Shown here: positions 1 through 64,000 of the stretch, piece by piece | Position numbering within the stretch: the first letter of the stretch is position 1 | How the letters are laid out: each line of letters begins with the position of its first letter | Source: Mobula hypostoma | Lineage: Eukaryota | Direction of reading: 5' to 3' | Assembly (NCBI RefSeq): GCF_963921235.1 | Contig: NC_086097.1 | Span: 170,068,001-170,132,000 of the forward strand | DNA length: 64,000 nucleotides | Position numbers and translations under genes: made by a program | Notes under the pieces: model-generated | What the model was told of the DNA's origin: nothing | Database searches by the model: none | The model's input: only the letters and a program-made list of their open reading frames with translations

Positions 1-40
1 TGCGCAGGCGCGTGACGTAGCGCGCCAAGGTTTAAAAAGC
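1..40 (+). promoter_or_regulatory. Candidate CR1 5' Pol II promoter motifs
   Basis: TGCGCAGGCGC (NRF1-like, 1-11), TGACGT (CRE-like, 13-18) and TTTAAAAAG (TATA-like, 31-39) packed in a CpG-rich stretch. Confidence 0.35.
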
Positions 41-213
41 AGACCACCATATACAGCAGCCATTGTTGTAGTGGCCATCGTCGGAGTGGACTGAGTCAGA
101 GTGGACTATGTCAGAGTGGGGCGGCTTTGGCTCAAACAGGCTTCGGCGAGAACAGGCAGAGGCCAGGGTAGGTTCCGGTAAGTTTTTTGTTCAGATTGTT
201 TAGTGCAGTGAGA

Positions 214-1148
214 ATGCCAGGCAGGATGTTGGAATGCTCCTCTTGCAGGATGTGGGAAGTCAGGGAGCCCTCCGGTGTCCCTGACAACGACACCTGCAAG
301 AAGTGCATCCAGCTGCAGCTCCTGACAAACCGCGTTAGGGAACTGGAGCACGAGCTGGATGACCTATGGATCATTCGGGAGAATGAGGAGATTATAGATC
401 GTAGCTACAGGGAGGTAGTTATGCCAAAGGAGCAGAGGACAGGAAATTGGGTCACTGTCAGGCGAGGGAAGAGGAAAGGGCAGGCAGAGCAGGGTTCCCC
501 TGTGGCCATTCCCCTCAACAACAAGTATAACGCATTGGATACTGTTGGGGGGGATGACTTACCTGGGACTAGCTGCAGTAGCCGGATCTCTGGCACTGGG
601 TCTGGCTCTGCAGTGCAGAAGGGAGGGGGGAAAAGAGGAGAGTGGTAGTGATAGGGGATTCGATAGTTAGAGGTGTAGATAGAAGGTTCTGTGGTCGTGA
701 CAGAGAACCCAGGATGGTTTGTTGCCTCCCAGGTGCCAGGGTCAAGGATGTCTCTGATCGATTGCATGACATTCTGAAGTGGGAGGGTGACCAGCCAGAT
801 GTCGTGGTGCACATCGGTACCAATGACATAGCAAGGAAGAGTGAAGAGGTCCTGGACAGTGAGTATAGAGAGCTTGGTAGGAAGTTGAAAAGCAGGACCT
901 CAAGGGTGGTAATCTCAGGATTGCTACCTGTGCTAGGTGCCAGTGAGGGTAGGAATAGGATGCTCTGGAGGAGGAACAAGTGGCTGAGGAACTGGTGTAG
1001 GGGGCAGGGTTTCAGATTTCAGGATCATTGGGACCTCTCCTGGGGCAGGTGGGACCTGTACAAGAGAGACGGGTTACACTTGAACCACAGGGGGACCAAT
1101 ATCCTTTCAGGGAGGTTTGTTAGTGCTGTTGGGGAGGCTTTAAACTAG
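214..1148 (+). pseudogene. CR1 ORF1 (CxxC zinc finger, leucine-zipper-like coil, SGNH/GDSL esterase), one frameshift near 625-645
   Basis: ATG 214: CSSC...CKKC, LQLLTNRVRELEHELDDL; second frame VIGDS, GTND, DGLHLN esterase motifs; stop 1146-1148. Confidence 0.9.
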
Positions 1149-1150
1149 AT

Positions 1151-4100
1151 TTGCAGGGGGATGGGAACCAGAGTGCCAGAGCTGACAGTGTGGCTGGGGT
1201 GAAAATAAATGGTATTGAAAGTTTAAGCAAATCCGCTGATAGAAAGGTTGTGAGTGGTGGTAAAAATCTTCTGAGGTGTATATATTTCAATGCTAGGAGT
1301 ATTGCGGGGAAGGCAGATGAGTTGAGGGCGTGGATTGACACGTGGAATTATGATGTTGTAGCAATTAGTGAAACTTGGCTACAGGAGGGTCAGGACTGGC
1401 AGCTTAATATTCCAGGGTTCCGATGTTTCAGATGTGATCGAGGCAGAGGAATGAAAGGTGGGGGAGTAGCATTGCTTGTTAGGGAAAATATTACAGCAGT
1501 GCTCAGGCAGGACAGATTAGAGGGCTTGTCTACTGAGTCCTTATGGGTGGAGCTGAGAAACAGGAAAGGTATGGCCACATTAGTGGGATTGTATTACAGA
1601 CCACCCAATAGTCAACGAGACTTGGAAGAGCAGATCTGCAGAGAGATAGCAAGCAACTGCAGGAAACATAAAGTTGTGGTGGTAGGGGATTTTAATTTTC
1701 CATACATTGATTGGGACTCCCATACTGTTAGGGGTCTAGATGGTTTAGAGTTTGTAAAATGTGTTCAGGAAAGTTTTCTAAATCAGTATATAGAGGGACC
1801 AACTAGAGGGGATGCAATATTGGATCTCCTGTTAGGAAACGAATTAGGGCAAGTGACAGAAGTCTGTGTAGGGGAGCACTTTGGTTCCAGTGATCATAAC
1901 ACCATTAGTTTCAATTTGATCATGGACAAGGATAGATCTGGTCCTAGGGTTGAGGTTCTGAACTGGAAGAAGGCCAAATTTGAAGAAATGAGAAAGGATC
2001 TAAAAAGCGTGGATTGGGACAGGTTGCTCTCTGGCAAAGATGTGATTGGTAGGTGGGAAGCCTTCAAAGGGGAAATTTTGAGAGTGCAGAGTTTGTATGT
2101 TTCTGTCAGGATTAAAGGCAAATTGAATAGGAATAAGGAACCTTGGTTCTCAAGGGATATTGCAACTCTGATAAAGAAGAAGAGGGAGTTGTATGACATG
2201 TATAGGAAGCAGGGAGTAAATAAGGTGCTTGAGGAGTATAAGAAGTGCAAGAAAATACTTAAGAAAGAAATCAGGAGGGCAAAAAGAAGACATGAGATTG
2301 CCTTGCCAGTCAAAGTGAAGGATAATCCAAAGAGCTTTTACAAGTATATTAAGAGCAAAAGGATTGTAAGGGATAAAATTGGTCCTCTTGAAGATCAGAG
2401 TGGTCGGCTATGTGCGGAACCAAAGGAAATGGGGGAGATCTTAAATACACATCAAAGTTGCTGGTGAACGCAGCAGGCCAAGCAGCATCTGTAGGAAGAG
2501 GTGCAGTCGACGTTTCAGGCCGAGACCCCCGAAGGGTCTCGGCCTGAAACGTCGACTGCACCTCTTCCTACAGATGCTGCTTGGCTTGCTGCGTTCACCA
2601 GCAACTTTGATGTGTGTTGCTTGATTTTCCAGCATCTGCAGAATTCCTGTTGTTTGAGATCTTAAATAGTTTTTTTGTGTCTGTATTTACTAAGGAAGCT
2701 GGTATGAAATCTATGGAATTGAGGAAATCAAGTAGTGAGACCATGGAAACTGTACAGATTGAAAAGGAGGAGGTGCTTGCTGTCTTGAGGAAAATTAAAG
2801 TGGATAAATCCCCGGGACCTGACAGAGTGTTCCCTCGGACCTTGAAGGAGACTAGTGTTGAAATTGCGGGGGCCCTGGCAGAAATATTTAAAATGTCGCC
2901 GTCTACGGATGAAGTGCCGGAGGATTGGAGAGTGGCTCATGTTGTTCCGTTGTTTAAAAAAGGATCGAAAAGTAATCCGGGAAATTATAGGCCAGTGAGT
3001 TTAATGTCAGTAGTAGGTAAGTTATTGGAGGGAGTACTAAGAGACAGAATCTACAAGCATTTGGATAGACAGGGGCTTATTAGGGAGAGTCAACATGGCT
3101 TTGTGCGTGGTAGGTCATATTTGACCAATCTGTTGGAGTTTTTCGAGGAGGTTACCAGGAAAGTGGATGAAGGGAAGGCAGTGGATATTGTCTACATGGA
3201 CTTCAGTAAGGCCTTTGACAAGGTCCCGCATAGGAGGTTAGTTAGGAAAATTCAGTCGCTAGGTATACATGGAGAGGTGGTAAATTGGATTAGACACTGG
3301 CTCGATGGAAGAAGCCAGAGAGTGGTGGTAGAGGATTGCTTCTCTGAGTGGAGGCCTGTGACTAGTGGTGTGCCACAGGGATCAGTGCTGGGTCCATTGT
3401 TATTTGTGATCTATATCAATGATCTGGATGATAATGTGGTAAATTGGATCAGCAAGTTTGCTGATGATACAAAGATTGGAGGTGTAGTAGACAGTGAGGA
3501 AGGTTTTCAGAGCCTGCAGAGGGACTTGGACCAGCTGGAAAAATGGGCTGAAAAATGGCAGATGGAGTTTAATACTGACAAGTGTGAGGCATTGCACGTT
3601 GGAAGGACAAACCAAGGTAGAATATACAGGGTTAATGGTAAGGCACTGAGGAGTGCAGTGGAACAGAGGGATCTGGGAATACAGATACAAAATTCCCTAA
3701 AACTGTCGTCACAGGTAGATAGGGTCGTAAAGAGAGCTTTTGGTACATTGGCCTTTATTAATCCAAGTATTGAGTATAAGAGCTGGAATGTTATGATGAG
3801 GTTGTATAAGGCATTGGTGAGGCTGAATCTGGAGTATTGTGTTCAGTTTTGGTCACCAAATTACAGCAAGGATGTAAATAAGGTTGAAAGAGTGCAGAGA
3901 AGGTTTACAAGGATGTTGCCGGGACTTGAGGAACTCAGTTACAGAGAAAGGTTGAATAGGTTAGGACTTTATTCCCTGGAGCGTAGAAGAATGAGGGGAG
4001 ATTTGATAGAGGTATATAAAATTATGATGAGTATAGATAGAGTGAATGCAAGCAGGCTTTTTCCACTGAGGCAAGGGGAGAAAAAAACCAGAGGACATGG

Positions 4101-4299
4101 GTTAAGGGTGAGGGGGGAAAAGTTTAAAGGGAACATTAGTGGGGGCTTCTTCACACAGAGAGTGGTGGGAGTATGGAATGAGCTGCCAGGAGAGGTGGTA
4201 AATGCGGGTTCTTTTTTAACATTTAAGAATAAATTGGACGGATACATGGATGGGAGGTGTATGGAGGGATATGGTCCGTGTGCAGGTCAGTGGGACTAG
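1151..4299 (+). pseudogene. CR1 ORF2 (APE endonuclease + reverse transcriptase), interrupted by insertion
   Basis: YFNARS, ISETW, GDFN, SDH (APE); PGPD, NYRPVSL, QHGF, DFSKAFD, GVPQGS, FADD (3457-3468). Removing 2447-2667 (insert + one TSD copy) restores one ~975-codon frame. Confidence 0.93.
2447..2655 (+). mobile_element. Palindromic (fold-back) Penelope-like terminal-repeat insertion with truncated hammerhead motifs
   Basis: 82-bp arms 2447-2528/2534-2615 (1 mismatch), 5-nt loop, 40-bp tail; TSD gagatcttaaat at 2435-2446 and 2656-2667. Confidence 0.88.
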
Positions 4300-6689
4300 G
4301 CAGAAAATGGTTCGGCACAGCCAAGAAGGGCCAAAGGGCCTGTTTCTGTGTTGTAGTTTCTATGGTTCTATGGTTCTATGGGGGGGAATAAAGGATCAGC
4401 CATGATTGAATGGCGGATCAGACTTGATGGGCCAAATGGTTCAATTCTGCTCCTATGTCATATGGTCGTACGGTCATATGGTCATGTGGTGCTGTGGTGT
4501 TGTGGTCTTATGATCTTGTGGTCTTATAGCTTTATGGTCTTGTGTAGATCAGTTCATGAATCTGATGCTTGTAGGGACGTAGCTGTTCTGAACCTGGTGG
4601 TGTGGGACTTCAGATTTCTGTACCTCTTGCCTGATGAGAAGGGAAGACCAGGAGGCAAAACCTGAACATCTGGGCTAGCCATTCAGTAGAGGACTTTTGG
4701 AAAACATGTCTTCATGACATTTATATTTATCATTGTTCCTCTCATTACCAGGACTAAATCCTGGAACTTGCTCCCCATAGCGCAGTCTTGCACCTTCACC
4801 AGACAGACAGCAAGAAGATGCCTCACCACACATTCTAAAGAATAATTATACATCAGCAAGAAACACTTGCTCTGCTAGTAAATGAACAAAAATTGAAAAC
4901 ACTGTATTGATGCGGAACTCAGTTCTGCTCAAAATGATAATGGAATTAATAAATTTAAGTTTGAGATTGATAGATGTTTGCTAAGCTTGGGGTTTTAAGG
5001 AAAATAGAGTTTGGATGCAGTGCAGTTACAAATGGCATTCACTGTGCTGAGCTTGTTACCACACAATAACCTCTGCGTTTGGGAGAGCTGTGGAGCCAGA
5101 CAAAGGGAGGATGAGTTGACAGCTTCAATCACATCCAATGGGAGGTGATGAGAGAGACGGCAGGTTAGATTAGATTAGATTAGTTTACTGTCATATCACC
5201 AAGGTGCAATGGAATTTCTTGTTTGCCCGAGTTCACAGAGTAAATGGTATACATGGTAATAATAAGTTAAAGTTGAGTTTATTGTCACATGTGCAAGTAT
5301 ATGTATGCACTGGTGCAATGAAAAGCTTACAGCAGCAGCATCACTGGTAGATAAGCAGACAGAAAAGACAAGATGGAAATAAATTAAACATAAATTACAC
5401 GTGTTAAACAAGAACATAATTAGAACAAAAAATAGTCCATTGGAATTTTAAGTGATCGAAGTGCTCATAGTGTTGTTGTACAGAGGGTGTGATTAATTTT
5501 AGGTCGGTTGGTTCAAGAACCGAATGGTTGAAGGGAAGTAGCTATTCTTAAACCAGGTAGTGAGGGACTTCAGGCTACTGAATAAATACAACTATAAATA
5601 CAATGATGAGTGCAAAACAGCATAATGGTGCAAAGGTAGCAGTGCAGTCTGAAGTAAATTGACAATGGAAGGTGGGCATACAGCCTACTAGGTCCATGTT
5701 GTCTCACCGCAGAACAGCCTATAGCCCCAGTCCTTATTGCCATGTACTTCTACAACCCTTTCTAGCAGCCAGGCTCCCCACATTGCAGTGGGAGTGTCAG
5801 ATGTGGGTAGGTTTGTCCCAAGCTCCTGACAGCGAGAGTGCCAGCAACTCATCACTCTGTGTATAAAGCCATAATGACCCCTTTTTGCTCTGACTCTATT
5901 AACACTCCTTCTCCAGGGAGCACAGTATGTGATGTACCAGTTAATGCAGAAGTGTCAGGTCTTGAGGCACAGTAAATTCTTCAAAGAAAATGGCATTACA
6001 GAAACTTTTACTGTGCTCTTATGAATAATTTTATGCAAATAATCACACCTTGAAGACGATGAGAGATTTGAAGAGGAATAGATCAGAGGGATGAACTAAT
6101 TATACACATTTTCTAATGGGTGCTTTAATTAAGTATTATGCAAGCAGATTTATGTATTTCCTACAAAAAAAATCTTTGTGATGTTTAAGCTACGGGAGCA
6201 GTGCTAAATAAGAATAAACAACTTCAAAGTCTTGTATTCATGGTGCGGGAGTCTCAGAAAACCTTTTCTTCCAATAAGGTAATCTCTTTTACAGTTACTA
6301 GTTACACAGAGGAATAGGCAAGGAAAAAAGCTTTTATGAGAACTGTGTTTGAAGATCACTAGTTATAAGTGGGAATAATAAAGGGTGTGTATATAGCAAT
6401 TCCCAAAGGAAACAAGTGAAGGCAGCGAAGACAAGCTTCGATGAAAGCATTGAAATGAATGTCAAATAACTTCTTTGAAAATATATGTTTTTGTTAAACA
6501 GCTTATTGTTAAATAAAGTCCACCAGGAAATCTCAGAGTGAATCACTGTTCTTGCCTTAAGAACCTCAGCACTGAGTTTAAGGGTTCAGATCAAGCTGGG
6601 AAGAATGAGAAAGTCTGGGGGTGGGTTACATCTCTGCACTGTGCGCGAGAATCCCTCTCCTGATAGACTGGCTCCACACCTCTGTAAGG

Positions 6690-6990
6690 TGTGGGGTTAT
6701 CAAGAGGCCAGTGATAGAATCAGAATGAGATGCACCAATGTGTTGGAGCCAGGATGGATCCTCTAAGATATTGATGCCCAGGAACTTGCAGCTGCTCACC
6801 TTTTTCCACTGTAGACCCCTCAATGAGGACTGGTATGTATTCTCCTGATTTCTCCCTCCTGAAGCCTTGCTGATGTCGAGTGTGAGGTTGTTGTTACAAC
6901 TCCTGTCAACCAGCTGATCTGTCTTACTCCTGCACGCCTTCTCGTCGGCATCAGATATTCTGCTAACAACAGCAAACAATGGCTGAGGTT
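6690..6990 (-). mobile_element. Rex1/Babar-like LINE RT fragment
   Basis: Minus-strand peptide VVSRISDADE...NNLTLDISK...KFLGINILEDPSW matches other Rex1-like copies in the window. Confidence 0.7.
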
Positions 6991-7184
6991 TGACATGAAG
7001 AGAAGGATGTGGTTAATGACAGGAGTGTTCCATTGATGGACACAGGGCAGAGTCAATTTGTGGGATATCAACATTCCTGGGATAGATTTTTAATTTTTAA
7101 TTTAATTTTATTTTGCTTAGAGATTCAGCACAGAACAGGTCCTTCCAGCCCAATGAGTCACACTGCTCAGCAACTCACCTATTT

Positions 7185-7405
7185 GTCTGTAATGAGATTG
7201 TACCATATGTTCTCCCTGTGATCGTGTGGGTTTCCTCCGGGTGCTCCAGTTTCATCCCACGGTTCAAAGACGTACCAGTTGGTAGGTTAATTGGTCATTG
7301 TAAATCGCCTTGTGATTAGGAGAGGGTTAAATCGGAGTTTGTTGGGTAGTGTGGCTCGAGGGTCTGGAAGGACCTTCTCCACACGGCATCTTAATAAATA
7401 AATAA
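7185..7405 (+). mobile_element. V-SINE (HE1-like) fragment nested in an opposite-strand V-SINE
   Basis: V-domain gttctccctgtgatcgtgtgggtttcctccgggtgctccagtttcatcccac; A-rich end. Confidence 0.75.
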
Positions 7406-7690
7406 GCAAATAACCCGAGCCTAATCATGGGACAGTTTATAATAACCAATTAACCTACTAACAGGTATGTCTTTGGAATGTGGGAGGAAATCAGATCAGA
7501 CATCCCACTTTCAATCACTCCATGACATACACTTAGTGGTAGAAGAGGAAGGATTTTAGGTTAAACCACAAACCTCCACTCCCTGCCAGCAGTGGAGGAA
7601 ATATGTAGCCTGTTGGCTGGAAAAGGCCAGCATGGTAAGTGGGTGGACCAGTTTCTGGCTGGGTGCTATTTGATCTGGAAATTATTACAA

Positions 7691-7990
7691 GTGTGGCCAA
7701 GTGGTTAAGGCATTTGCCTAGTGATTTGAAAGTCGCTAGTTCGAGCCTTGGCTAAGGCAGCATGTGTGTCCTTGAGCAAGGCACTTAACCACACATTTCT
7801 CTGTGATGACACCAGTGCCAAGCTGTATGGGTCCTAATGCCCTTCCGTTAGACAACATTGGGGGGGGGGTGGAGAGGGGAGACTTGTAGCACTGGCAGCT
7901 GCTGGTCTTCTATACAATCTTGCCCAGGCCTGCGCCCTAGAAACCTTCCAAGGTGCAAATCCATGGTCTCATGAGACTAACGGATGCCTA
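7691..7990 (+). mobile_element. tRNA-derived SINE with CORE-like segment
   Basis: A box tggccaagtgg, B box agttcgagcc, CORE-like gtccttgagcaaggcacttaacc, then a LINE-like (possibly RTE-related) 3' tail. Confidence 0.7.
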
Positions 7991-8733
7991 TTGATATACA
8001 GTAACTAAGAGAATGTAAAAATGCAGCATTTTCAATGTGTCTTGCCCAAATCATTACAAGCTTCTCACTTCCTTCCATTTAGTCCACCTTCATGGTGTGT
8101 TGTTTCAGGAAGGCCAATAGTATTGGCAAGGCATGGAAGGTGAGAGATGATTGGCATGGACATGATGCTCTGGAGGCTTGTTTCTGTGCTGTGTGACTCC
8201 GTGACTCTATGACTCTCAGCAGGTCAGGCAGCTTCTGCAGAAAGAGAAACAGATTTAATATTGTGGGTAGAAGGCTCCACACAAATTGTAAATGGAATTG
8301 GAATTGGCTCATATTGTCACATGTACCAAAATGAAAAACTTGGCTTGCATACTTCAGATCAAATCATTCCACAGTGCATTGAATTAAAATAAGGTAAACT
8401 ATTTACAATATAGAATGAAGTGCAAAAGCTGCCATAAAGGAGCAATGCAGGTAAGCAATAAAGTGCAAAATCATAACGAGCTAGATTGTGAGGTCAAAGG
8501 TTTTACAGGTGTCCCCCGTTTTTCGAACGTTCGCTTTACGATACCTCACTGTTACGAAAGACCTACATTAGTACCCTGTTTTTGCTTTCAGAAGGTGTTT
8601 TCACTGTTAGGAAAAAAAGCAGTGCATGATAAAAAATTCAGCGCGCGCTCCATGCTGCCGCTCTCCCCCGGATTCGGAACGGCATTCTCATCGGCATTGC
8701 TTTAACACATGCCTGTGAGCAGCTGTTTGCAAG

Positions 8734-9170
8734 ATGAGTTCTATGGTGTCGGAAAAGCCGAAAAGAGCTCTTAAGGGTGTTACACTTAGCGTAAAACTAG
8801 ACATAATTAAGCGTTTCGATCGTGGTGAACGAAGTAAGGTCAAGGTGAGTTTGGCTTGTGGAAGCTGACGAAGATGATATTGAAAAGGTTTTGGCATTCC
8901 ATGACCAAGAACTGATAGATGAAGAGCTGATGCAATTGGAAGAGGAAAGGATAAGAATCAAAACCAAATGCAATAGCGAAAGTGAAGCAACTACGTGAGA
9001 TTTTCGCTGCAATGATAAAGTACGACTTTAATTTTGAAAGGGTACGTAGGTTTAGGGGATATTTGCAAGATGGTTTGAGTCCCTACAAAGAACTGTATGA
9101 TAGAAAAATGCGCGAGGCTCAGCAGTCAAGCAAGCCTTCCACATCAGCCACAGCAGACGATGAACCTTGA
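8734..9170 (+). pseudogene. Tigger/TIGD1-like transposase remnants (N-terminal HTH start joined to acidic C-terminus, DDE domain absent)
   Basis: KPKRALKGVTLSVKLDIIKRFDRGERSK, then EDDIEKVLAFHDQELIDEELMQLEEE and DFNFERVRRFRGYLQDGLSPYKELY. Confidence 0.8.
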
Positions 9171-9310
9171 CCTTCGACGTCGAGGCGGGCAATCATAGGA
9201 GAAGGTGAGCTGCCTGCCCTAATGGAAACAGACGACGAGATGACACCCCAGTGTCCCACCACCCCAACAGTCAGGCCGCGGACAGATACCGTACGGATTC
9301 GCGGAGAGTG

Positions 9311-9542
9311 CAGCAGTAGCCAGGAGGCACACAGCACATCTTTAAGAAAAAAGCCGAAATAAACATGCTAATTAATTAGGTGCCGCCCAACACGTAATTG
9401 TTGGCCCAGATCATAGATGATGCAGTGGGAAATCGGCACTGATCTGGGCCGACAATTACGTGCTGGGCGGCACCTAATTAATTAGCTTGTTTATTTCAGC
9501 TTTTTTCTTAAAGATGTGCTGTGTGCCTCCTGGCTACCGCTG
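9311..9542. repeat. Long inverted repeat inside the Tigger element
   Basis: ~103-bp arms 9311-9413 and 9440-9542 with few mismatches, 26-nt loop. Confidence 0.92.
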
Positions 9543-10589
9543 GATTCCTGCATGCTTCGCAGATCGGTATCAGGTCGCTGCCCGGAGAGTGGGGGCCACT
9601 GCACCAGCCAACCTGCGATGACTCAGTCTAACACACCATCATCAGTGTGCTCTGCACTGTCTTCCCAATTCCAGTAAGTGATACTACACTGTACATACAT
9701 TATTTCTACTTTATATCGGCTGTGTATTTTTACGTGTTATTTGCTATGATTTGGCAGCTTCATAGCTTAAAGGTTACTGGAGAGCGCTTGCGCCGTGTTT
9801 TTGCCAACAGCGCTTGCGTGAGATTTTCTGCCGACGGTGCTTGCGTGAGATTTTCGCTACAGAGAACAGTGCAGTAATGATTGTGGAAAAGTATTTCTAC
9901 TTTATATAGGCTGTGTATTTATCATATCATTCCTGCTTTTACTAAATGTTACTGTTATTTTAGGTTTTATGTGGTATTTGGCATGATTTGGTGGTTATTT
10001 TTGGGTCTGTGAATGTTCCCATATAAATAAATGGTAATTGCTTCTTCGCTTTATGACATTTCGGCTTACCAACCATTTCATATGAATGCTCTACCTTCGA
10101 ATGGCGGGGGAAACCTGTATTATATAAGAGGCTCATTCAAAAGTCTGATAACAGTGGGATAGAAGCTGCTCTTGAGTGTAGTGGTCCATCTATTCAGGCT
10201 TTTGTAACTACTGCCAATAGGAGAGGGGAGAAGAGAGAATGTCAGGTCTGAATCATCAACTGCTTTTCTTACTCCACAGATGCCGATGATTTGCTAAGTA
10301 TTTCGAACACATTTTGGTTTTAATTTCCAGTTTCCAGTATCTGCATTTTGTTTTAACTTCGTCTAGTATTTTATGCTTTGGTGTAAAGTTAACCTTGAGA
10401 AATTCCCACAAACCAAAGAGGGGATCTCACCACTACTGAGGGAATGGAATTTGTTCCAAGATACGACAGGACCCTACATTTTGCATGCCATGGTCCCGAG
10501 GAGCCATCGGACTGTGTAGTGGGAGAGAGAGTGTAAAAGAAGCGAGCAGGAGCAGTTGACACATTTTGCCTGCCACAGTTCTAGGCACT

Positions 10590-11567
10590 TGATAAGGTTT
10601 AAATGGAGTGGCCATTATTGGAGTGGTCATGGTGTGAGTGGGCCAGTGTTGGAGTGGAGAGTTGAGGCTTTGGCAAGGAGAGACATAGGCCATATTTAGA
10701 GTTAGGTTTTTTTTTGTTATTTATTTTTTCTGTATTTCTTATTGCATATCTAGAGCAGTGGAGATGCCAGGCAGGGTACTGGAATACTTCTCTTGCAGGA
10801 TGTGAGAAGGCAGGGAAACATCCAGAATCCCTGATGACTACATTTGCAAGAAGCACATCCAGCTGCAGCTTCTAGCAGACAGTGTTAAGCAGTTGGAACT
10901 GGAACTGGTGAACTCCGGATCATTCGGGAGGCTGATGGATTTGATAGACAGGAAATAGAGAGGGATGGTTACACCCAAGGTGCAGGACACAGGTAACTTG
11001 GTGACCTTCAGGAGGAGAAAAGGGGTTAAGCCAAGCAGTGCCAAGAATTCCTGTGGCCACTCCCTGGACAACAGGTGTACTGTTGGGAGGAATGACCTAG
11101 CCTAGGTAAGTCAAAGCAGTCAAGTTTCTAGCTCTGTGATCAGAAGGGAAGAGGGAGAAGAGATGAGCTGTAGTGATAGAGAATTAATGATTGGTTACAT
11201 GAACAGAAAGGAAGTTCTATGGATAAAAATGAGATTCTTGGATGGTTTGTTGCCTCCTGGGTGCTAGGGTGAGGGACACCTCAGATCAGATTTGCAGCAT
11301 TCTTAAGTGGGAAGGTCAGAGGTTCTGGTCCATGTCAGTACCAATGACATGGGCAGCAGGGGTGATGAGGCCCAGCAAAGTGAGTTCAGGGAGTTAGTTG
11401 CTAAGTAGAAGGACAGGGCCTCCCTTTACTCCAGGATTGTGAGTGAGGTCAGAAATAGGAAGATTTTACAGTTTAACACGTGGCCAAAGAGATGGTGCGT
11501 GAGGGAAGGCTTCAGATTTTTGGATCATTAGGCTCTCTTTCAGGGAAGGTGGGACCTGTACAGAAGG
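10590..11567 (+). mobile_element. Decayed CR1 5'UTR + ORF1
   Basis: Homologous to 60-1065 (atgccaggcaggg..., tgcaagaagcacatccagctgcag, ends GRWDLYRR). Confidence 0.85.
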
Positions 11568-11712
11568 CAACACACACAAAATGCTGGAGGAACTCAACAG
11601 GTCAGGCTGCATTTATGGAAAGGAATAACAATTAATGGTTTGAGATGAAAAATTTCTCATATTTTTCTAATTCCGATGAAGGATCTTGGCCCAAAAACAT
11701 TGACTGTTAATT
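11568..11712. mobile_element. Old PLE fold-back remnant with degenerate hammerhead
   Basis: cacacaaaatgctggaggaactcaacaggtcagg (minus arm), then ccgatgaaggatcttggcccaaaaacattgactg (plus HHR-like). Confidence 0.65.
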
Positions 11713-12045
11713 CCGTCAACACAGAATTCTATCAACAAGAACGTCGAAATGAACCCAGTTTACATCCCACTTCAGCGTCAAGTTATCAGTCCAAAGCCAA
11801 GAGCCAATTTACACCTGATTACACGCGTCAATCAATGAGGACGACATTAATCCTACACAACGGTCGACTAAAACACAGCCCGGACAACAATAATCACCTA
11901 ATCGATTTTAACGAACCAATCGCGGATTACATAATCGGTAACCAGTAGAAATGGCACACACACGAAAAAAAAATCACAGGACACATAAAAAACGAAATGT
12001 CTGCAAGCTAACAAGCCAGCTCCATGAGCCACTCAACAACAACAT
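11713..12045 (+). mobile_element. 3' fragment of a second Penelope-like family (GIY-YIG C-terminus + 3' repeat)
   Basis: Reads STQNSINKNVEMNPVYIPLQR, resembling the NSINKH..LDP.Y.PL C-terminal motif of Penelope endonucleases; ends acGAAATGTCtgcaagctaacaagccagctc (HHR 3' half-like). Confidence 0.6.
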
Positions 12046-12065
12046 TATTGGCTAGTTTGCACTCA

Positions 12066-13296
12066 TGTTTCACCTTTTCCCCTCTCAGAGCTTTTCAGAT
12101 GCCTTTTGTTGGATTTTAAAAACTTCCCAATCACTTTTGCTACCTTTTCTGCCCTTTCCTTGGCTTTTATGCAGTCCTTAATTTCCCTTATCAGCCAAGG
12201 TTGCTTAGCCCTGTCATTTGAGACTGCTGAGGGATATATCTATCCTCTGCCTTGTGCACTATTCCCTGAAACTTCAGCCACCTCTACTCTGCTGAGACCC
12301 CCACCAGTATCCCCTTCAAATCCACCTGGGCAAGCTCCTCTCTCATGCTTCTATGATTTTCTTTATTCCATTGTAACACTGATAGATGTGATTTATGCTT
12401 CTCTCTCTCAAACTGCAGTATGAATTCAATCATATTATGATCACTATCTCCTAAAGGTTCCTTAATGTTAAGCTCCTTAATAGGATCTGGGTTATTACAC
12501 AACACCCAATCTAAGATAGCCATTCCCCTAGTAGACTCAAGCACAAGCTACTCTAAAAAGCCACCTTGTAGGTATTCAACAAATTCCCTTTCTTGCGATC
12601 CGACACCAACCTGATTTTCCCAATCCCCCTGCATGTTGAAGTCCCCCACTACAATTGTGACATTACCCTTATTACATGCCTTTTCCAGCCCGCTTGCATC
12701 TCAACCCCACATCTTGGCTACTGCTTGAAGACCTACATATGATTCCCATAATGTTTTTTTAACCTTTGCAGTTTCTTAATTCCACACAAAGATTCAACAT
12801 TCTCTGCTCCTATGTCACCTCTTTCTAAAGATGTAATTCCATCTCTTACCAACAGAGTCACACCACTGCGTATGCCTTCCTGACTGTCCATTTGATACAA
12901 AGTACATCCTTTGATGTTAAGCTCCCAAGTATGGCCTTCTTTCAGCCATGACTAAATGATGCCTGCAACGTCATACTGACTAATCTCTAATTGCATCATG
13001 AGTTTGTCTACCTTATTCCGAATGCTATGTGGGTTTAAATACAACACCTTCAGTCCTGCATTCTTTGTCCTATTGAATTTTGCCTCTTTGCTCTGTCTGC
13101 ATTTGTACCCAATTATTGGCTTATCCTTCCTTACATTCATCTTACACCCATCATCCACTTGTAAACCTGCTGGCTCATCCTCATCTCTATCACACTGGTT
13201 CCCATCCCTCTGTCATATTAGCTTAAACCACTCCCAACAGCTCTAGTAAATGTGCCTGCAAGAATATTGGTCCCCTTTGGATTCAAGTGCAAACTG
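12066..13296 (-). mobile_element. CR1 ORF1 end + APE region, minus strand
   Basis: LHLNPKGTNILAG, LKVLYLNPHSIRNKVD, EPLGDSDHNMIEF on minus strand. Confidence 0.85.
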
Positions 13297-14570
13297 TTAT
13301 TGGAAGGTATTCTAAGAGGGAGGATATATAAGTATTTGGATAGACAGGGATTGATTAGGGATAGTCAACATGGCTTTGTGCCTGGTAAGTCAGTCTAATC
13401 AAACTTACAGAGTTCTTTTGAGGAAGCTACTGGGAAAGCTGAAGGTGGTTAATGTTGTCTATGTGGACTTTAGCAAGACATTTGATAAGGTCCTGCATGT
13501 AAGGTTGGTCAAGAAGGTTCAATTGCTTGAATTCAAGATGAGGTAGTAAACTGGTTTAGACATTAGTTTCGCAGAAGAAGCCAGAGAGTGATTGTAGATT
13601 GTTGCCTCTCTAACTAAAGGCCTGTGACTAGCGGTGTGCCACAGGGATAGGTGCTGTGTCTATTTTTGTTTGTCATTTATATCAACGATCAGATGCTATG
13701 TAGTAAACTGGGTCAGCAAATTTGAGGATGTCACCAGGACTGGGGGTATAGTGGACAGTGAGGAACACTATCAAAACTTGGGTGGGATCTGGACCAGTGG
13801 GTGAAATGAGCTAATTCAAACACGTGAGGTGTTGCACTTGAGAGGACCGACTAAGGTAGGTCTTATGTAATGAGTTGTAGGGCACTAAGGAGTGTGGTAG
13901 AACATAGAGATCTGCGGATACAGATCCAAAATTCCTTGGAAGTGGTGCATTTTGGCCTTCATAAGTCAATTTATTGAGTACAGAAGTTGAGGAGTAATGT
14001 TGAAATTGCATTAGATGTTGGTGAAGCCTAATTTGGAGTATTGTTTCCAGTTTTGGTCACCTATCTACAAGAAAGACATGAATAAGATTGAAAGCATGCA
14101 GAGAAATTTTACAAGGATGTTTCAGGGACTTGAGGACCTGAGTTATAGGGAAAGTTTCAATAGGTTAGGACTTTATACTCGTGAATGTAAAAGATTGAGG
14201 GGAGAATTGAGTGTAGTATACAAAATTGTGAGGGGTAAATGCAAGCAAGCTTTTTCCACTGAGGTTAGGTGAGACTACAACTAAAGGCCATGGGCTACAT
14301 TTGAACTTTGAAATGTTTACAGTGAACATGAGGGGGATCTCCTTCGCTCAGAGTGGTGAGAGTGTGGAACGAGCTGCCAGCACAAGTGGTGGGTGCATGT
14401 TCGATTTCAACATTTAAGATATATTTGGACAGGTACATAGATGGGAAGGGTATGGAGGGCTATGATCTGGGTGCAGGTCGACGGGACGCTGCAGATTAAT
14501 GGCTTGGCATGGACTAGATGGGCTGAAGGGCGTGTTTATGAGCTGTAGTGTCTTATGATACTATGACTCT
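13297..14570 (+). mobile_element. Decayed CR1 RT to 3' end
   Basis: LLEGILR..YKYLDRQGLIRDSQHGFV; PNLEYCFQFWSP; ctatgact tail. Confidence 0.88.
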
Positions 14571-15401
14571 AGGAAAACTCTTGGCTTTACTTGGAATACA
14601 GTCTCACAGGTATGGCACTAAGGGCAAGGTTCTATAGTTTTAACAGTGACTTTTAAATCCATAGGCTAGAATAAATTTGTAAGTCAGCACCATTTTTAGA
14701 AGCAATGGACTGGGGCAGTAATTTAATTAATTTTATTAACTTCCCTGCAACCATTATGAAGGAAGATACAGCTTCAGCATGGTTCCTGGAAGGCTTTTGT
14801 TTTCATGCGCAATGTTGACTTAATTGGTTTGTCAATTAGGATGAAAAAATATCCTGGAGTACAAAGATGAATATGTATGACAACTAATAAGCATCAGTGT
14901 TATATTCAGATATTGCAGGAAAATTGTGCAAAATGATCACCTGCTATGGTGAAAGAGTCTGTAATGTCTTTCTCAGGCAAACCTTATCTCTGTTGTGAGA
15001 CAATAATGAACAAATGTATATAATGTAGTAAATAACAATAACTGCTCAGGTAGATACTACCCCATGATCTGGTTGAATTAAGCAACAGTCTTGATGTGTT
15101 TAATTCTGTTTCCAAAAGAATGTACTCGTTAGAAAGGGAGTGCAGCAAAGATTTCCCATACTCTTCCCTGTGAAGGCAGGTCTGTCATAACAGGGGAGAC
15201 TCAGTAAATTAGGCCTTTAATTCTTAGATAAATATTATGTGGAGATTTGTGACAAATATGATTATATGATATATATGTACAGTATCTGAATTACATCTTA
15301 TGGAAATAACAGGAATTCTGCAGATGCTGGAAATTCAAGCAACATCCATCAAAGTTGCTGGTGAACGCAGCAGGCCAAGCAGCATCTGTAGGAAGAGGTG
15401 C

Positions 15402-15437
15402 AGTCGACGTTTCAGGCCGAGACCCTTCGTCAGGACT
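15402..15437 (-). ncRNA. Minimal type I hammerhead ribozyme motif
   Basis: Reverse complement agtc CTGACGA agggtctcggcct GAAA CGTC gact: stem I agtc/gact, stem II agg/cct, loop-less ACGU stem III, GUC site. Confidence 0.8.
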
Positions 15438-15829
15438 AACTGAAGGAAGAGTGAGTAAGGGATTTGAAAGTTGGAGGGGGAGGGGGAGATCCAAAATGAT
15501 AGGAGAAGACAGGAGGGGGAGGGATAGAGCCGAGAGCTGGACAGGTGATAGGCAAAAGGGGATACGAGAGGATTCTTTCTTTCTTTCTTTCTCTCACTCT
15601 CCTTTTTCTCCCTCTGTCCCTCTGAATATACCTCTTGCCCATCCTCTGGGTCCCCCCCTTCCTTGTCTTTCTTCCCGGACCTCCTGTCCCATGATCCTCT
15701 CGTATCCCCTTTTGCCTATCACCTGTCCAGCTCTCGGCTCTATCCCAACCCCTCCTGTCTTCTCCTATCATTTTGGATCTCTCCCTCCCCCTCCAACTTT
15801 CAAATCCCTTACTCACTCTTCCTTCAGTT

Positions 15830-15865
15830 AGTCCTGACGAAGGGTCTTGGCCTGAAACGTCGACT
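15830..15865 (+). ncRNA. Minimal type I hammerhead ribozyme motif
   Basis: agtc CTGACGA(15834-15840) agggtcttggcct GAAA CGTC gact; predicted cleavage after 15861. Confidence 0.8.
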
Positions 15866-16149
15866 GCACCTCTTCCTACAGATGCTGCTTGGCCTGCTGC
15901 GTTCACCAGCAACTTTGATCTTATGGAAATGTTTGTTTGATGATGAAATTCAATAAAAAATAAATTACAAAAAAAAGAAAAAACATTAGAAGATTGAGAA
16001 TTTGCAGAATGAGTCGCAGACTCATAGAATCATACAACACAGGAACAGGCCTTAGGTCCAAATTGTCTGTGTTGACCAAAGTGCCCAACTAAGCTTGTCC
16101 CATTGGCCTGCTTTTGATCCACATCCCTTTCCTGTCATGTACTTGTCCA

Positions 16150-17230
16150 GATAAGACCATTATAGCTTAAGATATAGGAGCAGAATTGGGCCATTTGGCC
16201 CATCGAGTCTGCTCCTCCTCTCAGCCCTAATCTTCTGCTTTCTCCCTGTATCCCTTCATACCCTGGCCAATCAATAATCTATCAACCTCTGCCTTCAATA
16301 GACATAAAAACTTGGTTTCCAAGACTACTAGACAGGTATTGAGACTACTAGACAGATATATGGAGGAATTTAAGGTGGGGGGTTATATGGGAGGCAGGGT
16401 TTAAGGGTCAGCACAACATTGTGGGCTGAAGGGCCTGTACTGTGCTGTACTATTCTATGTTCTAATTTTCTATGTTTTCCACAGCTGCCTGTGGCAGAGA
16501 ATTCCACAGATTCACCACTCTCCATCTAAAGAAATTCTTCCACATTTCCATTCTAAAAGGACACCCTTCTATTCTGAAGCTGTGACCTCTGGTCTTAGAA
16601 TCTCCCACCATCCTTTCCCATCCACTCTATCAAGGCCTCTCACCATTTGATAGGTTTCAATGGGTCACCCCTCATTCTTCTGAATTCCGGTGAATACAGG
16701 CCCAGAGACAACAAACATTCTTCATATGACAAGTTATTCAATCCTGGAATCATTTTTGTGAACCTCCTTTGAACCCTCTCCAGTTTCAGCCCATTCTTTC
16801 TAAGGTAAGGGGCCCAAAACTGCTCACAATACTCAAGTGAGGTCTCACCAGTGCTTTATAAAGTTTCAACATTACATCCTTGCTTTTATATTTTAATTCC
16901 TCTTAAAATGAATGTGAACATTGTATTTGCCTTCCTCACCACAGACTAAACCTGTAAGTTAACCTTTAGGGAATCCTGCACAAGGACTCCTAAGTCCTTT
17001 TGCACCTCAACTTTTTGTATTTTTTCTCCTTTTATTTCTTTTACCAAAGTGCATGACCATACACTTTCCGACACCGTATTCCATCTGCTATTTCTTTGCT
17101 CATTCTCCTGATTTGTCTAAGCCTTTCTGTAGCCTCTCTACTTCCTCAAAACTACCTGCCCCTCCACCTACCTTCATATCCTCTGCAAACTTTGCAACAA
17201 AGCTATCAATTCCATCATGCAAATCATTGA
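16150..17230 (-). mobile_element. CR1 RT 3' portion with small nested plus-strand CR1 tail (~16320-16475)
   Basis: Minus-strand DGIDSFVAKFAEDMKVGG; CR1 tail. Confidence 0.8.
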
Positions 17231-17906
17231 AAAATCTTGCTAATGCCTCAGTTACCTTCTCTGGAAGCTTGTTCCATAACAAATGACTTCATCGAAACTT
17301 GCAAATTATTCAGGAGGTGTGACAGAGAAATTGTTGGGAGGATGTTTTCCCAAGCTAATGAGTCTAGAATAGGAGTCACAATATCAGATTAAGGTATAAG
17401 ATGTTTAGGACTGTGATAAAACAGAAATAACTTCTCTTAGCTGCTGGAATTCTCTGCCCTGGAAAGCTGTGGAGGGGGTGAGTCAGTCATTGATTGCATT
17501 TGAAATAAGGATTGATATCTTTCAGAATATTAGAGGAATCAAAGGAGATGGATATGGGGCAGGAAAGTGGTGTTCAAGGTAGATGCCATGATTTTGTTGA
17601 ATGACAGAACATGGTTGAAGGGCCAACTGGTCTACTTAAAGAGCCAGGGTTAATATAAGTAATTCAGTTTTTTTCAGCAGGATATACTACAGGATCCCTG
17701 TGCAGCAAATCTCTATACTTTCTGTTTCGTGTATTTTAATTGGCTTTTGAAGTTACTGGGAAATAGTCTTGTGCACATTATTGAAGTGATTATGTGGGAA
17801 AATACTGCTACTCAAAAGAACAATTTAGATATGAAATAGTAGTCTAGAAGACCATTAATAAAACATGTCTGTAAAGGAAAGTAAAGTTATTTTGTGCCTA
17901 TTACAG

Positions 17907-17949
17907 TATTTTTCAGTTAGTAGTTGGGTTGGACACAGAGGTTCTGCTG
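17907..17949 (+). other. Weak candidate internal exon (unidentified gene)
   Basis: ttttgtgcctattacAG ... G|GTAAGT in non-repetitive DNA; reads YFSVSSWVGHRGSA; no recognised homology. Confidence 0.15.
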
Positions 17950-18174
17950 GTAAGTAAGTTTCTAGATAAGTTTGGTCCACTATTAGAACCAAACTAACTC
18001 TTTCACTTTGGATGAACATTAATGTTCATGGAGAGGAAAAGTTTAGAGAGATATGGGACAAGCCTAAGCAAATGGGAGAGCCTAGAGGGGTATCCTTATT
18101 AGCATGGATGAGTTGGGCCAAAGGGCCTGTTTCCCTATTGTATGACGATATTAATAACCATATTTCTAGGTTAT

Positions 18175-18930
18175 GTCCCTGTGCAGTTGTCACCACTGGT
18201 GTTTCACAGCTCCAACGACCTGGTTCTCTCACATCCAGGGACTCTGTGGGAGGGTCTGTGGAATAGGTTTGGTAATATGCACATTCCAGCCAATTATTAT
18301 TTAATTGTGGTGGTACTTAACTCCCCTCCTCCTGTTCCAGTCTTGTTGAGACTTGGCCAAAATCAGAGCAATGTCAACACTCCCTGCTTACCGTTGTCCT
18401 GGATCCTGGAAAGAAGATTACTGTTTAGATTGACGCAGTTAAGGAGCGGTATTTATGTAAAATTAAGCCATTTCTGCTAAGCTGCTGTCTCAGTGATAGC
18501 TTTCATTTGACGGTTCTAGTTAACAGCCCTGTTGGCCTAATGTTTATTGTTTTTTCTTTATTTCTGCATAGTTCCCATTAGAAGTCAGTAAACCGTTGAT
18601 CCATTTTAGTGTCTCCCTCCCACCATGCTTGGGCCATAAATGCACATTCTGTCAGGTTTGATCCTGACCTTGGGTGCTGCCTGTGTGAAGTTCCTCGCTG
18701 TTCACGATATCCATATGGATCTCCCTAGGTGCTCCCGTTTCCTCACACATCTTAAAGATGTGTCGATACTTTATTAAGCTAATGTAACTTAGACCCACAG
18801 TGCAGGCTAGAGGCTAAAGAATCCGAAGGGAATTGATGGGCTTGGGATACATGGAATTGGGAAATATGGCATTGTTTTGTTGGGAGCTGGCATGGACACA
18901 GTGGGCTGAATGGCCTCTTTCTGCCTGACA
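18175..18930 (+). mobile_element. V-SINE interrupted by an LTR-like insertion (~18226-18654)
   Basis: SINE head tcacagctccaacgacctgg resumes ggtttgatcctgaccttggg at 18655; insert is homologous to 43225-43557 (ttccagccaatta, ttaactccc, ttagattgac); possible ggtt TSD. Confidence 0.6.
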
Positions 18931-20289
18931 GTAACTAAGTATAAGAAATTAATTATGAACTGATGCACTGTGGATGAGCGAGCACAGCTTCTCTGAATTA
19001 ACACAGAGTGCCATCCAATTGAATATTGGAAAAATCTGATTGCAGTGGTGATGGAGCAGCAGGGATTTACCAGGGTTCTGCCCGGACTGGAGCATTTCAG
19101 TTACACAGAGATGATGTATAGGCTGGGATTATTTTCCCTGGCGTGATGGAGGCTGAAGGGTTACCTAATAGAGGAATAGAAATTAAGAAAGGAGATGGAT
19201 AGTGCAGAGAGTAAAAATCTATTTTCCATGATTGGCAAAGATAAGAGGGCATATAATGGCATTTAAGCTGAGAGAGGTGCTGAGGGAGACTTTTTTTACA
19301 CAGTGGTTAGAATCTACAGAGCACCCCCAGAGGAGGTGATGGGCCCTGTGACCCTCAACTTTAAGAAACAACCTGATTCACCAAGACAGAGAAGGCTACT
19401 GAGGTAATTTGGGCAAATGAGATGGATGTCGATATTACAATGTATTACTTGGACATTGGGGGCTGAAGGGCCTGCTTCTATCCTTTTTGCCTCAAACTTT
19501 GCTGAGGCAAATATTGGGTGGCGATCAACATGCTGTGACTTGGTAGTCGTAAGCGGATAGGTGCTGGAGATCGGAAGGTGATATCCTATCAGACCACAGA
19601 AAAACTACAGTTAGCTGATGCTGAGAATCACACCGCAGATCCACCCAGCACAATAGGTCATCTGCAAAAGATGCACGTGTACAGCTCTTTTTAAAATGTA
19701 CTTATTTTGCAGGATGTGAGCATCTCTGGCGAGTGCAGAATGTAGAATCATCGCATTGAGGAGTACCACTGCACAGAAATAGGCTATTCGGCCCATCTAG
19801 TTCATGTTTGCCTAGTTTACTGCCTAGTCCCATCTACCTGCATCTGGACCATTGTCCTCCATACCTCCCTCGTCCATGTATCTATCCAAACTTCTCTTAA
19901 ATATCACAATTAAACCCATATCTACCACTTTTGATGACAGCTCATTCCATACTTGCACCGCCTCTGAAATTTCCTTTAAATATTTCACCTTTCATCCTAA
20001 ATCTATGACTTCTAGTTCTAGTTTCACTGAACTTGAGGAGAAAAGGTCTGCATGTATTTACCATATCTGTATCCTTCATAATTTTACCCACGTATTGCCC
20101 ATCCCAAAATGTCCTTCAGAACGAGGTAGTGAACTACTGTACCTTCTAGTGAAGGTGCTCTTACAATATTATTGGCTACAGAGTTCTATGATTTAGATTC
20201 AGCAATGATGAAGGAGCACTGATAGATATCAAAGTTAGAATGATATCCGTCTCTCAAGAATTAACTCTGGACAATGCAATGCGAGGATA

Positions 20290-20470
20290 GAGACCGCAGA
20301 TGCTGTGATCTAGAGCAACACGAAGTGCTAGAGGAACTCAACAAGTCAGGCAGCATCTATGAAGGGAGGTTGACATTCCAGATGAAGGATCTTAACTTGA
20401 AATGTCAACTATTCATTTCTCTCCATAGATGCTGCCTGATCCACTGAGTTCCTCCAGCACTTTGTGTGCT
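20290..20470. mobile_element. Older PLE fold-back with degenerate hammerhead
   Basis: Inverted arms gaggaactcaacaagtcaggcagcatctatg / catagatgctgcctgatccactgagttcctc; ccagatgaaggatcttaacttgaaatgtc. Confidence 0.75.
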
Positions 20471-20645
20471 AAGCTTGTCTTTCAACCACCAGCATGTACA
20501 TGGGGCAGGGCAAAGCCTGCCAGAGTTAGCTGGAGTCTGAAGGATAAGTGATGATTCTTCTCAGAATGCTTCCAGTCAGAGATTGGGCTATTAGCCACTA
20601 GACTATTAGTTCATTGACATCCAGCCTCATCAATGTTCTCTGCAG

Positions 20646-20716
20646 AGACTGCTGTATCTAATGAGGAATGCCACAGAGAATACCCGAAGGATTTCAGCCA
20701 GAGGCTTGCATTGAAG
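20646..20716 (+). other. Weak candidate internal exon (unidentified gene)
   Basis: gttctctgcAG ... AAG|GTGATA; open frame ETAVSNEECHREYPKDFSQRLALK, phase-compatible with 17907-17949. Confidence 0.15.
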
Positions 20717-21649
20717 GTGATAGCTTTGCACGGCTGCTTGGAGTTGCATTGCCTTTAGAGAATGGTTCAGTTATTGGTAATCATAAATTATAATGAAGTT
20801 ACCAATGTATTCGTAGACAAAGGAGCATACTACACATGCATAATTTTTACACTAAGGCTGAACAATAGTGTGTCTCTTTGGGATTTGTGCTACATATTAT
20901 TAAATGAATATGAGCTGAATTAGGTCAGTTCTGATTAGCTGAGTGAGTAGCTAGAGACAGTCTAATTGGGACACTTCAATGCTCAGATGCACCTTTCTGT
21001 TCCATAAGCCAATAAAAACTGTGCTTTTTTAATTTTTAAGAAAATTAAAACAAAAATCCCTTGAATATTGATTGAAAGAGTCTGATGATTACAGACTTGA
21101 AGGTACTGTCTTATCAAGAGTAGACTGGCTCATCCTCAAGCATTACACTTACAGTCATAGACAGCCCCTTGGCCCATCTGGTCCTTACTGACCAGGATTT
21201 CCATTGAAGATAGCTGCATTTGCCTGCATCCCTCTCAATATTTCCTATCTATGTGGCTGCCCAACTGTATTTTAATTGCTGTTTGTTTACATGCCTCAGT
21301 CACTTCCTCTGGCAGCCTATTCCATATGTGGATCACCTTCTGGATGTAAAAGTTTTCCCAGAGATTCCTATTAAATCTCCCCCTCTCTCCTTAAACCCAT
21401 ATCCTGTGTTTCTTGATTCTCCAACCATGAAAAAAGACTATGCAATGTCACCCTGTCTCTGCTCCTCATCATTTTATAGACCTCTGTAAGATCACCCCTC
21501 ATTCTCCTATGTTCCAGTGAATGAAGTCCTAACCTGCTTAACCTCTCTCCATGACCCAGTCACTTGAGTCCCAGTTAGATGCTTATAAATCTCCTTTGTA
21601 CTCTCTCCAGATATCAGAAAAATAGAAGAAAACAAAGAAAAGGCAAGCA

Positions 21650-21985
21650 ATTATGCATTTCTATAGCACCTTCCACAACACCAGTGTGCTTTGCAACTGA
21701 CCTAATGCTTTTTGAAGTGTTGACATAATTTTAATGTAGAGAACATAGCAGCCAAGCAAGATCCCCTAACAGCAATGTTATAATAACTAAGCATGATTTT
21801 TTTTGTTTGAGGGATGAAGTTTGAAATAACTCCACCCAACATGACAGACCATGTCTCTGTCTGACACTGTACCCAAATGATAGCGTTTCTGACAGTTCAG
21901 CCCTCCCTTAGACTATACTCAAGTGTTGGATTTGAACCCAGAACCTTCTGACTCAGTGGGATGTAAGCTTGTCATTGAGTGTCAC
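21650..21985 (-). mobile_element. Deu-SINE (SacSINE1/AmnSINE-like) remnant
   Basis: tttgaacccagaaccttctgactcag (B-box side) and tctgacagttcagccctccct Deu-domain-like motif. Confidence 0.55.
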
Positions 21986-23149
21986 CCAACAATCTCCAGA
22001 CTCTTCTAACTTATTTTGGATTAACATTATTGACTGTTTTTACTAACCTGTCCATTAAACTTGAATCATCTAATGGAAGAAACATTATCTCACTTACCAG
22101 TGGAAACAACATTCCTGCTTCTATCTTACGTATTCCTTTCATAATGCTATGTTTCTATAAGATCCTCTCTCATTCTTCTGAATTAGTATAATTGCGGATG
22201 ACTCAATCCCTCCTCATAGGCTAACCTCCTCATCTCTAGAATCAAGCTGGTGAACCTCCTCTGCACTGCCTCCAAAGCCAGTATATCTTTCCTCAATAAG
22301 GAGACCAGAACTACACTTCCGCCTTAAATGCTCTGCCACAGACTGTGGTGGAGGCCAAGTCTGTGCATATATTTAAGGCGGAAGTTGATCATTTCCTGAT
22401 TGGTCAGGGCATCAAAGGATATAGCGAGAAGGCAGGTGTATGGGATTGAGTGGGATCAGGGATCAGCCATGATAGGATGGTGGAGCAGACTCGATGGCTG
22501 AATGGCCTAATTCTGCTCCTATATCTTATGGACTTATTGTCTTATGCACACAGTACTCCAGGTCCAGCCTTACCTGCACAGTTGCAGCATAACCTCCCCA
22601 CTCTGAAATTCAGTCTCTCTAGCAATGAAGGCCAACATTATGTTTGCCTTCTTGATAACCTACTTTTTAAGTAAAGCTAAATTCAAAATTCTTTAGGAGT
22701 TTGACTGGGAAATTGTGGAGTTAGTGGTTCTTCTGTTGCAGTGCTTGGTTCTTGATGTCACAATCCCAGAATAAGAAGTCAGCCATTCAGGACTTAAAAC
22801 ATAATCAGTAGTTGGTTTATTATTATACATTTATCAAGATACAGTGAAAAGCTTTAGTTTGCAAGCCATCCATACCTAAGTACATTAAGGTAGTACAATA
22901 GGAAAAATTAACAAGACTGCAAAATAAAGTATCAGTTACAAAGAGCAATGGCTAGTAAGAGGCAAGGTCATTCTGAAATAGCGTAATAGTATCATAGTTA
23001 TAGAGCACTACAACACAGAAGCAGGCCCTTCAGCCCATCTAGTCTGTACCAAACTGGTCTTCTGTCTAGTCCCATCTACCTGCACTTGGAGCATAGCCCT
23101 TTTTTACTTCTCTCATCCCTGTACCTACCCAAATTTGTCTTAAATGTTA

Positions 23150-24370
23150 TAATCGGTGAATGGCAGGGCACTGAGGAGTGTGGTAGAACAAAGGGATCTA
23201 GGAGTACAGGTCCATAATTCGTTGAATGTGGTGTTACAGGTAGAAAGGGTCGTAAAGAAAGCTTTTTGCACATTGGCCTTCATAAATCACATTTGTGAGG
23301 TCTAGTTTGGAGTGTTGTGTACAGTTTTCGTTACCTGCCTACAGAAAATATGTAAATAAGAGTACAGAGAAAATTTACAAGTATGTTGCTAGGTCTGGAA
23401 ATCCTGAGTTATAAAGAGAAGTTGAACAGGTTAGAAGTTTATTTCCTCAAATATATTAGACTGAGGGGAGATTTGATAGGTGTATACAAAATTATGAAGG
23501 GTATAGATAGGGTAAATGCAAGCAGGCTTTTTCTGAGGTTGGGTCAGACCACAAGTAGAGGTAATAGGATAAAGCTGAAATGTTGAGGGGGGAACATCTT
23601 CACTCAGAAACTTCTTCACTCAGAGGGTGGTGAGAGTGTGGAGCGAGCTGCCAGCACATGTGGTGGATGTGATTTCTATTTCAAAGTTTAAGAGAAGTTT
23701 GGATAGGAACATGGATGGGAAGGTCTATGTCTGGGGTGCAGGTCAATGGATCTAAGCAGTTTAAATGGTTTGGCATGGACTAGATGGGCTGCAGTTTCTG
23801 TGCTGTAGTTTTCTATGACTCTATGACTCTAATTGCTAAGGCATATAAACTATGCCAGCTTACGGAATTAGTTTAGAGAGATAGTTGATAATCAGCATGG
23901 AGAGAATGAACTGAAGAACAGTTTATTGTGCTGTATGAGTCTGTTTCGATGAGGAGGATCAATGAGGAAAGGTTGAGTGAGCTAGAACTTTTCTCTTTGG
24001 AACAGAGAAGGATGAAAGCTATGTAAGCTTATCAGAGGCATAGATAGGGTGGAAAACCAGCACCTTTTCCTCAGGGCAAAAATGGCTAATAATAGAGGAC
24101 ATCCTTTTAAGGTGGGTGAAGGAACGTTTAGGGAGATGTCAGGCATAAGTTTTTACTCAGAGAGTGGTAAGTGCCTGGAATGCAGTGTCAGGGGTGGTGG
24201 TGGAGGCTGATACATTAGGGACATTGAAGAGACTCTTAGGCAAATGGATGGTAGGAAAATGGAGGGCTGTGTGGGAGGAAAGGATTAGGTTGACTTTGGT
24301 GTAGGTTAAAAGGTCGGTCCAACATTGTGGGCCAAAGAGCCTCCCTGTACTTTACTGTTCTATGTTCTAA
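23150..24370 (+). mobile_element. Two CR1 3' fragments
   Basis: LRGDLIGVYKIMKGIDRVN; CR1 tails at ~23830 and ~24370. Confidence 0.8.
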
Positions 24371-25359
24371 GTGGAGCATAGACTGATTTCTGCATCATAT
24401 ATTCCTTAAATGGAGTTAATAGGCTCCTGCCTGGCCCCTATCAATGTTGATCTATTTGCACACACTTAGAGGCTTAGTCCTGAGTGATTGGTTGTTCAAC
24501 TTTGTGATGGTTTGCTTTGCACTGTAAGCACCAGAATTCCACTCACAGTTCATCTATAATGAGCCAGCTGAGAACGGGAGCTCTTTACACTGCATCTCGG
24601 CACTCTGTAAACCTCGTTGTTTAATCTTACCAAATCCCACCAAACTACAAATTTATCTTCTGCTCCTCTCCAGTGGAGTTAAATGTTTCTTCTTCAAATG
24701 TTATTGATTTGAGAAAAACATCCGCCTAATCTGCATTGATTTGATCTAGGATTGAAGGACAGGTATTCCCATCAGACAGCAGATCTGTATGCATTTGATT
24801 CTTGGTGTGGACCTTTCTGTATGTCTGAAGCTTTGCTCCTTTATAAAATCTAAATTTAGCTGAAATACCAATCATTCTTTTCTTGTAACTACTGGTGTAC
24901 AGACAATAACAGGGGAATACACTGTCAGTCTCCTGCCTGTTTCATATAGCCATCAATGAAAGACATAACATTCATGTAGGATGACAACTTAGTTTTGCTA
25001 AAAGCATCGAGAGAGATCAGTCAATGAGACTCACGTGAAGCAAGCTGAAGATTGGCTTCCTTGAGTCAAAGTGACAGACAGATGGTGGAGGAATTGAAAG
25101 CAGTCATTAGGATGAGTCAGGCTCATGCTGACTTCCTTAAGTACTGCACAGAAACTATAAGAATGTGGATGTGGCCAGAGATTAGAAGCATTCAAAGCTG
25201 CAGGGATCCTCAATACTGTGAGCGTTGGAGTCTATCTGCCCCTTCTCAGCAGTCTGGCATAGTTTACTAAGCTTCTCTTCTTCTCCAGCTTTCACTCCTC
25301 CTTTAAGAACTTCCTTAAATACGACTGGACGTTTGACCACCAGTCCCGACTTCTCCTTG

Positions 25360-25605
25360 GAGACACAAGACACTGCAGCCGTTGGAATCTGGAGCTATAA
25401 GCAATCTTCTGGAAGAACTCAATGGGTCGAGCAGTATCTGTGGGAGGCAAAGAATGGCTGATTTTTTGGGGTTGAAACCCTGTATCATGGAATGGTACCA
25501 CATAGTATAGTGTCAAAACCCTTCATTAGAGCCTCAAAGGCAGGTTCTAGTGCAGGGTTTTGACCCAAAACATTGACATGCCGATTTCCTTCAGCAAATT
25601 GTTGC
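25360..25605. mobile_element. Old PLE fold-back, 'cagggtt' hammerhead subfamily
   Basis: Minus arm gacacaagacactgcagccgttggaatctggagc...aaccctgtatca; plus ctagtgcagggttttgacccaaaacattgac. Confidence 0.6.
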
Positions 25606-26214
25606 CCTAAATTCTACTTGCTGGTTTTATGCCAAGATTCTGTTGCTTGTACTCCTTAGAAGTGTTTCTCTAAATTAGAGGAACTAAACTGTGGTAGAAA
25701 AGAAACAAAGTAAGGTTTTGATAAAATCATTAAGTTATGCTGCATGAGAGCTGACCCTTCAGCTCATCCTGCTCATTGTGACCATCAGTCGAGGCTCTAC
25801 TCCAATCCTGTTTACCATTCCTCTGCACACAGCCTTCTCTTTTCGTCTAAATACCTCTTACATAAATGTTGGGAAGTTGATGGGTATTGGTTTATTATTG
25901 TCACGTGTACCAAGGCACAGTGAAACCCTTGTATTACATAGTTTATTCAGATCAAACCATTACATAGTGTATTGAGCTAGGATGAGGTAAAGCAATAACA
26001 ATGTGGAATAAAGTGTAAAAGCTGCAGAGAAGGTATAGTGTAGGTAAATAATGAAGTGCAAGATCATAACCAGGTAGATTGTGAGATCAATGGCCCATCT
26101 TATTGTACAAGATGTCTATTCAAGAGTCCAGTAACATCTGGATAGAAGCTGTCCTTGAGCCTGGTGGTACATGCTTTCAGGCTTTTGTACCTTCTACTTG
26201 ATGGGAGCGGGGAG

Positions 26215-27030
26215 AAGACCATAAGACATAGGAGCAGAATTAGGCCATTTGGCCCATCGAGTCTGCTCCGCCATTCAATCATGGATGATCCTTTTTTTTT
26301 TCTCCTCCTCAACCCCAGTTCCCAGTTTTCTCCCCGTAACCTTTGATGCCATGTCCAATCAAGAACCTATCAATCTCTGCCTTAAATACACCCAATGACC
26401 TGGTTTCCACAACTGCATATGGCAACAAATTCCACAAATTCACCACTCTCTGGCTAAAGAAATTTCTCCACATCTCTGTTTTGAATGATCGCCCCTCTAT
26501 TCTGAGGTTGTGCCCTCTTGTCCTAGACTCTCTCACCATGGGAAACATCCTTTTCACATCTACTCTGTCTAGGCCTTTCAACATTTGAAAGGTTTCAATG
26601 AGATCCCCCCTCATCCTTCTGAATTCCAGCGAGTACAGACCCAGAGCCATCAGACTTTCCTCATATGATTACCGTTTCATTCCTGCAATCATCCTTGTGA
26701 ACCTCCTCTGGACCCTCTCCAATGCCAGCACATCTCTTCTAATATGAGATGTTCACAATACTCAAGGTGAGGCCTCACCAGGGTCTGATAAAGCCTCAGC
26801 ATCACATCCCTGCTCTTGTATTCTAGACCTCTTGAAATGAACACTAACATTACATTTGCCTTCCTCACCACCGACTCAACCTGCAAGTTAACCTTTAGGA
26901 TGTTCTGCACAAGGATTTTGCATTTCAGAGTTTTGGATTTTCTCCCCATTTTGAAAATAGTCTGCACATTTATTTCTACTACCAAGCTGCATGACCATGC
27001 ATTTTCCAACATTGTATTTCATTTGCCACT
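26215..27030 (-). mobile_element. CR1 RT 3' portion nested in Rex1-like fragment
   Basis: LGLYSLEFRRMRGDLIETF, FFSQRVVNLWNLLP on minus strand. Confidence 0.85.
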
Positions 27031-27241
27031 TTTATTAGAGAAGATAGAATGTATGGAGTGGCTGGGATCTTTACAGAGGCAGCAAGGTATAGACAGAGTT
27101 TGTAGAGGGAAGGCTGCTTCTTGTGTTGTGCTGAGATACACCTTTCTGCATTTTTTTTGTGATCAAAGCAGATCAGTTGTCGTGCCAATCTGTGGTGCAT
27201 CCAGATAGGATGCCTTCTATGGTGCATCTATAAAAATTGGT

Positions 27242-27814
27242 TAGGAGAGCCATTTTATTAAAGTGGAAGGATTCTAATCCACCTACGGTCTTTTATTGGC
27301 TCTCCTCCATTATGTCCTGTTTTAAGTTTAGAGAAAATAAGAAGTCAGACATTTGATACATCCTTTAAATTTGAGCAAATATGGCGAGCTTTTATTCAAT
27401 ATTTTCATTTAATTTGATTTATTACTCTTTCAATTTTTTTTTGGAGTTTTAGATTTGATCAGGAAGTCTTTCTTTCTTTCTGGTTTTGGTCGTATCCTCA
27501 AAATGGACTGCCCAGTCCCCCCTTTTTTTTTTGGTTTTATTATAGTGTAGTGGTTTTTTTTTTCCTTTCTTTTAATTCAAGACCCAATGTTTTTTCCTTT
27601 CTCTTCGCAAACTGGTAAGAGGAGAATTGTTATTTTCATTTTTTTCATTATTATATATTTTATACTAGATCAATAATATCTATGATTTTGACGTTTGTCT
27701 TAATCTTGGTTTATATTGTTACTGATATATATATATGAACTAATTCTCCTCTTGACTGTATCTATGATTTTTTTTAAAAAATCAATAAAAAGATTAATAA
27801 ATAAATAAAGAAAG
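27242..27814 (+). mobile_element. 5'-truncated L1 (ORF2 C-terminus, T-rich 3'UTR, A-tail)
   Basis: RAILLKWKDSNPPT..W.....LEKI...FEQIWRAFIQYF*; AATAAA + A-rich tail; TSD aaaaattggt at 27232-27241 and 27815-27824. Confidence 0.85.
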
Positions 27815-28059
27815 AAAAATTGGTGAAGATTTACAGGGACATGTCAAACTTCTTTGTTTTCCTGAGGAAGTAGAGATGTTGGTGAGGATCAGAATCAGGT
27901 TTATGCTGTGAAATGTGTAGTTTTCGGCAGTGCAAAACATAAAAATAATATGTTACAATAAAAAAAGTAAAATAATTAAATACTGCAAATTTCAGAAATC
28001 TGTTGGCAAAGGGGAAAAAGCTGTTCCTAAATCATTGAGTGTGCATCTTCAGGCTATGA

Positions 28060-29700
28060 TATCTATATGGTTGGACCCGGACAGGATCTCAGCCTCAACA
28101 CCACTGATGTTCACAAGAGCATGTGCAGTGCTTCCTCCCCAGCCACCCTTTCCCGACTGGGCCAATAGCAGACCCAATCTCTGAGCAGACTGGTGCAAGC
28201 CAGGCTGCATCAATGTCCCAGCATTTCTCTCCATTTTGCTCTCCACAATACCACACCTCACCTCCAGCAGGCATCCTACAGGAGTCGAGTTATTAAGAGA
28301 AGAAGAATTAGGAGCAGAAGTAGGTCATCTGGTCTGTCAAGCCTGCTCTGCCATTCACAAGAGCATAGCTGATCTGGCCATGAACTCATCTCCACCCACC
28401 TGCCTTTTCTCCATAACCTTTTATTCCCCTGCTATAGAAACATCCAACCGTGCCTTAAATATATCTAATAAAGTATTTTCTACTGCTTCCCGGAAGAATC
28501 ACCACTTCCCGGGAAAAGCAGTTTCTCCTCACCTCCGTCCTAAATGAATTCCCTGATTAATCGGAACCAGATTTATTATCACTGAATTATATGCTGTAAA
28601 CATTGTTGTTTTTGTAGAAGCCCAAAGTTATAAAGCTACTGATAATTATAAGCAAAGTAAATAATGCAAAGAAAAGGAATGACAAAAGAGTGTTCATAGG
28701 TTTGTGGACCAGTGAGAAACTGATGGAGGAGGGGAAAAAGCTGTTCCTGAATCGTTGCGTATCGGTCCTCGGGATCCTGTACCTTTTCCCCGGTGACAGT
28801 AATAAGAAGAGGGCGTGTCCCAGATGATAAAACTCTTTAGTGATGGATGCTGCTGCTTTGAGGCACCACCTCTTGAAGAAGTCTTTGATGGCGGGGAGGG
28901 CTGTGTTCATGTTGAATCAGACTGAATCCATAACCCTCTGCAGCCTCTTGAGATCAAGTAAATTGAAGCCTCGCACCAGACTGTGATGGAACCAGTCAGA
29001 ATGCTCTCTGCCGTATATTGATAGATATTTGCAAATCTTTAACGACATGTCGAATCCCCTCAAACTTTTAACAATGTCGTGCCACGAGTGTGCCTCCTTT
29101 GTGACAGCATCTATGTATTGGCCCCAGAATGGGTCCTCTGAGATGTTGATGCCCAGGAACTTTAAGCTCTTCTCCCTTTCCAAAGCTGATCCATTAATGA
29201 GGACTGGTGTTTCTCCCAATAGTAATGAGAAATTGTTTAACCTCCATTACTTCAGCTCCAGAACCAAAGTCACCCTCATTTCATTTGCAGACATTGCTTG
29301 TGTCTGTGCATATTTAGAGGCTGAGTTTGAGGTCATCATCATTTCCTCACAAGACATTGGACCGAACACTAAACAGAAGAAAGATGAAGAACCTCTAGCA
29401 AAGGCACTGTTGCACAGCAGTCCCAGCAATCCCTACAACAGGAACCTGGATAATGCCAGCCACTTGACACATGCTGGGAATCGCCTCTCATTGATGGTGA
29501 AATTCAGCACCACCTCTCGTACACCAGCACAGCTTTTGGTTGTCTCAGGGAAAGATTGTTTGTAGGTCAAACCTTCAAACTTGGCATGGAGCTCACGGTC
29601 TACCATGCAGCAGTGATCCATCGCCTGCAAGACCTGGGCAGCTGCAGCAGACACCTTAAAACACTGGGTGGCACATTAAAGCAGTTGCCATAGAATCCTT
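28060..29700 (+). mobile_element. Old RTE-clade LINE RT fragment split by CR1 (~28295-28560) and Rex1 (~28565-29220) insertions
   Basis: Degenerate TG..PGCI, HLTSSRHPTGVEL, resumes NEKLFNLHYFSSRTKVT..FADIACVCA. Confidence 0.7.
28565..29220 (-). mobile_element. Rex1/Babar-like LINE 3' fragment
   Basis: PVLINGSALEREKSLKFLGINISED; RTDTQRFRNSFFP. Confidence 0.8.
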
Positions 29701-30657
29701 CAAATATACCGGAAGGAGATAGGAATCAAAGTTAATATCTGCTCCTAGGACAAATTATACAGCATTGCGGCCTACTTACACACAGTCGCATCCAACAGAC
29801 AGGTGGCCATACTTGACACCATACTCTAGAAACATTTTATTCTGAATTCAATCACAGAACCTAGAACAGTACAGCACAGTACAGGCACTTCAGCACACAA
29901 CATTGTGCCAACCTTTCTCACCCATTGTAAGATTAATTTAACCCTTCCTTACCCCATAGACTTCCATTTTTCTATCATCCAAGTGCCCAGCTAAGGGTCT
30001 CTTAAATGTTCATAAAGTGTCTGCCTCTCCCGCCACCTCTGGCAGCTGGCTCCACAAACCTACCACTCTGTGTAATAAACCTACCTTTGACATCCCCCTA
30101 TACTTTCCTCGCACCACCTTAAAATGATGTCTCCTTGCATTACCCATTTCCACCTTGGGGGAGAAAAGCCTCTGGCTGTCCATTTTCTTATCCTCTTATC
30201 ATCTGAACACCTCTATCAATTCACCTCTCACTCTCCTTTGCTTCAAGGAGAAAAACATTAGCTCGCTCAAGCTATCCTCATAAGACATGCCCTGTAATCC
30301 AGGTAGAATCCTCATAAATCTCCTTTGCACCCTCTGTCAAGCTTCCACATCCTTCAATTATGGTCTAACCAGAGTTTTATAGAGCTGCAACATTATCTCA
30401 TGGCGCTTGAACTCAATCCCACTTGTGTGGCAACTTTGAGGGAATCTAAGGACATGGACCCCAAGATCTTTCTATTCCTCCACACAGTTAAGAATTCTGC
30501 CATTAACTCATACTCTGCCTTCAAATCTGACCTTCCAGAGTGTATCACTTCACACTTTTCTGGAATGAACTCCACTCTTCTACTTCCTCATCCAAGTAAT
30601 TAATAAAAATCACAAAGAGCAGGGGTCTCAGAACATATCCTTAAGGAACACCACTGG

Positions 30658-31510
30658 TGTCACGCTGTGTGCTGACAAACGACTGAACCCAGGTACAGAG
30701 GAATGTCAGACTCTCATGTTGAGTTAGAAACAAAAGGTTATTCATAGGAATTCTATCTGAATATTGGTGGCTTGACTGAGCGACAGCATGAACTGAATCA
30801 TTCTCCAGATACATGTAAATACCCTATGACCTGTGCTAATGGAGAATTCACTTTAAATAAGCACAGTATGCTGTAAACCCGTGCCAGTCAAAATAAACTT
30901 AACAAGATTTTGACACTCAAAAACGTCTTTAGATGTACCGGGGACAGCATTCTGACAGGCTGCATCACTGTCTGGTATGGAGGGGCTACTGCACAGGACC
31001 GAAAGAAGCTGCAGAGGGTCGTAAATTTAGTTGGCTCCATCTTGGTTACTATCCTACAAAGTAGCCAGGACATCTTCAAGGAGCGGTGTCTCAAAAAGGC
31101 AGTGTCCATTATTAAGGATCCCCAGCTGTCAGGGCATGCCCTTTTCTCGCTGTTGCCATCAGTCAGATAGGAGGTACAGAAGCCTGGAGCACACACTCAG
31201 CGATTCAGGAACAGCTTCTTCTCCTCTGCCATCCGATTTCTAAATGGATGTTGAACCCATGAACAATACCTCACTTTTTAAACATACATTATTTCTGTTT
31301 TTGCATGATTTTTAATCTATTCAATAAACATATAATGTGGTTGATTTATTTATTTATTTTAAAATTTTTTTCTTCTATATAATGTATTACATTGAACTGC
31401 TGCTAAGTTAACAAATTTCACAGCACATGCCAATGATAATAAACCTGATTCTGATTCTGATAAGAGAACAATTAACAAGTTCAGGTGCACGGCAGGCAGG
31501 GCTCACGACA
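30658..31510. mobile_element. Solo LTR interrupted by a Rex1-like LINE
   Basis: TGTCACG...CACGACA termini; 5-bp TSD actgg (30653-30657, 31511-31515) within a minus-strand CR1. Confidence 0.75.
30910..31460 (+). mobile_element. Rex1/Babar-like LINE 3' fragment
   Basis: SILTGCITVWYGG..DRKKLQRVV..IIKDP; (ttctga)n tail. Confidence 0.85.
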
Positions 31511-31671
31511 ACTGGTCACCAACCTAGAGGCAGAATATACTCCATCTGTACCACTCTCTGCCTCCTGTGGAATAGCCAATTCAAAATCCTTGTGGCCAAT
31601 TTTCCCTGAATCCCATGTCTCCTAATTTTCTGAGTGAGCCTACCTTACAAAAAACTTTAGTAAAATCTATA

Positions 31672-32227
31672 TGTAACTCTCAGTTCGGCTAGTAGCTTAA
31701 TCTAGAGGAAGACAGCCCTCGGCCCGGCCAAACTTAAGAAATCTTGTTTGGGTGGATGCTGCGCGATGTGTCCCCTGTTACAAATCAGTACCATGAAATA
31801 ACAAATGGTGCACAATATACAATCAAATGGTTGCACTTTATAATTCTTAATTTGACTATATGGTTAGTAAAGAAATAAAAAATAAGAAAAGGGCCCATTC
31901 TCATGAAAGTCTAATGCGCAATGTTGGAGCTCACGGTTCAGTCCACTGGTTTCCCGTTGACCTCCTCTGAGTGTATCCGACCCTCGGACCCTCGCTCCAA
32001 GTCCACTCTATCCGGCGGTCTACCAACTCTCTCCATTTGTGGCTTCTCGCCTCATCTCTCCCCAGCAAAAGACCCCGAAATCCCTGTTTCAAGACCCACA
32101 GGAAAGAACAACATGCCTCTCATTGGATAACCTACATGCCAAAGCCCCGTTATCTCTAGTCATAACCCAAACATTGCTGCTACAGAGAAACCATTACATT
32201 AGCAGTGAAACATTACAGCTGGTTACA
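31672..32227. mobile_element. Solo LTR (556 bp)
   Basis: TGTAAC...GTTACA inverted termini; flanks tata/tgta (near-TSD); interrupts a minus-strand CR1. Confidence 0.75.
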
Positions 32228-33350
32228 TGTATATACCAGGTCCATTGTTTCACCTGTATCAGTTTGTTTTGTCGCTTTCTCAAAAAATTCAATTTGGCTC
32301 ATGAGACACAATCTGCCCTTCATAAACCATGTTGACTATCCCTAATCAGACAACTGTATGCTTCTCCAAATGTGTGTAAGTCCTATCTCTAAGAGTCCTC
32401 TCCAATAATTTGCCCTCCATTGACTCACTGGTCTATGATTCCCATTGTTATTCTATTACCTTTCTTGAATAAAGAACAACATTTAGCACCTTTCAGTTTT
32501 CAACCCTTCACCCTGCCATTATTTGCCTGACTCAATATGACAAACCTATTCAGAACCCCATGCATTTGCTCCCGAAACAACCTCCAAATTTCTATTGTGC
32601 ATTTCCCAAGTTACGCTCCCAAATTAAAGCTTAATTCCATCATAATTTACCCTCCCCCGATTAAATACTTTCCCATACTGTCTATTCCTATCCCTGCTAT
32701 AGTAAAGGTCAGAGAAATGTGGCCACTGTCTCCAAAGCGCTCACTTACTGAGAGATCTGTCACCTGACCAGATTCAACGTCCCATACCAGATCCAGTATA
32801 GTCTCTCTTCCTAGACGCACCTAAAGGAGATGCCATTAGCAGGTGGACAGAGAAGGCAACTGAAGGATGTTCTCAAAGATTGGAAAGCATCACACCTTCA
32901 TGTGTAAAGGTGGAGGGAGTAGTGGACTCTGTCCTTCCCCACCATTGGTAGTACCTACAGGAGGTGCTACCTCGAGATGGCAACATCCATCATCAACGAT
33001 CCCCACCACTCGGGCCACACCATCTCCTCACAGCCACCTTTCGATAGGAGGTACAGAAGCCTGAAATCCCACACCACCAGATTCAAGGGCAAATATTTCC
33101 CTTCAACCATTCAGTTCTTGATTTAACCTCTACAACCTTACTCACTACAGTTTATCAACACTTTGATCAATTTGCACTAAAATGGACTTCTTTGTTTTAG
33201 TTGTACTCTTTCTAGCATAACTAGAGTATAATATATGTTTAAATTATAGTTTCTTGTGAATGCTGCTTACCTGATGCTATGTGCCTGTGATGTTATTGCA
33301 AGTAAGTTTTACATTGCATCTCTGCATACATGTACTTGTACAGGTGACAA

Positions 33351-34445
33351 TAAAGTTATTGACCCCTTCCTGCTCCTAACTTCCACCCACAGAGACTCTG
33401 TAGACAATCGCTCCATGGCATCCACCTTTTCTGCAGCCGTGACACTATCTCTGATCAACAGTGCCATGCCCCCACCTCTTTCGCCTCCCTCCCTGCTCTT
33501 TCTGAAACATCTAGAACCCGGCACTTGAAGTAACCATTCCTGTCCCTGAGCCATCCAAGTCCCTGTAATGGCCACCACATCATAGCTTCAAGTACTGATC
33601 CACACTCTAAGCTCATCCGCTTTGTTCACAAAACTCCTTGTGTTAAAATAGACACATCTCAAACCTTCGGTTCAACACAGCTTTGTGGGCCGAAGGGCCT
33701 GTATTGTGCTGATGCCTGGGAATCCTTGGCCAGTGACTGTTCAAAACAAAGAACAAGCTTTTGGGTTTGACAGTGAGAGTCATGGGTCCATGCATTGTAA
33801 GCATACAGAAACCCATTGTTAAGGGATGTTTTCTCTCTCTGGACCATAGTTCTCCATACCCCTCTCTTCCCTGCACCAATCCAAACTTTTATTAGATGCT
33901 ATAATTGAAATTGCATCTACCACTTCTGCCGGCAGCTCTGTTCCAGACATACACTACCCTCTGAGTGAAGAAGATCCCCCTCATGTTCCCCTTAAATGTT
34001 TCACCTTTCACTCTAAACCTATGAGATTTGGTTCTGGTCTCACCCAACCTGAAAGGAAAAAGGCTTAGTAACATAGAAAGCCTACAGCACAATACAGGCC
34101 CTTCGGCCCACAAAGCTGTGTTGAACTGAAGGTTTGAGATGGGTCTATTTTAACACAAGGAGTGTTGTGAACAAAGCGGATGAGCTTAGGATGTGGATCA
34201 GTACTTGGAGCTATGATGTGGTGGCCATTACAGGGACTTGGATGGCTCAGGGACAGGAATGGTTACTTCATGTGCAGGGTTTTAGACGTTTCAGAAAGTG
34301 CAGGGAGGGAGGCGAAAGAGGTGGGGGCGTGGCACTGTTGATCAGAGATAGTGTCACGGCTGCAGAAAAGGTGGATGCCATGAAGCAATTGTCTACAGAG
34401 TCTCTGTGGGTGGAAGTTAGGAACAGGAAGGGGTCAATAACTTTA
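33351..34445. repeat. 361-bp inverted duplication (33351-33711 / 34085-34445)
   Basis: Left arm is the reverse complement of the CR1 insertion junction and APE start. Confidence 0.9.
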
Positions 34446-36941
34446 CTGGGTGTTTTTTATAGGCTGCCCAATAGTAACACGGACATGGAGGAGCAGATAG
34501 GGAAACAGATCCTGGAAAGGTGTAATAATAACAGAGTTGTCGTGATGGGAGATTTTAATTTCCCAAATATCAATTGGCATCTCCCTAGAGCAAGGGGTTT
34601 AGTTGGGGTGGAGTTTGTTAGGTGTGTTCAGGAATGTTTCTTGACACAATATGTAGATAAGCCTACAAGAGGAGAGACTGTACTTGATTTGGTATTGGGA
34701 AATGAACCTGGTCACGTGTCAGATCTCTCAGTGGGAGAGCATTTTGGAGATAGTGATCACAACTCTATCTCCTTTACAATAGCATTGGAGAGAGACAGGA
34801 ACAGACAAGTTAGAAAAACATTTAATTGGAGTGAGGGGAATTATGAGGCTATCAGGCAGGAAATTGGAAGCTTAAATTGGAAACAGGTGTTCTCAGGGAA
34901 AAGTACGGAAGAAATGTGGCAAATATTCAGCGGATATTTGTGTGGAGTTCTGCATAGGTACGTTCCAATGAGACAGGGAAGTTATGGTAGGGTACAGGAA
35001 CCGTGGCTGTAACAAATCTAGTCAAGAAGAAAAGAAAAGCTTACAAAGGTTCAGAGAACTAGGTAATGTTAGAGATCTAGAAGATTATAAGGCTAATAGG
35101 AAGGAGCTTAGGAAGGAAATTAGGAGAGCCAGAAGGGGCCATGAGAAGGCCTTGGTGGGCAGGATTAAGGAAAACCCAAGGCATTCTACAAGAATGTGAA
35201 GAGCAAGAGGATAAGACGTGAAAGAATAGGACCTATCAAGTGTGACAGTGGGAAAGCGTGTATGGAACTGGAGAAAATAGCAGAAATAATTAATGAATAC
35301 TTTACTTCAGTATTCACTGTGGAACAGGATCTTGGTGATTGTAGTGATGACTTGCAGTGGACTGAAAAGCTTGTGCATGTAGATATTAAGGAAAAGGATG
35401 TACTGGAGCTTTTGGAAAGCATCAAGTTGGATAAGTTGCCAGGACCGGATGAGATGTACCCCAGGCTACTGTGGGAGGTGAAGGAGGAGATTGCTGAGCC
35501 TCTGGCAATGATCTTTGAATCATCTATAGGGACGGGAGAGGTTCTGGAGGATTGAAGGGTTGCGGATATTTTTCCTTTATTCAAGAAAGGGAGTAGAGAT
35601 AGCCCAGGAAATTATAGACCAGTGAGTCTTACCTCAAGTGGTTGGTAATTTGATGGAGAAGATCCTGAGAGGCAGGATTTATGAACATTTGGAGAGGTAT
35701 AATATGATTAGGAATAGTCAGCATGGCTTTGTCAAGGGCAGGTCATGCCTTACGAGCCTGATTGAATTTTTTGAGGATGTGACTAAACATTGATGAAGGA
35801 AGAGTAGTAGATGCAGTATATATGGATTTCAGCAAGGCATTTGATAAAGTACCCCATGCGAGGCTCATTGAGAAAGTAAGGAGGCATGGGATCCAAGGAG
35901 ACATTGCTTTATGGATCCAGAACTGGCTTGCTCACAGAAGACAAAGAGTGGCTGTAGACAGGTCATATTCTGCATGGAGGTCAGTCACCAGTGGCGTGCC
36001 TTAGGGATCTGTTCTGGGACCCTTACTCTTCTTGATTTTTATAAATGACCTGGATGAGGAAGTGGTGGGATGGGTTAGTAAATTTGCTGATGACACAAAG
36101 GTTGAAGGTGTTGTGGATAGTGTGGAGGGCTGTCAGAGGTTACAGCGGGACATTGATAGGGTGCAAAACTGGGCTGAGAAGTGGCAGATGGAGTTCAACC
36201 TAGATAAGTGTGAAGTGGTTCATTTTGGTAGTTCAAATATGATGGCAGAATATAGTATTAATGGTAAGACTCTTGGCAGTGTGGAGGATCAGAGGGATCT
36301 TTGGGTCAGAGTCCATCGGACGCTCAAAGCAGCTGTGCAGATTGACGCTGTGGTTAAGAAGGCCTACGGTGTATTGGCCTTCATCAATCGTGGAATTGAA
36401 TGTAGGAGCTGAGAGGTAATGTTGCAGCTATGTAGGACCCTGGTCAGACCCCACTTGGAGTACTGTGCTCAGTTCTGGTCGCCTCACTACAGGAAGGACG
36501 TGGAAGCCATAGGAAGTGTGCAGAGGAGATTAACAAGGATGTTGCCTGGATTGGGGAGCATGCCTTATGAGAATAGATTGCATGAACTCAGCCTTTTCTC
36601 TTTGGAGTGACGGAGGATGAGAGGTGACCTGATAGAGGTGTATAAGATGATGAGAGGCATTGATCGTGTGGATAGTCAGAGGCTTTTTCTGGGGCTGAAA
36701 TGGTTGCCATAAGAGGACACAGGTTTAAAGTGCTGGGGAGTAGGTACAGAGGAGATGTCAGGGGTAAGTTTTTTACTCAGAGAGTGGTGAGTGCATGGAA
36801 TGGGCTGCCAGCAACGGTGGTGGAGTCGGATACGATAGGGTCTTTTAAGAGACTTTTGGATAGGTACATGGAGCTTAGAAAGATAGAGGGCTGAAGGGCC
36901 TGTATTGTGCTGTAGGTTTTCTATGTTTCTATGTTTCTATG
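34127..36941 (+). mobile_element. 5'-truncated CR1 (APE+RT, several stops/frameshifts) inserted into the 3' end of a minus-strand CR1 (34069-34126 + 36942-37125)
   Basis: YFNTRS, GDFN, SDH, PGPD, DFSKAFD, FADD; (ttctatgt)n tail. Confidence 0.92.
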
Positions 36942-37239
36942 TCCTTACCTTAGAAGTTACCTAGGGTTACTCATAGCTCTCTATTTTTCTAAGCTCCATG
37001 TACCTGTCCAGGAGTCTCTTAAAAGACCCTATTGTTTCTGCCTCTACCACCATCACCAGCAGCCCATTCCATGCACTCACCACTCTCTGCATAAAAAACT
37101 TACCCCTGACATCTCCTCTGCACTCCATTGATAACCCTGTTTACTATTAACCTGTCTATTACATTAACCTACCTAATTATATTATTTCCCTTACAGTCAC
37201 CCCTAACTATCCTTACTACAGCTATCCAGGAAGAGAAAC

Positions 37240-38300
37240 ACAACAAGTGGTCAACACAATCATACCTTCAGTTCTAATCACAAGTTCCAAGCCTCTGTCC
37301 CTACCTCTGCTACTGGGATTCTTGACTTCCTCACCAGGAGACCATTGTCTGTGCGGGTCAATAATATCACCTCCTCCTTGAGGACAATCAAAACTGGCGC
37401 ACCTCAAGTTTGCATGCTTAATCCACTTCTCTAATCTCTCTACACCCACGGCTGTGCGACTAGGCACTGCTCAAATGCCATCTATAAACTTGCCGACAAT
37501 ATAGCTATTGTTGGCAGAATTTTAGATGAGGATGAGTAGGTGTACTTGAGCAATGTAGATCAGCTGGTAGAGTGGTGTCGCAGCAACAACCTTGCACTCA
37601 AAGTCAGTAAGACCAAGAAATTTATGGTGGTCTTCAGGAAGGGGAAGTCGATTGAATACACACCAGTCCTCATCGAGGGATCAGCAGAGGAAAAGGTGAG
37701 CAGTTTCAATTTCCGAGGTATCAGCATCTCTGAGGATCTATCCTGTGCCTAACATATTGATGCAATTACAAATTAGACACAACAGTGGCAATATTTCATT
37801 ATGGGTTTGATGACACCAAAGACAATCGCAAATTTCTACAGATAAAACTGGTGGCATCACTGTCTCGTATGGAGGGGCCACTGTACAGGATTGGAAAAAG
37901 TTGTAGAAAGTTATAAACATAGCCAGTTCCATCATGGATACTAGCCTCCCCTCTCCAGGAAACCTTCAAAAGGCAATGCCTCAAAGGGGCAGCATCCATC
38001 ATTGAGGACCCCCATCACCCATTGATACCATAAAGGAGGAGGTACAGGAGCCTGAAGGCACATACACATTTCAGGAACAGCCTCTTTCCCTTTGCCATCA
38101 GATTTCTGAATGGGCAATAGGCACGTGGACACTACCTCGGAATCCTTGTTTTCCTTTCTTGTTGCACTATTTACTTAAAATTTTCTTTTTTTTATATGCA
38201 CTTATTGTAATTTATAGTTTTTTCACTATGCATTGCAAAGTAAATAACAAGACAACAAATTTCACAACATATACCAGTGATACTGAATCTGATTCTGATT
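37240..38300 (+). mobile_element. Decayed Rex1/Babar-like LINE
   Basis: QLVEWCRSNNLALKVSKTK; (tctgat)n tail. Confidence 0.8.
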
Positions 38301-39019
38301 CTAAACAATTTAGACCTTTGATGTCCTCTTCAAATTCTGGCAATAACTTTCATTGCTGTCATGCCTTTGATGCCACCAAGTCAAAATTGAACACTGAGCC
38401 AGATAGCGATGAGTCAGGATATAAGAAGGAGAGAGAGAGAGCCTAGTGAACAGTCTGTCCCTCATTATTTTTTATTGATGCAGCATAGAAAGCTTCCCAT
38501 CCAGATGCATCATGGCTAGTTGTGGTAACTGCCCTGCCCAGGAATGCAAGAAGCTGCAGCTCAGCACGTTGTTGAAACCAACCTCCCCTCCATGGACTGA
38601 GTCTACACATCTTTACTGTCTCAGTAAATCAACCAGCGTAATCAAAGAACCCTCTCCCACAGGGCAGAATATATAAAAGCCAGAAGGTACATACCACCAG
38701 GCACAATGGCAGCTTCTATCCCACTGTTATAAGACAATTCAACTGTCCCCTTGAATGATAAGGTGGACTGTTGACTTCACAATCTACCTCATATGATGTT
38801 GCACTTATTGTTTCCATACACTGTGCTTTCTCTGTACCTATTAAACTTCATCCTGCTCTTTGCTAATGTTTTACTTGTTCTACCTCAACATACTGTGGTA
38901 ATGAATTTATCTCTACGAATGTTATGCAGAACGAGTGAGAGTACAGTAAACCAATTTACCAATAAAGATAAGATGGGAGTGCTATTGAAAAGATTGAATG
39001 AAGAAGCTTTAAGCCAGGA

Positions 39020-39173
39020 GTAACAAACAATCTACAGAGAGTCCTGATACAGGGTTAAGACCTGAAACATTGCCAATTCCTTTTTAACCCACGGATGCTG
39101 TTTGAGCTGATGAGTTCCTCCAGCAGGTTGTTTGTTGTTCCAGGTTCTAGCAACTGCAGTCTGGTGTGTCTCT
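39020..39173 (+). mobile_element. PLE terminal repeat with variant hammerhead-like core
   Basis: agtc CTGATAC agggttaagacct GAAAC att; downstream gatgctg...gagttcctccagcag...ctgcagtc tail. Confidence 0.65.
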
Positions 39174-39609
39174 AAACCTTGATCAGTGACAGAAGAAGAA
39201 AGAAAGGCATAGTGAGTTTGGAGGTCTAGGGAGGAATGTACTGAAGCTTTGGGTCTTGGTGTATGAGGCTCTGGACTGGGAGTGCTGATAATTGGAGATG
39301 TTGAAGAGGCCAGAATTGGAGGAGTGCAGAAATATGGTGTCTATGCAAGGTGGGCTCAGTGGGTATACATCTTAAGTCAAAGTCAAAATCAAGCTTATTG
39401 TCATTTGCACAATTACTTGTATACACAGGTGCAATGAAAACCTTACTTGCAGCAGCATCACAGGCACACAAGGTCATAAGCAGCAATCACAAGAAAAATA
39501 TAAAGTAAACATGAATTCTACATGATTTTAATGAGGAAGAAAACAATTGGAACAAAAAATGTCCAATTTAGTGCAAAGTGATCAAAGTGGCCATAGTGAG
39601 TGTTGCTGA

Positions 39610-40570
39610 ACCTCAGGGCTGTGTGCTGAGCCCATTTCTGTACACTCTGCTCACACACGTCTGCATGGCCAAACACCCGAGTAATCACACCTCAAATTCA
39701 CCGAAGACATGCCAGTGGTGGACTCCCCATCAACAACACTGAGCTGGCACACAGAGAGGAGGTGGAAGAGCTTGAGGCCTGGGGCCAGATGAATAACCTC
39801 TTCCTGAATGTCAACAAGACAAAGAAGGTGGTTATCGACTTCAGAAGAACTCATACCCTTTACAGTGGCAGCACAAGGGTGGAAATTGCCAGCAGTTTTA
39901 AACTCCTGGGAGTGAGCATCACACAACCTCTCACGGTCCCAGAACACATCCTACATAGTGAAGAAAGCTCACCAATATCTCTACTGCCTGAGGAGGCCGA
40001 AGAGAGCTGGACTTTGCACATCCAGACTCACATCATTCTATAGATGCGCAGTGGAGAGCAATCTGACAAACTGCATTACTGCTGTGGAAACTGCACTGCG
40101 GCAGAAAGGAAGGCTCTTCAACGGGTAGTTAAAACTGTCCATACGTCACTGGCATCAGTCTACCTGCCATCTAAACATACAGAAAAGTTCTGGAAAAGAG
40201 CCATTACATCATGAAGGGTCCCACCTACCCTGCTCATGATCACACTCAAGGAGGAGGCTGTAGTATCCATGTCTGGACCACCAGACTGAAAATCAGTTAC
40301 TTTCCCCAAGCAGTAAGGCTGACCAACACCTCCACCCACTAACTCCTCCACTACTTTATTATGTCCTGTCAGTCACCTTATGTACAGCCCAGCATCAATT
40401 CATAGACATACAATCGATCTATGTATATAAGCTATGTTATGTATTTATATTTATTATGTGTTTTTTACATTATTATTTTATCGTGTTCTTTGTCTTTTGT
40501 GCTGCATCTGATCCATAATAATAATAATTTCATTCTCCTTTACACTTGTGTATAAGAAATAACATTAAAC
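39610..40570 (+). mobile_element. Rex1/Babar-like LINE, second subfamily
   Basis: PQGCVLSP; NNLFLNVNKTKKVVIDFRR. Confidence 0.8.
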
Positions 40571-40947
40571 AATCTTGAATCTGTAGTAATTAGGGTTTTG
40601 CTGGCTTGTCAAGGGAAGTAGTTGTTCCTGAACCTGGTGGTGTGGAACATCCGGCTTCTGTAGCTCCTGCCTGGTGGTAGCTACGAGAACTAATAATGAG
40701 AGGTGAAAAGCCCGTATGTTTCTGTCATCTTCTGCCTGGATATACAGTATACTCTGCTTCTCGAAGTGACAGTTGATCTGTGCCTTGAGACCCTGATCGA
40801 TCTCCAGTGACACGAGACCCATCCTTCAATGAAAATCCATCCCGGGAGGATCCACCACCTATTCTTTGGTAACTAGAAACCTCAGCAGGCAACTAATCTC
40901 ACTGGACAAGTCAGCATTTGGAGAGAATTTTGGTCAGACTCTTAATA

Positions 40948-41575
40948 TAAGACCATAAGACATAGGAGCAGAATTAGGCCATTTGGCCCATTGAGTCTGC
41001 TCCGCCATTCAATCATGGCTGATCCTTTATTTTCTCCTCCTCAACCCCAGTTCCTGGCCTTTTCCCCATAACCTTTGTTGCCATGCCCAATCAAGAACCT
41101 ATTAATTTCTGCCTTAAATACATTCAACGAACTGGCCTCTACAGCTGCACTTGACAACAAATTCCACAAATTCACCACCCTTTGGCTAAAGAAATTTCTC
41201 CACATCTCTGTTTTGAAAGGGCACCCCTCTATCTTAGAGGGCCTCTTGTCTTAGACTCTCCCACCATGGGAAACATCCTTTCCACATCTATTCTGTCTAG
41301 GCCTTTCAACATTCGAAAGGTTTCAATGAGATCCTCCCCCGGCCATCCTTCTGAATTCCAACAAGTACAGACCCAGAGCCATCAACCGTTCCTTGTATGA
41401 TAACCCTTTCATTCCTGGAATCAGTCTTGTGAACCTCCTGTGGACCCTTTCCAATGCCAGCACATCTTTTCTAAGATGAGGGGCCCAAAACTGTTCACAA
41501 TACTAAAGGTGAGGCCTCACCAGCCCCTCGTAAATCCTTAGCATCACATGCTTGCTCTTGTATTCTAGACCTCTG
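40948..41575 (-). mobile_element. CR1 3' fragment
   Basis: Closely similar to 26215-26830. Confidence 0.85.
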
Positions 41576-42749
41576 TAGAGTATTGTATGGGGTAGCAGTG
41601 AACAACAAGTTTGTTATGCAATTCAGGAAAAATAGATGAGAGATCACATTTGTACATACAATGTCTGCCAAATAAAGATTGGCCCGTGCTGTAGTTTATT
41701 TCTTCAGACCTGGGAAGTTACTGTCACCACAAGCATCCAACAAAGTCTGGCACTACTATTTGTTCCTTACCTATGCTGGGGTTCTGGTCAGATTGCACAT
41801 GTGGATATGCATAAAATCTTCCATTTGTATTTCAGATGTGTAAACAAATTAAACAATTTACAGCAAATTACCAGTCCAGCGGACTCCGTGGAATCAATAT
41901 TCAAGGACAGAGTAATCTGGAAGATAACAGTTAATTCTCTGAGTGAAATGCTACTTTGGGAATGAATATGTGAGATACAGGCCAAAATATTGTCACGACT
42001 CTTACTTTTCAAACCACAAGAAGTATATAATTCATTGCAAAAATTTGGAAGGAAGGAGTTTTAAAATACTTTCAATTTCTATAGAAGATGCATTGTATGA
42101 TGAATTATATGTGGATATTGATAAATGAATAAGAGAAAATGGATTCTCTAGTCATTTATAATTGAAACTGTCACATAGGTTTGGAGTATAATTGAATGCA
42201 ATACTTGAGTAAGATGACAGGAGCTTAGAGGCTTAAACTGCAGCAGATTGAAGGTAAAGATGACAGGATAATTGAGAGTAGTTAGACTGACAGAAAGGCC
42301 CATTGCTAGTAACACATGGAGGACGCCAAGCAACACTTTGTCATAACAGAGTTTCTAAAAGTTGAATGGACTTGTCACCGAAATCCTCAAAGTGAAGGCT
42401 TGAACTGACATAGTGTTCAACCTTTACAGTGGGCTGAGGGTTTCTGTTTCAAGTGCAGAAATGTGTATTAGCGGGGACAAAGATACACTCCCCACATATA
42501 ACAGCTGTGGAGGTGGTGGAGAATTTCACAAACCAATATGATGAACATGTTGCAAATAAAATGAAGCAAAAAGCAAACTGCCAGAGGAACTCTTCAGGTC
42601 AAGTAGCATCTTTGGCTGAATTGGTGCTTTGAATTGAAACCTTACCTTAGGATTCTGCTAGATTCCTCCAGCAGTTTGAATTTTTACTTCAGAATCTGAC
42701 ATCTGCAGTGTCTCTTGTCAAAAAAATATTCTTTTGATGAAAAGAGGTG

Positions 42750-42902
42750 TGACCTTGATGTCCTCAATGCCGTCCTTCACACTTTTAGTGGTCAAGGGTC
42801 AGAGGTTCCCAGGTGCCAGAGGGGATGCCACATTTCTTCAAGGAATGTTTGAGCACATCCTTGAATGATTTCCTCTGCTTACCTTCTAATCTCTTCCCAT
42901 GA
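42750..42902 (-). mobile_element. RTE-clade ORF C-terminal fragment
   Basis: Minus strand HGKRLEGKQRKSFKDVLKHSLKKCGI. Confidence 0.65.
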
Positions 42903-43224
42903 AACCTCTCTTCCAAAGTCACAAGCATATCAGGTGAATCCTGCTAAATCCTCTATAATGGAAGGTATAGGATGCCTCAGTTATTGAGATCCTGTAATAG
43001 TTTAACTCTCCAAAATTCACAGATTGCAATAGGCTGAAGATTTTTTTTCTTTTATTTATTACAGAATAGACTGAGGCCATTCAACCCATTCAGATCCATT
43101 CTGGCCCATTATGCAGCACTGAAGCAGGCCGTTCGGGCCAACTCATCCATGCTGACCATAGCCTACCTTAGCTAGTCCTCTTTAACCATGCTTGGCCCAT
43201 ACCTGTCTCAACCTTTCCTACTCG

Positions 43225-43557
43225 TGTCACAACCATGGCCTCTGCTGAGGAGTCTGGGCATCCCACAGACAGGCAGCAGAAATATACGTGAATATTTGTT
43301 TGTGAATATACATGTTCCAGCCAATTAGTGTTTCATTCTGGTTATATTTAACTCCCTTCCTTTCATTTCAGTCATGTCAAGTCTTGAACAAAGCACAGTG
43401 ATGGCTATGCTCCCTGCTTTCCTTAGTCCACATTCTGGGAAAAAACACTACAGCTTAGATTGACACTGTAAAGGAGAGGAATTAAATTAGTATTATGTTT
43501 TTTTCTGAGCCGCAATGTTGGTGTTAGCTTTAGTTTGAGAGTTTTAGTTAATGGCCA
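43225..43557 (+). mobile_element. LTR-like repeat, partial
   Basis: Starts TGTCACA; homologous to 18226-18530. Confidence 0.5.
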
Positions 43558-44458
43558 CCATCCACTCTATGCCACCTTCTCGCAGCTACCATTGTGCAGG
43601 AACTGCAGAAACCTGAAGTCCCACAGCATCAGATTCAAGCACAGCTATTTCCTTTCAGATATTTGGTTCTTGAACTGAATGGCAAAATCTTAATCACTAC
43701 CTCAGTAAAGCAACACTATGACCACTTTGCAGAGTCGAAAGGTTAAGTTAATCTTCGCATGGTAATGCTTACAACTTAATTTCATAGCAAAGATCAAGGT
43801 GTTGTGGTTAGAGAGCTAATGAAGACCCTGAAGGATTTTGATAGGGAGGAAGGACATGGAGATAATATTTCATCCTTTGGGGAATCTGGGGTTAAGAGTT
43901 ACTGTTTAAATGTAAAGGTCATCCAGTTAAGATAAAGCTGAGGTGCAATCGATATTTTTAGTTCTAATTGTGTTCCTTCTTGTAAAAATTGTGTGTAATT
44001 CCTGCATATGTTTTCTTGTGAACGTTGTGTATCTAATGTTAGGTGCCCATGCTGCTTCTGTAAGTAAGTTTTTCATTGCACCAGAGCATATAAGGTATGT
44101 ACTCGTGCAAATGGCGATAAACTTGGCTTTGACTTTGATCCCTGCTATTCCTGTACACTTTGGAGACATGGACTACAATAGGGATTCAATGCACTGGAGA
44201 GGACCATAAACTCTTCCTCTAAAAAAATCTCCAAATCCACTGGCAGAAAAAGCAAACCAATGTAATTGCTAATTGGTTTATTATTGTTACATGCACTAAG
44301 TTGCAGTGAAAAGCTTTTGTTTGCTTGCCATCCAGACAGATCATCCCATACTTAATTCAGAAAGAAAATACCAGAATCAGAATATAGTGTTACGGTTCCA
44401 GAGAATTTGCAAACCATCCTTGTCCAAGTCAGGTTCCCAGCATTGAGGATCTGAATGA

Positions 44459-44499
<41 letters not shown>

Positions 44500-44604
44500 T
44501 TCTTTCTGTATATTTGTGTCTGCATGTGTATGTTTCTGCATTTTCTGTCTGTATGTATATTTCTGTATATTTGCATCTGTGCTTGTGTATGTTTCTGTAC
44601 TTTG

Positions 44605-44662
<58 letters not shown>

Positions 44663-44686
44663 CTACTGTGTGTTTCTGTATATATT

Positions 44687-44728
<42 letters not shown>
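44459..44728. repeat. Compound (TG)n microsatellite
   Basis: Three pure TG runs separated by degenerate TG/TA-rich sequence. Confidence 0.97.
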
Positions 44729-44729
<1 letters not shown>

Positions 44730-47140
44730 TTTTCCACATGTTCTTGGCTACATATGAAGTTGATGCAGCCTGCAAAGCTACTCCCCCAACTCGGTGCAAT
44801 CCTGGTCTTGAGTACCATCAGTATGGATTTGCATGCCCTCCCTAGGACCTCTTGGATATCCCCCAGTTGCTCTGTTTCCTCCAAGTACATGACAACTGGT
44901 AGACTTGTTAACCACTGTAAACAGTACATTCTAGTGGGTGGAAAAGAACTGGGGGATGCATTGGGAGGGGGAAACAGTACCAATGAAGGATTGGTGTAGA
45001 TGGGTTCTTGATGGTGGGCGGAGGGCCTTTTTTTTTTGCTGGGTGTCTGATTGGCAATTTTACCTCCCTACAAAATGGATATCTTGAAGAATTTTTCTTG
45101 AAGTGAATGCATTAATTCTAGTAACTCCTGCACTTGGTGAGAATTTTCTGCTTCTATTTCCCATGCTTCATGTCACCGCTCCACTTACAGAGAAGATTGC
45201 AAGAAGATAGGAGAGGATCTAGGCCAGTCGGCACCTCCAGCCTGCCCTGCCATTCAAATGATTTGCCCCATGTCTCAACTCCTCTTCTGTACTAGTTCCT
45301 CATAGCCCCCAATTCCCAGAACCCTCAAAATGTATCTGTCTCAACTGTAAATATATCTAGTAACACAGTCTCCAAAACTCTCTGGAGTGGAGAATTCCTG
45401 AGGCACACCACTGTCTGTGAGAAGAAATTTCTACTCAGTTTTAAATGACTGGCCCCTTATCTCAGAACTTTATCCCCTAGTTTGAGATTCTCCCATTAGT
45501 GAAAGCAACCAGACATCTACCCTGTTAAGATCTTCAATGTTTCAATAAGATTATTCCTCTTTTTTATAATCTCTAGACAATACAGATATAACCTGTTATG
45601 CCTCTTTTGACAGGACAATATTCCTATTTCAGGAATAACCCTGAGTTCCATCATGGTCACAGCCTCCCCACCATCAAAGGCATCTTCAAAAACGGATGCC
45701 TCAAAAAGGTGGTATCCATTTTGAAGGACCCTTATCATCCAGGACATGCCCTCTTCTTGTTACTACCATTGAGGAGGAAGAACAGGAGCTCGAAAATGCT
45801 CACTCAGTGTTTTAGGAGCAGCTTCTCCCCTCCATCAGATTTCAGGATGGTCCATGAACCCATGAACACTCCTTCATAATTTCTTTTCTTTGAACTGCCT
45901 ATGATGTCTATGATGATCATGATACCAATTTGAACTAATCCAATCTGCCTGTACGTGGTCTATATCCTTCCATTCCCTGTTTGCTTTTGCATTTGTTTCC
46001 AGCATTAGCCCTGACAGCAAGTTCAAGGCACCTACCAGTCTCTGTAAAAAAAACTTACCTCATAAAACTCCTCAACGTCGTTCCCCATTTTAACTTAAAG
46101 TTATACCCTGCAATATTTGACTTTTCCAGGCTGGGAAATGACTCTGACTATCCAAACTATTGCCTATAGGCTGTTAGCAATTTTATACACTTGGCCGTCA
46201 GGTCTTTCCTTTGCATCCGACACTCCAGAGAAAACAATCCAACCCTCATTTGGTCCATAGCTTTCCTGGGCTGCTTCCAATGCTACCATATCCCTTTGTA
46301 AGTGAGGGGAAACGCAGCATGAATGATCTAAGGAGAAATTTCATGCCAAATATGACTTTTCTTGGAGAGAAGAGTAATGGAATTTAACACCAGTACATGA
46401 TACTGGTTCTGACAATGTGACACCATGAATTTCCGTTAATTTTATCATGAACATTAATCAAAAATATCACCTCTTTTTCTTACTACTTTGCAAGGAATGT
46501 GCAGACTGGAAATGATACTGTGTTGGCTTTGACAAATAGAGAGAGACACCTGCAGCAATTGTCAAAGGGCCTGCACACTTAAGACTTCACACATTGTGAC
46601 AGGCAACCTTACAAAGCATGCTTGTTCGCTGCAGGCCGTTGGATCATGCTTTATGCTAATTCACACGATTTGAATTCACATTCGCTTATTTACTGAGAGA
46701 CTTGGATTGTAAATGTCACCTTTCTCATTGGTAAATGTCACCTTTCTCATTCTCAACCTGTTCAGACAGGTTTAATGGTGGTTCAGCTGCTAGGCTGGAT
46801 GTTTGGATGCCATCAGGATATTGTGGACAATCTATTTTTGGGGCTGACTACTGTTTTTCTATCGGACTGCTTTTAGGATCATGTGCATTTGTATAAAGTA
46901 ATCAGCACAGAACACTTCTTAGCCGTTGAAGACCACCGCACTTGTAGGTGGCAGTATTTCTGCGTGCATCTTGCATGGTCATCCTTATCAACTGAAGACT
47001 TTCCATCCTGGCTGTAGAAAGCTAGGGCATTACGGAGACACAGCAGGTAGAACTGCAGTCTCACAGCTCCACCGGCCACGGTTCAATCCGGAAAGCCAGT
47101 GCTCCTTGTGTGGTTTGCACCTTCTTCCTGAGACTGACAA

Positions 47141-48250
47141 TCACAAAATGCTGGAGAAGGTCTGTGATCAGACAGCATCTATGGAGTTGACTTTTGGGGC
47201 CGAGACCTTTCATCAGGACTGCAAAGGAAGGTGGTAGAAGCTAGAATAAGAAAGTCGGGGGAGGTGAGATATACTGGCCGGTGATTAGATTAGATTAGAT
47301 TATGAGGACACACAGTCCTCGTTTATTGTAATTTAGTATGCATGTGCTAAGAAATGATACAATGTTCCTCCAGTAGATATCACAGAAACACAAGACAGAC
47401 CAAGACTAAAAAACTGACAAAAACCGCATAATTATAACATATAGTTACAACAGTGCAAAACAATACCATAATTTGATAAAGAACAGACCATGGGCATGGT
47501 AAAAAAAAGTCTCAAAGTCTCGAAAGTCCCATCAGCTCACGCAGACGGTAGAAGTAGGAAGAAAACTCTCCCTGCCATGAACCTCCAGCGCCACAAACTT
47601 GCTGATGCAGCACCCTGGTAGCACCCGACCACAACCGACTCTTGAGTCCGTCCGAAAACTTCGAGCCTCCGACACCGAGCACCGAGCACCATCTCCGCTA
47701 AGCGCTTCGACCCCAGCCCTGGCCGCCAGCAACAGGCAAGGCCGAGGATTTGGGCCTTCCCCTCCGGAGATTCTCAATCGCACAGTAGCAGCCGCAGCGA
47801 AGAAGGCATTTCAGAAGTTTCTCCAGATGTTCCTCCGTGCTCTCACGTCTGTCTCCATCAAATCAGGATTGTGCACGGCATCCTACTTGACAGATACCGA
47901 TATCATTCACCGGACAGGCCGCGCACACTGCATTGCGCCGCCATCTTCTCCTCCCTGCCTCCCTGATATGTGAGACCAATTAGATTCTTTCTTTAGTTTT
48001 TTACTTCTACATATCACCTCCCAGCTCTTCACATCATCCCCGCCTTTCCCACCCATCTTCCTCTTCACTGGTCTCCCCTATCACCTGCCAGCTTGCACTC
48101 CTCCTCCATTCCCTACGTTCTTATTTGGACTTCTGCCCGCTTCATTTAGTTCTGATGAAGGTCTCAGCCTGAAACGTTGGTAGTTTATCTTCCTCCATGG
48201 ATACTGACCGGCTTGCTGAATTCTGCCACTATTTTGTGTGCGTTACTCAA
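47141..48250. mobile_element. PLE fold-back with degenerate HHR on each strand, interrupted by 47286-47963; follows a V-SINE head (47030-47135)
   Basis: Minus HHR-like 47186-47221; plus CTGATGAaggtctcagcctGAAACGTT 48152-48178. Confidence 0.75.
47286..47963 (-). mobile_element. Non-autonomous retroposon with GC-rich head and (tctaa)n tail
   Basis: Minus-strand 5' gggaggagAAGATGGCGgcg, CpG-rich body, aataaa then (tctaa)n; tgat TSD at 47282-47285 and 47964-47967. Confidence 0.7.
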
Positions 48251-48377
48251 GTAGTCATTGTGTCTCCATTAGTCCGAGTAACTTTAGATGATCGTGGAGG
48301 ATTCTCACTTCTTCTGTTCTGTCCTTTTGATCGCAGATTCTGCTTCTTCTGCTGTGCTCACTCTCTCTCTCCCTCTG

Positions 48378-49762
48378 ACACTTTACTAGTCAGGGAAAAT
48401 GTCAAGTCAGTGCTTAGTCAGGACTGACTGGGGAACTCGTCTAGTGAGGAATATGAAAGGTATAATCATGTTAATGGGGCTATATTATAGATCACCCAGT
48501 AGTCCAAAGGATTTAGAGGAACAAATTTGTAGAGAGATTTCAGACTGTTGCAAGAAACATAAGGTTTTGATAGAAGGTGATTTTTAGCTTTCCGCATATT
48601 GACCAGGACTCTACTGTAAAAGAACTATTGTAGACAGGACATATTTTGCTAAAAATGTTCAGGAAAAATTCTTTAATCAGTACATAGAAATCCCAATGAA
48701 AGAGTGTGGAATACTTGATCTCCTAGTAAGGAATGAGACAGGGCAGAAGACAGAAGTTTGTGTAGGAGAACACCATGCATCCAGTGATCATGATACCATT
48801 AGTTTCAAGGTAATTATGGAAAAGGATAGGTCTGGTTCTTGGGTTGAGATTCTAAATTAGAGAAAGGCAAACTTTGATGGTATTAGAAAGGATCTGGCAA
48901 GTGTGGATTCAGACAGGCTGTTTTCTGGCAAATGTATAAATGGTAAGTGGGAGGCCTCCAAAGGTGAAATTTTGAAAGTACAAAGCTTGTATTTTCCTTT
49001 CAGAATAAAAGGTAAGTATAACAGGATTAGGGAACTTTGGTGTTAAGAGATATTGAGGCCGATTAAATTAAAAAACAGCTGCATAGCAGGTATAGGCAAA
49101 TAGGAACAAATGTGGTAATTAAGGAGTATGAGAAATGCAAGAGAACACCTAAGAAAGAAGTCAGGAGGGCTAAAAGAAGGCATGAGGTTGTTTCAGCAGA
49201 CAAGGTGAAGGAGAATTCTCAGGGATCCTACAGAAAAGTTAAGAGCAAGAGGACTGCAAGGGACAAAATTGGTCCTCTGGAAGATCAGAATGGTAATCCA
49301 TGTGTGGAGCCAAAAGAGATGGGTTATATCTTAAATGGATTTTTTTTGCATCTGTATTTACTGTGGAGTTGGACACAGAGTCTATAGAAGTGAGGGAAAA
49401 CAGCAGTGAGGTCATGGACCCTATACAGATTACAGAGAGGAGATGCTTGCTGTCTTGAGGCAAATTAGGGTAGATGCATGGCCAATGCCTAACAAGTTGT
49501 TTCCTCGAACCCTATAGAAGGCAAGTGCAGAAATTCCAGAGGCCTTAGCAGAGATATTTAAATGATCGTTAGTACCAGATGATGTACGGAGGATTGGAGG
49601 ATAGCTAATACTGTTCCACTGTTTTAAAACAGGCTCTAAGAATAAACAAGGAAATTATAGGCTGGTGAACCTGGTGATGCAAAATGATTGAAAAGTATTT
49701 TAAGGGACCAGATGTATAAGTATTTGGCAAGTTTCTGTGCTATAGTTATCTATGACTCTATG
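48378..49762 (+). mobile_element. Decayed CR1 APE-linker joined directly to 3' tail (RT deleted)
   Basis: GLYYRSPSS..LEEQICREI; RDKIGPLEDQNG; jumps to ctatgactctatg tail at ~49730. Confidence 0.82.
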
Positions 49763-51958
49763 CTCTCTCTTTCTCTAACTTTCTCTCTCTCTCACTTTAT
49801 GACCACATACTTTATAACTTTACGCCCATTTTCTCTTTGATCTTACACTCTCATGCTAATCACCAATTTCCTAAGTGATCTTACTTCAAAAATGCATTCC
49901 ATGTTTTATTTATTACAGACCCTTTTTCATTTTCTATTGAGACATTATATCTTTGTTATGTTTTGAAGGCTGAATTATTCCTGGAATATGGACCCCCATG
50001 TGTCTTTCACAAGTCATTTGCTTCAATAACGCATTTATCTGTATGTTTCAACCTTATCTTTCTCGTTATCATTCAGAGTACTGTGCCTACTTTACTCGTT
50101 TCGAACACTATTTGCCCCTTTGTTGGTAGAATCCAAATCGGACAAGAATTCAGCAGGCCAGATAGCATCTATGAAAATGGATAAACAATGACGCTTCAGG
50201 CTGAGACCCTTCTTCAGGACCGGAAAGAAAGGGGGAAGAAGCTAGAATAGCAAGGTGAGGGGAAGGATGGCAGGCCTGAAAGTGATAGGTGAAGCCAAGT
50301 GTGGGACAAAGGGAGATGAAATAAGAATTTGGGAGGTGAAAAGGTAAAAGACTGGAGAAAAAGGAATCTGATAGGAGAGGAGAGTGAATCATGGGAGAAA
50401 GGGAAGGAGAAGGGGCACCAGGTGAAGGTCAGAGGGAGGTGAGAAGAAGAGTTAGGAAGCCAGAGTGGGGAACTGAAGAGGGAAGGGAAAGGAAAGAAAT
50501 TAGCGAAAGTTGGAGAAATCGATGTTCATGCCATTAGGTTGGATGCTATAGACAGAATGTGAGATGTTGCTCTACCAGCCTGAGTGTGACTTCATCATGG
50601 CAGAAAAGGAGGCCATGGACTGACGTGTCGGGACTGGAATAGGGTAGGAATTGAAATGGTTGGCTAATGGGGAATTCATCTTTTTGCAGATGGAGCTGAG
50701 GGACTTGACAAAGCATCTTCTCAATCAACATTGGGTCTCACCAATGTAGAGGAGGCCACAACAGGAGTACCGGGTACAGTAGACAACCCCAGCAGATTTG
50801 CAGGTGAAGTGTTGCTTTCTCAGGGTGACTGTTTGGGGCCCTGACTGGAGGTGAGGGACATGGTGTCAAGATAGCTGTGGGAATCAGTGGTTTTATTAAA
50901 AAAAACAGTAGACAGCTTGGATCCAGTGATGGAGACAGAGAGATTGAGAAGGGGGACGAAGGTGTCAGAAATGGCCTAGATGAATTTAAGGGGAAGGTGG
51001 AAGTTGGAGGCAAAGTTGATGAAATTGATGAGCTCATCATGGGTGCAGGAAGCAGCACAAATGCACAAAAAGAGTGTAGCGCAGAAAGAGTTAGGGAGCA
51101 TTACTAGGAAAGGCTTGGACCATGGATGTTCTATATAGCCAATGAAAAGGCTGGCATAGCCAGTGCCCATGGCTACACTTTGAGTTTGCCAATGAAAAGG
51201 CAGACATAACTGAGGCCAGTGCTCATCGACTCTTTCTGCATTACATTGACGACTGTATTGGTGCTGCTTTATGCACCCATGGTGAGCTCGTCAATTTCAT
51301 CAACTTTGCCTCCAAGTTGCACCTTGCCCTTGAATTCACTTCGTCCATTTCTGGCACAGCTCTTTTCCCTTTCTCAATATGTTTGACAAACTGTCTACTG
51401 GTATCTTTTATAAACCCAATGATTCCCATGGCTCCCTTGACTATAACTCTTCCCACGCTGTCTCATGTAAAAATGCCATTCTCTTTTCTCAGTTCCTTTG
51501 TCTCCACCACGTCTGTTCCTAGGCTGAGGATTTCCTTTCCAGAGCATCAGAGATGACCTCCTTCTTCAAAGAATGGGGTTTCCCTTCCTTCACCATTGAT
51601 GCTGCCCTCACTGCATCTTTTCCATTTCCTAGTCATCTGTGCTCACCCCATCTTCCTGTCACCTTAAAAGGGATAGAGCTCCTCTTGTCCTCACCTACCA
51701 CCCCATGAGCCTTTGCATCCAAAACAAAGTTTGCCATCGGCAAAGGGACACTACCACCAAACACATCTTTACCTCCGCCCACTCTCTGCCTTCTGCAGGG
51801 ATCCTTTCCTCCATGATTCCCTTGTTCATTCATCAATCCCCACTAATACCCCTCTTGGCACTTATTCCTGCGAGTGGAAGTGCCCATTAATCTCTTCCCT
51901 CACCATTCAGGTCCCTAAACATTCCTTCCAGGTGAGGTAACACTTCAAATGTAAATCT

Positions 51959-52834
51959 TGTTGCAAGAATCACCCCTTGTAATAATGATCGGTGAGGCAC
52001 AGAGAATCTGTATTTACCGACAAGTAACTATTATTGTTTCAACTAAAAAGTACATGGGTTCACGCTCTTATCTACCTGTGTGCTCCCTACTAGAACCCCT
52101 GACACTCCATGAACAGTCAATGAAGAGAAGAGGCATTACCCGGGAAAGGAGTCTATGCTGGCCAAGCATTCCTCGTGGTCCCGATCTCCATGAATCCCTG
52201 GGGTCCTCGTTATCCACGATGGTTGGTCTCTGGCTGCTGGAGAGTTATCGCCCCTGTGCATTTGGAGCTCCTGACTCTTATACTGTTCCTCATCAATTGA
52301 ACCATCTGATCTCCATCCCATTGGCTCAAGGTCACCTGACCTACCTGGGTCACCTTCTTCCCGGTCACTGTACAGGTCTACAACCAACATTGTTTCATGG
52401 TTCTGCCCACTCCAGCCTTGTGTATTTGTGCCTTTACACTCTGACTGGTCCAAGCCAGTTAAATGAGGCAACCCAGACAGAGTCTAACGAGATTAAAGCT
52501 TGCTTCTTTGGTTGGTCTGACATTTTACGTAACAAGCAGCCACTCCTCTGAGAATGGTCTCAGAGAATTGCTCTGATTAGATTGTCGCAGAGTAAGGATC
52601 ATTCCAGAGTCCATTCCCTTTACATAACAAATGGCTACCTATTTGAGAATGGTCTCCGGTTTAGCAGATCATTACCTGAAGCTTCCTGTGTCCACATTCA
52701 GTTGCTCTGATTAGATTATCCAAGAGCAAGAAATTGTTCAGAGTCCACAAAATGGGGTGGGGGGGGGGAACACAGACAACTGGCTTGTCTGCTTCCCTTG
52801 TCCTTGATCAGACTGAAGTTTCTTCTGGCTAACA
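51959..52834. mobile_element. Solo LTR (876 bp) nested in PLE
   Basis: TGTT...AACA termini, near-TSD atct/acct; internal direct repeats (gagaatggtctc, ttgctctgattagatt, cagagtcca) at 52550-52750. Confidence 0.7.
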
Positions 52835-52980
52835 ACCTGGTGGGGTCACCTGATATACAGTGCTCCCAGTGTTGCCTCCTCTACATGATGTGACCCAACG
52901 TAGACTGGGGAACTGCTTTGTTGAGCACCTCAGCTCCATCCACAAAAAGCAGAATTTTCCAGTGGTCAGCCATTTTAATT

Positions 52981-53945
52981 TATTGACTATAGCTCAGCAT
53001 TTAATACTATCATTCCCACAATCCTGATTGAGAAGTTACAGAACCTGGGTGTCTATACCTCCCTCTGCAATTGGATCCTCGACTTCCTAACCGGAAGACC
53101 ACAATCTGTGTGGATTGGTGATAACATCTCCTCCTCGCTGACACTCAACGTCAGTAAGACGAAAGAGCTGATTATGGATTTCAGGAAGGGTAAGATGAAG
53201 GAACACATACCAATCCTCATAGAGGGATCAGAAATGGAGAGAGTGAGCAGTTTCAAGTTCCTGGGTGTCAGGATCTCTGAGGAACTAACCTGGTCCCAAC
53301 ATATCGATGTAGTTATAAAGAAGGCAAGAGAGCGGCTACACTTTATTAGGAGTTTGAAGACAGTTGGCAACAAATACACTCAAAAATTTTATAGTTGTAC
53401 CACGGAGAGCATTCTGACAGGCTTCATCACTCTCTGGTATGGAGGGGCTACTGCACAGGACCGAAAGAGGCTGCAGAGGGTTGTAAATCTAGTCAGCTCC
53501 ATCTTGGGTACTACCCTACGAAGTACTCAGGGCATCTTTAGGGAGCGGTGTCTCAGAAAGGCAGCGTCCATTATTAAGGACTTCCAGCACCCAGCGCATG
53601 TCCTTTTCTCACTGTTACCATCAGGTAGGAGGTACAGAAGCCTGAAGGCACACACTCAGTGATTCAGGAACAGCTTCTTCCCCTTTGCCATCCGATTCCT
53701 AAATGGCCATTGAATCTTTGGACACTACCTCACTTTTTATTTAATATACAGTATTTCTGTTTTTGCACGGCGTTTTAAATCTATTCAACATACATAATTA
53801 AGTTATTTATTTATTATTATTATTTTTATTTTATTTATTTATTTTTCTCTCTGCTAGATTATGTATTGCACTGAACTGCTGCTGCTAAGTTAACAAATTT
53901 CACGTCACATGCTGGTGATAATAAAGCTGATTCTAATTCTAATTC
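52981..53945 (+). mobile_element. Rex1/Babar-like LINE with internal RT deletion, nested in PLE GIY-YIG
   Basis: [25 protein letters not shown], then directly [13 protein letters not shown]; tail (ttctaa)n. Confidence 0.88.
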
Positions 53946-56627
53946 ATATCCCAATTCCTGTTCTGTCATGTCAGTCCATGACCTCTTCTTCTGCCATGAG
54001 GAAGCCACTCTCAGGTTGGAGGAGAAATGCCTCATATTTTGTTTGGGTAGCCTCCAACCTGATGGTACGAACATCAATTTGTCCAACTTATAGTAATTTT
54101 TCCCTTTCCCCTTTCCTCTTCATATCCCCACTATGGCCTCTTAACGCTTCTGCTGCCTATGACCACCCCCTTGGGCCCCTCCTCCTTCCCTTTTTCCCAT
54201 GATCCAGTCTCCTCTCCAATCAGATTCCGTCATTTCCATCCCTTTGCTTTTTCCACTTATCAGCTCCCAGCTTTTTACCTTATACCCCCTCCCCATCCAC
54301 TTGGCTTCAACTATCACCTTCCAGCTTGTCCTCCTCCCTTCCCCTCACCGATTTATTCTAGCTTCTTCTCCTTTCCTTTCCAGTCCCAATGAAGTGTCTT
54401 GGCCCAAAATGTCGACTCTTTATTTATTGACATAGATGCTGTCAGAACTGTTGAGTTTCTCCAGAATTTTTGTGCATTGCTCTGGATTTCCAGCATCTGC
54501 AGGATCTCTTGTGTTTAGAATCAGAATCAGGATTATTATAATTGTTATATGTTGTGAAATTTGTTGTTTTGCAGCAACAGTACAGTGCAAGACAGAAAAA
54601 TGGTCCCTTCAGTCTGCCGTGTGCCTGCTGACTTTTTTACCTATCTATACTAACTCTGTTTTTCCTAAATTAGGTCTGTATCCTTCTGTACCTTGCCCAA
54701 TTAAGTACCTGTATAAATATCATAGTGTCATAACAGCACCGAAACAAACCCTTTGGTTTGCCTTTACCTCTTTCTCTGGAATTTCATTCCACATAGAAAC
54801 CACACTTCATGTGAAAAAGTTGTTCCTCATGTTCCTATTAAATATTTTCCCTCTCACATTGAACTTATTCCCTTTAGTTGATTCCCCAACCTCGGAAGAA
54901 AGACAGCGTGCATTCATCCTGTTTATGCCTCTCACAATTTTATACACATCTGTAAGTTTGCCTCTCAGTCTCAGACACTCCAAGGAATAAAGAATTAACC
55001 TCTCCAATCTCTCCATCTAAATCAGTCTCTCAAGTCTTGGCAACATCCTTGTAAGTTCTTTTTGCACTCTTTCCTAGATTAATAATAATATACAAATAGT
55101 ATGCATAGTGATTGTGTCTGATTCCACCACCTCCTCTGATTTCACATTGCAGATATCAGCCACTCTGTGCAAAAAAAACTTTCCCCTCAGAACTCGTTTT
55201 AAACTTCCCTTACCTTAAACCAATGCCCTTTTGTTTTTGATGCCTCATGCATGGGAAAAGCATTTTACCCTCTACCTTATCGATGCTTCTTATATATACT
55301 TCCATCAGGTCATCCCTCAGCCTCCTTCGCTCCATGTATCCAATCTCCCCCCATGACTGAAGTCCTCCAATCTAGGCAATATTCTGCATTCTCTTCAGCC
55401 CAATAACATCCTGCCAAGAGTATGGCAATCAGAACTGTGCATTTGGTTGGCAGGTCAATTGCCCATTGGAAATAACTCCCAGTGTGAGTGGGGAACCTGA
55501 TTAAAGTCTAAGTTGACTTTTATTATCAAGTCACTTCACTTGCACCTTTGCTCCAAATATAGCACACTAGCTTGTTCAACTTTTCCTCATACGACATGCT
55601 CTCTAATCTGGACAGCATCTGGTGAATCGCCTTTGCACCTTCTGTAAAGCTTGCACATCCTTCCCGTAATGAGACAACTAGATTTGAACTCAACATGACA
55701 CGTGTGGTTTAACCAAAGCTTTACAGAACTGCAACAATATGCTCCATCTACTACCACCCATTGCCTTTTGGCTCTTGAACTCAATCCTCTGACTAATGAA
55801 GGCAACTCACCATACGTCTTCTTAACCACCCTATCCATTTGCACGGCCACTTGGAGGGATCTATGGATATAGATCCCAAATTCCCTCAGTTTAATCCACA
55901 CTGCTGAGAATCCTGCCACTAACCTTGTACTCTGCCTTCAAATTTGACTTTCTAAAGTGTCTTACTTGGAGTGTTTGGTGTCAAGCCGAACCTCCTTAAC
56001 CTTCTACGAAAGTAAAGATCTGGCATGCCTTCGTTGTGATTGTGTTTATGTGCTGACCCCAAGATGGGTCAACTGATACGTTTTTGCCCAATAATTTACA
56101 GCTACTGACTTTCTCCACCACCAGTCCACTAATGTATTGATGGGAATGTGGAGATGGTAGAAAGGGAATTAGTGCCAAACACATCTAATTTGACAACTAA
56201 TAAAGTAAGTGTTAGTTGGTGTGGACCCAAACTCTATTAAGCTTATTAAACCGATGGAAATACAGCTGAAAAAAAATCAATTACAGGAAGACGAAAGGAT
56301 GGCAAAGTGGTTGTAAATTTAGCATTCCTTTAGAGCTTAGAGTTGTATTTTAGGTGATTCTTTTAGTGTGTACCAGTGGATCACAATTTACATGGTTGAA
56401 AGGATTTCTTATTCTTCACTGGTTCTAGAATATAAAAGTCAAAGTCATGTTTGTTGTCATTTGCACAAATACATTTATGCACAATGCCATAAAAACTTAC
56501 ATGCAGCAACATCACAGGCATAGAGCACCAGAGACAGAACTTCAGCATCTCAATGCCCACAGTTTCTTTCCGCTACAGATGATCAACTAACTGAAGGGAT
56601 TCTCAGCTCATTTTGATTTAGCTTTAT

Positions 56628-57232
56628 AAATGCTGGAGGAACTCATCTGGTCAGGCAGCATCTATGGAGGGGAATGAACAGTCAATGTTGCTGTCTAAGA
56701 CCCATCACCAGGACTGGAAAGAATTAGCCTGAAATGTCGACTGTTTATTCTCTACAGATGCTGCTTGACCTGCTGAGGGTTGAGGGAGGGTGTTAGGAGT
56801 TTGATGTTTCTATCGCTGTTTTTTTTGAGTGAGGGGTTAGGGGTTGGTGTTTGGGGATTGGGGTTTCTGATGTCCTGTCTTAGCTTTTTCCATGTAGGTG
56901 GTCTGTTGGTTTTTGTGTAAGGGAAGGGTTGGAGTGTTTTGGGGTTTAGTGTTCCAGCTGCCGTTTCCGTATGGGCGATGTGTTAGTTTTTTATGTGAAG
57001 GAGGGGTGAGGGGGGATTTGCAAATTTGTTTCTTTTTCCTTTTCATGTGGGTGGGGGGTGGACGGTTGAGTCTTTTCTTTCAACGACTCCTGTGTTTTTT
57101 CATGGCTGTCTGGAGAAGACAAGTATCAGAGTTGTGATGTATGTGTATACTTTGACAATAAAATGAACCTAGGAATTCCTCCAGCATTTTGTGTGTATTG
57201 CTCAAGTTTTCCAGCATCTTCAGAATCTCTTG
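56628..57232. mobile_element. PLE fold-back interrupted by a retroposon 3' end (56778-57170)
   Basis: aatgctggaggaactcatctggtcaggcagcatctatgg...gcctgaaatgtcgactg...; right arm resumes ttcctccagcattttgtgtg at ~57175. Confidence 0.72.
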
Positions 57233-57239
57233 TACTTAT

Positions 57240-57667
57240 TAAATAGGCAAAACAGCTGGTTGATCTTTGCTCTCAGACCTGTGTCCTGCTGCTTTGGTAC
57301 ATTCTTAGGTACAGCCCTGCTGCCTTGAATCTGCCTCGCCTTGATCTGCTGCTTCGAATCATCTCCAAGTCTGCTCCAGTAGCCAAACATTGGCTCGTTT
57401 CCCGCTCTGGGGCCTGGGCTCCGCAGCCTTGAGTTAGCCCGTACATGCCACACTACAACTGACCTGCACCTTCAACATTTCAGTTCACACCACAAAAACG
57501 CCAGGTCATATAGGCGGTTCAAAAGCTCGAATCCAAAAGGGAAGTTACAGGCTATTGATTATAGTGATGGTTTTTGAGAAAAGGTGTGATTAATAAAGAA
57601 ATTAATAGTTGTTTTTGCTGCCAGCAAGTCGTCATTGTTCTTCACCAGCACCATCTTAAACTGGAAG
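57240..57667 (-). mobile_element. 5' portion of a non-autonomous retroposon (same family as 62070-62925)
   Basis: Shares ~140 bp ending caccatcttaaactggaag with 62785-62925. Confidence 0.65.
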
Positions 57668-58109
57668 TACAAACGTATTTCTGATTTGCCGTCAATGTTT
57701 TGAGTATTAAGTGAGAGCATTAAAATGAATAAGGACCTTGGTACATGGAGCTCCACTGGGTTTGAGTTCAGGAGAGGAATAACTGCAGTTGGATGGAACA
57801 CCAGAGTTATACATCTCAGACGGAAAATCATTACCACTCATTGCCCTCTGTCAGAGGCGTTTCAGCTGCTGAAACAACCTCTAATCTTTATAAATCTGCT
57901 GCCGTGATGAAAGCATATTCAGTCATGAGCTGCAATTGTTTGATGAAGTAAGTGACAGCTTACCCGGCAGAGCTGTAAATCACCCGAGAAGCAGGTCGCA
58001 TTCAACGTGACGGAGAAAAGATTCGGGAACTGGAGATGGATGTATGGTTGAATCTCTGCATTGAAAAAAAGGGCTGCGCTGGTGTATCAGATGAACAAAT
58101 GCATTAGGA

Positions 58110-58745
58110 GGAGGTGAAGGACATTCAGTCCTTGAAACTTATGTCAACTTTCTGTGAACATTCTCCCCCCCACCCCACAACCATAAGCCTCCTATCATCC
58201 ATCATCCACAACATAAGTAATTTATCCTTTAGCTTCCCTGCCCCTTCCCTATCTGGTTCTGGTTCGTTTGCCATTCACTTCTCCCCTAATGATTCCCATT
58301 CTTGCCTCCTTTATGTATTAGAGTCCAACACTGGCAGCTCTTTATATTCCTGCTTACCTCCCTCCAGCAAATCTCTCCAACCTTCACTCTCCTCTCCCCA
58401 AAATACTCTCTCTCTCTTTCTCTCTCTCAGCTTCTATCTATCATTTATCTGCCACTGTCTCCCAACTCCACCCTTCCCCTCTCCTACCTGATGTAACCTG
58501 TCTCTCATCCTACACTCCTCCTCTGCCCACCAATCTCTTTGGACTCCTGTCTCACCACTGCCCTCTTCCTCTTTATACTGCCATCTCTACTCTCCCACTC
58601 TCACTCATAAACAGGGTTTAGATCAAAAATGTCAACAATTCCTTCCACTCTGCACTCTCCCTCAGATGCTGGTTCACCCTCTGAGTTCCTCCGTCAGATT
58701 GTTCCTTAATCTGAATTCCAGCATTTGGGTTTCTTGTGCCTCCCA
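58110..58745 (+). mobile_element. Old PLE 3' end (pyrimidine-rich repeat + degenerate HHR)
   Basis: CT-rich tract, then ctcataaacagggtttagatcaaaaatgtcaac...cagatgctg...gagttcctcc. Confidence 0.55.
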
Positions 58746-59829
58746 TTGATGACCTGCTTGTGACCTCAGCTCTGTATTCCCACTTTCCTGTGGTGACCTT
58801 GCAAGCATTTAGTTATTGAGAATCTAGCTACCTCTAAAGATATTCATAGGCATTTTTCCCAACCTATTTTGGATGGCATCTGAAATGCTAGCTCTGTGTT
58901 TCTCTCCATTGATTGACCTATCAAGCGTTTCCAGCATTTCATCATTTGTTTTTATTGTACAAAGGCTTACAAAGCCTTTCAACAAACAATCTTCTGGAGA
59001 AACTCAGCAGGTCAAGCAGCAGGTGGCCGTACCAATGCGATAAATCATTTTTGTACAGTGAGTTTGTGATCAACCTGCTGAGGTAACTTCTGTTGTTTTA
59101 TTGGCTTGTGATCAATGGATAGATCTTTGTTCTGCTAGTAAGCACTATACTGACATTTAGCTAACAGGAAAGAAGCATGCCATCAGTACCGGACTGGAAT
59201 GCCAATCTAGAATTTTATTCCCATCTCCCTGGAGTGAGACTTGAACTCAGAATGCTCTAACTTTCTAATATTTTAAGCAAAACTTGAAACAAAGAGTAAA
59301 TTGTTCACCTGCACTTTCTCCCCACCATCTTGGAATGTCATTTTCTCACAACTACCAGGATGCACAGACATTTGAAGTCCCATACCTTCAGCTCCAGGAA
59401 CAGCTACAATTGGTTGTTGAACCAGCTGGTACAACAATAATCACAACAGCTTAGCAATACTATGACCACTTGTACCACTTTGCACTAAAATAGATTTTTT
59501 GCTCCAATTCTATTATTTCTTGTAAACATTGTGTATAAGTTATGATTAACATTGTTTTTCTACTGACTGCTGCTTTAATGATGCTCTCTGCCTATGATGT
59601 TGCTGACAATAATTTCTACTTTGGCTTTGTAAAGTTATATTCTGTACTTTTTTTTTCTTTTCTTTTACTTCTATGTATTTAGGAATGAAATAATCTTCTG
59701 GGTGTCACGCAATCAGAAGCCCTGATAAACCATGAAATCTGCAATCTACTGAGAGCCACATCAGAGGCATTCAAGTCAGGTGACCAAAAAAGTTGCAAGA
59801 GATCGGGGTACGATCTCCAGAAAGCCACT

Positions 59830-60975
59830 TCACAACTTAGATCCTCTCACGTTTGCCTACCAGAGAACAGGTGCACAGCAGATGCCATCTCATTGGCTGT
59901 TCACCCAGGCCTGGAAGATCTGAACTGCAAAGATGCTCTTTATCGACTACAGCTCAGCATTCAACACCATCATCCTCTCAAATCTAATCAATAAGCTCCA
60001 AGATCTTGGTCTCAAAACTTCATTGTGCAATTGGATCCTTGATTTCCTCATTTGCAGACCCGAGTCAGTTTGGTTAGGCGACAACATCTTCTGCACAATC
60101 TTCATCAGCACAGGTGCACCACAAGACTATGTGCATAGCTCCCTGCTCTGCTTGCTTTACTCTTATTACTGTGTGGTTAAGCACAGCTCCAATGCTATTT
60201 TCAAGTTTGCTGATGACGCCACTGTTGCAGACTGATCAAAGGTGGTGATGAATTAGCATATAGGAAGGAAATCGACCTATGCTGGGCCCAGCATGTAAGT
60301 GCAATTATGAAGAGAGCATACCAGTGCCTCTACATCCTTAGGAGGTTCTGGAGATTCAGCATGGCATCTAAAACTTTGACAGACTCTATAGATGTGTAGT
60401 GGAGAGTATATTGATTGGCTAGTATGGAAAAAGCAATGCCCTTGAAGGAAAAATCCTGCAAAAGTAAGGGGTACAGCTAAGTCCATCACAGATAAAGCCA
60501 ACCCCATCATTGAGCACATTATCATCAGGCACCTCCACCATGCAGGACATGCTCTCTTTTCACTGCTGTCATTAGGAAGGAGTACAGGAGCCTCAGGACT
60601 CACACCCCGAGGTTCAGGAACAGTTACTACCCCTCAACCATCAGGTTCTTCAACCAAAAGGGATAACTTTATTCAACTTCACCTGCCCCAATATTGAAAT
60701 ATTCCCACAACCAATGGACTCATTTTTAAGTACTCTTCATCTCATGTTCTCAATATTTATTGTTTATTTATATATTATTGTTATTTCTTTCTTTTTCTAT
60801 TTGCACAGTTTGCATACTGGTTGAATGCCCAAGTTGGTGCAATCTTTCATTGATCCTGTTATGGTTATTATTCTATAGATTTATTGAGTATACCCATAAG
60901 AAATCAAATCTCAAGTTTGTGTGTGGTGACATATAAATGTACCTTGATAAGAAGTTTACTTTGAACTTTGAACAT
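59830..60975 (+). mobile_element. Rex1/Babar-like LINE RT to 3' end
   Basis: [32 protein letters not shown]; (ctttgaa)n tail. Confidence 0.85.
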
Positions 60976-62069
60976 TGAAACAAAAGGTTTTCATCGAAAC
61001 TTGGTACATGCAACAATAATAAACCAATATCAATTGCCAAATTAAAATTGATTAATTTATTGTCATTTCAGGAAAATGAAAGAAGGGGAAAAAAGAAATT
61101 TGAAAGTCATCACTTAAAATGTAGCATATTGAAAAGTCTTGAACAAATACATTCTGAGGAATCGAGGGTAGTAAGCACCTGGAATTAGGTGCCAGAGGAA
61201 GCAGTCGAGGTGGATTCATTTGTAACATTTAAGAGTCATTTGGATAGATACATGGAGGGGAAGTGCTTGGTGGGTTATGGGTGGGCTAAATGCAGACAAA
61301 CTGGGACTAGCGGGGAGGATGCTGTCATTGGCATGGATCAGTTGGGCTGATGGGCCTGTTTCCATGTTGTTACACTGTGATCCCATATTTGCAGTCGTTA
61401 ATTCTCTGCTTCTGAGGTTGACTGGTGAAGATTAGTACTTTGCAAACAGCTCAATGGATAGGTAAACTTGAGATGATTTGCTAAATTTTTAATACTGAGT
61501 TTTATTTCTAACTATGGTGCAAGTTCAGCAATCTGGCGGTGTGGACAGCATGATGCCATTTCCAATGGTTGAACAACACAACTCAGAGAGTGACTTTTGG
61601 ATATTTGAGCTTAAAGCCCTTACTTGAGGTTACTGCACAATTAAATAATGATAGGATCACTAGAAAGCTAGCTACTTCAGGAAGGACAAGCTAAACCAAT
61701 ATCTCATTCAGGGAAATATCACGAATACATAGACTGAACTACCATTGACCTTTCCTTAATCTTGCCTGCAAGGATAGCGATAATTCATGCTGCTAATAAA
61801 CATTGAAAACATTTGTATGATTGGACACCTGGCTGAATAAATTGCATCACTTGGATCACCAGCCATTGGTTTAACATGTGTAATTGGTGTGAAAGATTAA
61901 TACAAAACAACCATACCCCGAATACACTATTGTAACATACCTAAAACTTTCCAGTTTGGGGTTCGAGAAAGTATTTTATTGGATCCATTGCTCAGTGTGC
62001 AGTCATGGAGATTTGTTTCAAAGCTAACATGAAGAGCAGGGTTTAGTGAGTGAATATTGTTTAAATAAG

Positions 62070-62925
62070 TTCAAAATACATTTATGTATACTACTGTACA
62101 TACCAAGTTGAAATTCATCTCCTTACAGGCAGCCACAAAACAAAGAAACCCAATAGAACCCATTAAGAAAAAAGACTGACATACAGCCAATGTGCAGAAA
62201 AGGCAACGAATTGTGCAAGCAATAAGGGTAAGCAAATAACTTTCAGAACTGAAATTCACAGCCATGAAGCCAGTCACAGCTGATCCAGGAACCCATTAGT
62301 TGCAGGTCACAGTGTCAGTTCAGCGCAAGACGAGCAATCCTTGCGAGTAGCGAGCTGAACACTGGTCTGTCCCTGTCCTCTCTCCGTGACACCTTGACCT
62401 TTTTAATCTGGCCTGGAATTTAAACCGGCCAAACCTTGCTCTCTGACCTGGGCCCTGCTGCTTCAATACGTTCTTGACCCAGGATCCGCCACCTCGATTC
62501 AGCCTATACCTGACTCTTCCAATCTGGCCTGGTGCTTAAATTGGTCAAACATTAGCTTGTTCCTTACTCTCGAGCCCAGGACCTGCCACTTCGCCTCTGC
62601 CTCAGCCGGTTCTTCCACTTCGAGTCACTCCAAGTCCGCTCCAGCAATGTCCAAACGTTGGCTAGTTCCTCGCTCTCAGGCCCAGCCCCGCCACCTTAAT
62701 TTGGTCCATACGTGCCTCGCCACAACTATCGTGCACCTTCTAGACTTCAGCAAAAGTGCCAGGTTGTACAGAGAGTTGTAAAGCTCAGCTCCAAAAGGGA
62801 AGTTACAGTCTATTGATTGCCATGATCATTTTGGAGAAAAGGTGTGAGTAATAAAGGAGTTAGTAGTTTTGTTTGCTGCCAGCAAGTCGTGGCTGTGTTT
62901 CACCAGCACCATCTTCAACTGGAAG
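62070..62925 (-). mobile_element. Non-autonomous retroposon with cttccagttgAAGATGGtg head
   Basis: Head shared with 57667; 3' end similar to 57100-57170; internal repeats (aatctggcctgg, cgccacct). Confidence 0.65.
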
Positions 62926-62929
62926 GCAA

Positions 62930-64000
62930 TGGCCAGTGGATTTTATTTTGCTGTTGATGTATTTGTATGCTTTATTGGCATGTATTTAACCAGCAAAATG
63001 CACGTCTATCACTTCTATATAAATCACAGAAGTCGGTGACCAGTGGTGTTCCGCAGGGATCTGTTTTGGAACACCCTGCTCTTTGTGATTTTTATAAATG
63101 ACTTGGTTGAGGAAATGGAAGGGTGGGTTAGTAAGATTGCAGTTGACATGAAGGTTGGTGGTGTTATGAATAGTATAGAAGATTGTCATAGGTTACAATA
63201 GGACATTGATAGGATGCAGGGCTGGGTTGAGAAGTGGCAGATGGAGTTCAATCCAAAATAAAATGTGACGAGATTTATTTGGAAGCTTGAACTTGAAGGT
63301 GGAATACAGGATTAATTGTAGACTTTTTAATAATATGAATGAACATAGGGATCTTGAGGTTCATGTTCATTGATCTCTCAAAGTTGCAGTGCACATTGAT
63401 AGAGTGGTTAAGAAGGCATATGGCATTTTGGCTTCATTAGTCAAGGGTATAGAGTACAAGAGCCATGAGGTAATGTTGCAGCTCTATAAAACTGGTTACA
63501 CCACACTTGGGATATTGTGTATCATTCTGGTTGTTTCATTATAGGAAGGATATGGAAGCTTTAGAGAGGGTGTGGAGGAGATTTATCAGGATGATACATG
63601 GTTTAGAAAGTATGTCTCATGGGGATAGATAAGGTGAGCTAGGGCTTTTCTCTTTGGAACAAAGGAAGATGAGAGTTGACTTGATAGTGCAAGATGATAC
63701 AAGGCATTAACAGAGTGGATAGCCAGAGGCTTTTTCCCATAGCTGAAGCGGCTAATGCAAGAGGGCATAACTTTAAGGTGACGGAGGAAAGTATAGAGGG
63801 GATGTCAGGGGCAGAGAGGCAGACTTTTGCATAGGGAGTGGAAGGTGCTTGGAGCACACTGCCAGGGGTGTTGATAGAGGTTTGCATTTAAGAGGTTCTT
63901 ATGCAGAAACATGGATGAAAGGAAAGTGGATGGCAATGAGGGAGGGAAGGGTTAGAGTGATGTTGGAATAGGTTAAAGGGTCTGCACAACATCATGGGCT
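62930..64000 (+). mobile_element. Decayed CR1 RT to 3' end
   Basis: SVTSGVPQGSV, gagaagtggcagatggagttcaatcc; 3' cacaacatcatgggct. Confidence 0.85.

Follow-up and report, generated by a model that had tools for sequence, protein, structure and literature searches.

A fold-back insertion in the Mobula hypostoma genome

The stretch analysed here (64,000 nt of Mobula hypostoma contig NC_086097.1, hereafter the window, to which all coordinates refer) contains at 15308-15917 a 610-bp non-coding unit flanked by a 13-bp direct repeat. As the initial annotation had described, the unit carries near-perfect inverted arms of 226 nt each (15348-15573 and 15694-15919), which are 98% complementary with 4 mismatches and stand 120 nt apart. 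The final 2 nt of the right arm (15918-15919) are also part of the flanking repeat. This repeat, ATCTTATGGAAAT, is identical at 13/13 positions between its copies at 15295-15307 and 15918-15930. The unit sits in another high-copy repeat, whose empty form with a single copy of the 13-mer is found in contigs from DNA runs (loose ends at 15307). Since the uninterrupted target has one copy, the 13-mer is a genuine target-site duplication (TSD), as had been claimed. In the window, the target (15226-15307 and 15931-15975) is the 3' end of that repeat, with an AATAAA and an A-rich tail.

The features are as follows, with family positions counted back from the end of the tail of the parent Penelope-like element (PLE; negative numbers are upstream):

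2448..2655, no strand assigned: a further fold-back insertion from the same family, independent of the focal one, with its junction within the hammerhead (-121/-125) and a 13-bp TSD (2435-2447 and 2656-2668)
15295..15307, plus: left copy of the TSD, 13 bp, empty target form seen
15308..15347, minus: one-sided PLE tail, family about -4 to -43, with the ORF ATG at 15345 (minus) and the first 12 codons
15348..15573, minus: left arm, a 5'-truncated 3'UTR/pLTR copy reaching family -269
15402..15437, minus: minimal type I hammerhead motif of the left arm, predicted cut after the C at 15406
15574..15584, plus: head-to-head junction with about 11 extra bases (CTTT stutter) and a possible 3-nt ATT microhomology, unique in the genome
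15585..15693, plus: the "loop", family 3'UTR -380 to -270, present on the longer arm only
15694..15917, plus: right arm, without a tail; it stops at about family -45 and shares 2 nt of homology with the TSD
15815..15845, plus: predicted local hairpin pairing with the hammerhead core, coinciding with the 5'-truncation hot spot of the family
15830..15865, plus: minimal type I hammerhead motif of the right arm, predicted cut after the C at 15861
15918..15930, plus: right copy of the TSD

The left arm thus corresponds to family positions -269 to -4 and the right arm to -380 to about -45. The 120-nt spacing reported earlier is correct, but its nature is not that of a simple loop: it consists of family 3'UTR carried by one arm only and a short CTTT stutter at the junction. 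The one-sided 40-nt tail at 15308-15347, which includes the first 12 codons of the family ORF, had been overlooked. The unit is non-coding because both copies are truncated before the end of the ORF. A transcript of the full unit is predicted to fold into the rod that had been proposed (-497 kcal/mol, z -47). The second hairpin of the window splits a LINE reverse transcriptase (RT) frame (1124-2467 and 2611-4299) that is presumably CR1-like.

Such a layout could in principle arise from two separate insertions, the second inside the first, or from faulty assembly. PLEs can nick their own pLTR (PMC11167929), and no short-read contig spans the junctions, which proves nothing either way. A single TSD surrounds the whole unit with no internal duplication, the two arms have 13/13 diagnostic alleles in common and differ at 4 sites, and the same layout recurs at 56 of 100 sampled family ends (see below), so that nesting or misassembly is extremely improbable.

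The parent family and its hammerhead motifs

By sequence comparison, the arms are 5'-truncated 3' ends (3'UTR/pLTR) of an autonomous EN+ PLE. The PLE origin suggested earlier is supported by their match to the 3'UTR/pLTR of a family with intact ORFs encoding RT and a GIY-YIG endonuclease. Searched against the 3.48-Gb genome, a 24-mer from the tail gives 38,265 exact matches, and longer copies run on into RT and GIY-YIG coding sequence. Three of 11 candidate full-length loci (L227, L230, and L231) have an ATG-started ORF of 1042 aa, and three more are open for 1004-1043 codons. In 10 of the 11 fetched loci, hammerheads about 3.5 kb apart flank the ORF, and the upstream pLTR varies in length (a partial tandem). 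One full ORF (L158) lies behind a pLTR that begins at the hammerhead core and measures just 128 nt.

The single ORF begins inside the tail and combines an RT (YIDD) with a C-terminal GIY-YIG endonuclease (GVIY..YIG); the Pfam matches to RVT_1 (E 3.4e-5) and GIY-YIG (E 1.1e-3) both fall under the gathering cut-offs. Between GIY and YIG, the segment GVIYCVRCSRCGLLYIG supplies the two cysteines of a CCHH motif, the feature by which EN+ PLEs are defined in PMC8557442. Between RT and endonuclease, CKRNKCYTC conforms to the CX2-5CxxC pattern of Neptune/Nematis-type elements, a motif-based assignment. Older PLE relatives are also scattered through the window at 48140-48200, 51146-51556, 54382-54505, and 56724-56775, as a diverged hammerhead, a YIDD RT fragment, and pLTR/tail remnants.

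The claim of a hammerhead core on each strand is confirmed at the sequence level. The plus core at 15830-15865 contains CUGACGA (15834-15840), GAAA (15854-15857), and GUC (15859-15861), and the minus core is its mirror copy, with CUGACGA starting at 15433. The motif is situated about 130 nt from the 3' end of the element and is therefore included in any longer arm, which is the sole reason for a hammerhead on each arm. Its assignment as a minimal type I hammerhead is likewise supported, as the CUGANGA core, GAAA, UH, stems I and II, and a palindromic 15.2-16.2 are all present, a dimer being needed for stem III. Stem II exists as annotated, but it is closed by a G-U pair after a bulged A instead of the usual G-C; a G-C-closed variant occurs in 10/128 motif matches. 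Metazoan PLE hammerheads described in PMC4209133 share the 4-5-bp stem I, the extra base after A9, the missing stem III loop, and the palindromic 15.2-16.2, and they too occur as opposite-strand pairs 100-700 bp apart; in most copies here, stem II differs from theirs in its G-U closure. A 34-nt hammerhead pattern has 48,191 matches genome-wide, compared with about 9,000 copies in Xenopus tropicalis (PMC4209133), the two figures coming from different search methods. The covariance-model search of Rfam suggested by the initial annotation gave no hammerhead match for the motif, either at the gathering score or among the 21 matches at E<=10, which would be unsurprising for a motif that lacks a stem III loop.

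Minimal PLE hammerheads are described as cleaving weakly and only as dimers (PMC4209133), or more broadly as cleaving weakly or only with protein (PMC4209133; PMC11167929), and the cleavage sites of the focal unit are predicted sites only. In a 45-nt fragment, stems I and II are predicted with P about 0.98. The probability of the hammerhead fold drops below 0.01 in a single arm, where a local hairpin pairs with the core, and hammerhead pairing in the full unit has a probability of about 0. The fold is predicted to return (P about 0.7) if the RNA starts downstream of about -140 and ends at the tail; with 130 nt of ORF included, P is 0.2-0.35. The earlier proposal that the upstream arm would sequester the ribozyme therefore holds as a prediction for the read-through rod, but the antisense arm is not required, since in a single arm the local hairpin is enough to prevent the ribozyme fold.

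The same hairpin marks a preferred end point of family copies. Of 156 mapped 5' ends, 60 fall at -150 to -121 (15813-15842 in the window), on the hairpin that overlaps the hammerhead core. Only 7/156 lie at -105 to -98, near the cut site, a weak and post hoc excess, and hammerhead cleavage was thus rejected as the main source of 5' ends. The peak could reflect a transcription start, an RT stop, or trimming at the hairpin. The -150 to -121 stretch contains TCACT and TCAGTT, which may be initiator-like words.

Inverted insertions across the family

To what extent the focal unit is typical can be judged from a census of the first 100 exact tail matches on one contig (C1, 0-6 Mb). Local alignment finds an adjacent inverted arm at 56 of these ends, and 6 further ends with an inverted arm seen by BLAST only were excluded from the counts. 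A TSD of 12-17 bp flanks 50/56 hairpins, and 22/56 have the hammerhead span on both arms. If the same 56% applied to all 38,265 tail matches, hairpins of this kind would number 20,000 or more genome-wide. The junctions of the 56 sampled hairpins are nearly all different (23 with overlap, 7 blunt, and 26 with an insert). Short tandem re-copies, like the CTTT stutter of the focal unit, are found at the junctions of L063, L008, L020, and L219 (units of 33-99 nt), which suggests repeated template jumps. Two short copies, L057 and L100, have a common left flank and 5' junction and differ on the right, with a TSD only in L057.

The initial annotation had raised the possibility that the hairpin is a non-autonomous mobile RNA resembling a retrozyme or viroid, one whose transcript would be processed by the hammerheads and then re-inserted whole. 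The hairpin does retain the tail with the expected RT start, and its predicted rod is stable. A replicating unit would share its junction between copies with different TSDs, yet the 19-mer across the focal junction has 1 match in 3.48 Gb, the focal unit itself. A gapped version of the junction pattern returns 12 matches, namely the focal unit, 5 singletons with TSDs of their own, and 6 copies of one other insertion. The latter (L002-L007, on contigs C116, C151, C171, and C192) were rejected as siblings, as their junction is different and their flanks are shared (94-100% over about 3 kb); they represent one older hairpin insertion that now exists, together with 3 kb of flank, in at least 6 copies, probably as part of a tandem or segmental repeat. 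The closest singleton, L215, has nearly the same junction and was also rejected, as it carries other subfamily alleles on both arms. Near-junction relatives are thus independent insertions, and hairpins with junctions of their own are the usual product of the family. Two further distinctive junctions from the census, searched genome-wide, are each unique.

Recurrent junctions do occur. One type (-131/-110) is found 193 times, which could point to a mini-family, but in the 30 loci examined the tail lies on either arm and the subfamily alleles vary, as expected of a hot spot. Two other hairpins come as junction-sharing pairs with different flanks. L182 and L184 (contig C1, 3.84 and 5.74 Mb) are 99% identical over 200 nt, with one rare variant in common and separate TSDs, and L062 and L077 (contig C1, 0.40 and 1.82 Mb) share a junction as well. 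Each pair consists of just 2 copies genome-wide, in opposite orientation and 1.9 Mb (L182/L184) or 1.4 Mb (L062/L077) apart. Random re-insertion would leave many copies beyond the 6-Mb sample and none were found, so local copying by ectopic gene conversion is the most likely origin of both pairs, with retro-copying of the whole hairpin as a possible alternative. The L061/L062 unit has tails at both ends and no TSD, and 6 of its private variants are common with L077, compared with 4-5 for unrelated copies. These cases run counter to a strictly one-off reading, as junctions are sometimes copied.

The mobile-RNA proposal also fits poorly with the near-zero hammerhead pairing predicted for the full unit and with the sequence of the arms: no A-to-G editing scar is visible there, the focal unit having 0 such changes, and in the census the counts are 13 vs 15 among 159 private changes. 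Non-LTR retrozymes are, like the focal unit, non-coding, derived from PLE pLTRs, and equipped with type I hammerheads, but as presented in bioRxiv 10.64898/2026.07.22.740005 their defining feature is an arrangement in tandem direct repeats, and they are amplified as families, whereas the focal unit is inverted and has a single-copy junction. On this evidence, propagation of the focal hairpin as a mobile RNA is highly improbable.

The two arms of an insertion are closely related. They agree at 382/440 diagnostic cells (87%), compared with 52% after shuffling, and at 257/291 once 8 CpG or homopolymer sites are removed. This mostly rejects an origin of the arms from two unrelated RNAs, although 5/16 long arm pairs agree at only 0.67-0.78. 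The match fits one RNA or one source locus, but the same pattern would be expected from a master element that dominated when the insertions formed, or from conversion between the arms afterwards.

The ends are equally regular. Exactly one end is tailed in 40/40 inverted insertions, which had been chosen by junction or similarity and not by tail. Across 52 TSD-flanked cases, the tailed end lies at -4 to +10 and the other end mostly at -30 to -45 (46/52), and mean homology to the TSD is 0.9 nt at the tailed and 1.6 nt at the tail-less end. The arm that reaches further 5' is the tail-less one in 25 cases, the tailed one in 21, and neither in 6.

A probable by-product of PLE integration

The focal unit is best explained, with a probability of about 0.88, as a unique TSD-flanked head-to-head insertion of two 5'-truncated PLE 3' ends, which likely arose in one event and has likely been immobile since. 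It is most likely a dead-end by-product of PLE integration rather than a viroid-like mobile RNA. The mechanism, as read from genomic products, would begin with the GIY-YIG domain nicking both target strands about 13 nt apart, after which each target 3' end would prime reverse transcription of element RNA. One reaction would start at the end of the tail (-4) and the other about 40 nt upstream (-45). Both cDNAs would stop early (at -269 and -380) and be joined after a short CTTT stutter, and repair would duplicate the 13 bp.

The 25 longer tail-less arms, together with the two-strand, two-site behaviour of PAc, an anole PLE, lead us to propose that both nicks prime cDNA synthesis, that synthesis stops early, and that the ends are then joined. 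PAc is reported to cut and extend both strands, to start RT at two sites bounding the tail, and to be predicted to dimerise (PMC11167929). Like the Mobula family, this Anolis Poseidon element has two end positions that bound a tail near the ORF start, AT-rich targets, and a hammerhead upstream of the tail; it differs in that the ORF starts in stem II instead of at the tail, and the linker CX4CxxC motif found here is absent from Penelope/Poseidon.

An alternative source of the second arm is self-priming, or a template switch onto antisense RNA or cDNA, in place of a second target-primed reaction. Self-priming on an antisense template has been proposed (PMC3846280), the tail-less end is spread over -30 to -45, its 1.6 nt of mean TSD homology resembling a joining end, the arms share alleles, and 5' ends cluster on an imperfect palindrome. 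However, a tail-less arm that outreaches the tailed one, as in 25/52 insertions including the focal unit, cannot be made by folding back on the first cDNA, which is too short to be its template. Nor would a joining end be expected to stop so often within 15 nt, and that position resembles the second RT start site in PMC11167929. Self-priming or template switching is accordingly rather unlikely, and target priming at both nicks is preferred.

In L1 elements, inversions by twin priming likewise involve two target nicks that both prime cDNA, with the products joined at microhomology, as proposed for the focal unit. The two L1 pieces derive from non-overlapping parts of the RNA, whereas the focal arms both cover the same 3' end and so form a hairpin.

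In vitro, the start sites of PAc show no strand difference (PMC11167929), so that a strict one-tail rule would need a coupling. We tentatively suggest an asymmetric complex in which two RT subunits share one RNA, each starting at a fixed site for its own nick with about 37 nt between the sites, so that exactly one tail and matching alleles would result. Short arms would then be run-off products from a transcription start at the front edge of the hammerhead, and the local hairpin might act as a switch that blocks the ribozyme in pLTR read-through RNA and releases it in RNAs that begin downstream of about -140. This fuller scheme is possible but doubtful.

Inverted truncated copies with a one-sided tail and a TSD are standard for EN+ PLEs (PMC8557442; PMC3846280; PMC8969392), the tail being given as 30-40 bp (PMC8557442; PMC3846280), and the focal unit shows this same inverted 5'-truncated copy with a tail at one end only. 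Among the closest described cases is Pen2a_Av of Adineta (PMC3846280; legend to Fig. 2 of PMC8557442), which shares head-to-head 5'-truncated copies, a one-sided 30-40-bp tail including the ORF start, a TSD around the unit, and a pLTR hammerhead. In contrast to Pen2a_Av, both focal copies are truncated before the end of the ORF and hence non-coding, and TSDs here measure 12-17 bp instead of the 8-10 bp of the Adineta examples.

Whether the insertion now serves as a source of dsRNA or siRNA that dampens its parent family, as also envisaged at the outset, is a separate question. Read-through RNA would form a predicted 224-bp duplex, and in transgenic Drosophila siRNAs have been mapped to Penelope regions that are inverted (PMC3681739). 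Against such a role, no promoter or host transcript was identified at the locus, the arms show no editing scar, and a special function is improbable for 1 of an estimated 20,000 or more like hairpins. Contigs from runs guessed to be RNA contain family sequence with none spanning the focal locus, which is evidence neither way. Silencing by this insertion is thus unlikely.

Publications already describe inverted pLTRs and one-sided tails, and likewise hammerhead pairs on opposite strands and siRNA derived from inverted Penelope copies. Our literature search found no statement of a strict one-tail rule or of the 5'-end peak, though Arkhipova 2006, Evgen'ev and Arkhipova 2005, and supplements may hold them. 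Tens of thousands of such stumps belong to this known class, so the focal locus alone matters little; the lasting value lies in the family statistics. Tandem and inverted PLE products have been described as mechanistically undefined (PMC8557442), and the family provides a good natural record of PLE integration. The one-tail rule (40/40), the tight TSD length, the allele match between arms, and the 5'-end peak are numbers for an in vitro system to reproduce, for which intact ORFs exist.
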